A stretch of 64,000 nucleotides of DNA, from the IMG/VR virus record IMGVR_UViG_3300045015_000053. One strand, 5' to 3'. Shown here piece after piece: positions 1-64,000 of this stretch; positions within the stretch are counted from its first letter, which is position 1; the number at the start of each line of letters is the position of its first letter. This DNA comes from a virus (lineage: Duplodnaviria; Caudoviricetes). Made by a program: the position numbers and the translations under genes. The notes under the pieces are model-generated. The model had not been told where the DNA came from and searched no databases. It was given only the letters and a program-made list of their open reading frames with translations.

Positions 1-1
1 T

Positions 2-124
2 GACGACAACCCGATGATGATCTACGACGTTCCGAGTCTCAGCGAAGACGAACGGGACGACCAGATTCTTAACGGCATCCGTCAGCTTTTGGGCAAGAAC
101 CAAAAACAAGCGACCGACAGCTAA
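2..124 (+). CDS. 3' end of a gene truncated by the window edge; possibly YeaH/DUF444 (context guess only)
   Basis: Open frame DDNPMMIYDV...QILNGIRQLLGKNQKQATDS* ends at TAA 122-124, directly upstream of SpoVR, where YeaH usually lies in prkA-yeaH-spoVR operons. Confidence 0.35.
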   Translation, partial: DDNPMMIYDVPSLSEDERDDQILNGIRQLLGKNQKQATDS

Positions 125-148
125 GTCGCTCGAAATAGGGGACAGAAC

Positions 149-1768
149 ATGGCTTCTCGATTCATGGCCGGTATGCCACTGCTGATGGGCGACAACACGG
201 TTCCAGGCGCACCGATGCCGAAGGAACTGAAGGAACTGATTCCGACCATCTTCAAGGTATGCACGGAGTTCGGCCTCGACTACTACCCGACCGTCGTCCA
301 ACTCCTCACCTACGACGAGGTGAGCGAGATCGCGGCCTACGGCGGGTTCCCCGTCCGCTACCCCCACTGGCAGTGGGGCATGGAGTACGAAGAACTCCAA
401 CGCGGCTACGAGTACGGGATGCACAAGATCTACGAGATGGTGATCAACAGCAACCCGTGCTACCTGTACTGTCTGCACAGCAACACGCTGGTGGACAACA
501 TCACGGTGATCGCGCACGCCCTCGGCCACTGCCACTTCTTCAAGAACAACGTGTTCTTCGAGCCGACGCAGAGGTTCGCGCGTGACTACAACATGATCAA
601 CGAACTCGCGAACCACGGCAACCGGGTTCGCGAGTACATGGGTCGTTGGGGCAAAGAAAAGGTCACCGAGTTCATCGACCACATCCTCCGCATCGACTCG
701 CTCATCGACCCCGCCTCGGCGTGGGACGAGAAAGAGTCGAAGGACGTGGTCGTTCGCGACACCCGCAAGTACCAGCAACCGCGTCGGCTCAAAGTCGATC
801 AGGGTCGCCGGCACATGGAAGACTGGATCAACCCGCGTGAGTGGAAGGAACGCGAGAAGAAGCGGATCACCAAGAACGAGGCGTCCGAAGACCTCGGTCT
901 GTTCGGGGGGCCGCTGAAGGACATCATGGGGTTCCTCCGGGTCAACGCCCCGCTCCGTCCGTGGCAGGCCGACATCTTCAGCATGCTCTACGAGGAAGCC
1001 CTGTACTTCTCTCCGCAGGGCAAGACGAAGATGATCAACGAGGGCTTCGCGTCGTGGGTGGACTTCAACATCATGGCGCGAATGGGGTACATCGGCCTCG
1101 GCCAGAGTCATCACTCGGCCGGCATCATCGAGTACGCCGACCACAAGATGGGCGTACTCGGCGGTCACTACTCGCTCAACCCGTACAAGCTCGGCTTCAG
1201 CATCCTGCTCGACATCGAGGAGCGGTGGGACAAGGGCCAGTTCGGGAAAGAGTGGGACGAGTGTAAAGACCTGAAGAAGAAAGAGGCGTGGGACACGAAG
1301 GCCATGCTCGGCAAGCAGAAGGTGTTCGAGGTCTGCCGCAACTACGACGACCCGACCCTGATCGCCGAGTTCTTCACCGAAGACCTCTGCCGCAAGATGG
1401 AGTTCTTCACATGGAAGCATTACCCGAACGGCGACACGAAGTACGAGAGCAACGACTACCCGGCGATCAAGGCCAAGCTGATGCGGCGGTTCATCAACCG
1501 TGGTCTGCCCGACCTGAAACTGGTCGAGCCGAACTATCGCGGACGCGGGTATCTGCTGCTCGAAGACTTCAGCGAACCGGGCCACACGCTGTACGACCCG
1601 TACCTGCGAGAAGTGCTGACTTCGATCCGCTACCTGTGGAACAACGACGTGGTCGTCGTGACTAAGAACAAGGACGGCGCGGAGATCGTCTACCACTGCC
1701 ACGGGTCCGACGCCGACAAGGGCGTGTCGGTCAAGTCGCGTGAAGCGTACCTGAAGGACGGATACTAA
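149..1768 (+). CDS. spoVR: SpoVR/YcgB family protein
   Basis: Motifs GFPVRYPHWQWG, KIYEMVIN, AHALGHCHFFKNN, TKMINEGFAS, LNPYKLG. Confidence 0.9.
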   Translation: MASRFMAGMPLLMGDNTVPGAPMPKELKELIPTIFKVCTEFGLDYYPTVVQLLTYDEVSEIAAYGGFPVRYPHWQWGMEYEELQRGYEYGMHKIYEMVINSNPCYLYCLHSNTLVDNITVIAHALGHCHFFKNNVFFEPTQRFARDYNMINELANHGNRVREYMGRWGKEKVTEFIDHILRIDSLIDPASAWDEKESKDVVVRDTRKYQQPRRLKVDQGRRHMEDWINPREWKEREKKRITKNEASEDLGLFGGPLKDIMGFLRVNAPLRPWQADIFSMLYEEALYFSPQGKTKMINEGFASWVDFNIMARMGYIGLGQSHHSAGIIEYADHKMGVLGGHYSLNPYKLGFSILLDIEERWDKGQFGKEWDECKDLKKKEAWDTKAMLGKQKVFEVCRNYDDPTLIAEFFTEDLCRKMEFFTWKHYPNGDTKYESNDYPAIKAKLMRRFINRGLPDLKLVEPNYRGRGYLLLEDFSEPGHTLYDPYLREVLTSIRYLWNNDVVVVTKNKDGAEIVYHCHGSDADKGVSVKSREAYLKDGY

Positions 1769-2043
1769 TGGGCAGGCAACTGCTTCAAGTAGAAGATATT
1801 CTGTATTACCGGGACAAGGTACTCGACAACGACCCCTATGTCGAGTACGTTGGGTGGGAGTTCCCTGACGGGAAGATCCTTCTGCTTCATCCGGTCGTTA
1901 AAATCTTCGAGTCGGTGGACCACATCCGCCGACACCCCGGATCGACACTGTGTCTGCAAACGGTTGCCAGACCAGACGGAACCAAAGACTACCTGCCACC
2001 AGAAAACATGAAAAAGAAATGGTGGCAGTTCTGGAAAAAATGA
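1768..2043 (+). CDS. hypothetical protein with C-terminal KKWWQFWKK
   Basis: ATG overlaps the spoVR stop. Confidence 0.65.
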   Translation: MGRQLLQVEDILYYRDKVLDNDPYVEYVGWEFPDGKILLLHPVVKIFESVDHIRRHPGSTLCLQTVARPDGTKDYLPPENMKKKWWQFWKK

Positions 2044-2207
2044 TGGAAGTGAACATTTTCCACAACGAAACTGCTCAGGACGTGATGGAGCAGCTTCGTT
2101 TCATCCTGATGGAGTTCGGCGTCAAACTCGAAGTCAAAGAGTCTGACAAAGAAAGTACCACTTACAAGTTCTCGCACGCATTGCCGCTCGAAAAACCCGA
2201 CGAATGA
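2040..2207 (+). CDS. small hypothetical protein (55 aa)
   Basis: ATGA overlap with the previous gene. Confidence 0.55.
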   Translation: MMEVNIFHNETAQDVMEQLRFILMEFGVKLEVKESDKESTTYKFSHALPLEKPDE

Positions 2208-2220
2208 CGTGCGGTCCAAG

Positions 2221-2226
2221 TAGATA
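2221..2226 (+). promoter_or_regulatory. putative late promoter TAGATA, 5 nt before ATG
   Basis: gTAGATAcggtcATG; recurrent motif and spacing. Confidence 0.6.
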
Positions 2227-2231
2227 CGGTC

Positions 2232-2924
2232 ATGAAAAAGAAGAAACCCGTTCTACCGCCGTCATACGACATCTTCGACGCCCTGAATCAAGTCCACCGC
2301 GACAGCATCTGTACGGAAACCAGAGAGATCTGGCTGCACAGTACGCACGCGGGCGACGACGAACCGGGCGTCGAATATCGTATGGCGACGATGTTCCTCA
2401 AGAACCTCAACCTTCTTGAGAAGGACGGGAGCCGCCGGCCCATACTCGTTCACATGCACGTTACGGGCGGCGAGTGGAACGACGGGATGGCGATCTACGA
2501 CGCCATCAAGCTCTCCCCCTGTCCGATCACCATCATCGCCTACGCTCAAGCGTCCTCGATGTCGGGAATCATCCTCCAAGCCGCCAAAACCCGGCTGATG
2601 ATGCCCAACTGCGAGTTCATGGCTCACACCGGCAGTCTCGACACCAACAACGAAACCCTTGTCGCTTTCAAGCTCGCGCAGCGGAACATGGAGTGTCACA
2701 AGCTGATGCTCTCGATCTTCGCCGAGCGGTGCATGAAGGTCGAAAAGTACAAGGGTCTGGCTCTCGAAGAGGTCATGGCGAAGATCGACTGGTGGATGAA
2801 GAACGACGGCGAGATCAACATCCTCGCGGCCGAGGCCGTCGAGAACGGGTTCGCCGACGCCGTGATCGGAAGCAAAGAATACCCCACGGTTTATGACGCC
2901 TGGGGACGAATCATGTCCGGCTGA
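2232..2924 (+). CDS. clpP: ClpP-like serine protease
   Basis: GGEWNDGMAIYDAIK, AQASSMS (catalytic Ser), RLMMPNCEFMAH (His), AAEAVENGFADAVI. Confidence 0.85.
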   Translation: MKKKKPVLPPSYDIFDALNQVHRDSICTETREIWLHSTHAGDDEPGVEYRMATMFLKNLNLLEKDGSRRPILVHMHVTGGEWNDGMAIYDAIKLSPCPITIIAYAQASSMSGIILQAAKTRLMMPNCEFMAHTGSLDTNNETLVAFKLAQRNMECHKLMLSIFAERCMKVEKYKGLALEEVMAKIDWWMKNDGEINILAAEAVENGFADAVIGSKEYPTVYDAWGRIMSG

Positions 2925-2926
2925 TC

Positions 2927-2955
2927 TTGACAGTGGCTCTCGCCTTTCTTAAAGT
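2927..2955 (+). promoter_or_regulatory. sigma70-type promoter for the dnaE N-half unit
   Basis: TTGACA-17 nt-TAAAGT. Confidence 0.7.
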
Positions 2956-2979
2956 TGCTCTACCTCAGAGGGCAGGGCC

Positions 2980-3102
2980 ATGCTTGGTTTTGAACACCTT
3001 CACAGCGGTTTCGATTTTTCGATTCTGGATCAGTTCGTCACATGGGAACCCGACCATGAACCAATGGTTGAAGGCGATTTGGATGCGGAGTGCGTTTCCT
3101 AG
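2980..3102 (+). CDS. 40-aa ORF resembling the first strand of the DnaE PHP domain
   Basis: MLGFEHLHSGFDFSILDQF vs DnaE GLEHLHLHTDFSLLDGF; purine-rich RBS upstream. Confidence 0.45.
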   Translation: MLGFEHLHSGFDFSILDQFVTWEPDHEPMVEGDLDAECVS

Positions 3103-3292
3103 CGGGACACAGGTACGCATCACCGGCAACCACACCCTGGTAAAAGGGTCTTTGGTTTTGAACTGCACTGGTCTGACTGGCATAGTTGACCGCTATTGCC
3201 ATTGGTCCGACTGTTTCGTTGTGCTTCTGGACGATCCGCCGCACCACGAACTCTGGCTCGGCGAACTGGAGATCCAAAAGGTATTACCATGA
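3056..3292 (+). CDS. hypothetical protein
   Basis: ATG 3056; ATGA overlap with the dnaE start. Confidence 0.55.
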   Translation: MNQWLKAIWMRSAFPSGTQVRITGNHTLVKGSLVLNCTGLTGIVDRYCHWSDCFVVLLDDPPHHELWLGELEIQKVLP

Positions 3293-4710
3293 GCATCCCT
3301 GTCACCGGCCTGGAACACCTTCACCTGCACACGGATTTCTCGCTTCTCGACGGGTTCGGGATGGTGGAGGAGTACACGGAGCGGTGGAAGAAGCACGGCC
3401 GCTTCCTGTGCATCAGTGACCACGGGATGATGGGAGCCGTACCGCGCCAGATCAAAGCCTGTGAAGCCGTCTGCGAAGAACTCAAAGACAAAAACGCCTT
3501 CTCGCCCATCTTCGCCTGCGAACTTTACGTCAACCGCTACCACACCGAAGCCACGCCCGACGTTGCCAGCCGCGAAAAGCTGCTCGCGGGCATGAACCCT
3601 GATGAAAAGGCCGGTTTCAAAGTCCGTGGCAGTCACCTGCTCGCCATCGCCTACAACGAAGTTGGCTACAGTAACCTCGTCAGAATGACGACGTGGGCGT
3701 ACCTGAACGGTTTCTACGGCAAGCCCCGCGTCAACTACGAACAACTTCTGAAACACAAAGAGGGTCTGATCTTCACGAGTTGCTGCTACAACTCCGAGAT
3801 CGGTCGCGCCTTCGAGTACGGCGGGACCAGTTACGAAGAGAAGCGTGACGCCGCCGCTGTCGTCATCGAGCGGTACATTCAGATGTTCGGTTCGGAATAC
3901 TTCTACCTCGAAATCATGCTCCTCGATTTCGAGAAACAAAAACCCTACGACAAGTTCATCATCTGGGCGGCAGATAAGTACAAGCTCCGTCTGATCGTCA
4001 CCAACGACTGCCACTACTGTCTGCCCGAAGACTCCGAGTACCAGCGTCTGATGTTGATGCAGCAGACCGGAAAGACAATCAAAGACATTCAAAAGGCACT
4101 CAACGAAGAGGGCATAAAAGACCTGTTCGAGCTTCAGGACCAAAACTTGTGGATGAAGACCGAAGAAGAACTGAATGACATGTGGGTGAAGAAGTACAGC
4201 GACACTATCGATCTGGACATCTTCCAGTGCGCCAAAGCGAACACCGTCAAGATCTGCGAGATGTGTAAGGGCGTGAAGCTCGACCGCCGCAACAAACTGC
4301 CCAAGCTCAAGAACGCCGAGGACGAACTCCAAACCCACATCCTGAATGGGTTCAAGGAACGCCACATCGTCGGCAAACACTACAAGGCTCGCGCGGCTCA
4401 GGAATACGAACTGATCTGTCGCAAGGGGTTCGCGTCTTACTTCCTGATTCAGAAGAAGATGGTGGACGAAGCCCGGCGGTACTACCGCGACGTGCTGAAG
4501 CTCGGAAGTGGCTACGAGGCTGTGGGTCCGGGCCGTGGGTCGGCCGTGGGCGCACTCACCTGCTATCTGTTGGGCATCACCGACGTTGACCCGGTGGAAG
4601 AAGATCTGCTGTTCGACCGCTTCTTGAGCGACAGTCGCGGCGGTCGGCAGATCAAACTGCGGTTCTCGAACATCGACCCGATCATCACCAAAAAAGAAGA
4701 AGCCGCTTGA
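3289..4710 (+). CDS. dnaE: DNA polymerase III alpha, N-terminal half (PHP domain to GPGRGS motif)
   Basis: HLHLHTDFSLLDG, ISDHG, IVTNDCHY, GPGRGSAVGALTCYLLGITDVDP...LLFDRFL; ends before the catalytic DxD. Confidence 0.92.
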   Translation: MSIPVTGLEHLHLHTDFSLLDGFGMVEEYTERWKKHGRFLCISDHGMMGAVPRQIKACEAVCEELKDKNAFSPIFACELYVNRYHTEATPDVASREKLLAGMNPDEKAGFKVRGSHLLAIAYNEVGYSNLVRMTTWAYLNGFYGKPRVNYEQLLKHKEGLIFTSCCYNSEIGRAFEYGGTSYEEKRDAAAVVIERYIQMFGSEYFYLEIMLLDFEKQKPYDKFIIWAADKYKLRLIVTNDCHYCLPEDSEYQRLMLMQQTGKTIKDIQKALNEEGIKDLFELQDQNLWMKTEEELNDMWVKKYSDTIDLDIFQCAKANTVKICEMCKGVKLDRRNKLPKLKNAEDELQTHILNGFKERHIVGKHYKARAAQEYELICRKGFASYFLIQKKMVDEARRYYRDVLKLGSGYEAVGPGRGSAVGALTCYLLGITDVDPVEEDLLFDRFLSDSRGGRQIKLRFSNIDPIITKKEEAA

Positions 4711-4722
4711 GGCGGCTTCTTC
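4696..4722. terminator. bidirectional hairpin between convergent genes
   Basis: GAAGAAGCCGC-ttgag-GCGGCTTCTTC, perfect 11-bp stem. Confidence 0.75.
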
Positions 4723-4725
4723 GGG

Positions 4726-5964
4726 TCACATGTCGTCGTCTTCTTCCCACGGCATCTTTTCATGCTCGTCGTCTTCGTCGTCCGAGTCGTCGTCGTCTTC
4801 GTCATCGAGGTCGTCATCCCCGCTTTCATTGTCGTCATCTAGACCCAGATCGTCGCTGAAGTCGAGTTTGTGGTCGTCATCCCCGCCTTCATCTCCCATC
4901 CCGCCCTTGCCCGGAGGTGGCGGCGGGCTGTCTTCGTCCCCGCCGGCCATGTCGTCCATCTCCCCGCCGAGGTCCGGCTTCTCGCCGCTGTCTCCGAGGT
5001 CGTCGCCGCCCATGTCACCCTTGCCCGGTGGCGGTGGCGGCATGTCTTCGTCACCGCCTTCGCCCGGACCACCTTCATCATCCAGATCGAGGTTGTCTCC
5101 AACATCGCCGCCGTCTTCGTCCCCTTCGCCGTCGTCGTCTAGATCGAGGTCGTCCTCTTCGTCGCTGACTTTACGTTTCTCTTCTGACGGGTCAACGTCT
5201 TCGATGTCCATGCTGTCGTCGTGGGCCGGCTCGTCAACTTCTTCGCGGATCGCATGTTCGAGACGCCGCTGGAACGCTTCGCCCTTTTTGCTTTCGATGA
5301 TCTTGGCGAGAGCTTTGAAAGCCTCTGGGATCGTCAGCAAGTCGTTCACGAGAGCTTGAACCCCTCCGCTCCGGTTGATTTCGCGGACGAGGGCGTTACG
5401 CAAGTTGGCGTTCTCGTTGGCGAGGTACGCGACGTACCGAATCGCCTGAACCGGGTCCGGGTAGAACGCGCCGGCCGAGTGCGCAACGACGTGCGGTGCC
5501 TTTTTGCTCTTAACGTTCTCGGTCAGCCCCTTCTTGACGTGCTTGGCGAATTCGGCCGTCGTCATGCCTTTGGTGGCTTTGAGGAACGATTCGGTGGTCG
5601 TGGGACCGCCCTTCGGCCAACTTGCCACGGACTTTCCGCCGGACACGCCCTGTGTGGACTTGCTCACTCCGTTTTTGCCACCGTACCAGCCGTCACCCGG
5701 CTCGTACACGAGTCCTTTGTCGCCCATGTGTGCGAAGCCGCCCTTTTCAGCCTTCTTGGGGGCTTTGTCGGTGCCGCTCTTGTACGGCGCGGGCGTACCT
5801 TTGCTGCCGACGTTGGGGACTTCCCAATTCTTGCCTTTGGTCGAGCCTTTCTTGGGGCTTTTCTCTTTTGGGCCTTTGTAGTCTGGGGTCGCTTCGACTG
5901 GCGGTGCGGTGACGACTTTCCCTTTAGAGGAAAGGTACTCTTTGAATGTCTTGAACGATTTCAT
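4726..5964 (-). CDS. putative head-internal/prohead-core protein with long acidic D/E/G/P tail
   Basis: GGAGG RBS; starts MKSFKTFKEYL; TAAATA 57 nt upstream; two PPPPPGKG repeats. Confidence 0.65.
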   Translation of the reverse strand: MKSFKTFKEYLSSKGKVVTAPPVEATPDYKGPKEKSPKKGSTKGKNWEVPNVGSKGTPAPYKSGTDKAPKKAEKGGFAHMGDKGLVYEPGDGWYGGKNGVSKSTQGVSGGKSVASWPKGGPTTTESFLKATKGMTTAEFAKHVKKGLTENVKSKKAPHVVAHSAGAFYPDPVQAIRYVAYLANENANLRNALVREINRSGGVQALVNDLLTIPEAFKALAKIIESKKGEAFQRRLEHAIREEVDEPAHDDSMDIEDVDPSEEKRKVSDEEDDLDLDDDGEGDEDGGDVGDNLDLDDEGGPGEGGDEDMPPPPPGKGDMGGDDLGDSGEKPDLGGEMDDMAGGDEDSPPPPPGKGGMGDEGGDDDHKLDFSDDLGLDDDNESGDDDLDDEDDDDSDDEDDEHEKMPWEEDDDM

Positions 5965-5974
5965 GTTCCTCCGG

Positions 5975-6412
5975 TTATTGCAATGGCCGTGCGGCAGGAC
6001 CACTGCTCTGGCCGATGAGTGTATTTAGGAAGACTTCGACCAACTCGTCCAAAGTTGTTTGATTGGTCTTCAACTCGCTCAGTCTCTTCGCGATGTATGT
6101 GACGATGCTGATGTTGGCCGGCTGAACCGCCGCTTGGAAAATGGCGACCGCGATCTTCGGAACCAGATTCCGTTCTCGCGCGGCTTCGTAAATGGCTTCA
6201 TAGGCGGCGTCAAGGCGGTTCTTGTCCTTCGGCACCTTACTCAGTCTCTTGACGAGTTCTTGTGCCGCCCCCATCGCTTTGCTGCTGGCCGAGGGTGGGG
6301 AATACGGTTTTTCGCCCGTGCCGGACGCAACACGGTCCAGTCTGCGTTCACCGCGACTCGGCACCAGACCGGCGAGGGCTTCGGCCACCCATTCGGTGAA
6401 CTTCGTTTCCAT
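5975..6412 (-). CDS. hypothetical protein with CTS-like N-terminus
   Basis: METKFTEWVAEA; GGAG RBS. Confidence 0.65.
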   Translation of the reverse strand: METKFTEWVAEALAGLVPSRGERRLDRVASGTGEKPYSPPSASSKAMGAAQELVKRLSKVPKDKNRLDAAYEAIYEAARERNLVPKIAVAIFQAAVQPANISIVTYIAKRLSELKTNQTTLDELVEVFLNTLIGQSSGPAARPLQ

Positions 6413-6458
6413 GCTTCTCCGGTAGAAATCTTTGTCTCGAAGGTATATACTTGCAACT

Positions 6459-6695
6459 ATGATTTCTTTCCGCGAGTATCTGGAACGCGACCGGCTCAAG
6501 AAGCACGTTCGCCACCACAACACGACAAAAGCGTTGGAAGACGCTTTTCCGGGTGAAGAACTGGACAAAGCCAAAAACGCGGTCTATACTAACTGGCGTG
6601 GAAGGAATAAGAGAGCCGCGATGAGGAAATTCATCGCGGACAAGGATACGAAGTGGGCGAATCTTTGGGGTAAGATCCGAAACGACGCTGACTGA
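6459..6695 (+). CDS. small basic protein with CTS-like N-terminus
   Basis: MISFREYLER; TATATA 6444-6449 upstream. Confidence 0.65.
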   Translation: MISFREYLERDRLKKHVRHHNTTKALEDAFPGEELDKAKNAVYTNWRGRNKRAAMRKFIADKDTKWANLWGKIRNDAD

Positions 6696-6701
6696 GTAAA
6701 T

Positions 6702-7079
6702 GGGGATGAAAAGGTTTCGATACGGTACGGAGGTTGTGAGTTGCACGCCGTGGTTGAGCGAAGGGCCACGTTAAAAATCGTTCAAACTCCATCTGGCAAA
6801 ACCAGTGGTCTGCGTCTGGTGGGCGACCGCCCGGCGCTCCGTCTCGCGGCTTGACCGCGACGGGTCCGCGAGGGACTTCAGATAACTCGCGGGTCCGCAA
6901 CACATCTGGATCGGTCATCAGGGTTGCTCCCTGACTGATGGCCGGAACTACCAGGGAAGCTTGCTCGTGACCTTGATGTCGGTAAGAGGTTACGGGGACT
7001 CCAGGCCCGACTAAGCGTGTGAACGAAATTTACAGTTGAAGTAGCGTACACGCGGGTTCGACTCCCGCCATCTCCACTA
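6702..7079 (+). ncRNA. ssrA: tmRNA, tag (A)GKTSGLRLVGDRPALRLAA
   Basis: 5' GGGGATGAAAAGGTTTCGA; 3' T-arm GCGGGTTCGACTCCCGC and CATCTCC-A with G3:U wobble; tag frame 6795-6854 ends LAA-TGA. Confidence 0.93.
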
Positions 7080-7115
7080 GAATACCCCGCGATTGCTCGC
7101 GGGGTATTCTTGTTT
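7080..7115 (+). terminator. intrinsic terminator after tmRNA
   Basis: GAATACCCCGCGA-ttgc-TCGCGGGGTATTC then TTGTTT. Confidence 0.85.
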
Positions 7116-7128
7116 CCAGAGGCAGATC

Positions 7129-7659
7129 ATGTTCGCAATCTTCTCCGGTCAGCACGACGATCATCAACTCGACGGCATATTTTCGACGCAAGAGAAAGCC
7201 GATGCCGCTCTTGTCGAAGTCTCGAAGATCCGCGACCATGCTGTCATTTCTCAAATCGTTGTTGACGAGTTGTGCGGGCGAAAAGCGATCCCTCATTGGC
7301 GTGCAACAGTAAACGTGGCTACTGGTGAGCTTTTGTTCGACAAAGAAGACGGATCGTATCGATTCTACGAGGGTGTGAGTTACAACTGGGAAGATGCTCC
7401 CTACCCCGAACTCGACACTTATGTCAATGTGATTCAGATAATCCCTTACCGTCACAACGGCTACATCCCGAAAAACTTCTCAGTCTTCTCGGCCAAAAGT
7501 CAGGAAGCCGCAAGAGAGTTGGCGCTTGCGGCGTGGGCGGAACTGAATCGGAGGCTCGATTTAAGCAAGATCTACCACGCGACCGGCTCGATCTGGTATC
7601 CGAAGGAATTGACCGAAAAACTGTACGAAGACGGGGTTTGCAAATTCCCTTCGGCTTGA
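7129..7659 (+). CDS. hypothetical protein
   Basis: ORF with GAGG RBS. Confidence 0.65.
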   Translation: MFAIFSGQHDDHQLDGIFSTQEKADAALVEVSKIRDHAVISQIVVDELCGRKAIPHWRATVNVATGELLFDKEDGSYRFYEGVSYNWEDAPYPELDTYVNVIQIIPYRHNGYIPKNFSVFSAKSQEAARELALAAWAELNRRLDLSKIYHATGSIWYPKELTEKLYEDGVCKFPSA

Positions 7660-7751
7660 TCGGTCTATATTGTCGTCGTGGTGACTGCTGGCTTGTTCGT
7701 GACCTCCCTTTCTGATAGACTTTCAAAGTCACTCAGTTACGGAGTTTAGCG

Positions 7752-8009
7752 ATGTTTTCCAAAGCCGGTCACTGGATTTCTTACAAGTGGTTCTCGTTCA
7801 TCCTCTGGGCCTTTCCCAGTCGCGCCGAACGGTTCCACGAACGTAAAGGTATGAGAAGGGCAATCGGCGGGCGGTGGGGTCTGTGGGAAGTTGACATGGG
7901 CGGCTGGATGGGGAAGTTTCACATCTGGTTGCGATCCCAATGCGAACACTACCCTTCCCCGCCGTTCGCCACCTCAACTGAACCTCTGGAAACGGAAGAG
8001 TACAAATGA
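7752..8009 (+). CDS. Trp-rich hypothetical protein
   Basis: ORF with ATGA overlap to the next gene. Confidence 0.55.
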   Translation: MFSKAGHWISYKWFSFILWAFPSRAERFHERKGMRRAIGGRWGLWEVDMGGWMGKFHIWLRSQCEHYPSPPFATSTEPLETEEYK

Positions 8010-8401
8010 AGCGTCTCATCTTGGCCGTCGCCCTGTTCGCTCTCGTCGGCTGCGGCCCGACTCTGTACGAACTGAAACAACGTACCACCTCGGATTTGAA
8101 CGTCATCGCTCAAGAGTGGGACGGGAAGGCGAATCCCCCCGATCTGAAGGGCCGGCTCGATCCGTGGGGCAACCAGTACCAAGCCGCCGTGACAAAGGAA
8201 AAGCTCAACTACAAGTTGAGCGTCCGGTCGCCCGGACCAGATCGTCTGCCGTACAATTCTGATGATCTTGTCGTCACGCGACAAGCCGCTCACGGCGAAA
8301 CCACACAGAATCTCGAAAACGAGGGATTCTTTTACTCCATCTCGAAGGGCATCTTTGGCGGCGCACGCGACGGCGTCACCGGCAAAGAGTCCAAAAAGTG
8401 A
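8006..8401 (+). CDS. lipoprotein with GspG/T2SSG-like C-terminal motif
   Basis: Lipobox ALVG-C; DPWGNQY ... SVRSPGPDRLPYNSDDL. Confidence 0.65.
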   Translation: MKRLILAVALFALVGCGPTLYELKQRTTSDLNVIAQEWDGKANPPDLKGRLDPWGNQYQAAVTKEKLNYKLSVRSPGPDRLPYNSDDLVVTRQAAHGETTQNLENEGFFYSISKGIFGGARDGVTGKESKK

Positions 8402-8436
8402 TCAGCCCGAACCTCTAACGACCGGATGAGGACAAT

Positions 8437-8919
8437 ATGTCACTCGTACTTTCCAGCAGCAACCCTCGCGTCCGCGTGAAGACCTACGGCTTCGCCGAGG
8501 AAGTGGTCACGATTACATGTGAGGATCAGTGGAAGCCGCCGTTCCGACAAGTGGACGTGCCGATCAAGAAGTTCCTACAAATGGCGACAAGCTTCTTCCA
8601 GAGCTACGTCAGCGGCCAAGAAGCGCCGGCGTCAATTCGGATGTGTGGGGACCGGGTGCTGATGAATCTGGCCGAAGGGTGTCTGTTCGACGTGGCGGCG
8701 TGTGATTTGTTTCACATGATTCGCTACGTCATGACCAACACCGACGTGCGGCCTAACGACCCAAGACACCAGTTCTTCGAGTCGTGCAAGAGTCTGCCGA
8801 GGCCGAAATCGGAGGCGAACGGCACCGTGGACGTGATGATTCGATTCTTACAGGACGCCAAGATCGTGCCGGGCTTCAATACCCACCTCGGCAATAATTC
8901 AACTCGATACCAAGTCTAG
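8437..8919 (+). CDS. hypothetical protein
   Basis: ORF with GAGG RBS. Confidence 0.65.
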   Translation: MSLVLSSSNPRVRVKTYGFAEEVVTITCEDQWKPPFRQVDVPIKKFLQMATSFFQSYVSGQEAPASIRMCGDRVLMNLAEGCLFDVAACDLFHMIRYVMTNTDVRPNDPRHQFFESCKSLPRPKSEANGTVDVMIRFLQDAKIVPGFNTHLGNNSTRYQV

Positions 8920-8920
8920 G

Positions 8921-8972
8921 TTGGATTCTTTGTTTATGGTCTGTTATACTTCCTGAGTCACCACTCAGGAGG
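8921..8972 (+). promoter_or_regulatory. extended -10 promoter plus RBS-sequestering hairpin
   Basis: TTGGAT-18-TATACT with TG at -15/-14; TCCTGAGT-cacc-ACTCAGGA covers AGGAGG. Confidence 0.5.
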
Positions 8973-8978
8973 TATGAC

Positions 8979-10028
8979 ATGAGCGACGACAAAGAACTCA
9001 ACGATATACTCGACGCTTCGCCCTCTCGCCGTCGTCGGCGGGACAGGGCCGACCACGACGAATCTCCCGCCGTCTGCGAAAAAGGGGTCGATCCCGACGC
9101 ATGGTCGCGGAGCAACGTTCAATGGACGAGCGGCGACGACCTCCGCTTCATCCCCGCCGCAAAGACGTGCCGTAAGCTTCCGCCCGGCGCATACGAAATC
9201 AAGTCCAATCCGAACGTCGGCACTTACTTCGAGAAGATCCCCGTCAGCATCGACGGGCTGGTGCGGTTTCCCCAAGCCAACACCGACAAGGTGCTTCTGG
9301 AGATCCAGAAGTTCTGGGAACGCGAAGCACTGTTCCGCGAGTACCGTCAGACCTACAAACGCGGCATCCTGATGTGGGGACCGCCCGGCGGCGGTAAGTC
9401 ATGCTGCATCAAGTTCGTGATGAAGGACGTGATCGAGGAACGCAAGGGCATCGTGATCAAGTTCACGAACCCGCACATGTTCGTTGAGGGCATGCGGATT
9501 CTGCGTGAGATCGAGCCGAACACGCCGGTCGTGGTGCTGCTCGAAGACATCGACTCGACCATCGAGCGGTGGAGCGAGACGGAAGTTCTCAACATCCTCG
9601 ACGGCGTGGACAAGATCGACCGCGTGGTCTTCCTCGCGACCACCAACTACCCCGAACTCCTCGGCGCGAGAATCATCAACCGGCCGAGCCGCTTCGACAA
9701 GCGGTTCAAGATCGACAAGCCGAACCCGGAATCGCGGATGATCTTCCTCAAGCACATCCTGTGCGACGAGGCGCGGGCGGCGAAAGAGAAACTGACCCCC
9801 GAAAAGCGGGAGCAGTTTATCAAGAAGCGTGCCGCCGAACTGGGCATCAATCTCGACAAGTGGGTGCGGGACTCGGACGGCTTCAGCATCTCGCACCTGA
9901 AGGAACTGTTCATCGCCGTCATCATCCTCGGCGACGAGTACGCCGACGCCATCAAGACCCTGAAGTCGATGAAGGATCAGATCAGGCACGGCGACGACGA
10001 CGGCACCACGAAGATGGGCTTCATTTGA
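8979..10028 (+). CDS. AAA+ ATPase (classic AAA clade)
   Basis: Walker A GPPGGGKS, Walker B LLEDID, SRH ATTNYPE...NRPSRFD. Confidence 0.88.
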   Translation: MSDDKELNDILDASPSRRRRRDRADHDESPAVCEKGVDPDAWSRSNVQWTSGDDLRFIPAAKTCRKLPPGAYEIKSNPNVGTYFEKIPVSIDGLVRFPQANTDKVLLEIQKFWEREALFREYRQTYKRGILMWGPPGGGKSCCIKFVMKDVIEERKGIVIKFTNPHMFVEGMRILREIEPNTPVVVLLEDIDSTIERWSETEVLNILDGVDKIDRVVFLATTNYPELLGARIINRPSRFDKRFKIDKPNPESRMIFLKHILCDEARAAKEKLTPEKREQFIKKRAAELGINLDKWVRDSDGFSISHLKELFIAVIILGDEYADAIKTLKSMKDQIRHGDDDGTTKMGFI

Positions 10029-10037
10029 AGCGGCGGT

Positions 10038-10080
10038 CAATGCAAGAACCCGGCCGCAGAATGGCCGGGTTCTTGCATTG
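10038..10080. terminator. 18-bp perfect hairpin
   Basis: CAATGCAAGAACCCGGCC-7 nt-GGCCGGGTTCTTGCATTG. Confidence 0.75.
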
Positions 10081-10106
10081 ACAACACAAAGAAACCCATC
10101 GATAAT
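10078..10106 (+). promoter_or_regulatory. sigma70-type promoter for the dnaE C-half
   Basis: TTGACA-17 nt-GATAAT. Confidence 0.75.
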
Positions 10107-10135
10107 TTGCTGTCCACCAGCCAGCGAGATCAATC

Positions 10136-12991
10136 ATGAAGAACGAGGAAGTTGACACACTTCGCATGATGTGCAAGGACGCCCTCGCCGCACGCAACCT
10201 TCAAAACTGCCCGATTCACACCAAGCGACTGAAGTGGGAGATCGCCGAGATCAAGGCCCAAGACGAGGCCGCGTACTTCATCGACCTTCACGCCCGTGGC
10301 GTGAAGTACCCCAAGAACGAAAACAACCTTCTCGTCGCGTGGCTGCTCGGCATCTGCGACGACTATGAGATCGAGAAAGACCCTGAGTGCAACTACGGGG
10401 AGTTCCCCGACATTGACGTGGACTACCTCAAGGTGGTCCGCGACTACCTGAAGAACGAGTGGGCGTTGAAGGAGTTCGACGGCCAGGGCTTCCATACTTG
10501 CAGCATCGGCAACTACAACACCTTCGGGATCAAGCAGGGCTTCATCGAGTGCGCGGTCACCTACGGGGAAGACCGCCACGAGATCAACGCCATCACCAAG
10601 CAACTCAAACTCAAGGACGACGAGGGCAAGGGGCTGACGTTCGACAAGGCTCTCGAACTGTATCCCGAACTCAAGGCGTATTCCGAGAAGTACCCGCACA
10701 TCGCGCGGGCGGTGAAGAAGATGCTTCACCGAAACAAGAACATGGGGAAGCACGCGGGCGGTCTGATCATCGCCGACAGCCCCATCGACAACCTCGTGCC
10801 GCTCGTCAAGAACGCGAAGGACGGGAGCATCAGTTCGGCGTGGGTGGAGGGTCTGCACGGTCAGGACTTGGGGCCGGTAGGTCTGATCAAGTTCGACATG
10901 CTCGTCATCGCGGACCTTGAACGGATCGCGATGATCAACCGGATCATCAAGAAGCGGCACGGGCTTCAGGGCGTGTGCGCCAAGCCGGAAACGCCGGACT
11001 GGGACTGGAGCGACGGCAGCTACCGCCACGACCCGAAGACCCTCGAACTGGCGAACAAGGCCGACCTTCTGGGCATCTTCCAGTTCGACTCGGACGGGAT
11101 TCGGAAGTTGGTCCGCGAGGGCGGGGTGACCAACTTCCGCGACATCGTCGCGTACAGTGCGATCTACCGGCCCGGCCCGCTCAACATGAAGATGGACAAG
11201 GCGTACACCGAGCGGAAGCACGGCCGGGAGGAGTACACCGTACACCAACTGCTCGAAAAGTACCTCGGCTACACCTACGGTGTCATGTGCTTCCAAGAGC
11301 AGGTAATGCAGATGCTCCACTTCGCGGGCAACATCCCGCTGAAGGATACCTACGCCGTCGTCAAAGCCATCGCCAAGAAGAAGGTCAAGGGTTTCGCCAA
11401 GTACAAAGAAAAGTTCATGAAGAACGCGGCGGTCAATCTCGGCCTGACCGAAGAACAGGTTGTCCACCTGTGGGGTCAGATCGAGAGCTTCGCCGAGTAC
11501 GGTTTCAACCGCTCGCACAGTTGTGCGTACAGCTACATATCGGCGCGTCTGCTGTATCAGAAGGCCAACTACCCGTTGGAGTTCTGGGCCGGCACGCTCG
11601 CGTGCGAAGAAGACACTGACACGCTGAACCTGTACCGCCGTCAGGCTCAACGGGCCGGGGTGTCGCCGAACTACATCGACCTGAACAAGAGCCACCACAC
11701 TTTCAGCATCTGCGACGAAGACAATCAGATCTACATGGGCTTCGGAAACATCAAGGGCGTGGGCGAAGCCGCCGCCCGGAAGATCGTGGAGGTGCGAGAG
11801 GCGGGCGGGCCGTTCAAGGGCATCGAAGATTTCATGCTGCGGTACGGAACCGACGCGAAAGTTCTCCGCGCCCTCATCGGGTTGAGACTGTTCAAGGAAA
11901 GCGACCCAGTGACGCTCGCGAAGTTCGTGGAGAACTACAAGGAGTACATCACCAAGCAGCGGCAGCGGCACCAGCGGTACAAGGACAGCATGGAACGCTA
12001 CGACGCCAAGATCAAAGAACTGGTTCCGACCAATCTCCACCCTTTCATTTACCGGGACGGTTTCCTAGACAGCGTTCAGAAGAAGCTCGACAAGGACTTG
12101 GAGAAGGAAGTCGAGATCGAGGAAGAGTACGAAACTGGCGAGACGCAAGAGATCGAAAAGGTCGTTCGCGTTCCGAAGAATGACAACAGCGAGGCTTACG
12201 AGGCCGGCGAAGACATTCTTGTTTACGAGGCCGGCGAGGGCGATCAGGACTACGAGGACGTTGAAGCGTACACCGAGGTTGTCGAGAAGGTGACCGTTCC
12301 GGTGATGGCCACTCGGATCATCAAGAAGCTGAAGAAGTACAACCCGTATAAGCAATTGAAGAAGGAGTTTCAGTTGCGGGCGCGGACCATGAGCCAGTAC
12401 GTCGAGCGGAACGAAGAAGAGGCGAAGAACACGCCGAGTCTGGCGACGTTCAATTCGTCGTCCGTCACCATCGACCCGAAATACGTCGCCCTGCTCCGCT
12501 CGCGGTTGCAGTCCGAGGTGACGTATCTGGGGTTCGAGTGGCAGACGGAGATGGAACGCAGCCCGGATTTCAACCCAGACACGCCGCACACTTACGACGA
12601 CGCGGAGATTCTGGCTTCGCAGGGGAAGAGTACCGTGATGCTGGACGGCCAGATCATGGAAGTGCAAAGTAAATTGGCGAAGAACAAGCGGACGAAGTAC
12701 CACTCTCTTGTATTGATAGACGCACTCGGTCGGCGCGGGTACATCAACGTATGGTCGGACGACTGGGAGCGGTGCAAGGACATTCTCAAGAAGGGGAACT
12801 TGGTCCGCTTGGTGGTCCGACAGCCCACCAAAGGATTCAGCAGCTACTCGCTGTGGTCCCCTCGCGACCGTCGCAGCGGTCTGGGCGGTGTCGTCCAAGC
12901 CGTCCGTCTGATGAAGGCGGAAGAAGAAACGCTGTCGGAAGACGACTTCGAGAAGAAGATGACCGAATTAACCGGGGAGACAGATGAGTGA
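10136..12991 (+). CDS. dnaE: DNA polymerase III alpha, C-terminal half (catalytic palm, fingers, HhH, OB)
   Basis: FPDIDVDY, GKHAGGLII, IKFDML, GIFQFDS, AIYRPGP, YGVMCFQEQVM, YGFNRSHS, GFGNIKGVG. Confidence 0.93.
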   Translation: MKNEEVDTLRMMCKDALAARNLQNCPIHTKRLKWEIAEIKAQDEAAYFIDLHARGVKYPKNENNLLVAWLLGICDDYEIEKDPECNYGEFPDIDVDYLKVVRDYLKNEWALKEFDGQGFHTCSIGNYNTFGIKQGFIECAVTYGEDRHEINAITKQLKLKDDEGKGLTFDKALELYPELKAYSEKYPHIARAVKKMLHRNKNMGKHAGGLIIADSPIDNLVPLVKNAKDGSISSAWVEGLHGQDLGPVGLIKFDMLVIADLERIAMINRIIKKRHGLQGVCAKPETPDWDWSDGSYRHDPKTLELANKADLLGIFQFDSDGIRKLVREGGVTNFRDIVAYSAIYRPGPLNMKMDKAYTERKHGREEYTVHQLLEKYLGYTYGVMCFQEQVMQMLHFAGNIPLKDTYAVVKAIAKKKVKGFAKYKEKFMKNAAVNLGLTEEQVVHLWGQIESFAEYGFNRSHSCAYSYISARLLYQKANYPLEFWAGTLACEEDTDTLNLYRRQAQRAGVSPNYIDLNKSHHTFSICDEDNQIYMGFGNIKGVGEAAARKIVEVREAGGPFKGIEDFMLRYGTDAKVLRALIGLRLFKESDPVTLAKFVENYKEYITKQRQRHQRYKDSMERYDAKIKELVPTNLHPFIYRDGFLDSVQKKLDKDLEKEVEIEEEYETGETQEIEKVVRVPKNDNSEAYEAGEDILVYEAGEGDQDYEDVEAYTEVVEKVTVPVMATRIIKKLKKYNPYKQLKKEFQLRARTMSQYVERNEEEAKNTPSLATFNSSSVTIDPKYVALLRSRLQSEVTYLGFEWQTEMERSPDFNPDTPHTYDDAEILASQGKSTVMLDGQIMEVQSKLAKNKRTKYHSLVLIDALGRRGYINVWSDDWERCKDILKKGNLVRLVVRQPTKGFSSYSLWSPRDRRSGLGGVVQAVRLMKAEEETLSEDDFEKKMTELTGETDE

Positions 12992-13553
12992 CATTGTGAT
13001 CACCAACGAGAATTTCAGCCAGCACTTCCACGACGTGCGGACCAACAGTCCCAAACGCGGGCAGGTGATGGCTCGGTACGCTGCCACGGCCGAACTGGTG
13101 GACGGCGATTTGAAGCGGGACATCATCGACATGTTGTGCCTGCACGAGCAGATCGAGTCGGTCATGAAGATCCTCCGCAAGCTCGCCGGCGCGACGGAAA
13201 AGGATGCCATCAAGATCCCGCTGGAGATGTCGCGTGACCTGTTGACGATGACGCCCGACGAGGTGGCCGCGAAGCCCTATCCTTACGTCTGTGAGTTCTT
13301 CTTCTATACGAAGAAGGAACTGATCCCGGTCGATCCGCACTGGACGTGTATCAGCATCGACAACTTGGAGCAATTCCTCGACGCGGCCGACAACAAGTGC
13401 AAAATGACTGCCCGCGTCCTTTCTGACGAGGAGAAACCGAAGGTCGAGCCTACATACGGGCATGACGAAGCAGGAAGCTCCGGTACGGCGTGTACTGACG
13501 ACAGAGAGGCCGAGGCCGGGTCAATTTTCGACATCGATCCAAGCACACCCTGA
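12984..13553 (+). CDS. hypothetical protein
   Basis: Overlaps the dnaE stop; codon pattern like its neighbours. Confidence 0.65.
   Translation: MSDIVITNENFSQHFHDVRTNSPKRGQVMARYAATAELVDGDLKRDIIDMLCLHEQIESVMKILRKLAGATEKDAIKIPLEMSRDLLTMTPDEVAAKPYPYVCEFFFYTKKELIPVDPHWTCISIDNLEQFLDAADNKCKMTARVLSDEEKPKVEPTYGHDEAGSSGTACTDDREAEAGSIFDIDPSTP
13451..13456 (+). promoter_or_regulatory. putative late promoter TACATA, 5 nt before ATG 13462
   Basis: cTACATAcgggcATG. Confidence 0.45.
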
Positions 13554-14001
13554 CGGCACGATGGTTTCCGGTCAGTGGTGGGACTGTCGGGAGTTGTTTC
13601 AAGAAGACTTTACGAAGCGGACGACCACAATTCTGTTAGCGCACCGGCAAGGTCACTTCAATCGAGTCAGGTCTTTCGTGTCTCTGGCCGAAGAGATCCT
13701 CGGCGTCTCGAACTCCGAGATCGGGCCGACACAACGCAAAACGATCAGCCACATCCTCCCATCGGACTTTTGGGTGAACTGTCCGATGAGGAGGAGCTTG
13801 TTTTCCATCTTGTTGCGTGTGGCCTTGAAGTACGAGGGTGATTTTGACGAGGCTGTTGAGAAGAACCACTACGCTCAGAAAACCAAACCGGCCATCGAGC
13901 GGTTCTTTGCGGGCTACACCCACTACACCGGGCGGATGACCGGCTGGTGCGACCAGTTCGCCGGCCGATCTTCCAAGAGAGTCGAGAGATTGTTGGTGTG
14001 A
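13462..14001 (+). CDS. hypothetical protein, paralog of 42464..43114
   Basis: Shared W..CRE.F, P..FW..C..RRSL..ILLR, TKPA..RF..G.T. Confidence 0.7.
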   Translation: MTKQEAPVRRVLTTERPRPGQFSTSIQAHPDGTMVSGQWWDCRELFQEDFTKRTTTILLAHRQGHFNRVRSFVSLAEEILGVSNSEIGPTQRKTISHILPSDFWVNCPMRRSLFSILLRVALKYEGDFDEAVEKNHYAQKTKPAIERFFAGYTHYTGRMTGWCDQFAGRSSKRVERLLV

Positions 14002-14042
14002 GCTTCTAAATAGTTGGTGCCTAAGCACGCAAAGGATGAACA

Positions 14043-14702
14043 ATGAGCAAAATACTTGGACCGGAATTTGACGACTGGGTCGCACAATGGGAGAAGGCGC
14101 AATCTGACGGCACGTTCGAGAACGCGCCGAAGCCGCCCGTTCAAAACAACAACAGTTTCTTCGGCATGAACTATTCGACCGAGGATTCCGACCTTCCGCC
14201 GGGCGATGCGGACACCCAATACTGGAACCAAGTTTACCAGCGTTCCGACCATTCCGGCCAAGCCCCGGACATCGCCGCTCCAGAAGAGATGTTGACCGAA
14301 ACCAAGAAAAAGCCGGTCGAGAAGAAGCCGGAACCGCCCAAGAAGAAGGTCAAGCCCCTACCCGAACGGCGTCCGCTGAACGAAGAGGCCGTCGATCCGA
14401 ACATCAAGAAGATCGTGAAGGGCAACCAAAACAGTCCGAACCCGATTTACTACTACAGTGCCGGCAAGGACCAAGAGCCGCACGTCACGCCGAACTTCAC
14501 TGACGGCCCGAAGATGCGCGAACTGATCGACCTCAAGTTGAAAGTTCACGCTCTGGAAGGCAAGGTCAACACTATGATTGGAGAAGGTAAGCCCGACACG
14601 CAGGTGGACAAAGTCGAGAGGGAACTTCGCAAAATTCGTGAAAAGCTCGATGAACTGAGCGACACCTTGAACGGCGGATGGGCAGGCTCAATAGAGGACT
14701 AA
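14043..14702 (+). CDS. hypothetical protein, late-promoter associated
   Basis: TAAATA 14007-14012; AAGGA RBS; C-terminal coiled coil. Confidence 0.65.
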   Translation: MSKILGPEFDDWVAQWEKAQSDGTFENAPKPPVQNNNSFFGMNYSTEDSDLPPGDADTQYWNQVYQRSDHSGQAPDIAAPEEMLTETKKKPVEKKPEPPKKKVKPLPERRPLNEEAVDPNIKKIVKGNQNSPNPIYYYSAGKDQEPHVTPNFTDGPKMRELIDLKLKVHALEGKVNTMIGEGKPDTQVDKVERELRKIREKLDELSDTLNGGWAGSIED

Positions 14703-14705
14703 CTC

Positions 14706-15254
14706 ATGGCGTTGAAACCCTGGACCGCACCAGAAACGGTCAACAAGTTGCTCGAAAAAGTCTTTGACAAACACCACGGCGACCGACTGACTAACCTGAA
14801 GATCTCAGTTAGTTTTGACGATTCCAAGCCGTTCGCCAAGAACAAGATGAATCTCGGAAAACTGGTGAAGGTCAGGGATCTTGACAAGTTGCACATGTCC
14901 GTCAAGTACGACTACTACGTCGTGGTTTCTTCGGATTTGTGGCACTCGGCGTTGAACGATCACCAGCGGGAAGCCTATATTGACCTGCACCTGACCCGAT
15001 TGGCTCCCGAATACCAGCCCGTGACCGTTGTCGAGGGCAAGAAAAAGAAGGTGGTGAAGGACCAGTGGGGTCGGGTAGAATACACAAAGGATCTCAAGCT
15101 GGATGCTAACGGCGATCCGATATGGCGTGTGTCGCCGATTGACCTCTACACTTGTGCCGAAAACGCCCGCAAATACGGGCTTTGGCTTGAGGCGATGGAG
15201 GAGTTCGACGCGGCTTGTCGGCACGGGAAGGCCACTGCTAAGGACCAGCAGTAA
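14706..15254 (+). CDS. phage metallopeptidase-like fold protein lacking an intact HExxH
   Basis: DYYVVVSSDLW...HQREAYIDLHL resembles the W..L...Q..AL.DHEL.H family. Confidence 0.45.
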   Translation: MALKPWTAPETVNKLLEKVFDKHHGDRLTNLKISVSFDDSKPFAKNKMNLGKLVKVRDLDKLHMSVKYDYYVVVSSDLWHSALNDHQREAYIDLHLTRLAPEYQPVTVVEGKKKKVVKDQWGRVEYTKDLKLDANGDPIWRVSPIDLYTCAENARKYGLWLEAMEEFDAACRHGKATAKDQQ

Positions 15255-15275
15255 GCCGCTATACCAGAGGGGAAA

Positions 15276-16433
15276 ATGAGTAAGTCAGAGAAGACCGCCG
15301 GGTTGACCGAATCGACCGGCGGCGAGAAGCATGGTCAAGATTCGGACGACAATTCCAAGCAAGATTCAGACCGTAAACCTACCTGTCTGGACCGCGCCTA
15401 CAAACTCTGTGCGGAGCGGCTCCAAGACGCACCTCGTCGGGTGGCGATCTTCGCCCACCCGGTTCCCGACCCTGACGCCATCGGCTCGATGATGGGCCTG
15501 TCGTGGTTCATGCGGAAAGCCTTCGATGTCGAGGTGGACTGCTTCTACGACGGTGTCATCAGCCACCCGCAGAACGTCTCCGTGGTAAACCTTCTTGACC
15601 CCGAACTCAAGAACATGGAAGACTTCCAGACGCAGAACTATGCGTTGCGGATGCTGGTGGACACCGTTCCGTCGCACGCCGCAGTCGGCAAGAACCAAGT
15701 CGATTTCGACTTGGTGTTCGACCACCACAAGGAAACTCCCAACGGCGGTTTCCGTGGCATCTTCGTCAATCTGAAGGCCGGTAGCTGTTGCGCTACCATC
15801 TACCAGTTCATCAAGTCGCGCGGCCTCGCGTTCGACTCCGGTAACGACCGGGACAGCCAGATCGCGACCGCGATGATGGTCGGCATCGCCACCGACACCG
15901 AGAACCTGCTCTCGGACGACACGACCGAGTACGAGTTCGAGGCGTACTGGAAGCTGTTCCCGTACCGCGATTCGGACGCACTGAAAAAGATCGTCAACTA
16001 CAAGCGGCCCAAGTCGTGGGTGGACGCGAAAGCGAACGCTTCTCGTGAAGCGGTCATCAACGGCGAGGGCGTAGGCGTCGTCGGCCTCGGCTTCATCAAC
16101 AGCCGCCAACGCGACCTGATCGCCGACGTTGCCGACGAGATGTCCACATGGGTCAACGTCGAAACCGCAATCGCTTTCGCGGTCGTGGACGGCGACCGGA
16201 TCGAAGGTAGTGTTCGCTCCACGAACCCCAGTGTTTCGGTTCCGGCCTTGTGCAAGGAACTGGGCATGAAGTGCGGTTCCGGCGGCGGCAAGCTCGGCAA
16301 GGGTGCCTACCGCTACGGTCTGGGCGGCGTGTCGGTCGAAGAGGACGAGGAAGAGGATACACGGGCCAAGATGTGGGAGTTCATCAAGACGAAGGAAACC
16401 CGCCGAATCACAAAGATTGCTCGCGGTAGCTGA
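15276..16433 (+). CDS. DHH/DHHA1 phosphoesterase (NrnA/DhhP-like)
   Basis: HPVPDPDAIGS, LVDT, FDHHK, GIATDT, C-terminal GGG. Confidence 0.88.
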   Translation: MSKSEKTAGLTESTGGEKHGQDSDDNSKQDSDRKPTCLDRAYKLCAERLQDAPRRVAIFAHPVPDPDAIGSMMGLSWFMRKAFDVEVDCFYDGVISHPQNVSVVNLLDPELKNMEDFQTQNYALRMLVDTVPSHAAVGKNQVDFDLVFDHHKETPNGGFRGIFVNLKAGSCCATIYQFIKSRGLAFDSGNDRDSQIATAMMVGIATDTENLLSDDTTEYEFEAYWKLFPYRDSDALKKIVNYKRPKSWVDAKANASREAVINGEGVGVVGLGFINSRQRDLIADVADEMSTWVNVETAIAFAVVDGDRIEGSVRSTNPSVSVPALCKELGMKCGSGGGKLGKGAYRYGLGGVSVEEDEEEDTRAKMWEFIKTKETRRITKIARGS

Positions 16434-16456
16434 AAACTGTTAAGATCGCGCGTGTA

Positions 16457-16493
16457 AATAGCGTCGTGCCGTTTTGTGCGGCACGACGCTATT
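16457..16493. terminator. 15-bp perfect hairpin overlapping a TAAATA motif
   Basis: AATAGCGTCGTGCCG-7 nt-CGGCACGACGCTATT. Confidence 0.7.
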
Positions 16494-16509
16494 ATGATTT
16501 AGGAGGCGT

Positions 16510-16770
16510 ATGACGCAGAGCGAAGTGGTTAAACTTCAACCACAACCGGCAGAACAGCAGATCCATGTGGCCGATTATGTGCCGAACCAACCACGATTCA
16601 GCATCCGCTGTCAAAAGTGTCGTTGGGCGGTTGTGAACGGCGGCACGCGACCCGAACTCGCCGGTCTTCACGAGATCCCGAACAATTGCCCGACCTGTGG
16701 CAAAGCGAGGCAGTTCAAGTGTCCGAAGTGTGGCCGACCGGCGAAAATGACGCGAGTCAAGGGTGCCTGA
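16510..16770 (+). CDS. small zinc-ribbon protein
   Basis: CQKC, CPTCG, CPKCG; AGGAGG RBS. Confidence 0.7.
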   Translation: MTQSEVVKLQPQPAEQQIHVADYVPNQPRFSIRCQKCRWAVVNGGTRPELAGLHEIPNNCPTCGKARQFKCPKCGRPAKMTRVKGA

Positions 16771-17993
16771 TCCACAAGAAGGGCGACCTCCCTTCTTGTA
16801 GCGGCAGGTTCGTTCCGCACATCAACTACGTTGACGGGAACGGTCTTTATCGCGGCAAAGAGAACACCCCCGCCGAACTCAAGTTCAAGGTGTTCAAGTT
16901 TTCCAACAGGAAGCGTCCCGACGACATCAACAAAAGACTCATCGTCTCCGTCTTCAGCGAATTCGGGTGTGAGTCCCTGGCAGTCAACTACTGCTTGCCG
17001 TTCCTGTTCAATACACAGCCGCAATACTACCGGATCGCGGTCAGTTGGTACGGCCGCGAGTACCTCTATCGCCACTTGGTGGACGAGTTCTGGGAGCTTG
17101 AGGAGCCGCACCAGTGGCTCCGCGAGTACAGCCGGGCGTTCGCCCACGAGTCGAAAACGATGGACAAGATCGAACGCGCCCTGTCGCAACAAGGCGTGTT
17201 CCTCCCCGCCGCCGTGTTGGGCAACTTCTGCGTCGGCTACTTCTGCACGCAGTGCAAGATTTACTGGGGCGATCCGACCAACAGCGCAAAAGTCTGTCAG
17301 CAGTGCAAAAGCCCGCACCTCGTCCACAGCATGTTCTCCCGCGTTCCAGAATTCCGACCCCACATCACTCCGGTCCCGCGTCCCGGCCCCGAAGCGATGA
17401 AGAAGGTCGCTCACATGGTCAAGCCGAATATGGTCGGCATTTTCGCGCGGCGGCGAGTCTCTTATGGCAGGAACCTGTCTGCGGATTTTTACGCCGATCT
17501 GATCCGGCGTTTGGAATCGATGGGCTACAACGTGATTTGGCTCGGAGAGAAGCAAAGTACACTCCCGTGTCCGCTGCCGCACGTCACGGACTTTTCACGC
17601 ATGCCAGAATCGCGTGATCTCGAACTCACCCTGTCGATCATTTCGCAGTGCAAGTTCACGGTCCAACTTTGGACGGCCTCAACACGGTTTGCGGCGATGA
17701 TGGGGGTTCCGTACCTGATCGTGGAGACGCCGGACCAAATCGCCGGCCCGCCCGGACAGGAAGGCATTCGCCTCGCTCTTTTGACGAAGAGTTACAAGCA
17801 CAAGAAGATGGTGTACTCGCACTTCCGGTGTTTCGAGGACGACACCCCTGGCGGGCTGGCCGCAATTGAGAGGGGCATCAGGGAAATGGAAGCCGGCAAC
17901 TTCAAGGACGTGATCGGCCCGGTCGAGAACGAGTACAACGTCATCAAAAAAATGTCACAGTGCAAAGTATGGGACAGTATGGAGGACAGGTGA
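16617..17993 (+). CDS. GT9-like glycosyltransferase with Zn-finger insert (true start uncertain, probably near 16767)
   Basis: RNLSADFYADLIRRL..GYNVIWLG...LELTLSIISQCKFTV...AAMMGVPYLIV. Confidence 0.65.
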   Translation: MSLGGCERRHATRTRRSSRDPEQLPDLWQSEAVQVSEVWPTGENDASQGCLIHKKGDLPSCSGRFVPHINYVDGNGLYRGKENTPAELKFKVFKFSNRKRPDDINKRLIVSVFSEFGCESLAVNYCLPFLFNTQPQYYRIAVSWYGREYLYRHLVDEFWELEEPHQWLREYSRAFAHESKTMDKIERALSQQGVFLPAAVLGNFCVGYFCTQCKIYWGDPTNSAKVCQQCKSPHLVHSMFSRVPEFRPHITPVPRPGPEAMKKVAHMVKPNMVGIFARRRVSYGRNLSADFYADLIRRLESMGYNVIWLGEKQSTLPCPLPHVTDFSRMPESRDLELTLSIISQCKFTVQLWTASTRFAAMMGVPYLIVETPDQIAGPPGQEGIRLALLTKSYKHKKMVYSHFRCFEDDTPGGLAAIERGIREMEAGNFKDVIGPVENEYNVIKKMSQCKVWDSMEDR

Positions 17994-19129
17994 ACCGACT
18001 GGATCTCAAAGAGTACCTCGATTTGGCCTGCAAGCGTAACGGCCTCATCCGGCACTCCTACGAAGACAAGAACATCCCCAACGAGTTCGAGAACATTTGC
18101 GTCATGCCGTTCTTCGGCGACACGCGGCACACGTTCTTGGCTTCGAGTCTGTTGATGAGGCGATACCGAGAGGAGACAAAGGGGTCCAAATACTTTGTGC
18201 TGATCTCTTGGCCGGGCCATCAGAACTTGTTCTCGTGTGCCGACGAATTCTGGTCGCCAGATCCGAGTCTCGCCAAGAAGTTGTTGTCCGGTGTCAGTCG
18301 GTTTTCAAACAAGTCCGACGCCTATTCGTTGATGTTGACCGGCGTCCTCGAATCGTTCCGCGACGTGTCGAAGCCAGAGGTTTTCAACGAGTACCACTAC
18401 AACGGCATCCAACAGGCGTTCTGGGATCGTTACCGTCACGTCAAGGTTTGGTTGCCTCAGATCTCTTCGCACGCCGTTTTGAACAAGGAATTCAGTCGGG
18501 AGGTCGCTGCGGCTCCGGGGTACAAGGTGTTGCTGTTGCCGACGCTGTCTGTCGATTCGTGGAAGTTGGGGCGAGTCGTCCAGACGCCGGTCCACAGAGA
18601 CTTCTGGATCGCTCTGGTCAAACACTTGAAGCGTGAGGGTTTCGCGCCGGTCGTAGTCAGGAACTACAACACCTACGACATCAGCCAGGATACCGCCGCC
18701 GACGCGGTCCATTTGGCCGATCCCGATGTCAACAAGCTGACTGCGGCGATGAGGCTGTGCGGGTGCGTTCTCGACGTGTTCAACGGTGCGTCTAGGTACG
18801 CGATAGCGGCCCGGACGCCTTACCTGTGCTGTGACGAGCGGTCGCGGTATTTTGGGAGCCGGGACTACGAGGTAGACGACCTGTGCGGGTCTAAGGTGCC
18901 GCGAGAGTACGTCTATACTTTTTCTTCAATTTGTCAGATGCCGGCCCCCTATTGGGAACCCTCGCTATTTCGGCACGTTACAATGAAGCTGCAAGAGTTT
19001 CTGCCGGGCCTCGACCGTGATCGCTGGCCGCTGACGACAGAGACGAACCAGATTGTTCCTTACGACTCCGTGCGGAAGATCAAAAGGAAGAAACTGGGTA
19101 CAAAACTTCTCAAGATTATTAGGGACTGA
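17990..19129 (+). CDS. second GT9-like glycosyltransferase
   Basis: GTG with GGAGG RBS; RDFWIALVKHL..GFAPVVV...LTAAMRLCGCVLDVFNG.SRYAIAARTPY. Confidence 0.6.
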   Translation: MNRLDLKEYLDLACKRNGLIRHSYEDKNIPNEFENICVMPFFGDTRHTFLASSLLMRRYREETKGSKYFVLISWPGHQNLFSCADEFWSPDPSLAKKLLSGVSRFSNKSDAYSLMLTGVLESFRDVSKPEVFNEYHYNGIQQAFWDRYRHVKVWLPQISSHAVLNKEFSREVAAAPGYKVLLLPTLSVDSWKLGRVVQTPVHRDFWIALVKHLKREGFAPVVVRNYNTYDISQDTAADAVHLADPDVNKLTAAMRLCGCVLDVFNGASRYAIAARTPYLCCDERSRYFGSRDYEVDDLCGSKVPREYVYTFSSICQMPAPYWEPSLFRHVTMKLQEFLPGLDRDRWPLTTETNQIVPYDSVRKIKRKKLGTKLLKIIRD

Positions 19130-19138
19130 GGGCTTTAT

Positions 19139-19423
19139 ATGTCAGTCGCGAATGTTCGGGTGGTTGCGAGCAACACGTCGTACAACGCCACCCGCGATGA
19201 ACGTGATCGGAACTTCAAGCATTTGTTCAAGGCTTTCAAGAGGGCGGTCGGTGCGGCCGGCGTGTTGAAGGAGTACAAGCGTCACGAGAGCTACGAGAGT
19301 CCTGCCAGGAAGAAACGCAGGAAGAAGCGTGAGTCCATGATCAACGCCTTGCGAGCCAAAATGCGTGAAAGCTTCCCGTACAGCAACAAGGACAAACCCA
19401 ATAAAGAGAGGGAAGTTGAGTAA
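19139..19423 (+). CDS. rpsU: ribosomal protein bS21
   Basis: FKHLFKAFKRAVGAAGVLKEYKRHESYESPARKKRRK matches the bS21 FKR...AGVL.E....E.YEKP core. Confidence 0.85.
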   Translation: MSVANVRVVASNTSYNATRDERDRNFKHLFKAFKRAVGAAGVLKEYKRHESYESPARKKRRKKRESMINALRAKMRESFPYSNKDKPNKEREVE

Positions 19424-19718
19424 AGGCAAAAAGCAGGACATCGCCAGCTTCAGCATGCCGATGGCGATGCAGGAAAAGCTCAAGCGGGTCAAAGAGAAAA
19501 AGGGTATCAAGTCGGTCAGCAAGCTCGTGCGTGATCTTGTTGACCGATATGTCATCGAAGACGACGACGTGGTGCCTGTAGTTCTGAAAGTACCCGCCCA
19601 ACTCAAGGGCAACCCACAAGCACTCCGTCAATGGCTCGACAACCGCATTCCGAACGTCGTCGCGGCCCTCAGCCAGCCCGAAAAGGTGGAGAAGAGTGAA
19701 GAAAGCGATGAAGAATAA
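19416..19718 (+). CDS. ribbon-helix-helix (CopG-like) DNA-binding protein
   Basis: TTG start; SFSMPMAMQEKLKRVKEKKGIKSVSKLVRDLVDRY. Confidence 0.6.
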   Translation: MSKGKKQDIASFSMPMAMQEKLKRVKEKKGIKSVSKLVRDLVDRYVIEDDDVVPVVLKVPAQLKGNPQALRQWLDNRIPNVVAALSQPEKVEKSEESDEE

Positions 19719-20187
19719 GTCGCTCGTTGCGTATTCGGAGGTGCCGAGGAAGACCGAAGAGGTCAGCCGCGACGATCCGGCCGAAGTTTTCAAAAAGCTG
19801 AACTGTCTGCGGGTCATCTGCGCCCGCGAACGTGGGATCGGCCTCGCCGCCGTCCAAATCGGTATGACCGACCGGATGTTCGTAGTCCGCAACCCGGACG
19901 ACAGCTTCAGGTTCTTCATCAACACCAAGTATCTCCCGGTCGGCGAGCAAACTTTTACCAGTTGCGAGTCGTGCCTCTCCATCCCCGGTCGCATGTTTCT
20001 TGTTCCCCGAAAGAGCGAGATCCGGGTGGTCGGGACGGAAGTGTTTGTCGGATCTGAGGTTACGTTCAAGGATGTCGATTTTACCGAGTCGGACCCGCTT
20101 TACTCGGCGGTTTTCCAGCACGAGATCGACCACTGCGACGGGGTGATGATCAACGAGGTAGGTCAGGAAATTCGGGTTCGATGTTAA
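19708..20187 (+). CDS. def: peptide deformylase
   Basis: GIGLAAVQIG, CESCLSIPG, FQHEIDHCDG. Confidence 0.92.
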   Translation: MKNKSLVAYSEVPRKTEEVSRDDPAEVFKKLNCLRVICARERGIGLAAVQIGMTDRMFVVRNPDDSFRFFINTKYLPVGEQTFTSCESCLSIPGRMFLVPRKSEIRVVGTEVFVGSEVTFKDVDFTESDPLYSAVFQHEIDHCDGVMINEVGQEIRVRC

Positions 20188-20257
20188 AAGAACGGCTTTA
20201 CGACTTGGCCGGTTCTGCCTATACTGAAAGTCGTGCCAACGGATCATTGGAGATTCC

Positions 20258-20533
20258 ATGCTCAGTCGTAAGCACTTGAACGACGTGTGTCTTCTGTATT
20301 CTGGAGACTCACGTCGTTGCCGTTTTCTCACGCAAGACGATTCCGACCCCTCGAAGTGGCACTGTTTGAAGCTTACCTCGCGCCGTCAGGACATAGACGT
20401 TGAAGTGGCCGATTTCATCAAAGACTGTCGGCGGAAGGGTCAAGACCCTGCGAAATCTGGGATGCCGCTCGGTGACAACTGCGGCGGCTACCCTGTATTG
20501 AAGAACATCAATCAGGGCTATGATTGCCCATAG
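20258..20533 (+). CDS. Cys-containing hypothetical protein
   Basis: GGAG RBS. Confidence 0.6.
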   Translation: MLSRKHLNDVCLLYSGDSRRCRFLTQDDSDPSKWHCLKLTSRRQDIDVEVADFIKDCRRKGQDPAKSGMPLGDNCGGYPVLKNINQGYDCP

Positions 20534-20557
20534 GTGAAAAAACCGCAAACCATGATC

Positions 20558-20563
20558 TATATA
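20558..20563 (+). promoter_or_regulatory. putative late promoter TATATA, 5 nt before ATG 20569
   Basis: cTATATAcgatcATG. Confidence 0.6.
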
Positions 20564-20568
20564 CGATC

Positions 20569-21099
20569 ATGGAAGACATGACAGGAAAGGTTCTCAACCG
20601 CCAGAAGGTCATCGAGATCGTAGAGGGGACAAAAAGACCTATCCTCTGGAACGTAAGATGTCTAAACTGCGGTGCCGAGAGAACTAACAATCGCGCCAAC
20701 TTCTTAAAGGGGTACGGTTGTAAAACGTGTAGTATGCTCGCAAAGGGCCAAGCTGGTCTGAACAGGTTGTTTAGACAGTACAAGCGACAAGCGAAGAATC
20801 GTGGATTCCAACTTACGCTTGAAGACTTGAAGTTTTTGAGTGGTTCCAATTGTCACTATTGCGGTGTGGTTCCTCAATCCGTGATATACGGCAACTCTCC
20901 AGGGACTTGGAGTGAGTATATGTACAATGGAATCGACCGCAAAGATAACACCCAGGACTACGTTCTGACAAACTGCGTCTCCTGTTGTTGGCGTTGCAAT
21001 AGAACATTTGGTCCTTTGTTTGATTACGAAGAAAAACTGATACTCGCCGAGGCGTTGCGAAAAATCGACCGGCGGCGACAAAGTCAAGACTGTCCCTAA
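20569..21099 (+). mobile_element. free-standing HNH/His-Me finger homing-type endonuclease
   Basis: CHYCG...NGIDRKDN..DY...NCVSCCWRCN; visibly more AT-rich than its flanks. Confidence 0.75.
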
Positions 21100-21137
21100 T
21101 CCGGCCGTTTTCATCAGTCACCCGTGGAGACTCGCGT

Positions 21138-21545
21138 ATGAGCGATCAAGTCTTGGACGACGATTTGGATGAGGACAAGAAAGACCAGCCCACAGTCAAG
21201 GACGTGGTCGCGGACGCGAAGTTGTGGATGGGCAGTTACTTCTCGGACAAGCCCTACTACTGCGGCGGTTCGATACCCCATCACATCCTCTACAACCAGA
21301 AGCGGATCAACCTCGTCCTCGACTGCACGTTCGATCACGCGATGGACATCGCCCACGAAGCGTTGGAGAAGAACTTGACCGACGAGGACTGGGAATACAT
21401 CGATGCCGGCGGGGTCGGCCCTGACATCAAAAGCCTGATTTCCGTGCTACATAGCATGTCGGACGAGAAGGTGCCGCAGGAGTACAGTCCGGGCATGCTG
21501 GTCGTCTACCTCGAACTCTGCATGGGTCTTGATGTCGCGTATTGA
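21138..21545 (+). CDS. acidic hypothetical protein
   Basis: GGAG RBS. Confidence 0.65.
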   Translation: MSDQVLDDDLDEDKKDQPTVKDVVADAKLWMGSYFSDKPYYCGGSIPHHILYNQKRINLVLDCTFDHAMDIAHEALEKNLTDEDWEYIDAGGVGPDIKSLISVLHSMSDEKVPQEYSPGMLVVYLELCMGLDVAY

Positions 21546-21918
21546 ATTCGTCTGGACGCCTGAGATGGACCTGTGGTTCATCTCAGGCGATTTCTTTGAG
21601 CAGCCCATCCCCCGCGAAAAAGAGTACCTGCTCAAGTATTTCGAGTCGCGGCTCCAGCGGCAGTTCGTGAGATACTTTTTGTTGTTTCGGTCGCCGCGAA
21701 ACTTCACCGATCACACCGGCCTTCGGGTTCTCCCGCTCTGGCTTCGCAAGCTCCGCAAGAAGATGAACATTCTCGAAACCGCCCACGCGAAGGCGAAGGC
21801 GGATTTTGATTTGGAGCTTGTAGCAAAGATCGAAACCGGCGTATATAAGGTATGTCACTCCTCACGTTCAAAGACTGGCGCAAAAAGCAAAACGAGTCCA
21901 GTCCACAAACCCGTTTGA
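21529..21918 (+). CDS. hypothetical protein
   Basis: ORF overlapping the previous stop. Confidence 0.55.
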   Translation: MMSRIEFVWTPEMDLWFISGDFFEQPIPREKEYLLKYFESRLQRQFVRYFLLFRSPRNFTDHTGLRVLPLWLRKLRKKMNILETAHAKAKADFDLELVAKIETGVYKVCHSSRSKTGAKSKTSPVHKPV

Positions 21919-22076
21919 TGCAAGGTATCGCGCGAGGCAACTACCCGCCGACCGCGTCCCCGTTCACCCACTCCACGCCGGCTCCGTGGCAGTTGGACGC
22001 CAACGAAAAGGCGCTGAAGAAGGGCAAAAAGCGTAAGCATCGGAAGAAAAAGGGCGGTGCGAAAAAAAAAGACTGA
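21852..22076 (+). CDS. basic protein with CTS-like N-terminus; possible -1 frameshift extension to 22252
   Basis: TATATA 21842-21847 plus 4 nt; MSLLTFKDWRKKQNES; A9 run at 22062-22070. Confidence 0.65.
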   Translation: MSLLTFKDWRKKQNESSPQTRLMQGIARGNYPPTASPFTHSTPAPWQLDANEKALKKGKKRKHRKKKGGAKKKD

Positions 22077-22217
22077 AGAGGCCGAAGAAGATCGACCGGC
22101 CTCGTCCGTTCAACGGCAGTCTTGACCAGTGGGTTGCGGCGGCGGATAATCTTGAGAAGGCTCTTTTGAAACTCAAAGACGCCCGATCCAAAGCCAAGTT
22201 GAAGAAACCCAAAGCCA

Positions 22218-22655
22218 ATGAACGAGATAACCCTCAATCAAAAACAACATGACGACATGGAGGTCGTTGTCGATCAGAGCGGCAGCACGTTTCTCATCGT
22301 CGCCGTTCAACACAAGGATTCGTCTCGGAACACACTGAACCGGATCACCTGCAAACGTGGCGTGCCGATGGCCGGACACGTTTACGACTCCAAACAAGAC
22401 TGCTACTTCTTCCCTTGCGTTGATTACTTGCTGATCGGCACCATCAATGCCGCCGCCCACGTCATCTCCAAGAGCAACGGCTGGTCGCTCCGCGTTCCCA
22501 TCGCCCTGTCGATCATTCCCGGCCTGCTCGAAGACGTTCAGAAGTCCGACCTCAAGCATTTTGTGGAGTCGTATGACCCAGAACAACACACTTTCAAGTA
22601 CCTCCAACTCATCGACGCCAACGAGTCGTACCCTCCCGTCAAACAATCGGTATGA
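22218..22655 (+). CDS. hypothetical protein
   Basis: ORF; start may be 22257. Confidence 0.6.
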   Translation: MNEITLNQKQHDDMEVVVDQSGSTFLIVAVQHKDSSRNTLNRITCKRGVPMAGHVYDSKQDCYFFPCVDYLLIGTINAAAHVISKSNGWSLRVPIALSIIPGLLEDVQKSDLKHFVESYDPEQHTFKYLQLIDANESYPPVKQSV

Positions 22656-22677
22656 CGATCTGCCGCTGGCCGTCACA

Positions 22678-23001
22678 ATGGTCGCGAAGTCCCTGACACG
22701 CTACGGCGTGGCGGCGGTCATTTGCGACCGCCAGCTTTTCGCCATCGGACAGGGCGACACGGCCGAACTCGACGCGGTCGCGGCGTTCGGAACTGACCTC
22801 AACTCGGCCACGATGTACACGACCCGTAAACCCGACCAAGCGGTCATTACGCTTCTGGAAAAGTGCGGGCTGCGGCGGATCGCGGTTTTGCAGACGGCAC
22901 CGGACGGACACGATTCGTCGCGCGGGATCGTGGACTACTTGGGCGGGTGCGTTTTCCGCATGAGGGACATGATGAAGTCTTTGCCGGGGATGGATAGATA
23001 A
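22678..23001 (+). CDS. cytidine-deaminase-fold protein lacking Zn ligands
   Basis: TAELDAV...ATMYTTRKPDQAVITLLEKCGLRRI vs HAExxA...ATLYVTxEPCxxC...GIxRV. Confidence 0.5.
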   Translation: MVAKSLTRYGVAAVICDRQLFAIGQGDTAELDAVAAFGTDLNSATMYTTRKPDQAVITLLEKCGLRRIAVLQTAPDGHDSSRGIVDYLGGCVFRMRDMMKSLPGMDR

Positions 23002-23006
23002 GCTTC

Positions 23007-23801
23007 ATGGGATGCTCGAACTCTAATATGTCGGTCAACGCCACGTTTCCGACCGTCGATACAAACACCTGCCCCGACCGTCTCGGATGTCCTCCGGGCG
23101 TTTGCCCCGATTTCACAATCCGCCGTCACGACACCAAGCCGCCCTTCAAGGTACATGTCGAAGACTGCGACGGCGCTTTGGATCTGCAAGACAAGGTCGT
23201 TGAGTTCAGCATGTGGGCGAAGGCCAAGCTGAAGACCGACATCACCACTTCCGACTTCACCCTCTCTTTTGCCGACCGCATCGGATTCGATCAGGTACTC
23301 GAAGGCGACATCTTGATCTTCGACCGCGCTCGCGGCCCGGAACACATGAAGGTGATCGGGTTCGATGAGGACAACTACATCGTCATCGTCCAGCGGGCCG
23401 TTAACGGCTCGTCACCCTCGAATTGGAAGAAGGGGACCGTCATCAGGATCATGAAGGAGATGAGTGCGCCCGCCTCGTCCGAACTGATCCTCCAAGACAT
23501 CGTCAACAAGGACGGTACGACGGACAAAGACCAGTTGACCGACAGTTTCCTCGTCTACGAGTGGCAGCCGAGGGACACCTGCCTGCCGGGGTGCTACTGG
23601 GCCGAGTTCAAACTACTTTCTTTGAAGTTGATGGAAACAGACCCAGGTGGGGACGAAGACGACACTACTATAACGATGACGATTTCTCCTTCCGACGCCG
23701 GATGCAAATTGGGCGAGGGGGTAGAATGGGTTAGACGTTTCCCGGTCAGCGGTGAAGGTTATCTGATTAAGGTGTTCGATAGTCCCACCGCAGAACTATA
23801 A
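23007..23801 (+). CDS. virion protein with BppU N-terminal-like domain
   Basis: FTIRRHDTKPPF..HVED..GALDL....VEFSM and GCYWAEFKL; TAGATA 22995-23000 upstream. Confidence 0.55.
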   Translation: MGCSNSNMSVNATFPTVDTNTCPDRLGCPPGVCPDFTIRRHDTKPPFKVHVEDCDGALDLQDKVVEFSMWAKAKLKTDITTSDFTLSFADRIGFDQVLEGDILIFDRARGPEHMKVIGFDEDNYIVIVQRAVNGSSPSNWKKGTVIRIMKEMSAPASSELILQDIVNKDGTTDKDQLTDSFLVYEWQPRDTCLPGCYWAEFKLLSLKLMETDPGGDEDDTTITMTISPSDAGCKLGEGVEWVRRFPVSGEGYLIKVFDSPTAEL

Positions 23802-23813
23802 CGGAGAGGGAAC

Positions 23814-25469
23814 ATGCCGACGACAGCGGAGTTTCAGGTCGAGCGTCTCGAAAACGCCGGCATCAAACACGTTTTCACAGTGCCGGGCGATTTCTGCTTG
23901 GGCTTGTGCGATGCGATCTCCAAGAGCAAGATCAAGCTCGTCAACTGTGCCGATGAAGCGTCGGCCGGTTTCGCCGCAGACGCCTACGCACGGGTTCACG
24001 GCATCGGGTGTGTGCTTACGACCTACAACGTCGGCACCCTGAAGTTGTGCAACGCCATCGCCGGGGCATACGCCGAGCGGTCGCCGGTCATCGTGTTGGC
24101 GGGTGCGCCGGGCATGAACGAGCGGCACGAGGACTTCAAGCTGCACCACATGGTTCGCGGCTTCAACATGCAACAGAAGATCTTCAAGGAACTGACGTGT
24201 GCGTCCGTCGTACTTGACGACCCCGTCAGAGCCGCCTTCAAGGTCGATGAAGCGATGGAAGAGATGTACTGGCACCGCCAGCCCATCTACATCGAGATCC
24301 CCCGCGACGTGGCGAACATGCGGGTGAAGTACGACGTGTACCAGCAGGGTACGCCGAAGTCCCAGACGAACAACCAGCCCGCGATGAAAGAGGCGATGTC
24401 CGAAGCCGTCTCGATGCTGCGGGACGCCAAGCGGCCGGTCATCTTTGCCGGCGTGCAGCTACAGCGGTTCGGACTCGGCAAACAGATGCTGCGGTTCGCG
24501 GAAAAGAACAACCTGCCGTTCGTTACGACACCCCTCAGCAAATCGCTGGTGGACGAGCGACACGACCTGTTCCTCGGCGTTTACGCCGGGATGAGTACCG
24601 AGTCGCGGGTGAAGCAGTACGTCGATCAGAGCGATTGCGTGTTGATCTTGGGGGAGATGTTGACCGACATCACTCTGGGGTTCCAGAAGGCACAGTTCAA
24701 GACGGAGAACAGCATCTTCGTGACGGCGGAAGGGTTGGCGATCTGCAACCACAACTATCGCGGAGTTCGGTTCACCGACTTCTGTGCGGAACTGTTCAAG
24801 GTGACATCCGTGAATCACGACCACCCGGTCATTGAGGTGCCGGGCAAGCCGGCTTACAAGCCCGAACCGGAAAAGAAACTGACGGTGCAGCGGTTTTTCG
24901 ACAAGGTCGAGTCGGTTTTGAACGAAGAGACGGTGGTGTGCGCCGACATCGGGGAGAGCCTGTTCGGTTCGATGCACATGAACATGAACGGCGGGGAGTT
25001 CATCTGCCAAGCGTTCTACACCAGCATGGGCTTCGCGATCCCCGCCGCCTTGAGCGTCGGGTTGTCGAAGCCGGCAATGCGTCCGCTGGTTCTGGTCGGC
25101 GACGGTGCGTTCCAGATGTCCGTGGCCGAATTGGGGACCATCGTCAAACAAGGTTTGAATCCCATCGTGTTCGTGCTGAACAACAGCGGGTACGGAACCG
25201 AGCGTCTGCTTTTGGACGGCCCCTTCAACGACATTCCGGCGTGGGAATACCACAAAGTAGTTGAAGTGTTCGGCGGCGTCGGGTATAAAGTGCAGACCGA
25301 AGGCGAGTTGGAAGAGGCCGTCAAAGCCGCTCTCCAAAACAAGAAATTGACTGTGATCAACGTTGTAGTTGATCCCAAAGACACGTCTTGGTCCCTCAAA
25401 CGTGCAACCGAGGGCTTCAAGGCAAACCGCTTCCTAGAAGAAGCGAACAACACGAACGGAAGGAAATAA
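23814..25469 (+). CDS. ThDP-dependent 2-oxoacid decarboxylase (pyruvate/indolepyruvate decarboxylase family)
   Basis: VPGDF, ADEASAGFAADAYAR, LHH, GDGAFQMS...NN.GYGTE. Confidence 0.92.
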   Translation: MPTTAEFQVERLENAGIKHVFTVPGDFCLGLCDAISKSKIKLVNCADEASAGFAADAYARVHGIGCVLTTYNVGTLKLCNAIAGAYAERSPVIVLAGAPGMNERHEDFKLHHMVRGFNMQQKIFKELTCASVVLDDPVRAAFKVDEAMEEMYWHRQPIYIEIPRDVANMRVKYDVYQQGTPKSQTNNQPAMKEAMSEAVSMLRDAKRPVIFAGVQLQRFGLGKQMLRFAEKNNLPFVTTPLSKSLVDERHDLFLGVYAGMSTESRVKQYVDQSDCVLILGEMLTDITLGFQKAQFKTENSIFVTAEGLAICNHNYRGVRFTDFCAELFKVTSVNHDHPVIEVPGKPAYKPEPEKKLTVQRFFDKVESVLNEETVVCADIGESLFGSMHMNMNGGEFICQAFYTSMGFAIPAALSVGLSKPAMRPLVLVGDGAFQMSVAELGTIVKQGLNPIVFVLNNSGYGTERLLLDGPFNDIPAWEYHKVVEVFGGVGYKVQTEGELEEAVKAALQNKKLTVINVVVDPKDTSWSLKRATEGFKANRFLEEANNTNGRK

Positions 25470-26083
25470 TGCACAACAACTCGAACCCTGCTCAGGGCAA
25501 CCAGCAACAACCGTACCGGCCGCAGCCACAGGGCAACCGCCCGTGGCAGAAACGCGACGACCGGCCACCTGAGAAGGGCAGGCACCGCATCAACCTGAAC
25601 ATTCGTGTTCCAGAGGTGCGGGTTGTGCAGGACGGCAAGCAACTCGGCGTCATGCGGACGAGCGAAGCGATGGCCCTCGCGACGGAAGCGGGGCTGGATC
25701 TGGTCGAGATCGCGCCGCAGGGTCGTCCACCCGTCTGTTCGATCATGGACTACGGACAGTTCAAGTACCAAGAGAAGATCAAACAAAAAGAAAACGACAA
25801 GAAGCAGCGGGAAGCTTCGCACCAACTCAAGGAAATTCGTCTATCCCCGACCATCGGCGATAACGACATCGCCGTCAAGGTCAAGCAGGCGAAGGGCTTC
25901 TTGGCCGAGGGCAAGAAGGTTCAGGTGGTGGTCGTTTTCCAGCGGCGTCAACTCAGTCACAAGGACATGGGGTTCGAGGTCGCGAAGAAGTTCATCGACG
26001 CCCTCGGCGAAGAGGTGACTGTCGAGGCGCAACCGAAACTCGAAGGCAACAAGCTCACCTGCCGAGTTGCCGCGAAGCCGTAA
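25469..26083 (+). CDS. infC: translation initiation factor IF3
   Basis: RINLNIRVPEVRVV, GLDLVEIAP...PPVCSIMDYGQFKY, LKEIRLSPTIGDND...K.KQA..FL..G.KV. Confidence 0.95.
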   Translation: MHNNSNPAQGNQQQPYRPQPQGNRPWQKRDDRPPEKGRHRINLNIRVPEVRVVQDGKQLGVMRTSEAMALATEAGLDLVEIAPQGRPPVCSIMDYGQFKYQEKIKQKENDKKQREASHQLKEIRLSPTIGDNDIAVKVKQAKGFLAEGKKVQVVVVFQRRQLSHKDMGFEVAKKFIDALGEEVTVEAQPKLEGNKLTCRVAAKP

Positions 26084-26086
26084 AAC

Positions 26087-27256
26087 ATGGTTCCAGACGC
26101 CAAAGAGTTCAACCGGGCGGTCATCGACCGCCTGAAGGGTTCCGGCCCGCCCGTCACCTCGTGTGGCGAGTGGTACGCCGACTTCGTAGCACTGCCGGAA
26201 GACGTGGTCGAAACGGTCTTCGGCACCGCCGGGGTCAACCTGCAATACTTCCTCGGCCAGATGGACCTGAAACACCCCGATCTGCGGGACAACGTCGAAG
26301 AACGGATCTTCAACTCTCATTCGTCTACAACATTCGGCTCAATGGTCGGGCTGGTCAAACTAGCCATCGATTCCAACAAAAAAGAACTGCTGCCGGCCCT
26401 CTCGCAAGTCGATTTCATCCCCCGCGATTTGTACGAACAGGCCGACACCGAAAGACACATCAGGTGCCTGAAGGATGCAGTCACCCGCCAAGAGTATCGC
26501 AAAAACAAGAAATCTCAGGCCGTTGACACCGCGACGTTCTCGCGGCGCGGCGAAGAGATCTGGAACATGCAGCCCGCGTCGTTCGTTTCTCTGATGCGGT
26601 ACGAGAAGGCTTACGACGAAGAGGTCAAGGCGGCGAAGCACCGTGCGAAGAGGTTCCGCGACCTCGGCTGTGTCGCGATGGCCGGCGAGGTCATGAAGTC
26701 GGTCGAATTGTTCGAGTCGCAACTTTCCGACTCGTATCTCGGCTTCAACCGGCTTACCTTCAACTCCGCGTTGGTGATCCTCGCCAAGTGGCACAAGTAC
26801 GACTTCACCGCGCCGTACATTCTGTCGGCTTGGCCCACCGAGCGGAACTACAGGATCTTGGTTCCCGCCCGTTACTTCGCCGACTACGATTTCTTCGAGA
26901 AGTCCGAAGAACAGGCGATGTGCTGGAACTACAGCCCACGGATCTACCCGCTCGCGGATCTGGAACCGTTGACGCCCGACATGAAAGAAATCATCGGGCT
27001 GTGCGAGGAACACCCGCAGTACGGCAACCGGCCGCTGTTCGATCACTATGTCGTGATGTTGCCGGGCGTAGATTATCCGTCGTTTCGCGAGAAGTCATAC
27101 ACGTTCCGAAGCGACACCGGCTCTTTGACGAGCTTCGATGACTACAACAAAGCTCGGCACTCTCTCGACCGCACGCTCTTGCACGCCGGCGCGTTCAGCG
27201 GGGTCGTGATGGGCGAACGCGACGGCAAATGCTACTTCATCTCAGTTTGGAGTTAG
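26087..27256 (+). CDS. hypothetical protein
   Basis: 389-aa ORF in operon. Confidence 0.7.
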   Translation: MVPDAKEFNRAVIDRLKGSGPPVTSCGEWYADFVALPEDVVETVFGTAGVNLQYFLGQMDLKHPDLRDNVEERIFNSHSSTTFGSMVGLVKLAIDSNKKELLPALSQVDFIPRDLYEQADTERHIRCLKDAVTRQEYRKNKKSQAVDTATFSRRGEEIWNMQPASFVSLMRYEKAYDEEVKAAKHRAKRFRDLGCVAMAGEVMKSVELFESQLSDSYLGFNRLTFNSALVILAKWHKYDFTAPYILSAWPTERNYRILVPARYFADYDFFEKSEEQAMCWNYSPRIYPLADLEPLTPDMKEIIGLCEEHPQYGNRPLFDHYVVMLPGVDYPSFREKSYTFRSDTGSLTSFDDYNKARHSLDRTLLHAGAFSGVVMGERDGKCYFISVWS

Positions 27257-27259
27257 ATC

Positions 27260-27595
27260 ATGAATCTCATCGTTACCGAAAAGGCGTTGAAGGAACTGCG
27301 GCACATCATGGCCGATCAAAACTTCGACGCCAACGTCACCTACGCCCGCCTCACCATCCTCGGCGGCGGATGTTCCGGGTTCCAGCACAAGTTCCACCTT
27401 GATGAGAACTTCAATGAGAAGACCGACATCCTTGTGGAGATCGATGGGCTGAAGTTCGTGACGGACAAGAGGTCGGCTCTGTACCTCGACGGCACCACGG
27501 TCGATTTCCTCGAAGATTTGAACAAGAGGGGTTTCAAAATGAGCAATCCCTCGATAAAGTCAACCTGTGGATGCGGTTCGAGTTTTTCAATGTGA
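27260..27595 (+). CDS. HesB/IscA A-type Fe-S carrier
   Basis: GGGCSGF, YLDGTTVDF, NPSIKSTCGCGSSF. Confidence 0.92.
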   Translation: MNLIVTEKALKELRHIMADQNFDANVTYARLTILGGGCSGFQHKFHLDENFNEKTDILVEIDGLKFVTDKRSALYLDGTTVDFLEDLNKRGFKMSNPSIKSTCGCGSSFSM

Positions 27596-27614
27596 ATCAT
27601 TTCTGGAGATCCAG

Positions 27615-29072
27615 ATGAAGAATTTCATCGACGGCAACTGGACCGATCCGAAGAACGGGGAATCGCTCTCCAAGTTCGACCCCTGTACCGGGAAGGAAGC
27701 CTACAAGGTTCCCAACTCGACGCGAGAAGATGTCGAAGCGGCCGTCTACGCGGCGAAAGCCCGTCAACCCGCTTGGCGGGCGAAGGGCAGGGTTCGTCGG
27801 GCCGAAGTCCTGTCGGACGTGGTCGCCGCCCTGAAGAACAACGTCGATTTGTTCACGAAGCTCATCAGTCTGGAAACCGGCAAGCACCAGAACGAGGCGA
27901 AGGCCGAAGTCCTCGAAAGCCTACACATGCTCGAATACACGGTCGCGCAAGGGCGGGCCGAGTGCGGGCAGTGGCTTCCGTCCGAACTGCCGGAACGCGA
28001 CATCGCGATCATCAGGAAGCCGAAGGGTGTGGTGGGCATCATCAGCCCGTGGAATTTCCCGATGGCAATCGGGGGTTTCTGGTGTGCGGCTCCCGCGTTG
28101 CTCGAAGGTAACGCGGTGGTCTGGAAGCCGAGTGAGAACACGGCACTCGTTGCCGAAGCCGTAGTCAAGATGTACGCGGAGGCGGGTCTTCCGCCCGGTC
28201 TACTCAACCTCGTCCACGGTGGAGGTGTGACCGGCGCGGATCTGGTGAAGGAAGATGTGGACCACATCTGCTTCACCGGCTCACGGGACGTGGGCCAATA
28301 CATCCGCCGCGTGTGCGCTGAAACGTGGGGCAAAACCTGCTCGCTGGAGACTGGGAGCAAGTCTGCCGTCATCGTATTCTCGGACGCCGACGTTGACTTC
28401 GCGGTCAACGCTTGCATTCCAAGCGCATTCAAGACAACCGGCCAGCGGTGCGTTTCCGCTGGCCGGTTGCTCGTACAACGTGATCGGTGGGGCAGTTTCG
28501 TAGACGCCTTCGTCGCCGCCGCCCGAAAGATCACATGGGGCAACCCGTTCCAAGAGAACGCACCGTACTACGGCCCGCTCATCACCGAAAAACAGATGCA
28601 CCGCGTCCTGCGGTACAACCAGATGACCCTGAAGCACGCCCTGCTCGAAGGCAAGTGCGAGGAGATGGACGGCGGCTACTACATGTCGCCGCACATTTAC
28701 AAAGCCGAATGGGACAATCTGGCTCTCGCCGTGCCGCTCCGCGAAGAGGTCTTCGGCCCACACGTCGCCATCATCCCGTTCGACACGGTGGACGAAGCCA
28801 TCAACATCTACAACGACACGCCCTACGGCTTGTCGTTGGGGGTGATTACCCCGGACGCCGTTAAAGCCCGGCAATGTCGTGAAGGGTGCGAGTACGGGAT
28901 GGCCTACTGGAACAACGGGTGTGTCGGTGCGGAGAGCCACGTTCCGTTCGGAGGCGTCAAGGCGAGCGGCTACGGCGGCGCGAGTGCGGCCGGGACGTTC
29001 GACACCACCTCCCACAAAGTTGCGTGGAGCAGCAACTACGGAGAAATCGGGTTCCCGCAAGGTCTGAAGTAA
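27615..29072 (+). CDS. NAD(P)-dependent aldehyde dehydrogenase
   Basis: IISPWNFP, WKPSE, FTGS, LETGSKS (Glu), GQRCVS (Cys), EEVFGP. Confidence 0.93.
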   Translation: MKNFIDGNWTDPKNGESLSKFDPCTGKEAYKVPNSTREDVEAAVYAAKARQPAWRAKGRVRRAEVLSDVVAALKNNVDLFTKLISLETGKHQNEAKAEVLESLHMLEYTVAQGRAECGQWLPSELPERDIAIIRKPKGVVGIISPWNFPMAIGGFWCAAPALLEGNAVVWKPSENTALVAEAVVKMYAEAGLPPGLLNLVHGGGVTGADLVKEDVDHICFTGSRDVGQYIRRVCAETWGKTCSLETGSKSAVIVFSDADVDFAVNACIPSAFKTTGQRCVSAGRLLVQRDRWGSFVDAFVAAARKITWGNPFQENAPYYGPLITEKQMHRVLRYNQMTLKHALLEGKCEEMDGGYYMSPHIYKAEWDNLALAVPLREEVFGPHVAIIPFDTVDEAINIYNDTPYGLSLGVITPDAVKARQCREGCEYGMAYWNNGCVGAESHVPFGGVKASGYGGASAAGTFDTTSHKVAWSSNYGEIGFPQGLK

Positions 29073-29087
29073 ACGGCCGATCAAATT

Positions 29088-29119
29088 AAGAAATCCCGGT
29101 TCGATGACCGGGATTTCTT
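29088..29119 (+). terminator. intrinsic terminator
   Basis: AAGAAATCCCGGT-6 nt-ACCGGGATTTCTT then GTTT. Confidence 0.8.
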
Positions 29120-29184
29120 GTTTGGTAACTACAATAGGTGTCAGGAGAACCTGAATCTGAAAGACAACAAGAAAAGGATGAGAC

Positions 29185-29565
29185 ATGTCCAAGCACAAGC
29201 CACTGATCACTCTCGAAGGTTCCGACGTTCCGGGCCTCATTCTCGCCAACGGCGAGACGGTGACGAAGAGAATCCTCTCCGTCAACCCCTGCGGCAGTCA
29301 AGTTTTGGTAGAGCTTTTGACTTACAACGAACAGAACCCAAGTACCGTCTTGACGAGCGGCAAGTTCAACAAGGACGAAGCACGTCACGGTTGGGTCCGC
29401 AAGTTGGGGCCGAGTGTGAAGACCGCTGACTGGAACTTCAAGGCGGGCGACCGCGTCCTCATCAACGGCACCGGCACCCCGGTCCCGAAGTTCGGCGACA
29501 GCGACCGCGAGTGGGTGCTGCTTGAGCCGTACACGCTCAAGGCGGTTCTGGAGGAAGGGTACTAA
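29185..29565 (+). CDS. GroES/Cpn10-like co-chaperonin (gp31 analogue)
   Basis: NPCGSQVLVE...GWVRKLGP...FKAGDRVL...EWVLLE..LKAVLE. Confidence 0.65.
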   Translation: MSKHKPLITLEGSDVPGLILANGETVTKRILSVNPCGSQVLVELLTYNEQNPSTVLTSGKFNKDEARHGWVRKLGPSVKTADWNFKAGDRVLINGTGTPVPKFGDSDREWVLLEPYTLKAVLEEGY

Positions 29566-29577
29566 GCACGAGGTCAG

Positions 29578-30645
29578 ATGGACTACTACCAAGTCTTCGA
29601 CCTCCCCAAAACGGCAACACAGGACGAGATCACCAAAAAGTATCGCGTTCTAGCCAAGCAATATCACCCGGACAGAAATCCGGGTGACAAGGCTGCCGAA
29701 GACAAATTCAAAGAAATCAGTGCGGCATATGACGTGATCGGCGACCCGGAGAAGCGTTCCTTCTACGATGCGCACGGTCACGCACCCGGCCGACGTTCAG
29801 CACCGCCCCCGCCACGACCCAGTACCGTTCAGGCTTCGGACTTCTACAAGTCCGTGTTCAACACGTTCTTCGGCGGGGACGTGAGCGGCCGGCACGTCCA
29901 AGTCCGGCTCGAAATCGATCTCGAAGACACACTCAAAGACATCGTCAGAAACGTCACATACTCCAAACGCAAAACGTGTCCGACGTGTCGCGGGTGCGGG
30001 GCTTCTTCGTTCAAGCCGTGCGGCCACTGCCTCGGCAGCGGCCAAGTCACCAAGACCGAAAACCCGCCGTTCGTTTTCACCGGCCCGTGTCCGCACTGCC
30101 AGGGACAGGGCAAGACCGACGCCGTTAGGTGCGGGGACTGTAGCGGCAGTGGCTACAGTCTGATCAAGGACTGCAACATCGACGTGAAGATCCCGGCCGG
30201 TATCGATCAAGGCATGCAGGTCAGGGTTCGCGGCGCGGGCGAGGCCGGCTCTCCGGGCGAACCGCCCGGAGATCTGTTCGTCGTGGTGTTGATCAAGAAG
30301 CACGAGTTCTTCTCGCGAGAAGGGGCCAATCTCACCATCGAGATCCCGGTCAGTTATTCCACTTTGGTAGCCGGCGGCGAGATCCTGATCCCCACACTCG
30401 ACAAGACCTTCATGAGTGTGAAGGTTCCTCCCGGCACTCAGAACGGCACCCGGTTCCGTCTCAAAGGACGCGGGATGCCCGACATTCAGAAGCCCAAGAA
30501 CACCGGCGACATTCTCGCGTCGGTCAAGTTGGAAGTTCCGCAGGGCGTGGACGACGAGTACAAAGAACTGATCGAGAAGCTGAGAGAGGTCGAGGCCAAG
30601 AACCCGTCGCCGAGGGTGAAAGCATATTCGGATCGCGTCAAGTGA
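29578..30645 (+). CDS. dnaJ: DnaJ chaperone
   Basis: J domain HPD; four CxxCxGxG repeats; C-terminal GDL, RLKGRGMP. Confidence 0.95.
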   Translation: MDYYQVFDLPKTATQDEITKKYRVLAKQYHPDRNPGDKAAEDKFKEISAAYDVIGDPEKRSFYDAHGHAPGRRSAPPPPRPSTVQASDFYKSVFNTFFGGDVSGRHVQVRLEIDLEDTLKDIVRNVTYSKRKTCPTCRGCGASSFKPCGHCLGSGQVTKTENPPFVFTGPCPHCQGQGKTDAVRCGDCSGSGYSLIKDCNIDVKIPAGIDQGMQVRVRGAGEAGSPGEPPGDLFVVVLIKKHEFFSREGANLTIEIPVSYSTLVAGGEILIPTLDKTFMSVKVPPGTQNGTRFRLKGRGMPDIQKPKNTGDILASVKLEVPQGVDDEYKELIEKLREVEAKNPSPRVKAYSDRVK

Positions 30646-31003
30646 TGTGGCAGGACTGAACTTTCGACGGCATCTTGCTCCTGTCGGTGGGGTTCCTCTG
30701 GAACACCACCGTCGCCGTTTTACCGAGTCCCGGTGATCCCTTGATCCGGCGGAACTGGTCCCATGTGAAGAACAGTTGTGTGCCGTCCTCCATCTGCATC
30801 ATGATGGGATTTTTGTCTTTGATAAGGAGTGCGATTTTACCGACTTTTGTTAGACTGGGAAGTGCCAGATCCATGCTCGGTAGGGTGACCGGCTGACTCA
30901 TCATGTTGTCGGGCTGTTCGCTCCCGGTCCAGTTCGACGGCAATATCGCCGCAGAACCGCCGTTGAGATACTCCATTAGTGTCACGAAGCCTTTGAAGTT
31001 CAT
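30638..31003 (-). CDS. hypothetical protein with CTS-like N-terminus
   Basis: TAAATA (31016-31011) plus 7 nt; MNFKGFVTLME. Confidence 0.6.
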   Translation of the reverse strand: MNFKGFVTLMEYLNGGSAAILPSNWTGSEQPDNMMSQPVTLPSMDLALPSLTKVGKIALLIKDKNPIMMQMEDGTQLFFTWDQFRRIKGSPGLGKTATVVFQRNPTDRSKMPSKVQSCHIT

Positions 31004-31025
31004 ACTCTGGTATTTAGGAGCCGAC

Positions 31026-31304
31026 ATGAAGCTTTCGGTCAAATCCTGCAATCTGATCGCCGTGAGCGTTGCCGTCGAAACCGATTCGGGCGTTACGATT
31101 ACCGTTCCGGTTTTTTACGACCCGCTTAACCAAGAGGTCATCTTCGTGGACGACAACGCCGCGTGGAACCATGAAGAGTTTTCCGCAGCGATCAGGGACT
31201 ATATGAAGAGTGCGGCGAGCGAAACCTCGATCCCCGTCAACGAAGAAACGTGGAGCCAAATCCGCACCCTGAAAGCCCTCGCCAAACCACCTTCAAAGAA
31301 GTGA
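31026..31304 (+). CDS. hypothetical protein
   Basis: AGGAG RBS. Confidence 0.6.
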   Translation: MKLSVKSCNLIAVSVAVETDSGVTITVPVFYDPLNQEVIFVDDNAAWNHEEFSAAIRDYMKSAASETSIPVNEETWSQIRTLKALAKPPSKK

Positions 31305-31307
31305 CCA

Positions 31308-31925
31308 ATGCCGCAAGCAGAGAAAGCAATCTTCAGTGTCGTCAACCTCACGGACGCCAACAAGAGCCTGTCCGAGCGTGAAAAGAAGCTCCGAAAGTCT
31401 TGCAATTTGAACCCGATCACGCTGAAGCATGTGATCGATTACATCAACTTGCAGGACATCTCGGCCGAATTGAAAGACGTGTTGCGGAAGAAGGCCAGTC
31501 GTTACCCCAACCAAGCGTTGCAGCAGTTCGTGGACAATTTCAAAAAGACTTTGGCCGTCGAACACCGCAAACTCTACAAGGGCTATGTCATTCCGACATC
31601 AGATCAGACAAAACCGGATTCGGCCGAAGTCGTCAAGCCGATACGCCGCGCCCCCGAACCTAAGCCGACGATCAAGCCGAAGAAAATTGTGGTCGAAGAA
31701 ATCGTGACGGCCCCGGTTGCACCCGAACCCATTCCCGAACCCGAAAAGAGGCCGGTTGAAGATCCGTTCGATGTTGGCGTTGAACTGCCGTTCCCGACCG
31801 AGATAAAATTTGCTGAAATGCCGCCGCCGAATCCGGCACTCAGACCGCCCATGCCGCCTGCCCCGCCCGCGAGCAAGAAATTCGTTCCGTTTTCGGCCAC
31901 CCTTAACCCGGAGGACTTCGAGTGA
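31308..31925 (+). CDS. hypothetical protein with Pro-rich C-terminus
   Basis: ORF in operon. Confidence 0.6.
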   Translation: MPQAEKAIFSVVNLTDANKSLSEREKKLRKSCNLNPITLKHVIDYINLQDISAELKDVLRKKASRYPNQALQQFVDNFKKTLAVEHRKLYKGYVIPTSDQTKPDSAEVVKPIRRAPEPKPTIKPKKIVVEEIVTAPVAPEPIPEPEKRPVEDPFDVGVELPFPTEIKFAEMPPPNPALRPPMPPAPPASKKFVPFSATLNPEDFE

Positions 31926-32359
31926 ATGTTCCCGTCAAGATCATCGCGGTTTCGGATCGCTACATCCCGCAGTACAAGACCGAAGGTGCCGCTTGCGCCG
32001 ACGCCGTCGCGTACTTGCCGGACAGACTGATGATCCCCCCGAAAAAGGTCGCCAAGATCCCTCTGGGGTTCAGCATCGCTCTCCCGCTCGGTTGGGAGAT
32101 GCAGATCCGGTCGCGGAGCGGTCATGCCAGCAAAGGGATCATCGTCGCAAACGGCATCGGAACCATAGATTCCGATTACAGAGGTCCGGTTACCACACTC
32201 CTCTATAATTCAACGGACGAATCGTTCTTCGTTGAAGATGGCGACCGTGTGGCTCAGGTGAGTATCCAGCCGACACCTCGTATCGTGTGGGAACGAACGG
32301 AGTTTCTGGAACAGACCGTAAGAGGTGAAGGTGGCTTTGGATCAACAGGAAACAAGTAG
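31922..32359 (+). CDS. dut: trimeric dUTPase
   Basis: GAACAD, RSRSG, GTIDSDYRG, GDRVAQ, RGEGGFGSTG. Confidence 0.95.
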   Translation: MNVPVKIIAVSDRYIPQYKTEGAACADAVAYLPDRLMIPPKKVAKIPLGFSIALPLGWEMQIRSRSGHASKGIIVANGIGTIDSDYRGPVTTLLYNSTDESFFVEDGDRVAQVSIQPTPRIVWERTEFLEQTVRGEGGFGSTGNK

Positions 32360-32378
32360 GTTCAAAGGCGAGAACGCA

Positions 32379-32618
32379 ATGGACGATGCCCGGCAACAAT
32401 TGTCGGACATGATGGTCAAGGACATGATCGCCGAGATCGACGCCGACACCATTCGGCGTTACAAGCTCGGTCAGCGGATCGTTCAGACCGAACACGGCCC
32501 CGAATGGACTTACTTCGTGGACGCGAACAACAAGGTGGTTGACCAGAACGGGTTCCTGCTCGACAACGAGGGCTGCCCGACTGGTCAACGCGGGACATTT
32601 ACATCTGGAGTTGAATGA
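32379..32618 (+). CDS. small hypothetical protein
   Basis: ORF, ATGA-coupled to the next gene. Confidence 0.55.
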   Translation: MDDARQQLSDMMVKDMIAEIDADTIRRYKLGQRIVQTEHGPEWTYFVDANNKVVDQNGFLLDNEGCPTGQRGTFTSGVE

Positions 32619-32869
32619 AGGCTTACGTCGCATTGACAATTGCAAACGAGATCGACGGGCGGGCAACGGTGGTAAGGGCCGACAAAGCGTCCGCGTCCCG
32701 CGAAAAGCTTGAAGAGTGGATGAGATCACGTCAGTCAAGTTGGCGCGAACAGATCCGTCTCGGCCCGCCCCCGCAACAGGGGTTCAACGTGGGCAACCAA
32801 CCCCCTCAGACCATCATCGACTGTGTCTGTCAGACGCAAGTCATCGAAATCGAAGTTGACGAAAACTAA
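32615..32869 (+). CDS. small hypothetical protein
   Basis: GGAG RBS. Confidence 0.55.
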   Translation: MKAYVALTIANEIDGRATVVRADKASASREKLEEWMRSRQSSWREQIRLGPPPQQGFNVGNQPPQTIIDCVCQTQVIEIEVDEN

Positions 32870-32877
32870 GGAGGACC

Positions 32878-33621
32878 GTGCCTACAGACAAGATCCCGCA
32901 CAACCCGCTTGAGGGAGATAGGCCAGAAATCACCCTCAACCTGCACGACGGCAGCGATGAGCAGGTGAGTATCGTCGTCGTTCACAAGGACCGGCCCGAA
33001 TACCTGAACATATGCCTTCAATCCATTGCGACGTGCAGCTACAACAACAATTACGAGTTGATTGTTGTCGATAACGCATCGGGGAAAGAGTCGCAGGAAT
33101 ACCTCGATGACATTCAGGGCGACGTGAAGGTCATTCGCAACTCTACGAATCTGTACTTCTCGGCAGCCGCGAACAAGGGCGCACAGGCGGCAGACAAAGC
33201 CTCCAAGTACCTCGTCTTCATGCACCCGGATGTGGTTGTCCTCAACCCCGCGTGGCTCGACCTGATGATCAGCGTCAGCGAATCCACCAAGAGCGGACTC
33301 GTCGGACTGGAACAGGGTCGATACCTTTTCGGTTCGCAGAAGGTGGACTTCATTCAGGAATGGTGCATGCTGATGACCAAAGAGTGCTTCAAGGACGTTG
33401 GCCCGTGGCCGGAAGAACTACCGCAGATCGGCCACAGCTTCCTGATGACCGTGAAGGCCACTCAGAAGGGTTACCGCCCGCAGATGATGTCTACGGCGGT
33501 TTGCCACCACTACAAATCCTTCAGCTTGGACATCAACGAATTTGAGAGGATGACCGAGAAGGCGATGACGACGATCCCGAAACTGATCTCGGTCGCGCAG
33601 AGTATCCCGGTCGGTCGATAA
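32878..33621 (+). CDS. GT2 family glycosyltransferase
   Basis: VSIVVVH, ELIVVDNAS, YFSAAANKGA, YLVFMHPDVVV. Confidence 0.85.
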   Translation: MPTDKIPHNPLEGDRPEITLNLHDGSDEQVSIVVVHKDRPEYLNICLQSIATCSYNNNYELIVVDNASGKESQEYLDDIQGDVKVIRNSTNLYFSAAANKGAQAADKASKYLVFMHPDVVVLNPAWLDLMISVSESTKSGLVGLEQGRYLFGSQKVDFIQEWCMLMTKECFKDVGPWPEELPQIGHSFLMTVKATQKGYRPQMMSTAVCHHYKSFSLDINEFERMTEKAMTTIPKLISVAQSIPVGR

Positions 33622-33629
33622 GGAGTCAG

Positions 33630-34094
33630 ATGGGCAATCCGAAAAGGCACATCATGGGCAGTGACATTTTCATTGCCCGTCCGGTCATGGACACCGAACA
33701 CAATCGAGTCACTTTCACGGTTTGGCAGGGACACGGTTACAACCAACCGGCCGAGCATTACGACGAGATCCAAGTCAACTTCTATTCGGCCCCTGATGTC
33801 ATTTTGCAATACTCGAACGGCAACACCACAAAAGACGAGTGGCGTCGGTACTTCAGGTACAACTTCAAGGACTTGAATCTTGTTTCAAAAGAGCAGGATT
33901 TGCTCGCCGAGTATTTCGTCTACACCTACAGTTACGGCGAGTTCAAAGACGAGCATTTCGCTTACGACGACCCCGAACTCGAACGCGACATTCCGATGGG
34001 CAAGTTCGCCGGCAAGACTCTGGAAGAAGTAGCTGAGTACAAGCGGCTGAACAAGTACCAGTTCAAGTCGAACTTCAAACCCCGCGATTCTTGA
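33630..34094 (+). CDS. hypothetical protein
   Basis: AGGAG RBS. Confidence 0.6.
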   Translation: MGNPKRHIMGSDIFIARPVMDTEHNRVTFTVWQGHGYNQPAEHYDEIQVNFYSAPDVILQYSNGNTTKDEWRRYFRYNFKDLNLVSKEQDLLAEYFVYTYSYGEFKDEHFAYDDPELERDIPMGKFAGKTLEEVAEYKRLNKYQFKSNFKPRDS

Positions 34095-34464
34095 ACGGGT
34101 CAACCAACACCCAACGTCGGCCGATTTTCTCGTAGCCGACTTTGGCACAGGCTTTCTTGTTTCTGGTTTTGCTGCAAAGTGTGTCGCAGGCCGAACGTTT
34201 TCTTTCGTTGAAGCATGCGTTTTTCAGAGCATCTATCTGCTCTTGGGTCAAAGGCTTGAAGTGATCGCCGTAGGCGTCCCAGGCCGCTTGTGCGGCCTGT
34301 GCGACCGGCTTGCTGTTCAGACCGAGTTCGTTGCCGGTTGGCAAGCCGGCCATCTGCGCGGCCACTTCCGCCCCGCTTTTGGCTAAGGCACCGAGCCAGC
34401 CCCACCCTTCGTCTTGTCGCTTTTCACGTTCGATCAGCCACTCTGAGAACTTCATGGTATTCAT
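34075..34464 (-). CDS. hypothetical protein with CTS-like N-terminus and Cys-rich C-terminus
   Basis: M(NTM)KFSEWLIERE; ATGA overlap with the upstream gene. Confidence 0.65.
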   Translation of the reverse strand: MNTMKFSEWLIEREKRQDEGWGWLGALAKSGAEVAAQMAGLPTGNELGLNSKPVAQAAQAAWDAYGDHFKPLTQEQIDALKNACFNERKRSACDTLCSKTRNKKACAKVGYEKIGRRWVLVDPFKNRGV

Positions 34465-34898
34465 TTCGGCACCTTGTTTTTGATGAAATCGACCCACGCC
34501 TCGTGGTGGTGGGTCAGCGGCGGGTGTTTGGTGTAGCAGGCCGCGTAAGCCATGCAGAAGTTTTCTTCGTCGTTGTCTTGGTTCTGTTTCTTGTTCTTCT
34601 TGGCACAGGCCGTCCACGCCTTCTTCAGTTCCGGCGTCATCAACTTTTCCCACACCATGTGGCCGATCTCGTGTAGTGTGGTGAACTCGCGGCCGTAATT
34701 CCACGGGCCGGCGACCGTCACGGTCTTCCCTTTGATCAACCCGATGTGTTCGTCGTCGCCCTTCAGGGTGTTGCCTGGGACGTACTTGAACTTGAACCCT
34801 TTCATGAGGTCCGCGTGTTTCTTGGGAAGCTTCTTCAACATCGCCTTGATGTTGCGTTCTTCCTCTTCCGCTTCTAAAAGGAACTGACTGAAGTCCAT
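34461..34898 (-). CDS. zincin-like HExxH protein with CTS-like N-terminus
   Basis: MDFSQFLLEA; TTLHEIGH...DEENFCMAY. Confidence 0.7.
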   Translation of the reverse strand: MDFSQFLLEAEEEERNIKAMLKKLPKKHADLMKGFKFKYVPGNTLKGDDEHIGLIKGKTVTVAGPWNYGREFTTLHEIGHMVWEKLMTPELKKAWTACAKKNKKQNQDNDEENFCMAYAACYTKHPPLTHHHEAWVDFIKNKVPK

Positions 34899-34903
34899 GA
34901 TCG

Positions 34904-34909
34904 TATATA
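34904..34909. promoter_or_regulatory. palindromic TATATA, putative bidirectional late promoter
   Basis: Exactly 5 nt from ATG 34898 (-) and from ATG 34915 (+). Confidence 0.7.
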
Positions 34910-34914
34910 GATTG

Positions 34915-35709
34915 ATGCTAAACTCGTTTTCAAACTGGTTCCGCGTAGATGAGGCCGCGAACGTGGAATATCAGGAAGGTCTTGTCGCTTCGTTCTTTTC
35001 CAAGCGGATCGCCGAAGCCGTCAAGAAGTTCTTCGAGGAGGACCGGCGGGAGTCTCTGCCGTACTACCTTTCTCAGATCGTCACTGGTGACGTGAAGGAC
35101 GATGTCGGCGTTTTCCCAATCCCTTCGCAGATCGGGCGTGTCAGTCTGACGCCCGATTTCAGCGGCTGGAAGGTCGAGTTGAAACCCGCCAACGAGCGAA
35201 CCTATGCGTTCGCCGGCGCGGGGAACATCGGCATCCCGTATGACAAGTCGGTTCTGAGAAACGCCCAGTCTTTTGAAGACCCGGCGGTTGACGGCATGTT
35301 GAGTCGCATGGACGACCAACTCGTTCACGAGTGCAGCCACATTTCCACCTCGAAGATCGGGGACGACGCAACGATTAAGGGCAAGCCCTACTGGGAGAGG
35401 TTTCAAAAGGGAAGCCCGGAATACGCAGAGGCTCAGATCAAGTATTACACCGATCCGGGCGAGGTTCGCGCTCACGCCCGTCAATACGCGAACATTTATC
35501 TGAAACGATACGGGAGCGACTTCGACCGTCGCAAGTTCGAGCAGATGGCGTGGAGCGACAACAAGTTGCACAGGTTCGTAAATCGGCTCAGGGATAAGGG
35601 TGTTCAGGGGCAGTTCCCGCAGTTGAGCGAGAGGATGTCTAAGGCGTATTCGGACTTCATGAGTTCGGTGGAATACTTTGTGGACCAGGGACGGATTATT
35701 TTCAGTTGA
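34915..35709 (+). CDS. zincin-like HExxH protein with CTS-like N-terminus
   Basis: MLNSFSNWFRVDEA; LVHECSH...YYTDPGEVRAH. Confidence 0.7.
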   Translation: MLNSFSNWFRVDEAANVEYQEGLVASFFSKRIAEAVKKFFEEDRRESLPYYLSQIVTGDVKDDVGVFPIPSQIGRVSLTPDFSGWKVELKPANERTYAFAGAGNIGIPYDKSVLRNAQSFEDPAVDGMLSRMDDQLVHECSHISTSKIGDDATIKGKPYWERFQKGSPEYAEAQIKYYTDPGEVRAHARQYANIYLKRYGSDFDRRKFEQMAWSDNKLHRFVNRLRDKGVQGQFPQLSERMSKAYSDFMSSVEYFVDQGRIIFS

Positions 35710-35728
35710 GCGACCCTACAATACAGGC

Positions 35729-36436
35729 ATGGGCAAAGCTTCAAAAGCATCAAAAAATCCAAAAGGCGAGAAACCAATGTCTCCTCGTCGCAACTCAACC
35801 GGGTCGTACCGACTCGAATTCCTCAACCCCGCTCAGAAGCTCGCTTGGGCCACAATCGATTCACACGACGTGTGTTTCCTTGTGGGTCCGGCCGGTACGG
35901 GCAAGACACAACTGGCGACCGCTTACGCGATCCAGAGGTTCTTGGCCGGCGAGTGCCGCAAGATCTTCATCACTCGACCGATTGTCGAGGCCGAAGAGAA
36001 GTTGGGGTTCCTTCCGGGGTCGTTCGAGGAAAAGGTCTACCCGTACATGCTGCCGATCTACGACTCCATCGAAAAGTGTGTCGGTCTAGACACCCCGATG
36101 GCCGAGAAGATCAAGAAGTGTCTCGAAGTCGCGCCGCTGGCGTACATGAGGGGTAGAACCCTTGAGAGTGCCGTGTGTATCCTTGACGAAGCCCAAAACT
36201 GCACACGCAGCCAAATCAAACTGTTCCTCACCCGTCTCGGTGCCGACTCGAAGATGATTGTCACCGGCGACCCGATGCAGAGCGATTTGCGTGGCGGTAC
36301 CGAAGGACTCGAAGACGTTCTGGACGATCTCTCCGATCTCGAAGGAATCGGCATCGTGGAAATGAAGGCCGACGCCATCGTCCGTCACCCGCTGGTCGGA
36401 AAGATCATCGAGAGATTCGAGAGGCCGCGTGAATGA
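35729..36436 (+). CDS. phoH: PhoH family ATPase
   Basis: GPAGTGKT, TRPIVEA..LGFLPG, PLAYMRGRTL, LDEAQN, TGDP.QSDL. Confidence 0.95.
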   Translation: MGKASKASKNPKGEKPMSPRRNSTGSYRLEFLNPAQKLAWATIDSHDVCFLVGPAGTGKTQLATAYAIQRFLAGECRKIFITRPIVEAEEKLGFLPGSFEEKVYPYMLPIYDSIEKCVGLDTPMAEKIKKCLEVAPLAYMRGRTLESAVCILDEAQNCTRSQIKLFLTRLGADSKMIVTGDPMQSDLRGGTEGLEDVLDDLSDLEGIGIVEMKADAIVRHPLVGKIIERFERPRE

Positions 36437-36837
36437 ACGCACTCTACGATAAAGGCCGTCAGAAGTTCTTGGAAGGGGCCGTCGCTTGGTTGACCGACGA
36501 CATCAAGTGTTGTCTGGTCAACGGCACCGATTACACCGTTAACCTCGGCTCTGACGAATTTCTCTCCGACATTCCCGGTGCGGCGATCATCGCCACCAGT
36601 GGCAATTTGGCTTCCAAGACAAGCACTGGTGGTGTCGCGGACGCCGCCGACATCAATTTCACAGCGGTTAGCGGCGACCAAATCGACGCAATTGTGATCT
36701 ACAAGGACACCGGCTCGGACGCCACCAGTCCGTTGCTGCTCTACTGTGACAGCGGCGTCGGCTTGCCTTTTACTCCTATCGGATCTGACATCCTTCTCGG
36801 ATGGGAAAACGGGTCCACGAAGATTTTCAAGCTGTAG
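36433..36837 (+). CDS. putative virion structural protein
   Basis: NALYDKGRQKFLEG..W..D.IK..LV..DYT...EFLSDI resembles a recurrent phage tail-associated family (recall). Confidence 0.55.
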   Translation: MNALYDKGRQKFLEGAVAWLTDDIKCCLVNGTDYTVNLGSDEFLSDIPGAAIIATSGNLASKTSTGGVADAADINFTAVSGDQIDAIVIYKDTGSDATSPLLLYCDSGVGLPFTPIGSDILLGWENGSTKIFKL

Positions 36838-36869
36838 CAATTTAGCGTAAGTCTGCTGTAAATAGGACG

Positions 36870-38945
36870 ATGGCAGACATCGATCAAGTAGACGACACTG
36901 GTAGCGAAGAAGCGGTGGGAAGTCCGACTTTGGGCTTTCTTTACATCGGCGGCGGCACCATCTACGTCGGTAGCATTGGTAGTAACGTACCAAGCAACCG
37001 ACTGGATTTTCCGCTGGAGCTTTCTTGGTCCGTTAACAAGACGATCTCCTCCAAGCTCAGTTTCGAGTGGTCGGTAGGGGAACAGCCGAACTATTGGTTC
37101 CGTGTCGTCGGCGATTGCCAGCAGACCGACCAGTGCAGTTCTTCGATGCCGATCAGCACCCCTCAGCGTTGCATGCAGGGGTCTTACTTCATGACGATGG
37201 TGTTGGCGACATCCCCACAAGACGTGTGCCGTCAGCTTTCCAAGAGCAATTTCGTTTGGCGTATCACGGAGATGGGGCGGTTTTCCACCCCTGCGAACGC
37301 CGAAACAGCAAGGGCGATGGCAGACGCGGGGTTGATCGACCTCAACTGTAACACCCTGATTCCGGTTCCGTTCTCGCAGTTCGCCGACTGCTTGCAATTC
37401 AACTTGTCGGGCGACGAAGTCGTCGCTGTCGGCGGTTACATGAAGGTGTACGACACCTTCTTCAGCTACGAAGGCACGGGCGGTTTCGCGATCTCAGGAT
37501 CGGCCGAAAGCCCAGACCCGAACGAACTGGAAGGGAGCGGCGGGTTCCACCTCGGCGGCGGCGCGACCTACACGTCTACTCAGTTCAACTACGTTGGAAG
37601 TGGCGGATTCCACATCGGCGGCGGTGCGTCGAATACGAGCAGTCAGTTCAACGTTTCCGGCAGCGGCGGGATTCACGTCGGCGGCAGTGCGGACGTTACT
37701 TCTACGCAGTTCGATGCGGAAGGCGAAGGCGGATTCCATCTAGGCGGCAGTGCCGAATCCGTAGTCAGGTTGTCGTTCACTTCGAGCGGGTACGGAATTT
37801 TCGGCCCCACTTTTGCGGGCGTCCAGTTGAAGGGTTCTGCGGCCGTCGCCGCACAATACTACTTCAGCTACGAAGGGACGGGCGGGTTCCACATCGGCGG
37901 GTCCGGTGTCGGCGCGAGCAGTCAATTCAACGCAGAGGGCAGCGGCGGGTTCCACATCGGCGGTGAAGTTTTGACGACTTCCCCCGATTACAACCCCGAA
38001 GGTAGTGGCGGGTTTGAACTCGGCGGCGGTGCCGAGTCGTCTTTCAGTCTGGAGGCGTCCGGCAGCGGCGGCGCTCACCTGGGCGGCAGTGCGTTGACTT
38101 CTTTGAAGTTGCCGGCGGTTGGTAGTGGCGGGTTCCACATCGGCGGCGGCGGGTTGGGCAACAGGTTCTTCGGTAGCGGCGGCTTCCACTTGGGCGGCAG
38201 TGCCGTTGTCGATTCGACTTGGAAGGGCGAGTACATTGACGAGGCCGGTTGGGACGCCGTTTGTTTGGATCTTTCTCCGAACTTCGGTGCGGGGACGCCG
38301 ACCCTTTATGTTCCGACCGTATCGACCGTGAATGTTTGCGGTGCGAGGGGCATACCCACTAGCTTGCAAGTGGTTCAGAATTTCTCCGGGTCGAAGTTGC
38401 TGGACAACTTCCTGACCCGCAACGGACTGACCTTCCCGAACATTTTGAAGATCAGCTATCGCCGGTCCAGTGGGACTTGGCACGGCACATACCAGTACCG
38501 TGGTGCGGCCAACGACGTTTCGCGCGAGCGGTGGAACTTCTTCGTGGAGTTCGGTTGTGTGTCGGACGCCTACGGCCTTTCGGTTTCGCCGGTTTGGAAG
38601 TTCGACTTCAACGTGACGCGGGTCAACGAGCAGAGCGGACTCAGCTTCGACACGCGGATCTTGTCGTATTTCAATACCGAACCGCTGTCTGGCTACTTTA
38701 ACAAGAATGGCGTGGACCTGAACCTGGGATTGAATCCGAAGACGAAGGTCTTGAACATCATTTCCTCGAACGCGGTTCTCCAAGAGGTGACGCTGTTCGA
38801 CGGCATCGGACTTTTCTCGCCGGCCGCGTGGGGAACGAAGGACTTCCAGTACCGCGTACAACTGGTCGGCACCTTCAGTCAGTCGCCGAGCTACGACATC
38901 TTCCCGGTCTTCCCGAAACCGGAGGAGTACGCAGTAACAGTTTGA
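36870..38945 (+). CDS. Gly-rich repeat virion protein
   Basis: TAAATA 36859-36864 plus 5 nt; about 11 GSGGFHLGGSA-type units. Confidence 0.65.
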   Translation: MADIDQVDDTGSEEAVGSPTLGFLYIGGGTIYVGSIGSNVPSNRLDFPLELSWSVNKTISSKLSFEWSVGEQPNYWFRVVGDCQQTDQCSSSMPISTPQRCMQGSYFMTMVLATSPQDVCRQLSKSNFVWRITEMGRFSTPANAETARAMADAGLIDLNCNTLIPVPFSQFADCLQFNLSGDEVVAVGGYMKVYDTFFSYEGTGGFAISGSAESPDPNELEGSGGFHLGGGATYTSTQFNYVGSGGFHIGGGASNTSSQFNVSGSGGIHVGGSADVTSTQFDAEGEGGFHLGGSAESVVRLSFTSSGYGIFGPTFAGVQLKGSAAVAAQYYFSYEGTGGFHIGGSGVGASSQFNAEGSGGFHIGGEVLTTSPDYNPEGSGGFELGGGAESSFSLEASGSGGAHLGGSALTSLKLPAVGSGGFHIGGGGLGNRFFGSGGFHLGGSAVVDSTWKGEYIDEAGWDAVCLDLSPNFGAGTPTLYVPTVSTVNVCGARGIPTSLQVVQNFSGSKLLDNFLTRNGLTFPNILKISYRRSSGTWHGTYQYRGAANDVSRERWNFFVEFGCVSDAYGLSVSPVWKFDFNVTRVNEQSGLSFDTRILSYFNTEPLSGYFNKNGVDLNLGLNPKTKVLNIISSNAVLQEVTLFDGIGLFSPAAWGTKDFQYRVQLVGTFSQSPSYDIFPVFPKPEEYAVTV
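37461..38210 (+). repeat. intragenic degenerate tandem repeats of about 20 aa
   Basis: xEG[ST]GGF[HE][LI]GG[SG]A repeated about 11 times; approximate bounds. Confidence 0.8.
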
Positions 38946-38968
38946 AAACCATGAATTTGGAGGAATGA

Positions 38969-39565
38969 ATGATTGAAACGCTTGCAACCACACTGATCGT
39001 CATCTTCTGTGTGTTGATCTTCTTGGCCCAGTCAGCGGGCATAGCCAGTTTCTTTTTCTTGCTCTCGCAGAACCGCAAGTTGGCGGCTGCGAACGCCCAG
39101 TTGTTGGCCGACGCTGTACAACGCGATGCGAATCACAAAAAGGTCGAAGACTTGTTCAAGGAACTGGTCGAATTGACCTCGAAGGGGGTCAACGCTCACG
39201 CGGCAGTTACGGATCAACAGAAGAAGATCGAGGACTCGTTGAAAGAGGTGGTCAACGGTCAGTTCCAACTCGCGAACCTCACGACCGAGGGCATCAAGGC
39301 CACCACTGAGTACGTCGGCAAGACCTCGAAGGCGATGACGGACAGCGTCTTCGACTTGATCGAGAAGAACACCGACGACGTGTTGAAGCTGAACACCGAA
39401 AACGCCCAGAAGGTGTACGACTCGCTCTACGTCAACATCCAGATGATGAACTCTCTGATGAGTGCGATGGGTTACCGGCCGACCGGACCCGTCGAACCCG
39501 GCCTACAAGACCCGAAGCGGGGACAGAACTATTCCGCGCCACCGGCCCCATCCGAGGGCTTCTAA
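38969..39565 (+). CDS. membrane-anchored coiled-coil protein
   Basis: N-terminal hydrophobic helix followed by heptad-rich helix; GGAGG RBS. Confidence 0.65.
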   Translation: MIETLATTLIVIFCVLIFLAQSAGIASFFFLLSQNRKLAAANAQLLADAVQRDANHKKVEDLFKELVELTSKGVNAHAAVTDQQKKIEDSLKEVVNGQFQLANLTTEGIKATTEYVGKTSKAMTDSVFDLIEKNTDDVLKLNTENAQKVYDSLYVNIQMMNSLMSAMGYRPTGPVEPGLQDPKRGQNYSAPPAPSEGF

Positions 39566-39598
39566 CTCCCTAAAATGAAGATATGGCGGGGGTTAACG

Positions 39599-40558
39599 AT
39601 GAACTACAAGAGCTTCACCAGCCGTAGGGCTTTCGGCATCGAGCTTGAGACATCTCAGACGTTGTCGCAGAGCAAGATCAAAAAACTGATTACCGAGAAG
39701 CACCACCGGCCGGTGACGGTCAAGGAGTTCATGCACTCCAAAAACAACCGCAACTGGCACGTTAAAACCGACGCCAGTTGCGGCGGTCCTGGGGAGAGCT
39801 ATGGCCTCGAAGTGGCGAGCTACAAGGGGTCGGGCGTCGAAGACATGATCTCGATTGCAGACACGGCCCAACACCTTCGAGACAACGGTCTAAAGGTGAA
39901 CCGGAACTGCGGCCTGCACGTCCACGCCGATGTCAGCGATTTCACAACTCAGCACGTCGGATTTTTGTTGGCGCGGTGGATCGCCATAGAGCCGTGGATC
40001 TTAAACGCGGTTCCGATCCGTCGCAGTTTCAGCGTTTACTGTCGCGGCCTGCGATACGTTCGGCCGCTCAAGGACAAGATCTACACCGCAAACGAGCTTT
40101 GGGAACACTTCAAACCCGACAACCCCGCCTACACCAACGGCTTGTTCGGGTTGGAACTTCAAATGCCGCAGGACTACCGCCGGGTCGCTTTGAACTTGGT
40201 CAACTTCAACGACGAACACCTGAAGGCGCGTAAAAAGCGGTGTACGGTCGAGCTTCGGTTGCCGGAAGGAACGCTGCGGCGGGTTGATGTGAAAAACTGG
40301 CCCCGGTTCTTCGTCAATTTGGTTGACGCCGCGTTCCGAGACAAGAAGACCGTTCCGTTGACCGCCGAAACACTTGACGAGTTTTTTGACGCCTGTGGGG
40401 TCGGTCACGAGGGCGATTTTTCCATCCTCAGTCCGGGCCTTCGGGAGACTAAACTCTGGCTCCTGCACCGTTTGCGAAAGTACCACTTCAAGCTCGATTC
40501 TAAGGCCATTGACGATTACATCCATCGGATGACTTGGCCCGAAAAACTGGCCTTCTGA
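39599..40558 (+). CDS. putative amidoligase (COOH-NH2 ligase family)
   Basis: FGIELE, W....DAS, LEVAS, CGLHVH, TVELRLPEGT. Confidence 0.8.
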   Translation: MNYKSFTSRRAFGIELETSQTLSQSKIKKLITEKHHRPVTVKEFMHSKNNRNWHVKTDASCGGPGESYGLEVASYKGSGVEDMISIADTAQHLRDNGLKVNRNCGLHVHADVSDFTTQHVGFLLARWIAIEPWILNAVPIRRSFSVYCRGLRYVRPLKDKIYTANELWEHFKPDNPAYTNGLFGLELQMPQDYRRVALNLVNFNDEHLKARKKRCTVELRLPEGTLRRVDVKNWPRFFVNLVDAAFRDKKTVPLTAETLDEFFDACGVGHEGDFSILSPGLRETKLWLLHRLRKYHFKLDSKAIDDYIHRMTWPEKLAF

Positions 40559-40709
40559 ACTCGTATATAATTGACTTGACCGGGTTGACGAATTGTGTCA
40601 TCTTGGTCACCAGACGAGTTTCTGCAAGTTGATTTAGGTCAACCGCAGTTTCTCGGCCTTACTACCGACTACTACCGACAAGTACCGAACACTAACCCGA
40701 AGGACCACC

Positions 40710-41216
40710 GTGAATACTACCGTATCCACCAACGACCAACTTGTGACCGACCACATCCGTTTCGCCGATTCCATTGCGGCCCGGCGTAAGCGGAGAATCC
40801 CGCCCTGCGTCTCGCTCGAAGAACTCCAGTCTGCGGCCTACATGGGGCTGGTGGACGCATCGAAGCGGTACGACGGGCAGCAGGCGTTCAAGACGTTCGC
40901 CGGGCCGAGGATCGAGGGAGCGATCACCGATTACCTCCGCGAACTGCGTTGGGGCAGCCGCCGCTCGCCGGTGAAGACCCAAGCCGTTGGCGAAAGCGAC
41001 CGCAGCAACGAAACGGAAGTGAACGATCTGTTCGAGGTTGCCGGCCGTTTGGCAAACGACAACACCAGAGAGATTCTGAAGTGGCACTTTGTCGAGGGGC
41101 AGACGCAGAGCGAGATCGCGTCGAGGCTTGGGAAGACCCGTTCTTCCGTCAACCAGACGATTCAGAACTTTGCAAAAGAGGCGCGGTCGCGTTGGACGCA
41201 GGAACGCCTCTGTTGA
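40710..41216 (+). CDS. sigma70-family sigma factor (FliA/WhiG-like regions 2 and 4)
   Basis: EELQSAAYMGLVDASKRYD..AFKTFA..RIEGAITDYLR; HFVEGQTQSEIASRLG.TRSSV. Confidence 0.85.
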   Translation: MNTTVSTNDQLVTDHIRFADSIAARRKRRIPPCVSLEELQSAAYMGLVDASKRYDGQQAFKTFAGPRIEGAITDYLRELRWGSRRSPVKTQAVGESDRSNETEVNDLFEVAGRLANDNTREILKWHFVEGQTQSEIASRLGKTRSSVNQTIQNFAKEARSRWTQERLC

Positions 41217-41226
41217 GGGCCGAACA

Positions 41227-41460
41227 ATGACGGCGAAGGCGCGAGAAGATTGGCGTGCGAACGTCAAGACTATGGACGGCCTTCGCCGTCGTTATTCCCA
41301 CCTGCACCCGTTGATCCTTCAGCGGACCATCGAACGTGCGGAGTCGGCCGGCGAGGTGTTCGACATTCTCGAAGCCATGCCGCTGGCGTATCCCGTGGTG
41401 TGGGACTCAGAGACACGCAGGTGGGTCGAGCCGCCTGACATCTGGTTGGAAAACAAATGA
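41227..41460 (+). CDS. small hypothetical protein
   Basis: GAGG RBS; ATGA overlap with the next gene. Confidence 0.6.
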   Translation: MTAKAREDWRANVKTMDGLRRRYSHLHPLILQRTIERAESAGEVFDILEAMPLAYPVVWDSETRRWVEPPDIWLENK

Positions 41461-42074
41461 AGTTGTACGAAAAATTCCTCTCTCGATTGGGCCTCGATCT
41501 GCCCGTCATCGAACACTCTTCCAATTGGTCGTTCTTGTTTCGGACCTACGGTGACGGGTGGCTGACACCCTTCATCACCATGAAGGTCGATTGGGTCTGC
41601 CCCGAAAACCGCGTCGGCTACTACCAACTGCTTTTCCACCAGCCCATTCACGACGGCTACTCCATCCGCCGCTTCTTCGAGGAGTACAAGCAGCTTCGTT
41701 TGACTTGGGACGAGTACGACACCTTCTTCGAGAACTGGGAGGTTCGTCGCTACATCAAGCCGGGAATGCAAGAAAGTCTCGAACCCGTTTACGGCGACGA
41801 TCTCGTCCTCCGCGCCTGGGAGGTGTTCGTCTACACTCACGACAGTTGGATCGCGAAGCAGCCGTCCGAGTTTCGGATGTACGTCGAGAACGTCATTGAC
41901 GACACCAAGTCAAAAGACCAGCGACTGGCCGCGTACCAGAACGCTTTGATTTTCATGTCGAACTGCGAGCCGTCTGCTTTAAGGGTCTGGAAGAACGAAA
42001 TCTTTGAACGGTGGAATAATAACTACGCTCACTGGTTGGGTAAGTTCCTGACCCCCGAAGGAAAGAAAGCATGA
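41457..42074 (+). CDS. aromatic-rich hypothetical protein
   Basis: ATGA-coupled ORF. Confidence 0.65.
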   Translation: MKLYEKFLSRLGLDLPVIEHSSNWSFLFRTYGDGWLTPFITMKVDWVCPENRVGYYQLLFHQPIHDGYSIRRFFEEYKQLRLTWDEYDTFFENWEVRRYIKPGMQESLEPVYGDDLVLRAWEVFVYTHDSWIAKQPSEFRMYVENVIDDTKSKDQRLAAYQNALIFMSNCEPSALRVWKNEIFERWNNNYAHWLGKFLTPEGKKA

Positions 42075-42439
42075 AAAGAAAAATGTCAGTCTGCAAGATC
42101 TGGATGATCGGATCTCCCGCTTTGGTGTTGGGCATCGCCCACTACTCCGAAGACGACCCGAACGACGCATATTGGACGAAGTTCCAGTTGTTCACTGGGG
42201 AAGAGTATCTCGAATCCGCAGATCCCGGTTTGAAGAATTACGCCGCGAAGAACGTCAAGTACCACGGCGACACGATAATCCTTGTCGGCAAGCAACTTCA
42301 AGTTTTGAAGAAGGTCCACGACTTCGATCTGGGCGAGGCACCTTCCGTCGAAATCACCAAAGAGGAGGCCGACCTCTTGCACAAGGAACTGGCCGTAGAC
42401 GGCTGGCAGGATTTCGACTGGGAAACTTGGGGCAAATGA
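42071..42439 (+). CDS. hypothetical protein
   Basis: ATGA-coupled ORF. Confidence 0.6.
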   Translation: MKRKMSVCKIWMIGSPALVLGIAHYSEDDPNDAYWTKFQLFTGEEYLESADPGLKNYAAKNVKYHGDTIILVGKQLQVLKKVHDFDLGEAPSVEITKEEADLLHKELAVDGWQDFDWETWGK

Positions 42440-42463
42440 CCTTCCGCCTTTAACTGGAGCAGT

Positions 42464-43114
42464 ATGGGTGCGACTTTTGGCGATCAAAAGTCCGTCCTGA
42501 TCGTTGACGAAAACCCCGAACCCGGTCGGTTCGCGTTGTACGCGGACCCGCCGAAGCAGCCCTCTTGGGAGAAGTGTCGGGAGAAGTTCGCGGCGATGAT
42601 CAAACCGGAGACGCCGGGTTTCTTGTTCAGTCACAGCCCGACTCAGGGGACGCATGTCGCGGGATTTCTTTCTAAGTCCGAAGACATACTTGATCTGAAT
42701 CTACGAAGTGTGTATTCTTTGACCGACCGGGAGAACGTCCTGTGGGTCGAGCCGGCACGTTTTTGGATGGACTGCTGGATTCGTCGCTCGCTGCTCACCA
42801 TCCTGCTGCGGTGCGGGATGTACTACGACTGCGGCAGCGACAACTACGAGGATGCGTTGTTTGGCAAGGGCGATGAAAAGGATCAAGCCCGTGAGTACAC
42901 TAACCGGACGAAACCGGCTGTGATGCGGTTCATGTTCGGGTTCACCAAGTTTGTGATGCCCGAAGGGATGTCCGAGCCGACCGGCGTAGTCCAGTCAAAA
43001 ATCTGGGTGGACGTTTTCAACAGCAAGACGACGCAGGAACTGAAATCGATTCTGGTGGCCGAAACACCCATGCCCTGTTTCGGCCGACTCGGAGCAGACG
43101 CAATCTGGGCATAG
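42464..43114 (+). CDS. hypothetical protein, paralog of 13462..14001
   Basis: GGAG RBS; shared motifs. Confidence 0.7.
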   Translation: MGATFGDQKSVLIVDENPEPGRFALYADPPKQPSWEKCREKFAAMIKPETPGFLFSHSPTQGTHVAGFLSKSEDILDLNLRSVYSLTDRENVLWVEPARFWMDCWIRRSLLTILLRCGMYYDCGSDNYEDALFGKGDEKDQAREYTNRTKPAVMRFMFGFTKFVMPEGMSEPTGVVQSKIWVDVFNSKTTQELKSILVAETPMPCFGRLGADAIWA

Positions 43115-43123
43115 GAGACAAAT

Positions 43124-43441
43124 ATGCTGAACCTCACCGATGAAACTTTCAAGGCCGAACTCGCGAAGCCGGGTGTTCTGGTGGTCGATTTCTGGGCCGT
43201 CTGGTGTCCCCCGTGCCGCGCCATGTCACCCGTTCTCGACAAGGTAGCCGCCGCGTTCCCGAACGTGACCTTTGCGAAGGTCAACGCCCCGGAGAACAGT
43301 GAACTATCGACCGAGTATCAGATCCAGACCATCCCGGCGTTCTTGATTTTCAAAGACGGCAAGCTGGTACACCGCTGGAGCGGTTCGTGCAGTGCCGAGC
43401 AGTTCGGACAGATTTTGAAGGACCACGGTGTAACCGGCTGA
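43124..43441 (+). CDS. trxA: thioredoxin
   Basis: VVDFWAVWCPPCR, IQTIPAFLIFKDG. Confidence 0.93.
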   Translation: MLNLTDETFKAELAKPGVLVVDFWAVWCPPCRAMSPVLDKVAAAFPNVTFAKVNAPENSELSTEYQIQTIPAFLIFKDGKLVHRWSGSCSAEQFGQILKDHGVTG

Positions 43442-43504
43442 ACAAACCGGGGAATTTTGTCTATAGTGACCCTGTTCCAGACATTCCCCAGTTACGAGAC
43501 AGCC

Positions 43505-43888
43505 ATGAATACGCCTGCAATGCAGTTCAAAGACGCCGACGCCGCGAAGAAGTGGGAAGAGGGTTTGAGCAAGAACACCGACTCCTACGGTCGCGGCGTG
43601 TACACCTACGCATCGCGGTGGGCGCTGCTGATGGAGCAGAAGCTTGCCGAGGGCAAGAAACTTCAAGAGGTCGCCGAGAAGACCTCGCACGAGGCCGATA
43701 CGGAAGGCATCACCGGGTACATGTACGGGTGCGCCGTGGGCATCCTCGCGACCGTGTGGGTCCACGGCGAAATGCTTCGCCGGTGGCACAACAAGGAAAT
43801 CCAAATCGGGACCGAGGGCGATGAGGCCAACGAGAAGCCCGGAGCCGTTCTCAGCCCGGCCCTGCTCGGCGTCTCCCAGAGCAACTAA
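43505..43888 (+). CDS. hypothetical protein
   Basis: ORF. Confidence 0.6.
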   Translation: MNTPAMQFKDADAAKKWEEGLSKNTDSYGRGVYTYASRWALLMEQKLAEGKKLQEVAEKTSHEADTEGITGYMYGCAVGILATVWVHGEMLRRWHNKEIQIGTEGDEANEKPGAVLSPALLGVSQSN

Positions 43889-43917
43889 GAAACCGGCATC
43901 CAACAGAGGACCGAACA

Positions 43918-44748
43918 GTGAGTTCCCCCAACGTGTTCTTTACGTCCGATACGCACTTCGGACACGACAATATCATGAAGTATTGTCGGCGCGACAAGTT
44001 CATGACGGCCGAAGAAGTTCAGATGCTCGACGCTTCCGACCGGGGCGAGATCGACCAGCGGAAGGTCCGCATCAGTCCGGCGAGCATCGACCGGATGAAC
44101 ACCGCGATGATCGACAACATCAACGCGGTTGTCAAGCCCAACGACGTGCTGTGGCACTTGGGGGACGTGTTCTGGGGTCACAACAACTTCGACTTCGCGA
44201 AGTCGATCCGCGACCGGATCAACTGCAAGACGATCCACCACGTCTGGGGCAACCACGACGAACCGGAGATCGTGTCGCTGTTCGCGTCCTCGCAACACTA
44301 TGCCGAGGTGGTGGTCGAACACCAGAAGATCTTCATGTGCCACTACCCGATGCGGGCGTGGGACAAGAGCCACAAGGGTTCGTGGCAACTCTACGGCCAC
44401 GTCCACGGCGGCAAGTGGGACGAAGACAAGTACGGTCTGGAAGCCAAAACTCGTTCGGCTCTCGAAGGTCGCTTCCGTGGGACTATCGACAAGTTTTACA
44501 AGGAAATGGGCCTGAACGTCAGTAGTGCGGTCGATTCGTGGGTGGGCGATCTCGCCCGGCTACTGTCGCAAGACGTGGCCGACGAGAACTGCCACATGCT
44601 GACGCTGGACGCGGGTGTCGATACGCACGACTATCGGCCGTGGAGCATGGACGAACTCCGCGCCGAACTCAAGCCGAAGCTGGAAGCGGCTCGGTTGCGT
44701 CGTGAAGCTGAAAAGGCCGCGATCCCGGCCGGTTCCCGCAAAGCCTGA
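43918..44748 (+). CDS. calcineurin-like metallophosphoesterase
   Basis: SDTHFGH, LGDV, GNHD, CHYP, GHVH. Confidence 0.88.
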   Translation: MSSPNVFFTSDTHFGHDNIMKYCRRDKFMTAEEVQMLDASDRGEIDQRKVRISPASIDRMNTAMIDNINAVVKPNDVLWHLGDVFWGHNNFDFAKSIRDRINCKTIHHVWGNHDEPEIVSLFASSQHYAEVVVEHQKIFMCHYPMRAWDKSHKGSWQLYGHVHGGKWDEDKYGLEAKTRSALEGRFRGTIDKFYKEMGLNVSSAVDSWVGDLARLLSQDVADENCHMLTLDAGVDTHDYRPWSMDELRAELKPKLEAARLRREAEKAAIPAGSRKA

Positions 44749-44769
44749 TCTTGTTCCCAGAGACGAGCC

Positions 44770-45210
44770 ATGCAACGGACGAGAATGACTTTCGCTCAGT
44801 TTGACGAACAGTTCATCGTAAAAGGTGGACTGTTCCTCGCCGTCCACTCGAAACTCGCAACCAACTGCAACGGCGACCGCGTCAAAATCTTCGAGATCGA
44901 TTTGATCTGCGAATGGCACGGCACAGACAAGCTCCGCTACTTCGCCGTCGAGTTCGACACCGAGAAGCAATACGACCGCATCGTAGTATACCTGAAACTC
45001 TGCGCCGACCTCCTTCGGGATTCGGTCCTTTCCAGCATCGATACGCTCGATGAGTTCGAGGCTGCCGGCCCGCGTACCGAAACACACGCATGCCTCGTTT
45101 GTGCGGGGCGGGGTCTGGTTTGGGAACGCATGGTAATTTCGGGGGTTGAAAGCAACGCTAGTTACTGCCCCAATTGCAGTGGCGCAGGCAAGACCACTCA
45201 CCCGGTGTAA
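44770..45210 (+). CDS. hypothetical protein, tandem paralog A (C-terminal CxxC...CxxC)
   Basis: Shares G.RV...D.ICEW...FDTE......YL...A.LL with the next gene. Confidence 0.65.
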   Translation: MQRTRMTFAQFDEQFIVKGGLFLAVHSKLATNCNGDRVKIFEIDLICEWHGTDKLRYFAVEFDTEKQYDRIVVYLKLCADLLRDSVLSSIDTLDEFEAAGPRTETHACLVCAGRGLVWERMVISGVESNASYCPNCSGAGKTTHPV

Positions 45211-45211
45211 A

Positions 45212-45652
45212 ATGAAACGCGACCGCATTGACTTCGCCACGTTCAAGGCGAATTTCATCGACCACCCGGACGGCTACTTCTCGGTCTATTCCAATCTGGA
45301 AGAGGACTACGAGGGGAACCGTGTCAGGTTACTGTTGCTCGACATGATCTGCGAGTGGCGGCTCGATGACGGGTGCATCAAGTTTGTCGAGGTGCCTTTC
45401 GACACCGAGGAAGAGTTTAAGCAACTCATCGCGTACCTCCGCGTTACCGCCGGTCTGCTCAATGCCGCGATTTTGGAGCGGATCGGCGAACTGTCCTATA
45501 CTGAGAGCAGACCCGAATCGGAGGCCGTTCCTTTCCCTCCGAGCAGTCTCCCGAAACTGTCCGACGAGAAGCTGGAACAGATCAGGAAACAGGTGGTCAG
45601 CTACGAGCTTTCGCTGCTCGCGGACGCTCTGCGTGAACAACGGGGAGAATGA
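45212..45652 (+). CDS. hypothetical protein, tandem paralog B
   Basis: As for paralog A. Confidence 0.65.
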   Translation: MKRDRIDFATFKANFIDHPDGYFSVYSNLEEDYEGNRVRLLLLDMICEWRLDDGCIKFVEVPFDTEEEFKQLIAYLRVTAGLLNAAILERIGELSYTESRPESEAVPFPPSSLPKLSDEKLEQIRKQVVSYELSLLADALREQRGE

Positions 45653-45653
45653 C

Positions 45654-46097
45654 ATGTTCGGTTTGTTCGGCTGGCTGTTCGGTCGGAGTTCCAACAAGGG
45701 GAAATCGCCCAAGAAGCCCGTCGAACCCGAACGGCTTCGATTCGTCAAAGCTCTTTGCGAGCGTAATCCAGAGGTCAACAAGTCCCCCGGCCAGTGGTCG
45801 TTGGGTTACATGTACACCTTCTGCATGATTTTCCCTGACGGCATCAAGATTGAAGTCGAATACAACATCGTGCGGCGCGAGTGGGACATGGAAATCTGGA
45901 GTGCCAACGCCGGCACCTTCCTGTACTACTACGACTGCCTCGACCGCAAGCCTTACGAAACCATCGACTACTTGATTGATCGTTTCGGCTTGCAGGCCAA
46001 GCTGAACAGGGCCATCGCAGAGAAGAAAGCCCGCGAAAGCAAGAAGAATGATCAAGTCGCCAAAATCAAGGCGAAATACCTCGGAGATCAGTCGTGA
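45654..46097 (+). CDS. hypothetical protein
   Basis: GGAG RBS. Confidence 0.6.
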   Translation: MFGLFGWLFGRSSNKGKSPKKPVEPERLRFVKALCERNPEVNKSPGQWSLGYMYTFCMIFPDGIKIEVEYNIVRREWDMEIWSANAGTFLYYYDCLDRKPYETIDYLIDRFGLQAKLNRAIAEKKARESKKNDQVAKIKAKYLGDQS

Positions 46098-46432
46098 CTC
46101 GTGACATTGAAGACAAGGCGACAGAACGCGCCAGAAAAGTCGATACCACTCTGTTGCCGTTCAAGTCCTCGGCGACGGACTGGCTGACGTGGATCAACGA
46201 CGCCGGACAGTGGATGTTCATCGAGAAGGCGGTCGTAGCCGCCGCCGCAACCCACTACGGTTACGAGTTCGACGCCGCGTTCAAGTGGGTGGGACAGACC
46301 ATTCTCGACTGGTTGCAGAAACCGGAGAACGCCATCAGGCCGCGTGAGATCTGGAACTTCAACTTCCGTGGTGGGTTCAGTGTGAAGTTCGGCGCGTTCC
46401 AGAACCAGTGTTTTGTGTTCATGCCGCGATAG
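46094..46432 (+). CDS. hypothetical protein
   Basis: GTGA overlap. Confidence 0.55.
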   Translation: MTRDIEDKATERARKVDTTLLPFKSSATDWLTWINDAGQWMFIEKAVVAAAATHYGYEFDAAFKWVGQTILDWLQKPENAIRPREIWNFNFRGGFSVKFGAFQNQCFVFMPR

Positions 46433-46434
46433 CG

Positions 46435-46464
46435 AAGAAGCCCCGGAGATCTCCGGGGCTTCTT
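46435..46464. terminator. 30-bp perfect palindrome between convergent genes
   Basis: AAGAAGCCCCGGAGA/TCTCCGGGGCTTCTT. Confidence 0.8.
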
Positions 46465-46467
46465 GCT

Positions 46468-46767
46468 TTAGAACGTCAGTTCCGAGGCCGCGAACGACAA
46501 GAGCATGCCGTTGTCGAGTGCGACGAGCCAGTTCGGAACCGAAACTCTGGCCTCCGACACTTTCTTGACTTTCTCTTTGCCGTACTGGTTTTTCTTGTCG
46601 AGCTTCACTTTGAACTCGTGGATGTACGGATAGGTGTATGGCCCGGCCAACACCGTACCCATCAAGTCCTGAAGTGCGCCCCCAACGGAATTGACTTTGA
46701 CCCGCTTGCCCTCGTCGTTTCGTCCCTGGACGAGTGTGGCATCATCGGACAGTTTGGGATGGAGCAT
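46468..46767 (-). CDS. hypothetical protein
   Basis: ORF converging on the terminator. Confidence 0.6.
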   Translation of the reverse strand: MLHPKLSDDATLVQGRNDEGKRVKVNSVGGALQDLMGTVLAGPYTYPYIHEFKVKLDKKNQYGKEKVKKVSEARVSVPNWLVALDNGMLLSFAASELTF

Positions 46768-46921
46768 AGCAATTAAGTAGTAACCCGGCTCAGAATTTGC
46801 TCCTGCGGCATACGATAAGAGATCGGCAAAAATCTGGAATTAGGGTTTACAAAGTCCGGGGGTTTGTCGATACTGAAATTGTGACGGGTGGGACGCGACG
46901 AGCAAATAAAACAACGACAAG

Positions 46922-46950
46922 TTGACAAACTGCTCCGAACGGCCTACACT
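46922..46950 (+). promoter_or_regulatory. sigma70-type promoter of the long non-coding unit
   Basis: TTGACA-17 nt-TACACT. Confidence 0.8.
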
Positions 46951-47135
46951 GACTTGACAAGACACCGGAGACACGCCGTGCCGGGTAGGATCGAATGAAT
47001 GGGCGACGTTCGGTCGCCGGCACGGTGTGCTTATGGCGGTCGGTTTGAAACGGCAAGCACGCAAAAACGGACAACGTTCAACTAAGATTGCGTTCTCCAA
47101 ACTTGTGCGACCCGTATGCCTTCCGACCGCCTCCT

Positions 47136-47230
47136 GGGGGAGTAGCTCAGAGGCCAGAGCGCAATCTAGGGAGCCGATTAAAAACCGGCAAACGTGATTG
47201 AGGTCGTTGGTTCGACTCCAACCTCCCCCA
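47136..47230 (+). ncRNA. tRNA-like RNA with 29-nt insert in place of the anticodon loop
   Basis: GGGGGAG/CTCCCCC-A acceptor, GCTC/GAGC D stem, CAATC/GATTG stem, GTTGG-TTCGACT-CCAAC T arm. Confidence 0.75.
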
Positions 47231-47635
47231 CTCGGCAGGATGTTAGTAGCGGACTACATTACACCAACACCAATGTGTCTCTACGATTTTTTGCCTGCCA
47301 CAACATGCCCCTGGTGGGGCGATCTGCCGGAATGGGCGACGGCAGACGTAACGCCAGGGGCTTCTTAAATCCAGAACGGGTCAGCGAAAAAGCACCAACG
47401 GCATGTAAGAGTGCCTACCCGTTCTGGACTCGTCTTCCGCCTTATCAGCGGAAGTGGTGGAGGCGACGGTGTCACCAACATCGCTGCCCTTCGGAGAGTA
47501 AACTCCGAGCGACTCCGGTCGCGAAACAAATCTGGTGGATCGCTGGCTACTGCCGGCCCCCGGAGTACAGTCTTCGGACGGGCTTGACCCGGAAACAAAA
47601 CTGATGTGGAGTTCCTGTAAAAAGGGGCTTCATAT

Positions 47636-47707
47636 GGGGAGCAGGTGTCAAGGGACACGTCCTGGCTAATCACCGGGAAGAGTGGGGTTCGATTCCCCGG
47701 CTCCCCT
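47636..47707 (+). tRNA. atypical tRNA, anticodon AAT (Ile-like) with C37 and 4-nt D loop
   Basis: GGGGAGC/GCTCCCC; GTGTC-AAGG-GACAC; CCTGG-CTAATCA-CCGGG; TTCGATT T loop. Confidence 0.55.
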
Positions 47708-47921
47708 CTGGCGATGGGGATATACCCCTCGCCTCTCACTCGCAACATTTTTGACCCGGTCGGGGTGCGATCCCCGTGGGTATGCAGTAGCGGGTGTACA
47801 TTCATGAAAAGCGGAGGGACGTAATGTCCGAACACTACCAGAGGGGACCGCCCCTGAGAATGTACTACCCCTATATGGCACCCATGTCCGCATACCGCAT
47901 CTGATCGCGCGGGCCGGGTGA

Positions 47922-47959
47922 CAAAAACCCCAGTGAAACCCACTGGGGTTTTTGTTTTT
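47922..47959 (+). terminator. intrinsic terminator
   Basis: CAAAAACCCCAGTG-aaacc-CACTGGGGTTTTTG then TTTTT. Confidence 0.88.
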
Positions 47960-47974
47960 CAAGATAGATACAGC

Positions 47975-48769
47975 ATGCACACCGTCTTCGCCGAGTGGCT
48001 GTTCGAGCGGACCACCGATCCCGAACGCCGCGCCAGAATCGACAAGGCTTTCAACACCCTGAAGGCGTTCATGGAAAAGGTCGTCAAAGAAGACACCTTC
48101 TCCGACTACTTCCAGACGGACGGCGACTTCTACTACTTCTTTCCCTGCGTCAAGCACCTGCCCGAAGTCTTCAAAGGGAACATGGAGTTCATCGCTCAGA
48201 AGTTCGACAAGGAAGCTCAACAAGACACGAACCCTCTGATGGGCCAGCAGATCGACTACAGCGGCGGGTTCAACTTCCTCGACCACGATCCGCCGCTGTT
48301 CACCTTCGTCTTCCAGACCGACCGCAAGACGTTCATCCAGAACTTTCCGAAGTATTGTGCCAACTGGTTGTCACAGGTTCGGCAGACCTTCAATCACGAG
48401 TACAACCACTACCTCGACTGGCTCGACTCGGACGGGAAGGCGATCCCCGCCAAGAACATCTGGAACGCCGGCGCGGGCGAGGCCCAACGGAAGAAATACT
48501 TCAACTCGACGCACGAGGTCAACTCGTTCTTCACCGACATGGTGATGGACGACTTCGAGTTCGTGCGGGGCGGGATGTTCTCGAAGATGCCGCCGGCCAA
48601 GAAACTCGCGGTGTTCGAGAAGATGTACGGCCGGGACGCTCGCGAGTACGTCGCCAAGTTCTGGACCCGCAAACAGGGCTTCTCCGAGTTCTCCACGGAA
48701 ACCCGCAAGCGGCTGTCGAAACGACTGTACGCCGCCTACCAGCAACTGAAGGCCGAAATCTCGGCTTGA
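47975..48769 (+). CDS. zincin-like HExxH protein with CTS-like N-terminus
   Basis: TAGATA 47965-47970 plus 4 nt; MHTVFAEWLFER; FNHEYNH...YFNSTHEVNSF. Confidence 0.7.
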   Translation: MHTVFAEWLFERTTDPERRARIDKAFNTLKAFMEKVVKEDTFSDYFQTDGDFYYFFPCVKHLPEVFKGNMEFIAQKFDKEAQQDTNPLMGQQIDYSGGFNFLDHDPPLFTFVFQTDRKTFIQNFPKYCANWLSQVRQTFNHEYNHYLDWLDSDGKAIPAKNIWNAGAGEAQRKKYFNSTHEVNSFFTDMVMDDFEFVRGGMFSKMPPAKKLAVFEKMYGRDAREYVAKFWTRKQGFSEFSTETRKRLSKRLYAAYQQLKAEISA

Positions 48770-48775
48770 AATGTC

Positions 48776-48792
48776 GCGCAATTTCGGAGACT
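48776..48792 (+). repeat. 17-bp intergenic direct repeat, copy 1
   Basis: GCGCAATTTCGGAGACT, identical at 50749-50765. Confidence 0.8.
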
Positions 48793-48842
48793 GTTTTCCC
48801 CGTGCTTGTTGGTAGTGTTCACACTCTACCAATGAGGGAAAC

Positions 48843-49151
48843 ATGCTGCACTACGTCACGCCGGAAATGGGCGACAAGGCTCCCGAAAGCGCCAAGACGT
48901 TCGCCAAACTCGCCCACTACGGCCGGCACTATTTCCTCGATTCCACCCTCGGCCCGGACGTGATCAAGGGCATGGGAGTCGTCTACCGTGGGCAGTACAA
49001 GGAAGACGCCAGCGACGACCCCCTCAAGATGGAACTGCGTTGCGAGAAGGGTTCCAAACTCGCGAACCACTACAGCTACAAGGTGACCATCCGGGCGTTC
49101 GAGAAACTTGGTAAAACCATCGACATCGCAGTGGACTGCCCACTGGATTAA
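48843..49151 (+). CDS. hypothetical protein
   Basis: GAGGG RBS. Confidence 0.6.
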   Translation: MLHYVTPEMGDKAPESAKTFAKLAHYGRHYFLDSTLGPDVIKGMGVVYRGQYKEDASDDPLKMELRCEKGSKLANHYSYKVTIRAFEKLGKTIDIAVDCPLD

Positions 49152-49159
49152 GGAGCAAC

Positions 49160-49573
49160 TTGTCAGAGATCGCTGTAGTTTGTACGCACTGTCAGAATCC
49201 GATGAACGTCCCGAAAACGTTCACCGGCCGGTTCGCCGAGTTCCATTGCAAGAACTGCGGCCGGTCCTTCGGTGTGACCCCGACCGACTCTCAGGTCCGC
49301 ACTCTCAGTCGCGGCGCGGAGTCGATGAGGGGGAAGGTCGCCGAGCAGATGGCTAAGGCCGGGCAAGAGATCCTCGGCCTGCCCGTTCAACTGACCCAGA
49401 TGAAAGAGGTCAAGTGGGCGGTCCAGTGCCGAGTCGAAGCTGTCACCCCCACAGGGGTCGCCATTCCGCTCGGAATTGTTCGATTTTCTGATGCGGGCAA
49501 GGTGTATTCCGAGCAATCCGGGTCTACACTGTCCGAGATCATGGACCGCGTAGACCCCAAATCCCGATGCTAA
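49160..49573 (+). CDS. zinc-ribbon hypothetical protein
   Basis: CTHC...CKNCG; AGGAG RBS with TTG start. Confidence 0.6.
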   Translation: MSEIAVVCTHCQNPMNVPKTFTGRFAEFHCKNCGRSFGVTPTDSQVRTLSRGAESMRGKVAEQMAKAGQEILGLPVQLTQMKEVKWAVQCRVEAVTPTGVAIPLGIVRFSDAGKVYSEQSGSTLSEIMDRVDPKSRC

Positions 49574-49582
49574 GGTGCTTCA

Positions 49583-50452
49583 ATGGGACGTGAAGTTCGT
49601 CGTGTGCCGGCCGATTTCAACTGGCCGCTCAAGAAGGTCTGGTCGGGCTTTCAGATGCCCGACGAACTTCACAGTCTCCCTTGCTACCACTGCGGCGGGC
49701 AGGGCGTGAACGCGGCCACCCGCGTTCTGTCCGATAGCTGGTACGATCAGGCCGGTTTCGTGATGGTGGGCTACCAGTTCGCACCGCACGTCACGGACGC
49801 AGAGATCGCCGAGATGGTCAAGAAGGCCGGTGGGCGGTGGACGTACCGTTACGGCCAAGACCGCAACGGGAACGTCGCGGAACGCCCGCCGTGGAAGGTC
49901 ATCGGCGACTATCGCGGCTGGTGTCACGACCTCACCCAAGACGAAGTTCAGCTTCTCTTCGATGAGGGTCGTTTCTACCGGCTCAAAGAAACGGGCGTCT
50001 GCCCCACCGCCGCTGAGATCAACGAGGCGTACCAGCACGGCATGGGCCACGACGCCATCAACATGTGGATCTGCGTCAAGGCCCGCGCACAACGCATGGG
50101 CATCTACGGCCACTGCACCCACTGCAACGGTGAAGGCCGACTCTGGCGGGACGAAGAACACAAGCGGTTGCACGAAGAGTGGCAAGAGACGCCCGTTCCC
50201 GAAGGTCCGGCCTACCAAATCTGGGAGACGGTCAGTGAGGGTTCGCCCGTTTCGCCGGCCTTCTTGAAACCAGAAGACCTCGCGCGGTGGATGGTGCGTA
50301 ACGACGACTCCGTCACCAGCGGCACCAGCTTCGAGGGGTGGGTCAAGTTCATCACGAAGGTCGGGTTCGCGCCGAGTGGTGTGGGCGTCGGCGGCAACAT
50401 CAAGAGCGGCGTCGAGACACTTTCCGAACGTGTCGAAGAGGACGATCAGTGA
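49583..50452 (+). CDS. phage hypothetical protein with split CxxC.G.G motifs
   Basis: MGREVRRVP; CYHCGGQG; CTHCNGEG; YQIWETVSEGSPVSPAF. Confidence 0.7.
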   Translation: MGREVRRVPADFNWPLKKVWSGFQMPDELHSLPCYHCGGQGVNAATRVLSDSWYDQAGFVMVGYQFAPHVTDAEIAEMVKKAGGRWTYRYGQDRNGNVAERPPWKVIGDYRGWCHDLTQDEVQLLFDEGRFYRLKETGVCPTAAEINEAYQHGMGHDAINMWICVKARAQRMGIYGHCTHCNGEGRLWRDEEHKRLHEEWQETPVPEGPAYQIWETVSEGSPVSPAFLKPEDLARWMVRNDDSVTSGTSFEGWVKFITKVGFAPSGVGVGGNIKSGVETLSERVEEDDQ

Positions 50453-50742
50453 AAATCTCCGTCACGCAGGCCGACATCGATCAGGCCGCGAATTGGCAAG
50501 AAGACTTGCAACGAAACCCGGTCGCGTGGGCGATTCGCCGGACGACCGGCATTCCAACCTCGGCCGGGCCGGGCGCGGCGGTGATCGACTACTGCACGCC
50601 GTGGCAGTCCGAGTGCTGGTTGCCGGACGAGATCATCGACTGGCTCGAAAACTTCAACAACGGCGAGGAGGTCGAGCCGATTGAGTTCGAGATCGATTTC
50701 GATCTGGAGGCTCACGAGACGCGGCGGGCCGGTCGGCGATAA
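50449..50742 (+). CDS. hypothetical protein
   Basis: GTGA overlap; MKISVTQADID. Confidence 0.6.
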   Translation: MKISVTQADIDQAANWQEDLQRNPVAWAIRRTTGIPTSAGPGAAVIDYCTPWQSECWLPDEIIDWLENFNNGEEVEPIEFEIDFDLEAHETRRAGRR

Positions 50743-50748
50743 ACTTCG

Positions 50749-50765
50749 GCGCAATTTCGGAGACT
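50749..50765 (+). repeat. 17-bp intergenic direct repeat, copy 2
   Basis: GCGCAATTTCGGAGACT. Confidence 0.8.
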
Positions 50766-50819
50766 CGGTCTGGGCGGTTTCTAAGTGGTGGAGACGGTTT
50801 CGCGAACGGGAGACGGGCC

Positions 50820-51131
50820 ATGACGTTCGGCGACGAAGTGATGGTGATCGAACGGCTGGTGCGGTGTGGTTCGGGAGTCAACTACAACTCCCGAACCATG
50901 TATCCGGCCTTGATCGGTAAAACCGGCGTCGTCAAGTTCTACGACGACGAGGCGTACAACACCGACTACCCGACCGGGTACGAGCGTGTGACTGTGACGG
51001 TCGAGATCGACGGGAAGGAACACGACGTGGACGGCGCACACGTCGTCAAGGTGTGTCAGGTGTGCAAGCACATGGGTTGTCGCGGCGGCGAACATACCTA
51101 CAACCAAACCTGCCTTTGCACTCGGAAGTAA
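50820..51131 (+). CDS. hypothetical protein
   Basis: GGAG RBS. Confidence 0.6.
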   Translation: MTFGDEVMVIERLVRCGSGVNYNSRTMYPALIGKTGVVKFYDDEAYNTDYPTGYERVTVTVEIDGKEHDVDGAHVVKVCQVCKHMGCRGGEHTYNQTCLCTRK

Positions 51132-51132
51132 C

Positions 51133-51363
51133 ATGAAGATCTTCTCACGCATCACCGTTTACCAGATGCTCGACGGGATGGAGAAGCGGGGTGACATCAA
51201 CGGTCGCCCCTACAACTTCTCGCTGACCGTGACCTTCTACAAGCTGAAGGCCGGGTTCAAGTGGACCCTTGATAGCGGGAACCGGGTACGAAACCTTCGC
51301 GGGCCGTTCGCGACCATCGAAGAGGCTGAAGCTGCGGCGAAAACCCAACTCGAAGCTTTCTGA
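51133..51363 (+). CDS. small hypothetical protein
   Basis: Coupled ORF. Confidence 0.55.
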   Translation: MKIFSRITVYQMLDGMEKRGDINGRPYNFSLTVTFYKLKAGFKWTLDSGNRVRNLRGPFATIEEAEAAAKTQLEAF

Positions 51364-51371
51364 GGTGTCCA

Positions 51372-52001
51372 ATGTTTGACGAAGTGACCCAAGAGTTCAT
51401 CGACAGCATGGAGTGGTCGCCGGAAACCCCGGACGACATCAAGAAGCTCGTGATCGGCAACCTCAAGGGGCTGTCGATCATGATGGAGACGCGGCACAAG
51501 CAGCGTCCCAAACTGTACCTGTTCATCGCGCGGAAGGACAGCAGCGAGGATTACTGTCGCGGCCACCGAATGGCGAGCTATAGTTCCGACTTCGAGATGA
51601 AGAACTTCCTCACCCGCGACGAACTGATCAAGTTGTGGGCCGAGTACCTTCAGAAGAACATGAACCTCGACTGCAACGAGTCGGGTTACGCCTTCGCCGT
51701 CTTCCGCGACGGAACCAAACTGTTCGATGACCATGTTACGTTCGACGGCGGCGAGCGGTTCGGCTACAACACCGACGAGTATTACGCCAACTACGAACGG
51801 CTCGAAGTCGAAGAGGCCGACTGCAACGTCGAGATGACCGAGATCTACGCTCTGGTACGCGAAGCGGCCAACAAGCTGCAAGGTGCCAAACTCACGCAGG
51901 AAGAACGCGAGAGGGCCGAGAGAGCTAACGCCGATGCTGCCGCCGCGAAGGAAAACCGCCGGTTGCAGTTCCTCCAACTTCAGAAGGAGTTCGGACAATG
52001 A
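51372..52001 (+). CDS. hypothetical protein
   Basis: GAGG RBS. Confidence 0.65.
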   Translation: MFDEVTQEFIDSMEWSPETPDDIKKLVIGNLKGLSIMMETRHKQRPKLYLFIARKDSSEDYCRGHRMASYSSDFEMKNFLTRDELIKLWAEYLQKNMNLDCNESGYAFAVFRDGTKLFDDHVTFDGGERFGYNTDEYYANYERLEVEEADCNVEMTEIYALVREAANKLQGAKLTQEERERAERANADAAAAKENRRLQFLQLQKEFGQ

Positions 52002-52441
52002 GTCGCCGTCAAAGTGCCTACGAGATGCCGCCGCCCCCACCGCCCCCGCCTCTGGTGCCGATCAGAGGACGTTTCGACGCCGGTCGCGTGCCGGACTACT
52101 ACGCCGAGCGTGGGTGGTGCGAGGAATGGGCCGGTTGGAACAAGTTGACCGTCTGCACGCAGAAGTACCTGCGTGATCTGCTGCGGCAACTGTGGGAGAA
52201 CAAGAAACATCACGGGGAAAACCCGATTGTTTCGATCCACGTCAAGAACCCGTCCGGCAAGGGCAGTCGGATTCACGAGTGCTGCCGCGTGGACGGCTGG
52301 CAGACCGGGTTCGAGGCGGAATACAACCGCGAGATCGAATACTTCTGTGTGACCGAGACGGCGCTCTGCACGGACGGCAAAGACCACCAGTTCTGGCACA
52401 AGTTCAAAATCGAGGATGTCATCTGGGTGATGGTGACGTGA
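51998..52441 (+). CDS. hypothetical protein
   Basis: ATGA overlap. Confidence 0.6.
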   Translation: MSRRQSAYEMPPPPPPPPLVPIRGRFDAGRVPDYYAERGWCEEWAGWNKLTVCTQKYLRDLLRQLWENKKHHGENPIVSIHVKNPSGKGSRIHECCRVDGWQTGFEAEYNREIEYFCVTETALCTDGKDHQFWHKFKIEDVIWVMVT

Positions 52442-52443
52442 AT

Positions 52444-52474
52444 GAGAAGGCCGGGCAAAGCGCCCGGCCTTCTC
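52444..52474. terminator. hairpin between convergent genes
   Basis: GAGAAGGCCGGGC-aaagc-GCCCGGCCTTCTC. Confidence 0.8.
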
Positions 52475-52477
52475 TCT

Positions 52478-52690
52478 TTACTGCGATCTCGCACAGTCGG
52501 GACAGATCACGAGTTCCTTCACGATCTGTTTCCCGACCCCTCCGTTGTCGATGCACTCCATGTGATCGAACTTGCCGCGTTTGAATACGGGCTTGTACCG
52601 GGCGGGGTGGACTACTTCTTGGTAAAACGTGACCTTGTGCTGCTTCACCCTCGGTTGGGTGACGTTCCTGCAATTGGAGCAGACGTACAT
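52478..52690 (-). CDS. small zinc-ribbon protein
   Basis: MYVCSNC...CPDC; start chosen at an internal ATG. Confidence 0.5.
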   Translation of the reverse strand: MYVCSNCRNVTQPRVKQHKVTFYQEVVHPARYKPVFKRGKFDHMECIDNGGVGKQIVKELVICPDCARSQ

Positions 52691-52774
52691 TGTCTCGGCC
52701 GTTTTTGGATTGCCTTCTCGACAGGCCGAAGCCGGAAGGGTAAAGTGAGGTACACCGTATTGTGGGAGTTTCAA

Positions 52775-53008
52775 ATGGAAGATATGAGCAAACTCGAAAA
52801 ATTGCTGGACGTACCGATTGTCTTCGGGCTACAAGCTCAGGGACACATCCCCACGATCCAGAAGATGCTCGCGGCCGGCGCGACGTGGAAGGAGATCGGA
52901 AACAAGATCGGCTGGTGCCAAAACACCGCCAAAGAACACTACGAACGCTACCTTCAAAGGGAGAACGGCAATGCAAAGGGAAAGACACCCGCTGCCGATG
53001 GAGTCTGA
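52775..53008 (+). CDS. small HTH-like protein
   Basis: GGGAG RBS; GATWKEIGNKIGW. Confidence 0.5.
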   Translation: MEDMSKLEKLLDVPIVFGLQAQGHIPTIQKMLAAGATWKEIGNKIGWCQNTAKEHYERYLQRENGNAKGKTPAADGV

Positions 53009-53279
53009 CGAGATGGCCGAAGCCCTCCGGGTTTCGCATTGCGACCGCAAGAGGCAGAACCACAAGTGTCAGGGCGTCGTCACCATCGCCCCCGGCCAAC
53101 TGCGGCTCGACTGCAAACTGTGCGGCGAGGATCGGCACACGCTGGACGAGACGATGGTTCTGGTGCGAGAGGCCAGAGAGATCTGTGACATCGTCGGCGT
53201 GAACTACGACGCACTGGACGCTCAGAAGAGACGTGAATTGTTGTTGGCGGTACTGGATCTGGCTCAGAACGGCCTGTGA
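52971..53279 (+). CDS. Cys-containing hypothetical protein
   Basis: GGAG RBS. Confidence 0.55.
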   Translation: MQRERHPLPMESDEMAEALRVSHCDRKRQNHKCQGVVTIAPGQLRLDCKLCGEDRHTLDETMVLVREAREICDIVGVNYDALDAQKRRELLLAVLDLAQNGL

Positions 53280-53335
53280 CGCACTCAGTCCGGCAGATTC
53301 CACATTGCTGCTTCCTCTGCCGGACTGAGGGTTGT

Positions 53336-53761
53336 TCACTCGAAGTAGAAGTTGAAGTCGGCTCTCAACACGTTGATCTGCTTGTCGGCTTTGCCTTCGT
53401 CCAAAACAAACGTTCCCAAGATGAGCTTGCGTTCGCCTGCGGTCCTGTCTTCCATCTCTTTTTCGATTTGGAACAACTTCTCGATGATCTCGTTCAGATC
53501 CTGCCGCCACATGGTGTGGATTCTGCCTTTGAATGACATCCGCCATCGGTCAATCGATTGCAGGCTGAAGGAGATCATCGGCAGGTTGATCTTATCGACG
53601 CCCTTCTCGATGTCTTCGGCGACCAGTTCACGCGGGAGCAGCGAGGTCGATTTCTCTTCGCTGGCGTAAATCGTTTTGACTTGGTGTTCTTTGCCACTCT
53701 TGTCTCGTACCGTCACTTTTTGAAACAGCTTCATCAGTGCTTCTTCGTTCTCGCGGATCAT
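53336..53761 (-). CDS. hypothetical protein
   Basis: GAGG RBS. Confidence 0.6.
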   Translation of the reverse strand: MIRENEEALMKLFQKVTVRDKSGKEHQVKTIYASEEKSTSLLPRELVAEDIEKGVDKINLPMISFSLQSIDRWRMSFKGRIHTMWRQDLNEIIEKLFQIEKEMEDRTAGERKLILGTFVLDEGKADKQINVLRADFNFYFE

Positions 53762-53842
53762 TTTTCCTCGGTTGTTTGAACTCCTCGGTCGGCATCTACA
53801 TCTTAGTCACTTGTTTTCTTTTGGTTTGGGGTAGATACCGTT

Positions 53843-54724
53843 ATGCACGACCTCAAGTTCTCCGATTGGCTCAACGTCCAAGAAATGGCGCTCAGGAAAA
53901 TGGAACTGGTGCCGCCGCACAACCCGGACGATCCGAAATCCGCTTGGGGGCCAAAAGGCCGCAAGTACGGTTGGGACGACACCGACCGCAAGCTCGTCAC
54001 GTCCGAGGGCGGCGTGAAGAAATTCACGAAGCTGTTCGCGAACACCGAGTGGGACTTCGAGTTTTACCTCGTGCGGTCCAAAGAAGCCGCGAAGTGGGTC
54101 GAACACGGCGAAGTGACGACAGAGTGGGTTCACGATAACATCCCGCAGATGGCGACGTACCAACCGGCCGAAGACGCCATCAACGTGATCTTCACCAACA
54201 ACACCGGCGCGGAGAAGATGCACTTCTCGGCGTGGACCGCCGCTCACCGCTTGGGCCACGTCATCCAAAGGAGTCCGAACGTCGAGTATTGGAAGGAGTT
54301 CACGGCCGGTCTTCAAAGACAAATGGAAGGCATTCTGAGCCGCCACTACAACCACAAGGCCACCAGAGCTTTCTACGGCAGTAGTTTCCCAGACCAGAAG
54401 ACGGAGAAGTTGCTCGGCCGACTCGCGACGAACATGGGTACGATGCGGTCGGCTCGCCAAAACAACATCCGCAACTACTTCGAGTTCGCCTACGAACTCC
54501 TGGCCCAGTTCCTGACGACCAAGAACAAAGTTCAGTTCAACGGGCAGTTGGAGCGGATGCTCGCGACCAAGTTCGCGTGGGGCAAGCCGAGCGGCGGGGC
54601 GTACCAGAAGTACGACTCCGACAAAGAACAGATCGCGAGCGAGGTGGAGGACATCGCCGATTACTGTAACGAGTACCTCGAAGAAGTCATGCGAGAGTGC
54701 GTCGGCCGAACATTCGTGATGTAA
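53843..54724 (+). CDS. protein with CTS-like N-terminus and degenerate HxxxH (HRLGH)
   Basis: TAGATA 53832-53837 plus 5 nt; MHDLKFSDWLNVQEM. Confidence 0.7.
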   Translation: MHDLKFSDWLNVQEMALRKMELVPPHNPDDPKSAWGPKGRKYGWDDTDRKLVTSEGGVKKFTKLFANTEWDFEFYLVRSKEAAKWVEHGEVTTEWVHDNIPQMATYQPAEDAINVIFTNNTGAEKMHFSAWTAAHRLGHVIQRSPNVEYWKEFTAGLQRQMEGILSRHYNHKATRAFYGSSFPDQKTEKLLGRLATNMGTMRSARQNNIRNYFEFAYELLAQFLTTKNKVQFNGQLERMLATKFAWGKPSGGAYQKYDSDKEQIASEVEDIADYCNEYLEEVMRECVGRTFVM

Positions 54725-54729
54725 CACAA

Positions 54730-54760
54730 CGACCCAGGTGGCAATGATCCATCTGGGTCG
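54730..54760. terminator. bidirectional hairpin
   Basis: CGACCCAGGTGG/CCATCTGGGTCG. Confidence 0.7.
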
Positions 54761-54764
54761 CTGA

Positions 54765-55089
54765 ACTTTTGGGGTTATGATTGGTCCGGCTCGCTCTGTG
54801 GTGCAAACGCTAAACGGGCTTGAATCAGCCCTTTCACTCCCACAGGGAGCTATCCTTGACGACATGCCCTTCCTCTATGGCTCTGCCGGGCCAACGGGCC
54901 ACTTCCACCGCCTAGCGGTCTTAACTAGAGGTTCCGCAACATGACGTATTCTTCCGAGAGATTTCCAACCACTCGTATCCTTTTGCCCTCGGTTGCGATG
55001 TCGTCTTTCCGTCCATTTGGTTTTTCGGTCGAAACCTACTGGCCGTTAGAACGGTTTTGTCTCCTCGGACGCCGAAGCGTTTGAGGGTT
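54765..55089 (-). ncRNA. about 325-nt structured non-coding RNA (family unassigned)
   Basis: Minus-strand TAGATA at 55100-55095; UUCG hairpins; long-range helix 55005-54998/54865-54858 with nested helices; no ORF. Confidence 0.6.
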
Positions 55090-55097
55090 TGACTTAT

Positions 55098-55898
55098 CTA
55101 GGCACTCACCTCAATTGTTGGTTTCAGCCACTGTACAAAAAGGTGTGGGTTTTCTCGCACATACGCCGGCATCATTTCGAGCGACACCACCTTGTTGCGC
55201 GACTCGTCCAGCGGCATTTGGCGGTCGAACGGGTCTTTGCCGGCCTTCATCCGCTCGGCGATCTTGTCCACGTCCGTAAATTGCGGCAAGTCGAACTCGA
55301 CGTGCATGTACGATTCGATCTTCTTCTTCACCCGCTCCGCGCCTCCCATGAACCCGAAGTGCCAGCCCCCTTTGTCCATCGTCAACACCGGCGACTTGTG
55401 GCGGAACGTGTGCATGTCCCACCGCTGTTCGTAGATCAGCCCCATCCGGGCGATCCGCGTACCCATCCAGTTGCTGCCGATCCGCAGGTTCAAGTAGTAT
55501 TGGTAGATCTCCTGCTTGAAGGCGATGTCGCCGCGATGAAGGTAGTCCACCGCTTTTTTGACGACTGCCGCGTTGGGGATCTCGTCAACGTCCGACATCA
55601 TCACGGTGTCTTCCGGCTTGGCCCCTATCTGCAACAGCCCCTGCCACGCCATCTGCCGCTGGAACTGTTCGCGTGCGTGTGGCTCGCCTTTGGGCAACTG
55701 CGTCTTGATCACCGCAAGCTTGCGACCCCACTTGGCAAAGAACTCGCGCCGCTCATTGAACAGGAACGGCTTCGGCTTCCCCGAATGGGTACTGTCGGCT
55801 TCGACCAACACGAACTTGTCAACGACCGGGTCCAGTTCGTTGAGCCGGATCGTCAGTAGCTCGAACTCGTTGAAGAATGGGAAGCAGTCGTAGATCAT
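55098..55898 (-). CDS. GT17 (MGAT3-like) glycosyltransferase
   Basis: IYDCFPFFNEFELL.IRL.EL..VVD.FVLVE...THSG, SDVDEIP, GGWHFGFMGG. Confidence 0.88.
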   Translation of the reverse strand: MIYDCFPFFNEFELLTIRLNELDPVVDKFVLVEADSTHSGKPKPFLFNERREFFAKWGRKLAVIKTQLPKGEPHAREQFQRQMAWQGLLQIGAKPEDTVMMSDVDEIPNAAVVKKAVDYLHRGDIAFKQEIYQYYLNLRIGSNWMGTRIARMGLIYEQRWDMHTFRHKSPVLTMDKGGWHFGFMGGAERVKKKIESYMHVEFDLPQFTDVDKIAERMKAGKDPFDRQMPLDESRNKVVSLEMMPAYVRENPHLFVQWLKPTIEVSA

Positions 55899-57334
55899 TT
55901 CAGCCCCTTCACGCGGATCACCTTGTTGTCGTAGACCTCGCGCAACTTGCCCTCTTTCAGCAGCCGGTATGATTCTTTCCAGTGCGAGCCGACGAACGGG
56001 TGGTGGTTGCCGGCTTCAATAGCCTCGGTCCCGATCTTGATCTTCTTGGCGTACCGCTCGTAGCCCCTGATCGGGTAGTGGTGCAACCACATTTCTTTCA
56101 GAAGGCCGATGGCCCCGGCGTAGTCGATGATGTTGTCCTGCCCCATCCCGATCTTGATGCCCTTGTAGGGGCGGTAGGCAAACCGGCCGCTGCACCACTT
56201 CCCGAACTTGCGGTCGTGGCGGTGGTAGATGGGCATCTGCTTGGTGCTGAACGGCTCCTCGATAAGATCGGTCGGCGGATGCTCGTAGAGGCAATCAGCC
56301 AGCACCGCTCCGAAGTTGGGCTGCACCATTCTCAGGTTTTCCATACCGCACCAGAACTCGTCGCCGTCGATGGGAACGACCCATGACGCCCCCCGTTCCA
56401 ACGCCATCTCCCCCATTCGGCTCTGCCACAGGTCTTGACGGTACTCGTTGGACGGTTCGTCAACGATGTGGACGTTCTTGAAAGTGGCCGCGATCTCACG
56501 GGTGCGGTCGGTCGAGGCGTTATCCATTAGGATCACTTCGTCAACGCCGTTGGCGAAGTTGTGTTCGAGGCATTCGGCGAGGATGTCCTCTTCGTTACGC
56601 ACCAGCATGGTGGCGACGATTTTCTGTCGTTGGTGTTCGAGCTTGATCATGCCGGGTGCCTCGCCGTTCGCGTTCTTGTAGTGCAAAGTGGGCAACTTCT
56701 CTTTGTTCAGGCCGTGTGCCTTGAGTTGGTGATCGATCAGGTGTTCGTGGCACCACGTCGCCGACTCCTTCAGCAAGTAGGTGTCCATCAGGTCGGGGAG
56801 CGTCATCATGACTTCCATCGTGTTCCGATCCGCGATGAACAGGTTGTCCGTCAACTCCATGAACACGCTGTTCTGGGGGAAGTAGACCGTTCCGGGCTTC
56901 GGCGAGAAGTCGATGGGGAGGCCGGTGAAGACGTAATCGGGGCGGAATCTAATGACGGTGTCGTACCTGAAGCCGTTCCGCTGTTCGTAGTCCTTTAGGA
57001 GCATCCACGCCCGCTTCAGGATGTGGAACATGCAGAAGCTGTCGTGACCCTGTCGGTTCTTGTGGCAACTGGCGTCGAACTTCCGGTACTTCTCGAAGTA
57101 GCGGTTCTTCAGCACCGCCGATTCGAGTACCGCGTTGAAGTTCGAGATCTCCACCGTCTTCGCGTTGAAGATGGCCTTCGTCTTCTCCGCGTCGATCAGG
57201 GGTGCGTCGGGCGTGCATTCCTCGCGGTCCCATGTGGCGAGAAATATGTCCGCGTGGAACTTGTTTTTCATCTGCCTGACGAACTCTTCGCTGTTGTAGC
57301 GGAGGTGGCCGGAAAGGAATATCGCTTTACGCAT
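55895..57334 (-). CDS. two-domain glycosyltransferase-like protein (C-terminal GT2-like)
   Basis: KAIFLSGHLR...YDTVIRFRPD; VRNEEDIL..CLEH...G....I.MDNASTD, W...IDGDEFW. Confidence 0.78.
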   Translation of the reverse strand: MRKAIFLSGHLRYNSEEFVRQMKNKFHADIFLATWDREECTPDAPLIDAEKTKAIFNAKTVEISNFNAVLESAVLKNRYFEKYRKFDASCHKNRQGHDSFCMFHILKRAWMLLKDYEQRNGFRYDTVIRFRPDYVFTGLPIDFSPKPGTVYFPQNSVFMELTDNLFIADRNTMEVMMTLPDLMDTYLLKESATWCHEHLIDHQLKAHGLNKEKLPTLHYKNANGEAPGMIKLEHQRQKIVATMLVRNEEDILAECLEHNFANGVDEVILMDNASTDRTREIAATFKNVHIVDEPSNEYRQDLWQSRMGEMALERGASWVVPIDGDEFWCGMENLRMVQPNFGAVLADCLYEHPPTDLIEEPFSTKQMPIYHRHDRKFGKWCSGRFAYRPYKGIKIGMGQDNIIDYAGAIGLLKEMWLHHYPIRGYERYAKKIKIGTEAIEAGNHHPFVGSHWKESYRLLKEGKLREVYDNKVIRVKGLK

Positions 57335-57336
57335 GC

Positions 57337-57903
57337 TCAGTTCTTGATGAAGAGGGGTTTGTTGATTTTGAATACCGTACCGACCTTCTTGGCGAGCATT
57401 TCGACGTAGCGGCCGTCGTCGGCGATGTCGTTGCCGGGCCACGGGGTCGTCTTCACCACGTCGGCGGCGGCGATCCAGTTGCCCAGGTCGCACTCCGTGA
57501 TCTTCGGCTGACAGCGGCAGACGCTCCAGCCGAACTCGCGGTGGAGCATGTCGCACATGACCATCTTGCAGTCGTTGCTGTCGCGGAAGACCTTCAGCAT
57601 TTCTTCGAGGTAGCCGGGGACGTAGTAGTTGTCGTCGTTGGTCAAGCCGATCACGTCGCCGGTGCAGTGCTTGATCGCGAGATTGCGATACGGGTGGCCC
57701 CAGAATCCCAGAAGTGCGGGGGTTTCGAGCATGACGAGACGTGGGTCGGCGAACGACGCGACGAGTTGTTTGGCGTTGTCGTTCGGGCCGTCAGTCGTTA
57801 TGATCGCTTCCCAGTCCTCGTGCGTCTGACGCTTCAGACAGAGGATCATGGCGAGCAGTCGGTCAACGGGGTACTTCACACGCACGCAGATGGATGCTTT
57901 CAT
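57337..57903 (-). CDS. GT2 family glycosyltransferase
   Basis: QTHEDWEAII..DGPND, RNLAI...TGD.I..TNDDNYY.P. Confidence 0.82.
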   Translation of the reverse strand: MKASICVRVKYPVDRLLAMILCLKRQTHEDWEAIITTDGPNDNAKQLVASFADPRLVMLETPALLGFWGHPYRNLAIKHCTGDVIGLTNDDNYYVPGYLEEMLKVFRDSNDCKMVMCDMLHREFGWSVCRCQPKITECDLGNWIAAADVVKTTPWPGNDIADDGRYVEMLAKKVGTVFKINKPLFIKN

Positions 57904-57954
57904 CTGAAAGCATTGTAGTCCGAAACTTTTTCTAGATTTTTTTCAAGTCTGGTG

Positions 57955-57983
57955 TTGGAAATCGAAAACAAGGTCGCTACTAT
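57955..57983 (+). promoter_or_regulatory. sigma70-type promoter of the tRNA array
   Basis: TTGGAA-17 nt-TACTAT, 5 nt before the first tRNA. Confidence 0.6.
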
Positions 57984-57988
57984 AAACA

Positions 57989-58059
57989 TGCGGAGTGGAG
58001 GAGAGGTTCCTTGTGAGGCTCATAACCTCAAGACGCTGGTTCGAGTCCAGCCTCCGTAA
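57989..58059 (+). tRNA. tRNA-Met(CAT), initiator-like, copy 1
   Basis: TGAGG-CTCATAA-CCTCA; GCTGG-TTCGAGT-CCAGC; U1-A72. Confidence 0.85.
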
Positions 58060-58065
58060 CTAGAC

Positions 58066-58136
58066 TGCGGGTTGGAGGAGAGGTTCCTTGTGAGGCTCAT
58101 AACCTCAAGACACTGGTTCGAGTCCAGTACCCGCGA
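58066..58136 (+). tRNA. tRNA-Met(CAT), initiator-like, copy 2
   Basis: D and anticodon arms identical to copy 1; U1:G72. Confidence 0.85.
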
Positions 58137-58138
58137 CT

Positions 58139-58505
58139 CAGGCAGACGGAAAGAATTTTGGAAATCTGCCAAAAGGCGTGAACCACTTACGGGTGAAAGC
58201 GTCTATACTACACGGGCCGACGATGTCCATCCAAAAGGGATGGCTCACTCGACCCAAACCCAATGAAGCCGTAGGGGTGGATTTGGGGTCCAAATAATGC
58301 GAGTTCAATCTCGCGGAAGTCACTGCCATGTTCGTCGTAAACCACAAGCCAGGGAAACAGATGCAAGCGCAGGCAGTGCGCGTTTGCACTGGCATTACCG
58401 TCAACGGACCCGCCGCCGCATGGTGCGAACGTCCGCAAGGTAATGATAAGACCAAGACTCCCTGACTTCTCATCAGAGATCAGTCGGGGATTAACTCCCC
58501 CGGCG
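58139..58505 (+). ncRNA. about 365-nt structured non-coding RNA (family unassigned)
   Basis: Helices GGCAGA/TCTGCC, CCATCC/GGATGG, GCGAG-TTCAAT-CTCGC, ACTGCC/GGCAGT, CATTACC/GGTAATG, TCCCTGACT/AGTCGGGGA; terminator follows. Confidence 0.62.
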
Positions 58506-58514
58506 ATAGCACAC

Positions 58515-58560
58515 AAGAACCCTCGCCGGGGTCAAAGCTCTGGCGAGGGTTCTTTCGTTT
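58515..58560 (+). terminator. intrinsic terminator
   Basis: AAGAACCCTCGCC...GGCGAGGGTTCTT then TCGTTT. Confidence 0.8.
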
Positions 58561-58601
58561 GGGAGACTGAGATGACGTATAAACGCAGGGGCTTTTAATC
58601 T

Positions 58602-58675
58602 GGCCCCGAAAGCTTTAGCTAGATGAGCAACAGCCTTTTAAGCTGTGGAAGAGGGTGCGATTCCCTACGGGGCTA
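58602..58675 (+). tRNA. tRNA-Lys(TTT), non-canonical (A8, T loop TGCGATT)
   Basis: ACAGC-CTTTTAA-GCTGT; GGCCCCG/CGGGGCT. Confidence 0.8.
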
Positions 58676-58681
58676 CTGAAT

Positions 58682-58754
58682 GGCCCGCTTGCTACAACGG
58701 AGAAGCGCCGAGCTTTTAACTCGGTCACGGTCGGTTCGATTCCGACGCGGGCTA
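58682..58754 (+). tRNA. tRNA-Lys(TTT)
   Basis: CCGAG-CTTTTAA-CTCGG; TTCGATT T loop. Confidence 0.9.
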
Positions 58755-58771
58755 CTCCAAATGACGTGTAA

Positions 58772-58859
58772 TTGTGTTGTCGTTGTCACCGCGAGTTGCA
58801 TGCCAACTTGCTTGACAAAATCACACTGCAAAAGACTTACGAAGCTGAATGGGAAAGAC
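58772..58859 (+). pseudogene. 3' remnant of an HNH endonuclease
   Basis: After TAA 58769 the frame reads LCCRCHRELHANLL, like the CANCHRKIHHGLI/CSNCHRKLH ends of the two intact HNH genes. Confidence 0.55.
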
Positions 58860-58933
58860 GGCTGTGTAGCATAATTGGTAGTGCGACGGTTTCATAAGCC
58901 GTGTCAGCGTCGGTTCGACTCCGACCACAGCTA
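58860..58933 (+). tRNA. tRNA-Met(CAT), elongator-like (Ile2 not excluded)
   Basis: GGCTGTG/CACAGCT; ACGGT-TTCATAA-GCCGT. Confidence 0.85.
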
Positions 58934-58989
58934 CTAACGCCTGGATTCATCTCCGGGCCGTTCTTTGACAAGTAGGTAAGCCATAATAC

Positions 58990-59030
58990 GGTGACTCACA
59001 CGTCAATTACCAGTTGACGTGTGAGTCACC
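58990..59030. other. 17-bp perfect inverted repeat
   Basis: GGTGACTCACACGTCAA-ttaccag-TTGACGTGTGAGTCACC. Confidence 0.85.
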
Positions 59031-59036
59031 TGAAAC

Positions 59037-59108
59037 GGCCCGTTCGACTTCTGGCGAGGTCAGCAGTTTTTCAAACTGTTCAGGCGAGATCGAAACTCGC
59101 ACGGGTCA
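59037..59108 (+). tRNA. tRNA-Glu(TTC), non-canonical (T loop ATCGAAA)
   Basis: GGCCCGT/ACGGGTC; GCAGT-TTTTCAA-ACTGT; GCGAG/CTCGC. Confidence 0.75.
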
Positions 59109-59174
59109 CTGCACGACATTGCGGATGATAGAACCTGTCAAAAGGTTTAGCGCCTTCTGTAATGCGTGCTACAT

Positions 59175-59246
59175 GGCCCATTCGACTTCTAGTGAGGTCA
59201 CCTGTTTCTCGAACAGGTCAGGTCGGAGCGTAACCGACATGGGTCA
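59175..59246 (+). tRNA. tRNA-Glu(CTC), non-canonical (T loop AGCGTAA, no D-loop GG)
   Basis: GGCCCAT/ATGGGTC; CCTGT-TTCTCGA-ACAGG; GTCGG/CCGAC. Confidence 0.72.
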
Positions 59247-59265
59247 CTGACGGCTTCCAAAGAAT

Positions 59266-59336
59266 GCGGGATTGATGAAGTGGTATCGTGTCACGCTTCC
59301 AACGTGAACTCGCCGGTTCGATTCCGGCATCCCGTA
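59266..59336 (+). tRNA. tRNA-Gly(TCC)
   Basis: TCACG-CTTCCAA-CGTGA; A73. Confidence 0.9.
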
Positions 59337-59393
59337 CTTGCAAGGTTCCATTTTTGTCTATAGTGTGTGGGGCAACTCAAACACGAGGCAATC

Positions 59394-59690
59394 ATGAAAC
59401 GGCAAAAGATCAAGCTCGAAGGCGGTCCACTGGATGGCGCGGAGATGGAGGTCGATGAACACATCTTCAAGTCCATCTTGGCTCAAGGTGGGCTGACGCT
59501 GGAGTGGCCCTTCGAGGAAGAAAAGTTCGATCCGATGAAGTTTACAGTCAGGGCGAACAAACCCGTGACGTATCAGGATCGAGGAATGTCGTCAATCGAT
59601 GATCAACCGATTTACGACTACGAATCGGCGTACCCTCTGTGGTACGAAAACGACAAGGACCAGATCATGGAAATGATCAAAGGTAATTAA
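59394..59690 (+). CDS. hypothetical protein inside the tRNA array
   Basis: GAGG RBS; IKLEGGPLDG motif. Confidence 0.65.
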   Translation: MKRQKIKLEGGPLDGAEMEVDEHIFKSILAQGGLTLEWPFEEEKFDPMKFTVRANKPVTYQDRGMSSIDDQPIYDYESAYPLWYENDKDQIMEMIKGN

Positions 59691-59699
59691 GTTGATCTT

Positions 59700-59832
59700 G
59701 TTGTGGTAGCTCAGTAGTAGAGCAGCGGACATGGCGAAAGCCTGTTGTCTCGCAATTTTTGCCCGCAAGGGATGCCTGATGGGATTACATTTTAATCCGC
59801 CGGTCGCAGGGTGCGAATCCTTGCCCACAACA
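59700..59832 (+). tRNA. tRNA-Lys(TTT) with 59-nt intron-like insert (59731-59789) between positions 32 and 33
   Basis: GTTGTGG/CCACAAC-A; GCGGA/TCCGC stem; removing 59731-59789 gives loop C-TTTTAA. Confidence 0.75.
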
Positions 59833-59838
59833 CTAGAC

Positions 59839-59913
59839 TGCCGAAGATTCAGTGCTGGTACTGTAGTTCGCCTTTGAAGCGAAATGTCTCAGGTTCGATT
59901 CCTGATTCGGCAA
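59839..59913 (+). tRNA. tRNA-Gln(TTG), non-canonical D region
   Basis: TTCGC-CTTTGAA-GCGAA; G8 and extra linker nt around CAGT/ACTG. Confidence 0.8.
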
Positions 59914-59918
59914 CTTAC

Positions 59919-59992
59919 CAGGGCGTGGGAAAGCTTGGAAATCCGCTTGCGTCGGAAGCAAGAGATCGGCGGTTCAAATCCGCCCGCCCTGA
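59919..59992 (+). tRNA. tRNA-Pro(CGG), copy 1
   Basis: CAGGGCG/CGCCCTG; CTTGC-GTCGGAA-GCAAG. Confidence 0.85.
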
Positions 59993-59995
59993 CTT

Positions 59996-60066
59996 CGGGG
60001 ATTGGTATAGTGGAAGCACACATGCTTCGGGAGCATGTAGCGCAGGTTCGATTCCTGTATCCCCGA
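59996..60066 (+). tRNA. tRNA-Pro(CGG), copy 2
   Basis: CGGGGAT/ATCCCCG; CATGC-TTCGGGA-GCATG. Confidence 0.88.
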
Positions 60067-60116
60067 CTGAATAGGAAGGAATAGGAAAGCCTTCCGAAAT
60101 GATCGAAGTAAAACAT

Positions 60117-60191
60117 TGTCGAGGATTGAGTGCTGGTACTCTTGTCTGCCTCTGAAGCAGAATGTCTCAGGTTCGATTCCTGACTCGACAA
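60117..60191 (+). tRNA. tRNA-Gln(CTG), non-canonical D region
   Basis: TCTGC-CTCTGAA-GCAGA; variable and T arm identical to the 59839 copy. Confidence 0.8.
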
Positions 60192-60244
60192 CTAGATTGG
60201 CTCTGAGATTTGTGTTTTTCAGAGCCGACTTGCTAAGATAGTGT

Positions 60245-60664
60245 ATGAAGAAATGCACTATTTGTCGGCAAGATAAGGCTCTTGCCGACTTCAACAAAAA
60301 GCCAAGTACAAAAGACGGATACCAGACAAAGTGTCGCAAGTGCAGTAAGCGTCTTGCAAAGGCGCGGTACTACGACAATCGCGACACTGAAATGAAAAGA
60401 ATCAAGGACCGTCAAGAAGATCTTGCTAATCGGTTTTATGAATTCAAGCGAACTTTGCGGTGCGAGTTTTGTCCTGAGACAACAGCTTGCTGTTTGGACT
60501 TCCATCACCGCGACCCGAACTCGAAGGAATTCAACATCGCATTCGCTTGTCGCCAGGGTTACTCTTGGGACAAGCTCATGGAGGAAGTGAATAAGTGTGT
60601 GGTGGCCTGTGCGAACTGTCACAGGAAGATACATCACGGTTTGATTGATTGCCCGCTCGTATAA
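60245..60664 (+). mobile_element. HNH endonuclease, stop codon inside the next tRNA
   Basis: CTIC...KDGYQTKCRKC; CEFC...LDFHH...KCVVACANCHRKIH. Confidence 0.88.
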
Positions 60665-60720
60665 CGGTAGTACAACTGACTCTGACTCAGTTAGTGAAGG
60701 TTCGACTCCTTCGTGGGCAT
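60650..60720 (+). tRNA. tRNA-Gln(CTG)
   Basis: ACTGA-CTCTGAC-TCAGT. Confidence 0.88.
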
Positions 60721-60725
60721 CTGAC

Positions 60726-60796
60726 TGAGGAATCATCTAATGGTAGGATGCAAGGCTTTGACCCTTGTCGTGGCGGTTCGAGTCCGTCTTCCTCAA
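60726..60796 (+). tRNA. tRNA-Gln(TTG)
   Basis: CAAGG-CTTTGAC-CCTTG. Confidence 0.9.
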
Positions 60797-60798
60797 CT

Positions 60799-60856
60799 TC
60801 CGACATGTTAGGAGAGAACACGCCAAGTGCGGCAGGTTCGAGGTCTGCTGTCGGAT
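60799..60856 (+). ncRNA. 58-nt tRNA-like RNA without a normal anticodon arm
   Basis: TCCGACA/TGTCGGA; TGTT/AACA; CGC-CAAGT-GCG; GCAGG-TTCGAGG-TCTGC. Confidence 0.6.
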
Positions 60857-60858
60857 AC

Positions 60859-60929
60859 GCGGGATTCGTTTAGTGGCAAGATCCAACTTTCCCAAAGTTG
60901 AGTCGCCGGTTCGATTCCGGCATCCCGTA
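60859..60929 (+). tRNA. tRNA-Gly(CCC)
   Basis: CAACT-TTCCCAA-AGTTG; A73. Confidence 0.88.
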
Positions 60930-60933
60930 CTGT

Positions 60934-61006
60934 GGGCCATTGGCATGTCTGGCGATTGCAGCGGACTGTTAACCCGCCGAGGTTGGTTCGATTCCAACAT
61001 GGCCCT
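60934..61006 (+). tRNA. tRNA-Asn(GTT)
   Basis: GCGGA-CTGTTAA-CCCGC. Confidence 0.88.
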
Positions 61007-61026
61007 CTCGCTCCAAGAAAGGCAAC

Positions 61027-61281
61027 ATGAGCAAGACAACGTATTACCGGCAGTGCCGACTTCAACGCGGCAATTGCCACCAAGTGAGTTGGATTCCCGA
61101 ACCGTACTGCGTCAAGGACAAAGTCCTGAAGCTCAAGAACAGTGACGGTGTTTGGGAGAACGGATGGGTGGTGAAGGGAGCCGGAACCAACCGGATCACC
61201 GACGTGCCGCACGCCGAAGGTTTGATTCGCGCACACCGGAAAGCTACTGGTGATTCGCTGCCGAAAGGTCCGAACAATTGA
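61027..61281 (+). CDS. hypothetical protein inside the tRNA array
   Basis: AAGG RBS; YRQC.L...VSWIP. Confidence 0.65.
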   Translation: MSKTTYYRQCRLQRGNCHQVSWIPEPYCVKDKVLKLKNSDGVWENGWVVKGAGTNRITDVPHAEGLIRAHRKATGDSLPKGPNN

Positions 61282-61284
61282 AAC

Positions 61285-61342
61285 AGGGGCAGGGTTTAGC
61301 CACCCTGATCGGTCGGGAGTAGCTACCCCGCCCGTGGCCCCT
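61285..61342 (+). ncRNA. two-arm tRNA-like element
   Basis: GGGGC/GCCCC closing helix; AGGGT-6 nt-ACCCT; GGtcGGG-AGTAGCTA-CCCcgCC. Confidence 0.4.
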
Positions 61343-61346
61343 ACAC

Positions 61347-61417
61347 GCGGGATTCGTTAAGTGGTAAGACGCATGCTTGCCAAGCATGAGACGCCGGTTC
61401 GATTCCGGCATCCCGCA
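61347..61417 (+). tRNA. tRNA-Gly(GCC)
   Basis: CATGC-TTGCCAA-GCATG; A73. Confidence 0.9.
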
Positions 61418-61544
61418 CTCCGATTTTGAAGGCTCTGGTTCCCCTTGTGGGTGGTAAAAAGATCGCGCATAATCATCACGTTGCTGCGATTGGGCTGTAG
61501 AAATCGAAACCCCCAATGTCTGCGTAGCAGACAGGGAGTAAGTG

Positions 61545-62720
<1,176 letters not shown>

Positions 62721-62783
62721 AGATCTAGTAGTTAAACAGGGGGAGAACTGGCCCCCACCCCGTCGCGAGACGGGGCTACTGAT

Positions 62784-62854
62784 GGCCCTATAGTCTAGTG
62801 GCAGGACGTAACCCTCTCAAGGTTAAGATTGGAGTTCGATTCTCCATAGGGTCA
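62784..62854 (+). tRNA. tRNA-Glu(CTC)
   Basis: TAACC-CTCTCAA-GGTTA; TTCGATT T loop. Confidence 0.9.
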
Positions 62855-62903
62855 CAGGCTCGACTACGTCCGACGCTCAGTTTTTCGGACGTTATAATTT
62901 GTC

Positions 62904-63329
62904 ATGGAGAAGACATGTTACAAGTGTAAACAATTGAAGCTTGCGGACGAGTTCTCGAAAGATACTCGGAGTAAAGATGGGTTGTGTGCGGCTTGTAGAG
63001 CTTGCCGAAGCGAGCTTAAAAAGCAGTATTACAACCGCGAACATGATGGCTTGAGGATCAAGCAGCTTGAGAAGCGTCGGAAGCTTCAGGATTGGGTTAG
63101 CACATTCAAGAAAGAGTGTAGTGTTTGCGGAGAGGATCATCCGGCTTGTTTGGATTTTCATCATGATGGCGAGAAGGAAGCAGGTATTGCCAACATGATC
63201 AATCGCAACAATATGACCGACGAAATGAGATCGAAGGTTTTGGCTGAGATCGCCAAATGCAAAGTCTTGTGTTCAAACTGTCACAGGAAGTTGCACTGGA
63301 AAGAAAGAAGAGAAGGCCCATTCGTCTAG
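62904..63329 (+). mobile_element. HNH endonuclease (paralog of 60245), stop codon inside the next tRNA
   Basis: CYKC...KDGLCAACRAC; CSVCGEDHPACLDFHH...KCKVLCSNCHRKLH; TATAAT plus 5 nt before ATG. Confidence 0.88.
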
Positions 63330-63385
63330 TGGTAGGACATCAGATTTTCACTCTGACAACCGGAGTTCAATTCTCCGATGGGTCA
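63315..63385 (+). tRNA. tRNA-Glu(TTC)
   Basis: TCAGA-TTTTCAC-TCTGA; TTCAATT T loop. Confidence 0.9.
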
Positions 63386-63441
63386 CTCAAAAGAAAGAAA
63401 CGAATCGGTATATACCCCACAGGCCGAACACAAGGGGTTTC

Positions 63442-64000
63442 ATGTTTAGTTTCAAAGAATGGTTTGACGAGTCTCTAAAGTGGGATTACCTCGCGAGCGA
63501 AGCCGAGTTGTATCCCGAAGGGTTCCGTGATTTTGCGAACCGGATGCTCGGCCGCAAAAAGAAGCCGATGGATTTGCCAGACGACGGCACGTTGCCGATG
63601 GCTGCGTCCGAAAAGAATCCGGCCGTCTATCCGGGGATGAACAATCCCAGAGACGCAATCGCAGCCACCAAAGACAAACCGGCGGTTTACCCAGGCGTGA
63701 ACAACCGAAGGGACGCGATTGCGGCGACCAAAGACAAGCCGGCCGTGTATCCGGGTGTGAACAACCCAAGAGATCCGATTGCGGCTACGAAGAACAAGCC
63801 GGCCGTGTACCCAGGCGAGAACGACGAAAAGCTCCCGATGGGACACGAGTTGAATAGCGTTATGCACGTTTACAAGCAGGTGCAGGACGGTATCACACGG
63901 ATCTGGAAGGATGACGCTGTGAGGGCGTTGTTCAAAAACGATCCGAGCGGAACGAATCAAAAGAAGGCCGACGACTTGGTGAAGTCTTGGAACGCCTTCA
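63442..64000 (+). CDS. protein with CTS-like N-terminus and 20-aa tandem repeats (runs off the window; not in the ORF track)
   Basis: TATATA 63409-63414; AAGGGG RBS; MFSFKEWFDES; no stop to the window end. Confidence 0.7.
   Translation, partial: MFSFKEWFDESLKWDYLASEAELYPEGFRDFANRMLGRKKKPMDLPDDGTLPMAASEKNPAVYPGMNNPRDAIAATKDKPAVYPGVNNRRDAIAATKDKPAVYPGVNNPRDPIAATKNKPAVYPGENDEKLPMGHELNSVMHVYKQVQDGITRIWKDDAVRALFKNDPSGTNQKKADDLVKSWNAF
63619..63819 (+). repeat. 60-bp tandem repeat, about 3.3 copies
   Basis: PAVYPG[MV]NN[PR]RD[AP]IAATK[DN]K at 63619, 63679, 63739, partial at 63799. Confidence 0.9.

What the first reader, a model, noticed from the sequence alone, without database searches (positions are those of the whole stretch)
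47136..47230. tRNA scaffold with an elongated, doubled anticodon arm
Seen: canonical acceptor, D and T arms. The anticodon loop is replaced by a 6x6 internal loop (UAGGGA/AAACGU), a GCCG/CGGC stem and the loop AUUAAAAAC, which contains an anticodon-like UU-AAA-AA. I found no excision that gives a canonical U33 loop. Inference: a tRNA mimic (decoy for a nuclease, synthetase or T-box-like sensor) or a processing signal within the long ncRNA.
Basis: partly seen in the sequence, partly recalled or inferred. Interest (0 to 1): 0.65.

Follow-up and report, generated by a model that had tools for sequence, protein, structure and literature searches.

The report
tRNA-shaped partner of phage Y RNA
This is a real, conserved tRNA-shaped RNA gene of a huge lake phage whose anticodon arm is too long to read codons; it sits directly in front of a small Ro60-type "Y RNA" hairpin and most likely supplies the tRNA-processing cuts that release it.

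Summary
Window 47136-47230 is a strong tRNA cloverleaf (Rfam 52.7 bits) with a 29-nt insert-bearing anticodon region: a 5-bp stem, a 6x6 internal loop, a 4-5 bp inner stem and an A-rich loop.

It is not chance or decay. Three other phages carry the same design (L001, G070, G055). Compensatory changes occur in 4 of 7 acceptor pairs, 5 of 5 outer-stem pairs and 3 of 4 inner-stem pairs. No conserved U33 or anticodon exists, so it is a non-decoding tRNA mimic, not a spliced tRNA.

The new context is this. Three nt after its discriminator begins an ~66-nt hairpin of a family I modelled (R2). That family has strong covariation and the YrlA-like AAUGC...GGAYUACAU signature. In other phages it lies inside YrlA arrays 78-360 nt from Ro60 genes. 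There it usually starts 3-8 nt after an ordinary tRNA. This phage encodes Ro60.

Best reading: the tRNA-shaped module of a tRNA-Y RNA tandem. RNase P and tRNA 3'-end processing would release the Y RNA. The function of the long arm is unresolved.

Earlier agents of this scan had already reported Ro60 and Y RNAs in this genome. The tRNA-Y hairpin tandem and this short-arm family are my additions. I class it as a new variant of a known kind.

The parts
46922..46950 (+). Sigma-70-type promoter TTGACA-N17-TACACT of the ~1-kb RNA operon
   Evidence: Read directly from the sequence. Both hexamers are invariant in the relative L001.
46957..47135 (+). 5' leader, poorly conserved, presumed to be removed by RNase P
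   Evidence: The window/L001 alignment has many gaps and mismatches here, whereas everything downstream is about 90% identical. No coding signal.
47136..47230 (+). The finding: tRNA-shaped RNA with an elongated anticodon arm. Acceptor 47136-47142/47223-47229. D arm 47145-47160. T arm 47206-47222. Discriminator A at 47230.
   Evidence: Rfam tRNA 52.7 bits. Fold. Four-phage covariation.
47162..47200 (+). Elongated arm. Outer stem 47162-47166/47196-47200. Internal loop 47167-47172 and 47190-47195. Inner stem 47173-47177/47185-47189. A-rich loop 47178-47184.
   Evidence: Outer stem 5/5 and inner stem 3/4 pairs show compensatory changes across G000, L001, G070 and G055.
47234..47299 (+). Short Y-RNA-type hairpin (model R2). 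Lower stem GGCAGG/CCUGCC, AUGU internal loop, upper stem GUAGCGGAC/GUCUCUAC, invariant GGACUACAU. It starts 3 nt after the discriminator.
   Evidence: RNAalifold on three phages. R2 gives 88.4 bits here. Family covariation. Relatives lie next to Ro60 and YrlA.
47636..47708 (+). Second, compact tRNA-shaped module ('Ile AAU'). Its anticodon loop differs in L001 (CUAAUCA against CCAAAUA).
   Evidence: ARAGORN. Rfam tRNA-Sec-like 25.7 bits. L001 copy.
47777..47885 (+). Longer Y-like stem with the same AUGC...GUAGCGGGUGUACAUU signature, at the 3' end of the operon
   Evidence: RNAalifold of window and L001. Reading the signature as Y-like is my inference.
47926..47959 (+). Intrinsic terminator (G+C hairpin followed by a U run)
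   Evidence: Sequence. Conserved with compensatory changes in L001.

Best explanation
The element is a non-decoding tRNA mimic. It is the tRNA-shaped 5' module of a tRNA-Y RNA tandem in a Ro60-encoding huge phage.

It folds as a normal L-shaped tRNA. U8, A14, G15-C48, G18G19, the UUCGA T loop and the 7-bp acceptor stem with A73 are all present. Its anticodon arm, however, is about 11 base-pair layers longer than in any tRNA, roughly one helical turn, so it cannot reach a codon.

It is transcribed from its own promoter as the first structured unit of a ~1-kb RNA operon. RNase P would cut at G1 (47136) and discard the unconserved leader. tRNA 3'-end processing (RNase Z, or RNase E plus exonucleases) would cut at or after A73 (47230). 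The second cut would also create the 5' end of the Y-RNA hairpin, whose basal stem starts 3 nt later.

The released 95-nt mimic probably persists and has a partner of its own, because its arm is kept by compensatory evolution.

What is shown: the shape, the conservation, the absence of a conserved anticodon, the abutment to a Y-type hairpin, and Ro60 in the genome. What is inferred: the cleavages, Ro60 binding of the hairpin, and any role of the long arm.
For: (1) The tRNA scaffold is strong and complete.

(2) Family members were found in L001 (syntenic; neighbouring protein 83% identical), G070:70325-70417, G055/L093 (R1 69.4 bits) and possibly L088. In my structural alignment every helix stays paired. 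Compensatory changes occur in acceptor 4/7, outer stem 5/5, inner stem 3/4 and T stem 1/5 pairs. The terminal loops stay A-rich: UUAAAAA, UCAAAAG, GAAA, UGAAAA.

(3) Positions 32-38 are not conserved: UAGGGA, GGGGGA, AAUAGG, CUA. The discriminator is A, U, A, A.

(4) The hairpin just downstream is conserved in G000, L001 and G070. A model of it (R2) finds 12 copies in 8 phage records, with 96.4% of cells paired, 9 of 14 pairs changed on both sides, and 0 of 500 shuffles reaching the covariation score or the percentage of cells paired. The copies share (G)AAUGC...GGAYUACAU, matching the Rfam YrlA consensus cggCgaAUGCuuggGgaaCUAc and, in some copies, the published Ro60 motif GNCGAAN0-1G.

(5) In G083 the hairpin lies 78 nt upstream of Ro60 and directly follows three Rfam YrlA matches (40.7-64.2 bits). 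In G093 it lies about 360 nt upstream of Ro60 and is followed by a YrlA match of 47 bits.

(6) The hairpin's basal stem starts 3-8 nt after the discriminator of an ordinary tRNA in G010 (Phe), G093 (Thr), G091 (Pro, Ile) and G081 (Ile, Met). This is the same geometry as here.

(7) G000 encodes Ro60 (Pfam vWA_Ro60 52.6 bits, TROVE 31.6 bits). G070 and G055 have Ro60 or a Ro60-like protein.

(8) Precedent: M. smegmatis YrlA and YrlB are processed from one precursor, and YrlA is cut by RNase P and receives CCA (PMC4201824).
Against: An ordinary tRNA suffices as the upstream partner in other phages. The processing role therefore does not explain why this arm is long and conserved.

In G055 the family member sits in a tRNA array, has an encoded CCA, and is followed by a different hairpin that R2 does not recognise.

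Ro60 lies about 76 kb away in G000, whereas bacterial Y RNAs are usually within 2 kb of rsr.

R2 hits were found in 6 of 31 Ro60-positive records and 1 of 15 other records, mostly fragments. That is not a significant enrichment on its own.

Rfam YrlA matches neither the element nor the hairpin here.
Confidence: 0.5

Rival explanations
1. The long arm is itself the protein-docking site. The element would be a miniature Y RNA in tRNA gene order, with the tRNA body as effector module and the extended anticodon arm as the Ro60 or RNP handle. It would act alone, not merely as a processing handle.
For: Every evaluable genome with a family member has Ro60 or a Ro60-like gene: G000, G070, G055.

Relatives carry other tRNA-scaffold RNAs with long arms 3-6 kb from Ro60: G002:25615, G070:101019, G097:25509, sharing a UUUUAUAGUU loop.

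Longer-insert tRNA-order genes in these phages carry the YrlA signature AUGC...GGGAWUACAU on the arm's 3' strand (searches compared).

The arm's 3' strand shows a weak likeness to cggCgaAUGC: 6-7 of 10 positions in ours, L001 and L093. The arm is kept by compensatory changes.
Against: The arm lacks the AUGC and GGGAWUACAU signatures and one whole helix of YrlA. The motif likeness is within what chance gives for short degenerate motifs. A much better Y-type module lies right beside it. Rfam YrlA does not match.
Confidence: 0.2
2. It is a tRNA-Pro gene with a short hairpin intron. A protein endonuclease would remove the intron and a phage ligase would reseal the tRNA to give a decoding tRNA.
For: ARAGORN -i calls tRNA-Pro(ggg) with a 22-nt intron. 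CUAGGGA reads as a Pro-type loop, and G35 G36 and A73 fit ProRS identity rules (my knowledge).

Relatives have tRNA genes with 21-nt hairpin inserts whose removal restores perfect loops: G002:13184-13278 gives CUCUUAA, and G003:206778-206873 behaves likewise.

G000 encodes an Rnl2-family RNA ligase and G055 an RtcB.
Against: Position 33 is A (ours) or G (L001) on a 5-bp stem. No single excision rule gives a canonical loop in all four members, and L001 has U73.

There is no bulge-helix-bulge motif: the two 6-nt strands cannot form the 4-bp helix. No EndA or RtcB was found in G000, though the record is only 37% complete. No RtcB was found in the complete G002, which carries a related long-arm gene but no member of this family.

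The phage already has a normal tRNA-Pro(GGG). The inner hairpin is under compensatory selection, which is unusual for a discarded intron.
Confidence: 0.08
3. It is a decoy or sponge for a host tRNA-targeting defence nuclease or tRNA-binding sensor. It would present a tRNA body with an A/U-rich pseudo-anticodon loop.
For: The inner hairpin resembles an anticodon stem-loop (UU-AAA-AA here, U-GAA-AA in G055). Huge phages carry many counter-measures against anticodon nucleases (PMC7824862). The genome holds many duplicated, deviant tRNAs.
Against: There is no direct evidence. The pseudo-loop varies (C33 in L001, a GAAA tetraloop in G070). The fixed position in front of a Y hairpin in three phages is not explained.
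Confidence: 0.08
4. It is a decaying tRNA gene with a neutral insertion, tolerated because only the cloverleaf shell is needed or nothing is.
For: The anticodon-like bases drift between close relatives. The phage has many redundant tRNAs.
Against: All five helices remain paired in four divergent phages with many double changes, including the inserted hairpin. The architecture and A-rich loop persist across a GC-rich and an AT-rich phage.
Confidence: 0.04

Closest known systems
YrlA/YrlB Y RNAs with Ro60 (Rsr) of bacteria and mycobacteriophages (Chen et al. 2014, PMC4201824; Rfam RF02553)
   Same: A tRNA-like module is combined with a Ro60-type stem. Several Y RNAs come from one precursor. [quoted passage not shown] Ro60 is present in the genome. 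The adjoining hairpin shares AAUGC...GGAYUACAU with the YrlA consensus.
   Different: In YrlA the tRNA-like domain is circularly permuted and sits at the tip of the Ro60 stem. Here a complete tRNA-order cloverleaf with free acceptor ends stands in tandem, 5' of a hairpin that has only a small apical loop. The cloverleaf has an extra-long anticodon arm. Rfam YrlA does not match. Ro60 is 76 kb away.
MHV68 TMERs: viral tRNA-like RNAs followed by pre-miRNA hairpins released by tRNase Z (PMC3534370)
   Same: A non-decoding viral tRNA-like element lies directly upstream of a functional hairpin RNA, and tRNA 3' processing would define the hairpin's 5' end.
   Different: TMERs belong to a eukaryotic virus, are Pol III transcripts and carry miRNA cargo. 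Here the setting is a phage sigma-70 operon with Y-RNA-type cargo. Cleavage is not shown here.
MALAT1/mascRNA-type tRNA-like 3'-end processing signals (Rfam RF01684)
   Same: A tRNA-like fold is used as an RNase P/Z landing pad inside a long non-coding transcript.
   Different: There the tRNA-like element lies at the 3' end of the cargo. There is no sequence relation, and only the second tRNA-like module gave a weak mascRNA hit (17.9 bits).
Intron-containing tRNAs (archaeal/eukaryal bulge-helix-bulge introns; bacterial group I introns)
   Same: There is an insert in the anticodon loop region of a tRNA gene, and ARAGORN -i models it as an intron.
   Different: There is no BHB motif. The insert is far too short for a group I intron. 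No canonical loop results after excision across the homologues. No splicing endonuclease was found.

Membership tests
Decoding tRNA (Rfam RF00005) | Cloverleaf with a 7-bp acceptor stem, D and T arms and the elbow nucleotides | tested here: met
   52.7 bits over model positions 1-71. G18G19, the UUCGA T loop and G15-C48 are present.
Decoding tRNA (Rfam RF00005) | 5-bp anticodon stem closed by a 7-nt loop with U33 and a conserved anticodon | tested here: not met
   There are 29 nt between the stem strands. Positions 32-38 differ in all four family members, and U33 is absent in ours and in L001.
Decoding tRNA (Rfam RF00005) | Aminoacylation and use on the ribosome | not testable with these tools
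   This needs acylation assays or tRNA-seq. The arm is about 11 layers too long for ribosomal geometry (inference).
Protein-spliced tRNA intron (BHB type) | Bulge-helix-bulge: two 3-nt bulges around a 4-bp helix at the exon-intron junctions | tested here: not met
   UAGGGA and AAACGU can form only one G-C pair.
Protein-spliced tRNA intron (BHB type) | Excision leaves a canonical anticodon loop | tested here: not met
   All seven ways to remove 22 nt leave A at position 33. ARAGORN's best is UAGGGGU. No common rule works across the homologues.
Protein-spliced tRNA intron (BHB type) | Splicing endonuclease and RtcB-type ligase available | tested here: inconclusive
   PF01974 and PF01139 are absent from G000, but the record is only 37% complete. 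An Rnl2-type ligase is present.
YrlA Y RNA (RF02553) | Match to the family covariance model | tested here: not met
   No YrlA hit on 46000-49000 at E<=1, nor on 47225-47965 at E<=10. Gene order is permuted relative to the model, which limits this test.
YrlA Y RNA (RF02553) | tRNA-like domain with T-arm and D-arm features | tested here: met
   A full cloverleaf is present.
YrlA Y RNA (RF02553) | Ro60-binding stem with the GNCGAAN0-1G motif | tested here: inconclusive
   In the arm there is only a partial match (GGCAAACG, one mismatch). The adjoining hairpin family has the exact motif in some members (GGCGAAUG, GACGAAUG in G081), but ours reads GGCAGGAUG.
YrlA Y RNA (RF02553) | Encoded near a Ro60/rsr gene | tested here: inconclusive
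   Ro60 is in the same genome but about 76 kb away. Relatives of the adjoining hairpin lie 78-360 nt from Ro60.
YrlA Y RNA (RF02553) | Physical binding to Ro60 | not testable with these tools
   This needs a pull-down or EMSA.
tRNA-like processing handles (TMER / mascRNA logic) | tRNA-shaped element directly abutting the cargo RNA | tested here: met
   The discriminator is at 47230 and the hairpin stem starts at 47234. The same 3-8 nt spacing behind tRNAs is seen in four other phages.
tRNA-like processing handles (TMER / mascRNA logic) | Cleavage by RNase P and RNase Z at the tRNA-like ends | not testable with these tools
   No RNA reads could be obtained.

The most novel reading that the evidence does not exclude
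The hairpin inserts in these phages' tRNA-shaped genes could be a new kind of short, protein-dependent tRNA intron in bacterial viruses. This would cover the present 22-nt insert, the 21-nt inserts in G002 and G003 whose removal restores perfect anticodon loops, and the Y-RNA-bearing inserts. They would be cut out and resealed by the phage's RNA repair enzymes (Rnl2 or RtcB type). One gene would then yield both a working tRNA and a small RNA.
Probability: 0.07. Interest if true: 0.9.

Novelty: new variant of a known kind. Interest (0 to 1): 0.55.

Why it matters
Little is established about how bacterial and phage Y RNAs are made or why they are built from tRNA parts. This locus, together with the tRNA-hairpin tandems I found in other Ro60 phages, suggests a simple rule: a tRNA, or a retired tRNA, placed 3 nt in front of the Y hairpin lets the host's tRNA-processing enzymes set the Y RNA's 5' end.

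The idea is directly testable with a T7 transcript and RNase P/Z. It would be a phage counterpart of the herpesvirus tRNA-miRNA units. It would also show an intermediate between ordinary tRNAs and the permuted tRNA-like domain of YrlA.

The conserved arm, one helical turn too long, additionally defines a small family of tRNA mimics whose partner is unknown.

For annotation, such genes are mislabelled by ARAGORN as tRNA-Ser, tRNA-Pro or 'tRNA-???'.

Tried and rejected
BLAST of 46700-48000 against 50,697 phage records gave no match.

Exact and degenerate patterns of the element in viral contigs gave nothing. A 25-nt invariant of the operon in metagenome contigs gave nothing.

Relatives sought through neighbouring proteins:
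- Phosphoesterase and DnaE searches in viral contigs gave nothing.
- ORF 47995-48963 proved to be the wrong frame.
- The true gene 47975-48769 has one close homologue, which led to L001, and distant ones without synteny.

The long ncRNA is not detectable by BLAST in 16 related huge-phage records.

Ideas rejected:
- K-turn or BHB readings of the 6x6 loop, because the sequence does not fit.
- A recent duplicate of another tRNA of the phage: no close paralogue exists.
- TROVE search over 37 records with insert-bearing tRNA scaffolds: only 2 hits, so the wider class of such scaffolds is not generally tied to Ro60. That Pfam search also misses divergent Ro60, as in G055.

Full report
**Observation.** It has a 7-bp acceptor stem with A73, canonical D and T arms, and an AGGUC variable loop. 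In place of a 17-nt anticodon arm it has 39 nt: CAAUC, UAGGGA, GCCG(A), UUAAAAA, (C)CGGC, AAACGU, GAUUG. Rfam's tRNA model scores 52.7 bits (E 1.8e-8 in the window). It aligns end to end with a 29-nt local insert where the 7-nt loop should be. The MFE fold reproduces the doubled arm (-37.0 kcal/mol, z -2.66). ARAGORN forces it into Ser(gga) with a false variable arm. With introns allowed it gives Pro(ggg) with a 22-nt intron and an A33 loop.

**Setting.** The window lies in an IMG/VR virus record of 188,369 bp that CheckV rates 37% complete. The record is a fragment of a huge phage with about 50 tRNA genes. It also has a tmRNA, a split DnaE and an EF-Tu gene.

A GC3 frame plot shows no coding signal between about 46780 and 47900. 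That stretch has a TTGACA-N17-TACACT promoter at 46922-46950 and a terminator at 47926-47959. The flanking genes are 46468-46767 (-) and 47975-48769 (+).

**Homologues.** The 264-aa downstream protein has one close relative (83% identity). Its 28-kb Logan contig (L001) is syntenic. L001:9129-9224 is the orthologous element (Rfam tRNA 52.0 bits, 31-nt insert).

The operon aligns at 85% mean column identity. The leader is poorly conserved and the part behind the element is about 90% identical.

I used the phage EF-Tu to collect 37 related viral records and Ro60 to collect 80. I added a scaffold pattern and a covariance model of the element, R1. These gave two more members of the same design:
- G070:70325-70417.
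- G055 (L093:13432-13518; R1 69.4 bits). This one is in a tRNA array and has an encoded CCA like its neighbours.
- L088 is a possible fifth member.

In a script-built structural alignment of the four, every helix stays paired. Compensatory double changes occur in 4/7 acceptor, 5/5 outer-stem, 3/4 inner-stem and 1/5 T-stem pairs. The D stem is invariant. The terminal loops remain A-rich: UUAAAAA, UCAAAAG, GAAA, UGAAAA. The element is therefore under selection for its whole shape, including the insert.

**Not a decoder, probably not an intron.** The would-be positions 32-38 read UAGGGA, GGGGGA, AAUAGG and CUA in the four members. The discriminators are A, U, A, A. No single excision rule restores a U33 loop in all of them. 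The two 6-nt strands cannot form a bulge-helix-bulge.

The record has no EndA or RtcB, although it is incomplete and does carry an Rnl2-type ligase. The phage already has a normal tRNA-Pro(GGG). The bases CUAGG(G) shared by three members look like the relic of a Pro-type anticodon loop, which hints at the ancestor.

The arm has about 15-17 layers instead of 5, roughly one helical turn longer. That is incompatible with decoding (inference from ribosome geometry).

**The neighbour is the key.** Three nt after the discriminator begins a hairpin, 47234-47299. It consists of:
- a lower stem, GGCAGG/CCUGCC;
- an internal loop, AUGUUA against GAUUUUUUG;
- an upper stem, GUAGCGGAC/GUCUCUAC;
- then UAC and a small apical hairpin.

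It is conserved behind the family members of L001 and G070.

A model of it (R2) finds a second copy in this genome (G000:84608-84685, 46.4 bits). It also finds copies in six further records. The 12 aligned copies are 96.4% paired. Nine of 14 pairs change on both sides, and 0 of 500 shuffles reach the observed covariation score or the percentage of cells paired.

The copies share (G)AAUGC right after the lower stem and an invariant GGAYUACAU. This parallels the Rfam YrlA consensus cggCgaAUGCuuggGgaaCUAc. Two G081 copies carry the published Ro60 motif GNCGAAN0-1G exactly (PMC4201824).

Position relative to Ro60:
- In G083 the hairpin lies 78 nt upstream of Ro60 and directly follows three Rfam YrlA matches (40.7-64.2 bits).
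- In G093 it lies about 360 nt upstream of Ro60 and is followed by a YrlA match of 47 bits.

I therefore read it as a short Y RNA of the YrlB kind (a long hairpin; PMC4201824).

G000 encodes a Ro60 (vWA_Ro60 52.6 bits, TROVE 31.6 bits), though about 76 kb away. G070 has a 53%-identical Ro60. G055 has a divergent Ro60-like protein (BLASTP 4e-9 over about 300 residues).

**A recurrent tandem.** In the other phages the same hairpin begins 3-8 nt after the discriminator of an ordinary tRNA: Phe in G010, Thr in G093, Pro and Ile in G091, Ile and Met in G081. The Met case has an encoded CCA in the spacer. So 'tRNA, about 3 nt, Y hairpin' is a conserved unit. In G000, L001 and G070 the tRNA slot is filled by the long-armed mimic.

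**Mechanism proposed.** The tRNA shape recruits RNase P at G1 and tRNA 3'-end processing at A73. This removes the leader and gives the Y hairpin its 5' end. M. smegmatis YrlA and YrlB are likewise cut from one precursor, and YrlA is an RNase P substrate that receives CCA. MHV68 releases pre-miRNA hairpins from tRNA-like RNAs with tRNase Z (PMC3534370).

The model does not explain why the arm is long and conserved. The mature mimic probably has its own partner. The main rival is that the arm is itself an RNP handle, making the element a mini Y RNA in tRNA order. Decoy and intron readings are less likely.

**Caveats.**
- No RNA data could be obtained.
- The family has only four or five members.
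- R2 hits (6 of 31 Ro60-positive records against 1 of 15 others, mostly fragments) are not significantly enriched. The weight rests on adjacency to Ro60 and YrlA in two unrelated records and on the shared signature.
- G055's member is followed by a different hairpin.
- Most insert-bearing tRNA scaffolds in viral contigs occur without a detectable TROVE gene.

**Relation to earlier work in this scan.** Other agents had reported Ro60 and YrlA-type RNAs, some in tRNA order, in this genome. I used that as a lead. I checked Ro60 and the YrlA signature myself. My additions are the short-arm mimic family and the tRNA-Y hairpin tandem.

In the papers I could search, I did not find phage Y RNAs described as tandems with tRNAs.

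Noticed in passing
window 61542-62720: A full-length EF-Tu gene (all three Pfam domains) sits inside the phage tRNA array. Homologues 52-74% identical occur in 37 viral contigs.
   Followed up: partly
window 3196-4710, 6702-7079, 10136-12991: The DnaE-type polymerase is split into two ORFs several kb apart (the PHP/N-terminal part, and the finger/HhH part). A tmRNA gene (113 bits) lies between them.
   Followed up: no
L066 (G002:13184-13278) and L068 (G003:206778-206873): These are tRNA genes of relatives with 21-nt hairpin-plus-A/C-tail inserts in the anticodon loop. Removing the insert restores a perfect loop (CUCUUAA = Lys CUU; CU-NNN-AA). They are candidates for short phage tRNA introns.
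   Followed up: partly
L050 (G002:25615-25717), L207 (G070:101019-101124), L194 (G097:25509-25614): A second family of tRNA-scaffold RNAs has a three-helix anticodon arm ending in a conserved GG-UUUUAUAGUU-GCC loop. Each lies 3-6 kb from the phage Ro60 gene. It is absent from the 188-kb G000 fragment.
   Followed up: partly
window 59700-59832; L053 (G002:6212-6337); L214 (G070:79999-80126); L193 (G094:194-319): Long-insert tRNA-order genes carry AUGC...GGGAWUACAU, the YrlA signature, on the 3' strand of the arm, closed by UUCG or GNRA tetraloops. This agrees with the earlier agent's reading of them as tRNA-order Y RNAs.
   Followed up: partly
window 47777-47885: A third Y-like long stem (AUGC-A-GUAGCGGGUGUACAUUC paired with GAAUGUACUACCCCUAU) closes the operon. 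About 320 nt of conserved structured RNA (47313-47635) between the modules remains unassigned and matches no Rfam family.
   Followed up: partly
window 47178-47184 versus 47285-47293: The A-rich terminal loop of the long arm is complementary to the U-rich 3' internal loop of the adjoining hairpin (UAAAAA with UUUUUG here; CAAAAG with CUUUUUG in L001). This could be a loop-loop contact or mere low complexity.
   Followed up: no
L211 1670-1795 and 1800-2230 (G070): Behind the family member and its Y hairpin, G070 has a run of further odd tRNA-scaffold RNAs. One has a ~60-nt insert in the D loop. G070's family member also swaps the elbow pair: no GG in the D loop, and C56 changed to A.
   Followed up: no
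L070, L072, L073, L084, L095-L097, L099, L101, L107: In 45-80 kb phages there is a widespread tRNA-scaffold gene (acceptor GGGAGUG) whose anticodon arm is replaced by about 31 nt containing the palindrome GGUGUACACC. These records have no Ro60.
   Followed up: no
G000:87740-87827 (outside the window): An 88-nt tRNA-like gene just upstream of tRNA-Pro(GGG) has a weak D stem and a GACGG-AGAU-CCGUC hairpin where the anticodon arm should be. Rfam tRNA gives 37.7 bits. ARAGORN misses it.
   Followed up: no
G055:35783-37876: The RtcB ligase gene matches the Pfam model in two pieces within one 735-aa ORF, which suggests an intein or other insertion.
   Followed up: no

Follow-up and report, generated by a model that had tools for sequence, protein, structure and literature searches.

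A probable structured noncoding RNA gene behind a glycosyltransferase operon in one clade of very large phages

The RNA unit and its relatives

What occupies a 373-nt gap between two convergent genes of a very large phage, if not a protein-coding gene? The window examined here is a 64,000-nt stretch of a 188-kb IMG/VR phage contig (completeness estimate 37%), on which an Rfam 15 scan found a tmRNA and 18 tRNA matches. On one side of the gap stands the minus-strand gene for a family-17 glycosyltransferase (GT17; 55098-55898; Pfam E = 1.6e-26), the third and last of three glycosyltransferase genes, and from the other side a plus-strand gene for a 293-aa protein (53843-54724) converges on the unit. 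Past the glycosyltransferase genes, about 3 kb from the gap, a tRNA array starts at 57989, and tRNAs also lie near the unit in four relatives (L103, L104, L139, and L140). The first-pass annotation had proposed that this gap carries a late-expressed structured RNA on the minus strand, running from a TAGATA motif to a hairpin terminator. Our analysis indicates that the locus very probably is a real, independently promoted gene for a structured noncoding RNA of about 365 nt, and that the RNA family is a previously uncatalogued one, which occurs in a single clade of very large phages sampled from lakes and other waters. The whole predicted RNA would cover 54723-55090 on the minus strand, about 365-368 nt between the inferred start site and the last base of a U-rich tail, and the block conserved among 10 homologous sequences opens at the box and closes at the terminator.

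The stretch from TAGATA to the hairpin had been described as free of open reading frames, and we found no credible one there. A formal candidate, a 352-codon frame (53807-54865, minus strand) that reaches into the gap, was rejected as the antisense shadow of the plus-strand 293-aa gene, with which the AT skew agrees. The 293-aa gene itself is genuine, having 36 homologues and an AT skew that fits plus-strand coding; the structure of its product is predicted with confidence (pLDDT 89), and searches with that model returned no convincing structural match (best Foldseek E-value 0.4, best VIA-align Z 4.5). Among the homologues of the unit, the longest open frames run to 27-98 codons, the frame differs from one homologue to another, and 1-nt insertions and deletions are frequent. 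No reading frame is conserved, and the unit is non-coding.

Homologues were reached via the two flanking proteins, after which their contigs were inspected. The GT17 search returned relatives at 70-75% and at 47-52% identity, and the 293-aa search returned relatives at 58-84% identity. An RNA homologue was present in 10 distinct metagenomic sequences, the window included: eight at full length (the window, L101, L102, L103, L104, L136 (= L137), L139, and L140) and two partial ones cut by the contig end (L106 and L108). In all 10, a glycosyltransferase gene lies directly 5' of the RNA on the same strand; it encodes GT17 in eight sequences (window counted) and a GT2-type enzyme in L139 and L140. 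The downstream neighbour varies. The convergent 293-aa gene follows in the window, L102, L103, and L139; an uncalled HNH endonuclease-like open reading frame stands between the RNA and a convergent gene in L140; and a MurB-like gene on the same strand follows in L104 and L136/L137, with a pyruvyl-transferase gene next in the latter. Altogether, seven distinct sequences show the next conserved downstream gene, and it is convergent in five of them.

The putative RNA is better conserved than the protein genes that adjoin it, and it evolves more slowly. Within the close clade, the RNA is 89-90% identical to that of the window, compared with 72-77% for the GT17 gene and 82% for the 293-aa gene at the nucleotide level; in the far clade, the corresponding values are 70-71% for the RNA and 62-72% for the flanking genes. 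The homologues also share several stretches, each about 25-31 nt long, that hardly vary.

Searches beyond this set returned no further member. The locus had no match among 50,697 phage records by megablast and blastn, and scans of viral contigs with the 293-aa protein, with a spurious 375-aa open reading frame, and with DNA polymerase III alpha found no relatives, while a viral contig scan with GT17 gave distant relatives only (at most 41% identity over the full domain). The GT17 scan of metagenome contigs yielded 77 loci, all at or below 45% identity over the full domain, and none carried the RNA by nhmmer or covariance model; a 268-kb contig (G001) had only five distant proteins in common and no RNA. 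Two GT17 relatives in other contexts (L105 and L107, 49-51% identity) had no adjoining RNA, and a covariance model of the central domain only did not find the element in 95 other loci (637 kb in total). The invariant motif ATACGAGTGG-N0-6-AATCTCTCG occurred in 11 viral and 16 genome stretches, all by chance or unrelated, with none in a homologous context among bacterial genomes of 185,579 species; a second pattern, drawn from the 3' domain, had zero matches. Searched for paralogues, the 188-kb contig matched the profile of the RNA family at the RNA itself only.

A covarying fold in three domains

The first-pass annotation had listed a set of helices and had named covariation among homologues as a check, which we ran by counting pairs on three sub-alignments: A9 for the 5' domain (10 sequences), A7 for the central domain (fitted to model R1), and A8 for the 3' domain. 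In the 5' domain, 91.5% of cells were paired, vs 23-45% with slid partners, and there were 7 double-sided changes vs 0-2. The 3' domain had 94.6% of cells paired vs 30-46% when slid, with 6 double-sided changes. For the central domain, the count was 92% vs 36-46%, with 9 double-sided changes vs 0-3, on an alignment that was fitted to the fold model and is hence biased towards it, and with one helix (H6) scored out of register. Over the three domains, both sides changed in 22 pairs, many of them common by descent because the sample consists of few sequences (eight full and two partial) from only two clades. At most 3 of 500 shuffles equalled the observed number of double-sided changes, and none of 500 equalled the paired share or the covariation score. 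The z-score of the single-sequence fold is modest and nearly the same on both strands (-2.3 minus, -2.4 plus), and the structural support therefore rests on the comparison of homologues.

Several signs place the structure on the minus strand. That strand has two UUCG tetraloops, the promoter-like box, and, behind the terminator hairpins, U-rich tails; the orientation of the RNA is that of the upstream operon in every relative, and 25 G-U cells vs 14 A-C cells favour a minus-strand RNA. Together with three covarying domains, a box, and a terminator, these signs support the proposal of a discrete minus-strand structured RNA. The predicted fold comprises two hairpins at the 5' end, a central domain enclosed by an 8-bp long-range helix, and a 3' domain enclosed by a helix of 11-12 bp, and all but one of the helices first listed hold in this comparison.

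The 5' domain opens with hairpin H1 (55063-55086), read on the minus strand, as all elements below, as CCUC-AA-ACGC-UUCG-GCGU-CC-GAGG. It is paired in 97% of cells, and the ACGC-UUCG-GCGU hairpin that had been noticed within it shows one compensatory change, G-C to A-U, among the homologues. The H2 domain (55009-55054) follows, in which CCGUUC/GGACGG surrounds an inner 4-bp helix, clear in the second clade only, and a UUCG hairpin. H2 is paired in every cell (100%), with double-sided changes at two pairs (one is found as U-A, C-G, and A-U, the other as C-G and U-A). The enclosed GGU-UUCG-ACC hairpin (55027-55036), likewise seen at first pass, is well supported, its closing pair taking five types (G-C, A-U, G-U, C-G, and U-A).

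The central domain is closed by H3, whose 5' arm GACGACAU (54998-55005) would pair with the 3' arm AUGUCGUC (54858-54865), the latter within a nearly invariant stretch of about 26 nt, GAAGGGCAUGUCGUCAAGGAUAGCU. This 8-bp helix had been proposed at first pass, and 98% of its cells are paired; it is consistent with the data but not proven, because its changes are one-sided and wobble-compatible only, with one A-C mismatch and no compensatory change. Inside it, the proposed CGCAAC/GUUGCG helix (H4; 54992-54997 with 54935-54940, the whole subdomain spanning 54935-54997) gains firmer support, as both sides changed in 3 of its 6 pairs, and in L106 a stem extension of H4 was deleted on both sides together. 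H4 encloses an almost invariant 31-nt block, AAGGAUACGAGUGGUYGGRAAUCUCUCGGAA (54952-54982), that contains the CGAG/CUCG hairpin H5. The block is near-identical in 9 of 10 sequences (L106 is without 5 loop bases and the leading AAGG, and its final GGAA is altered), and the four pairs of H5 are fixed in all homologues and hence show no compensatory change. The helix CCUCUA/UAGAGG (H6; 54926-54931 with 54872-54877) was also predicted correctly; it forms 6 of 6 pairs in each clade, its register slips by 1 nt between the clades, and its end pairs changed from C-G to U-A and from A-U to G-C. It encloses a junction (within 54872-54931) of H7 (54907-54919), in which 5 of 5 pairs changed on both sides, and H8 (54889-54900), which has two fixed G-C pairs, the others being variable.

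In the 3' domain (54789-54850), GCUCC-CUGUGG (54840-54850) pairs with CCACAG-AGCGAGC (54789-54801) around the hairpin GGGCU/AGCCC (54816-54831). That hairpin had been listed before and stands, with both sides changed in two pairs. The one early helix that fared worse is GCUCCC/GGGAGU: it is still possible, but its changes are one-sided only, and its 5' arm pairs better with CCACAG-AGCGAGC. The resulting long-range helix, paired in 97.8% of cells, is preferred because four of its pairs changed on both sides. The RNA might switch between the two pairings. Two further candidates were set aside: an RNAalifold alternative that pairs CCGAGGRGA with UCUCUCGG is disrupted in L106, L139, and L140, and a pairing of GUUGCG with GGCAG within H6, although the data allow it, would cross two covarying helices.

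Box, terminator, and expression

The TAGATA motif is as the first-pass annotation had described it, at 55095-55100 on the minus strand, with its TAG doubling as the GT17 stop codon. In its exact form, TAGATA shows no enrichment in the window (5 copies vs 3.4 expected). In the relatives the box reads TAGATA, TACATA, or TAAATA; all 10 sequences agree on T1, A2, A4, and T5, with G, C, or A at position 3. Its spacing to helix 1 is 7-8 nt among the homologues. In most relatives the glycosyltransferase stop codon is separate from the box, 5-20 nt upstream of it, so stop-codon function does not explain why the box is conserved. The wider TAnATA class is clearly not placed at random: genome-wide, 28 of 80 copies (35%) are followed after 3-8 nt, mostly 4-5 nt, by the ATG or GTG that opens a reading frame of at least 50 codons, compared with mostly 5-15% for control hexamers and 18% for the related TAnAAT. 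Because such a share of copies just precedes start codons, we read TAnATA as a -10-like box for leaderless mRNAs, a result that backs a leaderless promoter class across the genome and aids gene calling. From the box-to-ATG distance at leaderless genes we infer the 5' end of the RNA: transcription would start 5-6 nt after the box, at about 55089-55090, with the spacing seen at leaderless mRNAs elsewhere in this genome. Two genes preceded by a TAnATA box have matches to a head maturation protease and to an endonuclease VII-like family, which suggests late expression of the RNA behind the same kind of box, and the RNA would then be expressed along with the TAnATA gene class, probably late. The box resembles the T4 late box TATAAATA.

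At the other end lies a predicted intrinsic terminator (54723-54759, minus strand), with an 11-bp stem (54759-54749 with 54741-54731), the loop AUCAUUG, and the tail GUUGUGUU at 54730-54723, which abuts the stop codon of the convergent 293-aa gene. A hairpin, already recognized in the window at first pass, stands at the same spot in 8 of 8 full-length copies. The stem covaries at no fewer than 7 positions, 7 of the 8 copies have the same loop, and the copies checked have a U-rich tail behind the hairpin. In L140, the position is taken by an unrelated hairpin with a weak U tail.

No terminator was found between the upstream glycosyltransferase gene and the RNA, so the RNA may be made mainly as the 3' end of the operon, and read-through from the operon would carry it in addition to transcripts from its own box. 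Taken further, this raises the alternative that the element is only the structured 3' untranslated region of the glycosyltransferase operon, produced by read-through alone and acting in cis (e.g., by blocking 3' exonucleases) or giving rise to a processed RNA derived from the 3' untranslated region. The position directly after a same-strand glycosyltransferase gene in 10 of 10 sequences, with no terminator between, fits that alternative. Yet the TAnATA box is conserved at a fixed spacing to helix 1 independently of the stop codon, about 330 nt of conserved multi-domain fold far exceeds the need of a 3' stabiliser, and the RNA is retained where the upstream glycosyltransferase belongs to a different family. 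We consider this alternative unlikely, and hold to an RNA gene with a box of its own.

Public sequencing runs offer a weak hint of expression. When such runs were searched, the exact locus turned up in DNA from lake water, and three RNA libraries, belonging to three metatranscriptome studies, contained small shares of it. Small shares also came from DNA runs of groundwater, drinking water, and sediment, which do not bear on habitat. Run sequences were placed on the locus at 80% likeness or more; uncovered parts of it in the RNA runs are not evidence of silence. Each RNA library contributed one or two contigs, 151-233 nt long and 90-95% identical to the window sequence. These contigs lie wholly inside 54779-55061 with none on the flanks, and, being short and of low depth, they are silent on ends, strand, and level. 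The hint is weak because the contigs come from relatives and were found via the conserved core, and because DNA carry-over is possible. Of 33 differences listed over four run rows (one a probable DNA library), 26 are at columns that belong to none of the listed helices and that vary among the homologues too; 3 of the remainder keep their pair by wobble, and 4 strike one weak closing pair of H8. These differences agree with the fold model. The RNA occurs in lake assemblies, and RNA libraries from soil and fresh water contain close relatives of its core.

Known RNAs and possible roles

Rfam 15 had no match to this region of the window at the gathering score, and at E <= 10 it returned only a 24-nt chance match on the opposite strand; in L103, L104, L139, and L140, nothing matched at the position of the RNA at E <= 10. 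The families covered include RNase P, tmRNA, SRP, 6S, group I/II introns, ROOL, GOLLD, pRNA, and self-cleaving ribozymes. The Rfam check named at first pass, run here on five homologues, thus placed no known family at the RNA, and the early failure to match it to RNase P or to group I/II cores holds up. Bacterial RNase P RNA is similar in length and shares a multi-domain fold with long-range helices, and the purine-rich conserved strands GAGGAAGGGC and GUGAAAGGGC faintly resemble its conserved regions. In contrast, no RNase P model matched any of the five homologues even at E <= 10, and the RNA described here is without a helix closing its 5' and 3' ends and has its own terminator hairpin. The phi29 prohead RNA is likewise phage-encoded and structured, but differs in size and fold, its Rfam model had no match, and no packaging genes were seen beside our RNA. 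None of the analyses lends support to the virion, packaging, ribozyme, or sponge roles suggested at first pass.

The closest known RNAs are ROOL and GOLLD, large ornate structured RNAs of phages and prophages that are supported by covariation, lie near tRNA islands, and are of unknown function (PMC12286853). Like them, the present RNA is phage-encoded, heavily structured, and covarying, and lies near a tRNA island. It differs in matching neither Rfam model, in its length (about 365 nt, roughly half of their size, theirs exceeding about 550 nt), and in its fixed place at the 3' end of a glycosyltransferase operon, and no palindromic loop hinting at self-assembly was seen in it. RNAs of the ROOL and GOLLD type are further marked by many pseudoknots and by homo-oligomer formation.

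How might such an RNA act? We tentatively propose that it works in trans as a stable folded particle, a reading we regard as possible but stop well short of adopting. Its invariant unpaired stretches would then be surfaces at which the RNA meets a protein partner or makes tertiary or oligomer contacts with RNA, and not sites of antisense pairing. The invariant stretches are two AAGGAUA junction strands, the CGAG...CUCG hairpin block, GGAAG, GGGAGUGAAA, and UAGCGUU. A search of the 188-kb contig for antisense targets of the RNA gave two 13-mers and ten 12-mers in reverse complement, about the number expected by chance. To our knowledge, strongly conserved structured RNAs of more than 300 nt are rare, and those that have been studied are ribozymes, ribonucleoprotein cores, or self-assembling cages.

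A different trans role would be that of a protein sponge of the CsrB/RsmZ type or a Shine-Dalgarno mimic, in which GGA-rich and AAGGA stretches titrate a host regulator or the 30S subunit and so favour leaderless mRNAs. The phage has many leaderless-type starts, the two invariant AAGGAUA strands resemble the CsrA consensus, and 13 GGA triplets occur in 379 nt. However, that count is only modestly above a rough composition estimate of about 8, most of the triplets are part of helices or junctions rather than of hairpin loops, no hairpin unit is repeated, and the 188-kb contig (about 37% of the genome) encodes no CsrA. A sponge or mimic is very unlikely in our view.

The association with sugar genes brings to mind the wcaG, manA, and epsC (EAR) motifs, structured RNAs at sugar or exopolysaccharide genes of bacteria and phages, some of them in T4-like cyanophages, which are short 5' cis leaders (PMC2864571). 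The present RNA is also structured and associated with glycan-synthesis genes; by contrast, it is at least 3 times longer, lies 3' of its genes, has its own terminator, often has nothing downstream, and has no Rfam match to these families. Could it still be a cis-regulatory leader for downstream glycan genes, riboswitch-like or a processive antiterminator like the eps-associated RNA? Such a role would suit L104 and L136/L137, where the MurB-like gene follows on the same strand, with the pyruvyl-transferase gene behind it in L136/L137. A leader would be expected to lie 5' of a same-strand gene in most members, whereas the next conserved gene is convergent in five of seven (the window, L102, L103, L139, and L140), which leaves nothing downstream to regulate, and no alternative to the terminator stem stood out. 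We judge a leader function highly improbable. Barely credible, finally, is conservation at the DNA level (as a packaging, replication, or recombination site) or as a decayed gene with an incidental fold: the modest z-score, equal on both strands, would suit it, but the double-sided changes in 22 pairs, the pairs kept through G-U (RNA-specific on the minus strand), and the conserved box and terminators argue against it, as does the lack of any conserved frame.

For the noncoding RNA gene that we favour, its setting prompts a more specific and decidedly speculative idea, to which we give little credence as it stands, that the RNA is a functional partner of its glycan module. It might be a scaffold or cofactor that brings the glycosyltransferases to their target, a glycosylated substrate, or a late self-assembling particle like the ROOL and GOLLD cages but of a new, smaller architecture. 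The clear layout from predicted promoter to terminator makes the RNA open to in vitro transcription, probing, and cryo-EM. Its fixed place behind glycosyltransferase genes offers a starting point for work on function, in phages that also carry tmRNA, EF-Tu, and many tRNAs.

The convergent gene and neighboring reading frames

The predicted structured RNA, which lies on the minus strand (window 54723-55090), is faced by a convergent plus-strand gene (53843-54724) encoding a 293-aa protein with 36 homologues. This gene was found near the RNA in every contig that reaches far enough, namely the window and the metagenomic contigs with full-length RNA homologues L102, L103, L136/L137 (same sequence), L139, and L140; the contig L104 stops before such a gene could appear. 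Eight residues of the protein are invariant (H135, R136, H139, S203, R205, R210, E214, and E218). Its AlphaFold model was confident (pLDDT 89.3), and comparison of this model with solved folds returned no match (top Foldseek E-value 0.4; top VIA-align Z 4.5), a few zinc peptidases being among the structural comparisons with Z of 3.1-3.7 over most of the length. Two long minus-strand ORFs in the same region, of 375 codons (52419-53546) and 352 codons (53807-54865), oppose the local AT skew, had neither relatives nor family matches, and are probably shadows of plus-strand genes.

Plus-strand readings of the hairpins and TAnATA boxes

The stop codon of the 293-aa gene directly adjoins the tail of the RNA terminator (54723-54759). 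Read on the plus strand, this terminator hairpin is followed by CTGAACTTTTGGGG, and thus it may terminate transcription in both directions. At the other end of the RNA, the complement of helix 1 (the 5' hairpin), with TTTGACTTAT after it, scores as a terminator-like site on the plus strand (55062-55087), which might halt antisense transcription before the GT17 gene.

The -10-like TAnATA box was located 4-5 nt upstream of many ATG starts (28 of the 80 copies across the whole genome, G000), with examples in the window at 2221, 13451, 20558, 22995, 34904, 36859, 47965, and 53832. This spacing fits a promoter class yielding leaderless mRNAs. Two genes behind TAnATA boxes have matches, one to a head maturation protease and the other to an endonuclease VII-like family.

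Variation and environmental relatives

Members of the second clade carry an additional hairpin of ~37 nt (GUCCGAUACCGCCGG...CCGGUAGGUCGGAC; L104 5110-5165 and L136 8320-8375), inserted into the single-stranded tail that runs from the 3' domain to the terminator. In the 586-kb contig L140, an uncalled minus-strand ORF (5920-6330) lies between the RNA terminator and the convergent gene; it contains Cys-X-X-Cys pairs, has TACATAAATA just upstream, and looks like an HNH endonuclease, and a Pfam search of the translated stretch gave no match. Relatives of the RNA core (window 54779-55061) with 90-95% identity were found in the RNA sequencing runs X14, X20, and X24, from libraries labeled soil, freshwater, and "metagenome". 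Given these sources, the clade of phages that carries the RNA may be widespread outside lakes as well.

Follow-up and report, generated by a model that had tools for sequence, protein, structure and literature searches.

What is the structured stretch that lies behind the tRNA-Met genes of a phage tRNA cluster, and does it act as an RNA in its own right or on the genes that follow it? The window analyzed here, 64,000 nt in length, comes from an IMG/VR virus record of 188 kb with a CheckV completeness of 37%; the same neighboring gene is also present on a 476-kb contig, and the source of the DNA is a huge lake-water phage. The window carries a tmRNA (6702-7079), about 20 tRNA genes, HNH insertions and the phage's own EF-Tu gene (61542-62720). 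The stretch at 58139-58505 (plus strand, as are all features below unless stated otherwise) sits between the second of two tRNA-Met(CAU) genes (58066-58137) and a strong hairpin followed by a U tract (58515-58560). An initial annotation read it as an ornate RNA of no nameable class, co-transcribed with two initiator tRNAs, released by tRNA 3' processing and holding no plausible ORF. The predicted fold is strong, with a minimum free energy of -162 kcal/mol as compared with -133±5.8 kcal/mol for 100 shuffled sequences, none of which folds as well (z = -4.99). Comparison with Rfam agrees with the absence of a class assignment: no Rfam 15 covariance model matches the stretch at its gathering score, including those for ROOL, GOLLD, OLE, raiA, RNase P, tmRNA, T-box, YrlA and group I introns, and none matched at four homologous loci. 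At E <= 10 over positions 57900-58700, the search returned tRNAs, a sub-threshold His_leader, two chance-level matches and nothing else. The His_leader match (58470-58556, 24.9 bits, E = 0.096) is the sole non-tRNA match in the region with E < 1, and at roughly half the gathering score of 49 it does not make the locus a member of RF00514. Readings of the stretch as an RNase P-like, tmRNA-like, T-box-like or group I intron-like RNA find no support in Rfam, and the order of its motifs, judged by eye, does not fit them.

Homologues of the stretch occur in ten further phage lineages at 67-86% nucleotide identity (L125, 86%; L126, 81%; L128, 70%; L130, 69%, to which L131 is identical; L129, 67%; and L127, which is a partial homologue). 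They were reached through the 188-aa glycosyltransferase encoded next door, whose homologues are 58-81% identical and lie on contigs that carry homologues of the stretch; a profile of the small ORF described below then retrieved four more called "proteins", the contigs of which are L133, L134, L136 and L137. Together with this phage, L125-L130 and these four make up the 11 lineages compared here, ten of which reach the 3' end. Profile HMMs of both halves of the stretch, run over 138 loci, recover all of these homologues and nothing else. In each lineage, the homologue follows either a single tRNA-Met(CAU) gene or a pair of them (the tRNA-Met of L127 is degenerate). Some of the annotated helices are conserved in the homologues, with covariation in the 5' domain, and the stretch is a real, conserved element. 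BLAST and nhmmer searches with the stretch found no homologue among 37 viral loci around EF-Tu relatives or in five whole related megaphage records, a search of the "phages" collection matched tRNA only, and the upstream 553-aa glycosyltransferase is without viral relatives. Pattern scans gave zero matches in viral contigs for GCCAGGGAAACAGATGCAAGC, 22 matches in metagenome contigs for GGAAGTCACTGCCATGTT, all of them chance, and a single chance match inside a portal gene for ACTGCCATG...AGGCAGT; a tRNA-Met pattern found 23 viral loci, with a homologue of the stretch behind none of them. Two tRNA-Met loci of other megaphages were inspected and set aside. In G003 (L094) the tRNA-Met has a different structured stretch behind it, which includes an ORF of 28 codons and a terminator and to which the profile HMMs give no link, and the tRNA-Met inspected in G002 has just a plain terminator behind it. 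Two minus-strand ORFs of 111 and 102 aa were dropped, having no Pfam, PHROG or database relatives.

The layout of the locus argues for a single transcription unit. A putative sigma-70-like promoter (57955-57983), read from the sequence, comprises a -35 element TTGGAA (57955-57960), a 17-nt spacer and a -10 element TACTAT (57978-57983); it falls under the threshold of a strict consensus scan, and transcription from it would begin a few nucleotides from the 5' end of the first tRNA-Met. An equivalent layout (TTGCAA-17-TACTAT/TAATAT) precedes tRNA-Met in L128, L130, L134, L136 and L137. With this putative promoter before the tRNA and a common intrinsic terminator closing every lineage that is not cut by a contig end, it is plausible that the stretch is co-transcribed with the tRNA-Met genes, as was proposed, and the arrangement is conserved. 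The two tRNA-Met(CAU) genes were called by ARAGORN at 57989-58060 (Rfam tRNA score 56.3 bits) and 58066-58137; Infernal ends the second at 58136, and the stretch begins 1-3 nt past it, in keeping with the 3 nt first given. The designation of both as initiators holds in part. Both have the A11:U24 pair and a weak 1:72 pair (U1-A72 in copy 1, U1-G72 in copy 2). However, in our reading of the alignment only two of the three anticodon-stem G:C pairs are present (G30:C40 and G31:C39, with A:U at 29:41), and the C1xA72 mismatch typical of bacterial initiator tRNA-fMet is absent from both. Relatives have one or two copies of tRNA-Met(CAU).

The statement that the stretch holds no plausible ORF was wrong, and with it the description of an ORF-free RNA: the 3' half contains a small ORF of 45 codons plus UGA (MFVVNHKPGKQMQAQAVRVCTGITVNGPAAAWCERPQGNDKTKTP, 58328-58465), the proposed leader peptide, that keeps its frame in the 11 lineages and ends inside the first segment of a putative terminator switch. 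The ORF is open in all 11 lineages with identical AUG and UGA and a length of 45-52 codons (45, 45, 45, 45, 45, 47, 46, 46, 45, 50 and 52), and its ends are near-invariant (ACUGCC-AUG at 58322-58330 and ACUCCCUGA at 58457-58465). Between fixed anchors we count seven length changes, +3 (shared by L133 and L134), +3 (L137), +3 (L134), +3 (L136), -3 (L137), +15 (L128) and +21 (L127), and every one is a multiple of three, for which the probability by chance is ~(1/3)^7, or ~5 x 10^-4. This pattern is our main argument that the frame is read, because the other measures are weaker: dN/dS ranges from 0.1 to 0.6, the variable columns are distributed as 26, 23 and 30 over the three codon positions with a weak third-position excess, and the +1 frame over the small ORF is nearly stop-free too. 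We infer that the small ORF undergoes translation. Its product has ten invariant residues (M1, G9, A16, V17, R18, C20, W32, N39, D40 and T44). The ORF has no tandem run of a single regulatory codon, and 45-52 codons is long for a leader peptide.

The region leading into the ORF combines variable and invariant parts. The linker at 58288-58321 is variable and, in this phage, holds the hairpin GCGAG-UUCAAU-CUCGC (58299-58314) that had been likened to a T loop; the hairpin exists, and it is confined to this phage and has a 6-nt loop versus the 7 nt of a tRNA T loop. Its 16-mer has 3 copies in the genome, and an exact-pattern scan with it gave 28 viral matches, all chance or coding. The linker of relatives contains GUGUUCAC or GUGUUCUA plus inserts, and the words that relatives carry (GUGUUCAC, GUGUUCUA, GUGUCCAC or GUGUACAC) stand in other contexts. 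A purine-rich tract, GGAAG (58315-58319), lies 8 nt upstream of the AUG; a weak Shine-Dalgarno sequence is normal here, with GGAG upstream of just 17% of this phage's long ORFs. An upstream in-frame GUG was considered as a conserved start and rejected, being open in only 5 of 10 lineages. Abutting the AUG is an invariant ACUGCC (58322-58327) that is complementary to an equally invariant GGCAGU (58372-58377) in the loop of hairpin H7; all six pairs can form in 10 of 10 sequences, but none varies, so the pairing, which might fold the start region into a pseudoknot, is unproven.

Downstream of the ORF, the sequence offers a set of alternative pairings among five segments. Segment A (58459-58465; UCCCUG at 58459-58464) overlaps the UGA stop codon (58463-58465), is conserved as ACU[C/U]CCUGA and contains the stop codon in every lineage. 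Segment B (AGUCGGGGA, 58482-58490) can pair with A or C, and segment C (CUCCCCCGGCGA, 58494-58505), the 5' strand of the candidate antiterminator, with B or D. Segment D (CCCUCGCCGGGG, 58520-58531) lies in the 5' arm of the intrinsic terminator (58515-58560) and pairs with segment E, the terminator's 3' arm. The terminator, correctly placed after the stretch from the outset, is an 18-bp hairpin (58515-58554) followed by UUUCGUUU. Wherever the 3' end is reached, in ten lineages, all four mutually exclusive hairpins are found. Their energies are balanced, at -12 to -20 kcal/mol for A:B, -13 to -20 for B:C, -13 to -17 for C:D and -21 to -35 kcal/mol for the D:E terminator. The C:D helix has 8-9 bp, 98.8% of them paired across the alignment; at the single pair that varies, five lineages have G-C, four have A-U and one has a mismatch. 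The terminator is likewise 98.8% paired and has one covarying pair, CG in six lineages and UA in four, that involves the same residue of D. Covariation of D with both C and E is what dual pairing would predict from an alignment, and a plain terminator needs none. The ORF itself is also structured. Hairpins H7 (58362-58388) and H8 (58393-58445), seen in the pairing of the alignment, lie within it, and H8 corresponds to the nested CAUUACC[CGGAC..GUCCG]GGUAAUG domain noted at first, which every homologue retains: the outer stem is kept (94-100% paired, with a few changes on both sides), and H7 and the H8 inner stem are less regular (67-93% paired), the inner CGGAC/GUCCG being paired in 67% in this alignment. 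RNAalifold further predicts that segment Z (CAGGGA, codons 8-10, 58350-58355) pairs with A; Z:A is 95% paired and near-invariant, with no covariation, and we tentatively propose that it closes a three-way junction around H7 and H8.

To relate these helices to the position of a ribosome, we folded each transcript up to D, a stage at which E has yet to be transcribed, and imposed a ribosome footprint of 30 nt as a constraint. In these in silico folds, placing the footprint on the stop codon yields B:C and excludes C:D, leaving the terminator free, in 10 of 10 lineages, and placing it on codons 8-10 yields A:B together with the C:D antiterminator in all ten as well. Folds made without a ribosome are mixed, with six lineages in the antiterminator, three in the terminator and one in a mixed state.

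These results lead us to favor a model, to which we give about an even chance of being right, in which the leader acts as a his/trp-type attenuator, with the ribosome setting transcription, and gates the downstream array of tRNA-Lys, Met, Glu, Gly, Gln, Pro and Asn genes and EF-Tu. The model builds on the observed conservation, the kept frame and the exclusive helices with their covariation, and on a dependence on ribosome position seen in silico only. We envision one transcription unit running from the promoter through one or two tRNA-Met genes and a leader of ~420 nt to the intrinsic terminator, in which A:B with C:D would constitute the antiterminator and B:C with D:E the terminator. The ribosome would translate the 45-52-codon ORF across the two hairpins and stop at the UGA within A. 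A ribosome resting on the stop codon would cover A, so that B:C could form, D would be free for E, and transcription would terminate; the stop context in the leader is Pro-UGA or Ser-UGA, and both are contexts in which termination of translation is slow. A ribosome that lags or stalls early, in codons 4-15, which overlap Z, would instead allow A:B and C:D to form, and polymerase would read on. Since a stalled ribosome would favor the antiterminator and the genes downstream encode parts of the translation machinery, poor translation would raise the supply of those parts. All of this assumes that transcription and translation are coupled in the host. Moreover, the terminator is far more stable than C:D, and antitermination would therefore have to be kinetic.

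In the his leader, A:B, C:D and E:F alternate with B:C and D:E, and a ribosome at the stop codon favors termination. The phage leader resembles the his and trp leaders in having a short ORF before an intrinsic terminator, segments that pair alternately and, in the proposed model, a ribosome whose position chooses the fold. The weak, sub-threshold His_leader match over its 3' part speaks for the same kinship. It differs from them in lacking a run of regulatory codons, in the length of an ORF that passes through two hairpins, in the genes downstream, which are a phage tRNA array and EF-Tu rather than biosynthetic enzymes, and in being preceded by tRNA genes and a conserved structured domain of 150 nt. 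Also comparable are leaders in which the ORF reports the general speed or stalling of translation and thereby sets an intrinsic terminator. Stalling sensors of this kind gate stress genes, among them armZ of Pseudomonas with its PA5471.1 leader, bmrB-bmrCD of Bacillus and the ermK-type leaders, and the pyrBI leader of E. coli, with 44 codons, is close in length to the one described here. These systems respond to antibiotics or UTP, reside on bacterial chromosomes and have no sequence relation to the phage leader, and we know of none that gates tRNA genes or occurs in a phage.

The evidence for a conserved frame is also compatible with an ordinary gene for a functional protein of 45-52 aa, with the 5' domain as its structured 5' UTR, a plain terminator behind it, and alternative pairings that arise from repeated G-rich and C-rich words. 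The conserved frame with dN/dS below 1, the ten invariant residues and the fact that gene callers call the ORF in several contigs all fit such a gene. However, the product does not look like a folded protein: AlphaFold2 predicts no secondary structure and no fold (pLDDT 57, pTM 0.12), its recognition in the Atlas, and thus its protein-likeness, is low, its profile finds only its own family among 1.84 billion representative proteins, and neither Pfam nor NCBIfam has a matching family. In addition, the invariant residues fall within RNA helices or within segment Z or A, every lineage has its stop codon inside A, and the terminator stem and its upstream mimic are conserved and covary jointly, which a plain terminator would not require. 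We consider a simple protein-coding gene unlikely on these grounds.

The 5' portion of the stretch bears on a second alternative. RNAalifold on ten sequences defines three stems here, in which 96.8% of cells are paired, versus 27-44% when the partners are slid against each other, and nine pairs have changed on both sides, versus 3.8±1.2 in 500 shuffles, none of which reaches the observed number. Stem P-a (58174-58204; helix 1) consists of AGGCGU/GCGUCU, a GAAC internal loop that is invariant and a capping hairpin that varies; it is the internal-loop hairpin originally described, is real and conserved in all homologues, and is 95% paired with one-sided changes only. Stem P-b (58214-58256) is a two-part helix (helices 2 and 3) with a conserved internal loop, CGAUGU/CUCAC, in which six pairs have changed on both sides and 94-97% of positions are paired. 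Stem P-c (58259-58287; helices 4 and 5) is formed by CCCAA..UUGGG with an inner GCC/GGC, and has three pairs changed on both sides and 100% pairing. Upstream of these stems, hairpin H1 (58141-58170) is lineage-specific: it is present in the clade of this phage, L125 and L126, has another form in L128 and L137, and is absent from L129, L130, L133, L134 and L136. A long-range pairing between the GAAC of the P-a loop and a GUUC was considered and is unsupported, as L136 and L137 alter the GUUC without compensation, and we found no conserved pairing between the 5' domain and segments A-D. This domain of ~150 nt is a new conserved RNA structure. The attenuator model gives it no role; it could make the leader more stable once the tRNA has been processed, set the pace of the polymerase or serve as a second sensor.

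A domain of this kind would be at home in a stable, trans-acting structured RNA freed, as was first proposed, by tRNA 3' processing, with the ORF either incidental or the secondary part of a dual-function RNA. Such an RNA would have its analogues in the stable RNAs that the tRNA cluster of T4 encodes or in RNAs of the ROOL and GOLLD type. The strong fold (z = -5), the covariation of the 5' domain, the position directly behind a tRNA in every lineage, the unit's own promoter and terminator and the failure to match any known family would all suit it. However, length changes that preserve the frame in seven of seven cases are not expected of a purely non-coding RNA, and the 3' third is made of mutually exclusive helices rather than a single stable fold. 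Furthermore, L127 can dispense with the large 5' domain, having lost P-b and P-c and retained P-a as the sole part of it while keeping the ORF and the switch, and the T-loop hairpin is not conserved. We therefore think that a trans-acting RNA is less likely still than a small-protein gene, and the unit fits better as a cis-acting leader (attenuator) mRNA than as a free trans-acting RNA. The T4 tRNA cluster encodes the stable RNAs species 1 and 2 (rnaC/rnaD), and ROOL and GOLLD are often found beside phage tRNAs; all of these share with the present element a structured non-tRNA sequence in a phage tRNA cluster that is probably co-transcribed. The element differs from them in its frame-conserved ORF and terminator switch, neither of which, to our knowledge, has been described for T4 stable RNAs, ROOL or GOLLD.

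The least probable of the alternatives is a riboswitch-like or protein- or tRNA-binding leader, possibly coexisting with the attenuator, in which the 5' domain would sense a tRNA, EF-Tu or a metabolite and set the same switch directly or via translation initiation at ACUGCC-AUG: it would account for the conserved internal loops (GAAC; CGAUGU/CUCAC) in covarying stems, the invariant ACUGCC/GGCAGU complementarity across the start codon and the complete expression platform downstream, but no Rfam riboswitch or T-box matches even at E = 10, no conserved pairing connects the domain to segments A-D, L127 has its switch without P-b and P-c, and there is no candidate ligand.

If the attenuator model is correct, what might the ribosome be sensing? 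Downstream of the terminator lie genes for tRNA-Lys, Met, Glu, Gly, Gln, Pro and Asn and the phage EF-Tu gene, and in every lineage that is long enough the order is tRNA-Lys, Met, Glu, Glu, Gly and so on, followed by EF-Tu on the same strand. In codons 4-15 of the small ORF, 8-11 of the 12 residues are drawn from K, M, E, G, Q, P and N, as compared with a phage-proteome background of 33% in what is a post hoc comparison, and this set corresponds to the amino acids of the tRNAs immediately downstream. In the divergent L127 the composition of these codons is kept and the sequence is not. The composition could also reflect constraints on the RNA, as the conserved residues overlap RNA helices. We raise the idea, which we regard as speculative and rather doubtful, that the leader is a feedback gate on tRNA supply, its ORF sampling the Asn, Lys, Pro, Gly, Gln, Met and Glu codons read by the downstream tRNAs. 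A shortage of host tRNA, for example through an anticodon nuclease deployed in anti-phage defense, would stall the ribosome over Z and favor the antiterminator, which in turn would switch on the spare phage tRNA genes and EF-Tu. Were this so, the logic of attenuation would be applied to tRNAs themselves, and the leader would be a phage-borne sensor of tRNA-targeting defense.

In either form of the attenuator model, readthrough of the terminator would feed the tRNA array. A conserved box (GAGAUGACGUAUAAAC, 58569-58584) lies between the terminator and the next tRNA-Lys. It recurs as YAUAAAC in the nine lineages in which the site is readable and is repeated before the second tRNA-Lys of L137; the box was not found in L130, where a 140-aa ORF lies behind the terminator. 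This box is a candidate phage promoter or processing signal. If it is a separate promoter for the downstream tRNAs, readthrough may matter little.

Bacterial operons offer precedents for the gene arrangement. In metY(tRNA-fMet)-rimP-nusA-infB, which has internal terminators, a tRNA-Met opens the unit and a terminator precedes further translation genes, as here, and thrU-tyrU-glyT-thrT-tufB places EF-Tu among tRNA genes. In contrast to the phage unit as we model it, control of these operons is mediated by protein (NusA) or absent, and we are aware of no leader peptide in either. As for phages, little is known to us about how their tRNA genes are regulated, and a literature search for an attenuator before phage tRNA genes found none. 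If our model is correct, a phage tRNA cluster would, for the first time in the literature searched, be seen to be controlled through the sensing of translation, by a simple circuit that lends itself to testing. Phage tRNA genes are now viewed as a counter to host defenses that cut tRNAs (PMC10264068, PMC11555353, PMC11464382). More generally, candidates for ornate RNAs beside tRNA genes need to be checked for small ORFs with a conserved frame.

Sequences from the stretch also turn up in sequencing runs; the run search listed no RNA holder, and we conclude nothing from this. Identical pieces of it are present in three lake sequencing runs. A wastewater run labeled "RNA-Seq", which probably derives from DNA and from which we draw nothing on expression or habitat, contains a 173-nt contig over 58241-58390, and the hairpin region of this contig, compared by eye, is apparently of the L125/L126 type.

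The hairpin resembling a T loop in the linker between the 5' domain and the small ORF (window 58299-58314) is, within the element, specific to this phage. Its 16-mer, GCGAGTTCAATCTCGC, has two more exact copies in the same phage; both are in a spacer that separates tRNA genes and lie 97 nt apart (73824 and 73921 of the phage's own contig, G000:C1, corresponding to window coordinates 64702 and 64799, just beyond the window's end). Because the hairpin is confined to this phage within the element and its 16-mer recurs twice elsewhere, it has the look of a module that is mobile or was copied recently. The same linker carries the word GUGUUC, which is retained in most relatives (window 58288-58327 and the equivalent site). 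Its GUG lies 30-42 nt ahead of the AUG of the small ORF in five of the ten lineages, where it makes an upstream start that is in frame and free of intervening stops; in the other five the stretch from GUG to AUG is interrupted by a stop or a frame shift.

A box that is kept in relatives lies 3' of the terminator; in the window the box (GAGAUGACGUAUAAAC), a short leader and the 5' end of tRNA-Lys together span 58569-58608. The box reads YAUAAAC in nine relatives with a readable site and is repeated in the related locus L137 ahead of a second tRNA-Lys; it was not found in locus L130, where an ORF comes after the terminator. The box may be a phage promoter, resembling the late promoters of T4, or a processing signal. 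The leader that follows it, CAGGGGC (58586-58592), complements GCCCCG (58603-58608), the 5' strand of the acceptor stem in the tRNA-Lys that comes next, and this pair covaries in relatives, reading GGGAGCC/GGCUCC in loci L133 and L134.

HNH-type ORFs or their remnants adjoin tRNA genes in relatives at differing insertion places, with candidates at L127:1095-1400(-), L130:928-1350(-) and L099:1237-1618, the last a further compared locus. Two of these candidate insertions sit immediately 3' of the element's terminator. An HNH-like motif is visible by eye in the L127 and L099 ORFs, and our guess is that the unannotated L130 ORF is also of this type. In the window, an 84-aa ORF (61027-61281, + strand) lies directly upstream of EF-Tu. 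At the same place, locus L125 has a called gene of 84 aa (2210-2464) and locus L136 one of 89 aa (4565-4834); neither called gene has a family on record.

A similar layout is found in G003, a related 436-kb phage, in which (L094:1473-1870) tRNA-Met(CAU) is followed by a different, strongly folding stretch of about 270 nt (z = -6.8) containing a 28-codon ORF (MAVLIQRHGKQ...LMS, last bases GUCCUGA) and a terminator, with a 76-aa ORF and then genes for tRNA-Asn (two), Lys, Ile (two) and His downstream. The stretch and the element are alike in layout; profile HMMs detected no homology between them. The tRNA-Met ahead of the element itself has, in several relatives (L130:1779-1850(-), L134:197-268 and L136:2767-2838), a T loop reading UGCAAUU or UGCAAGU in place of UUCGAGU.
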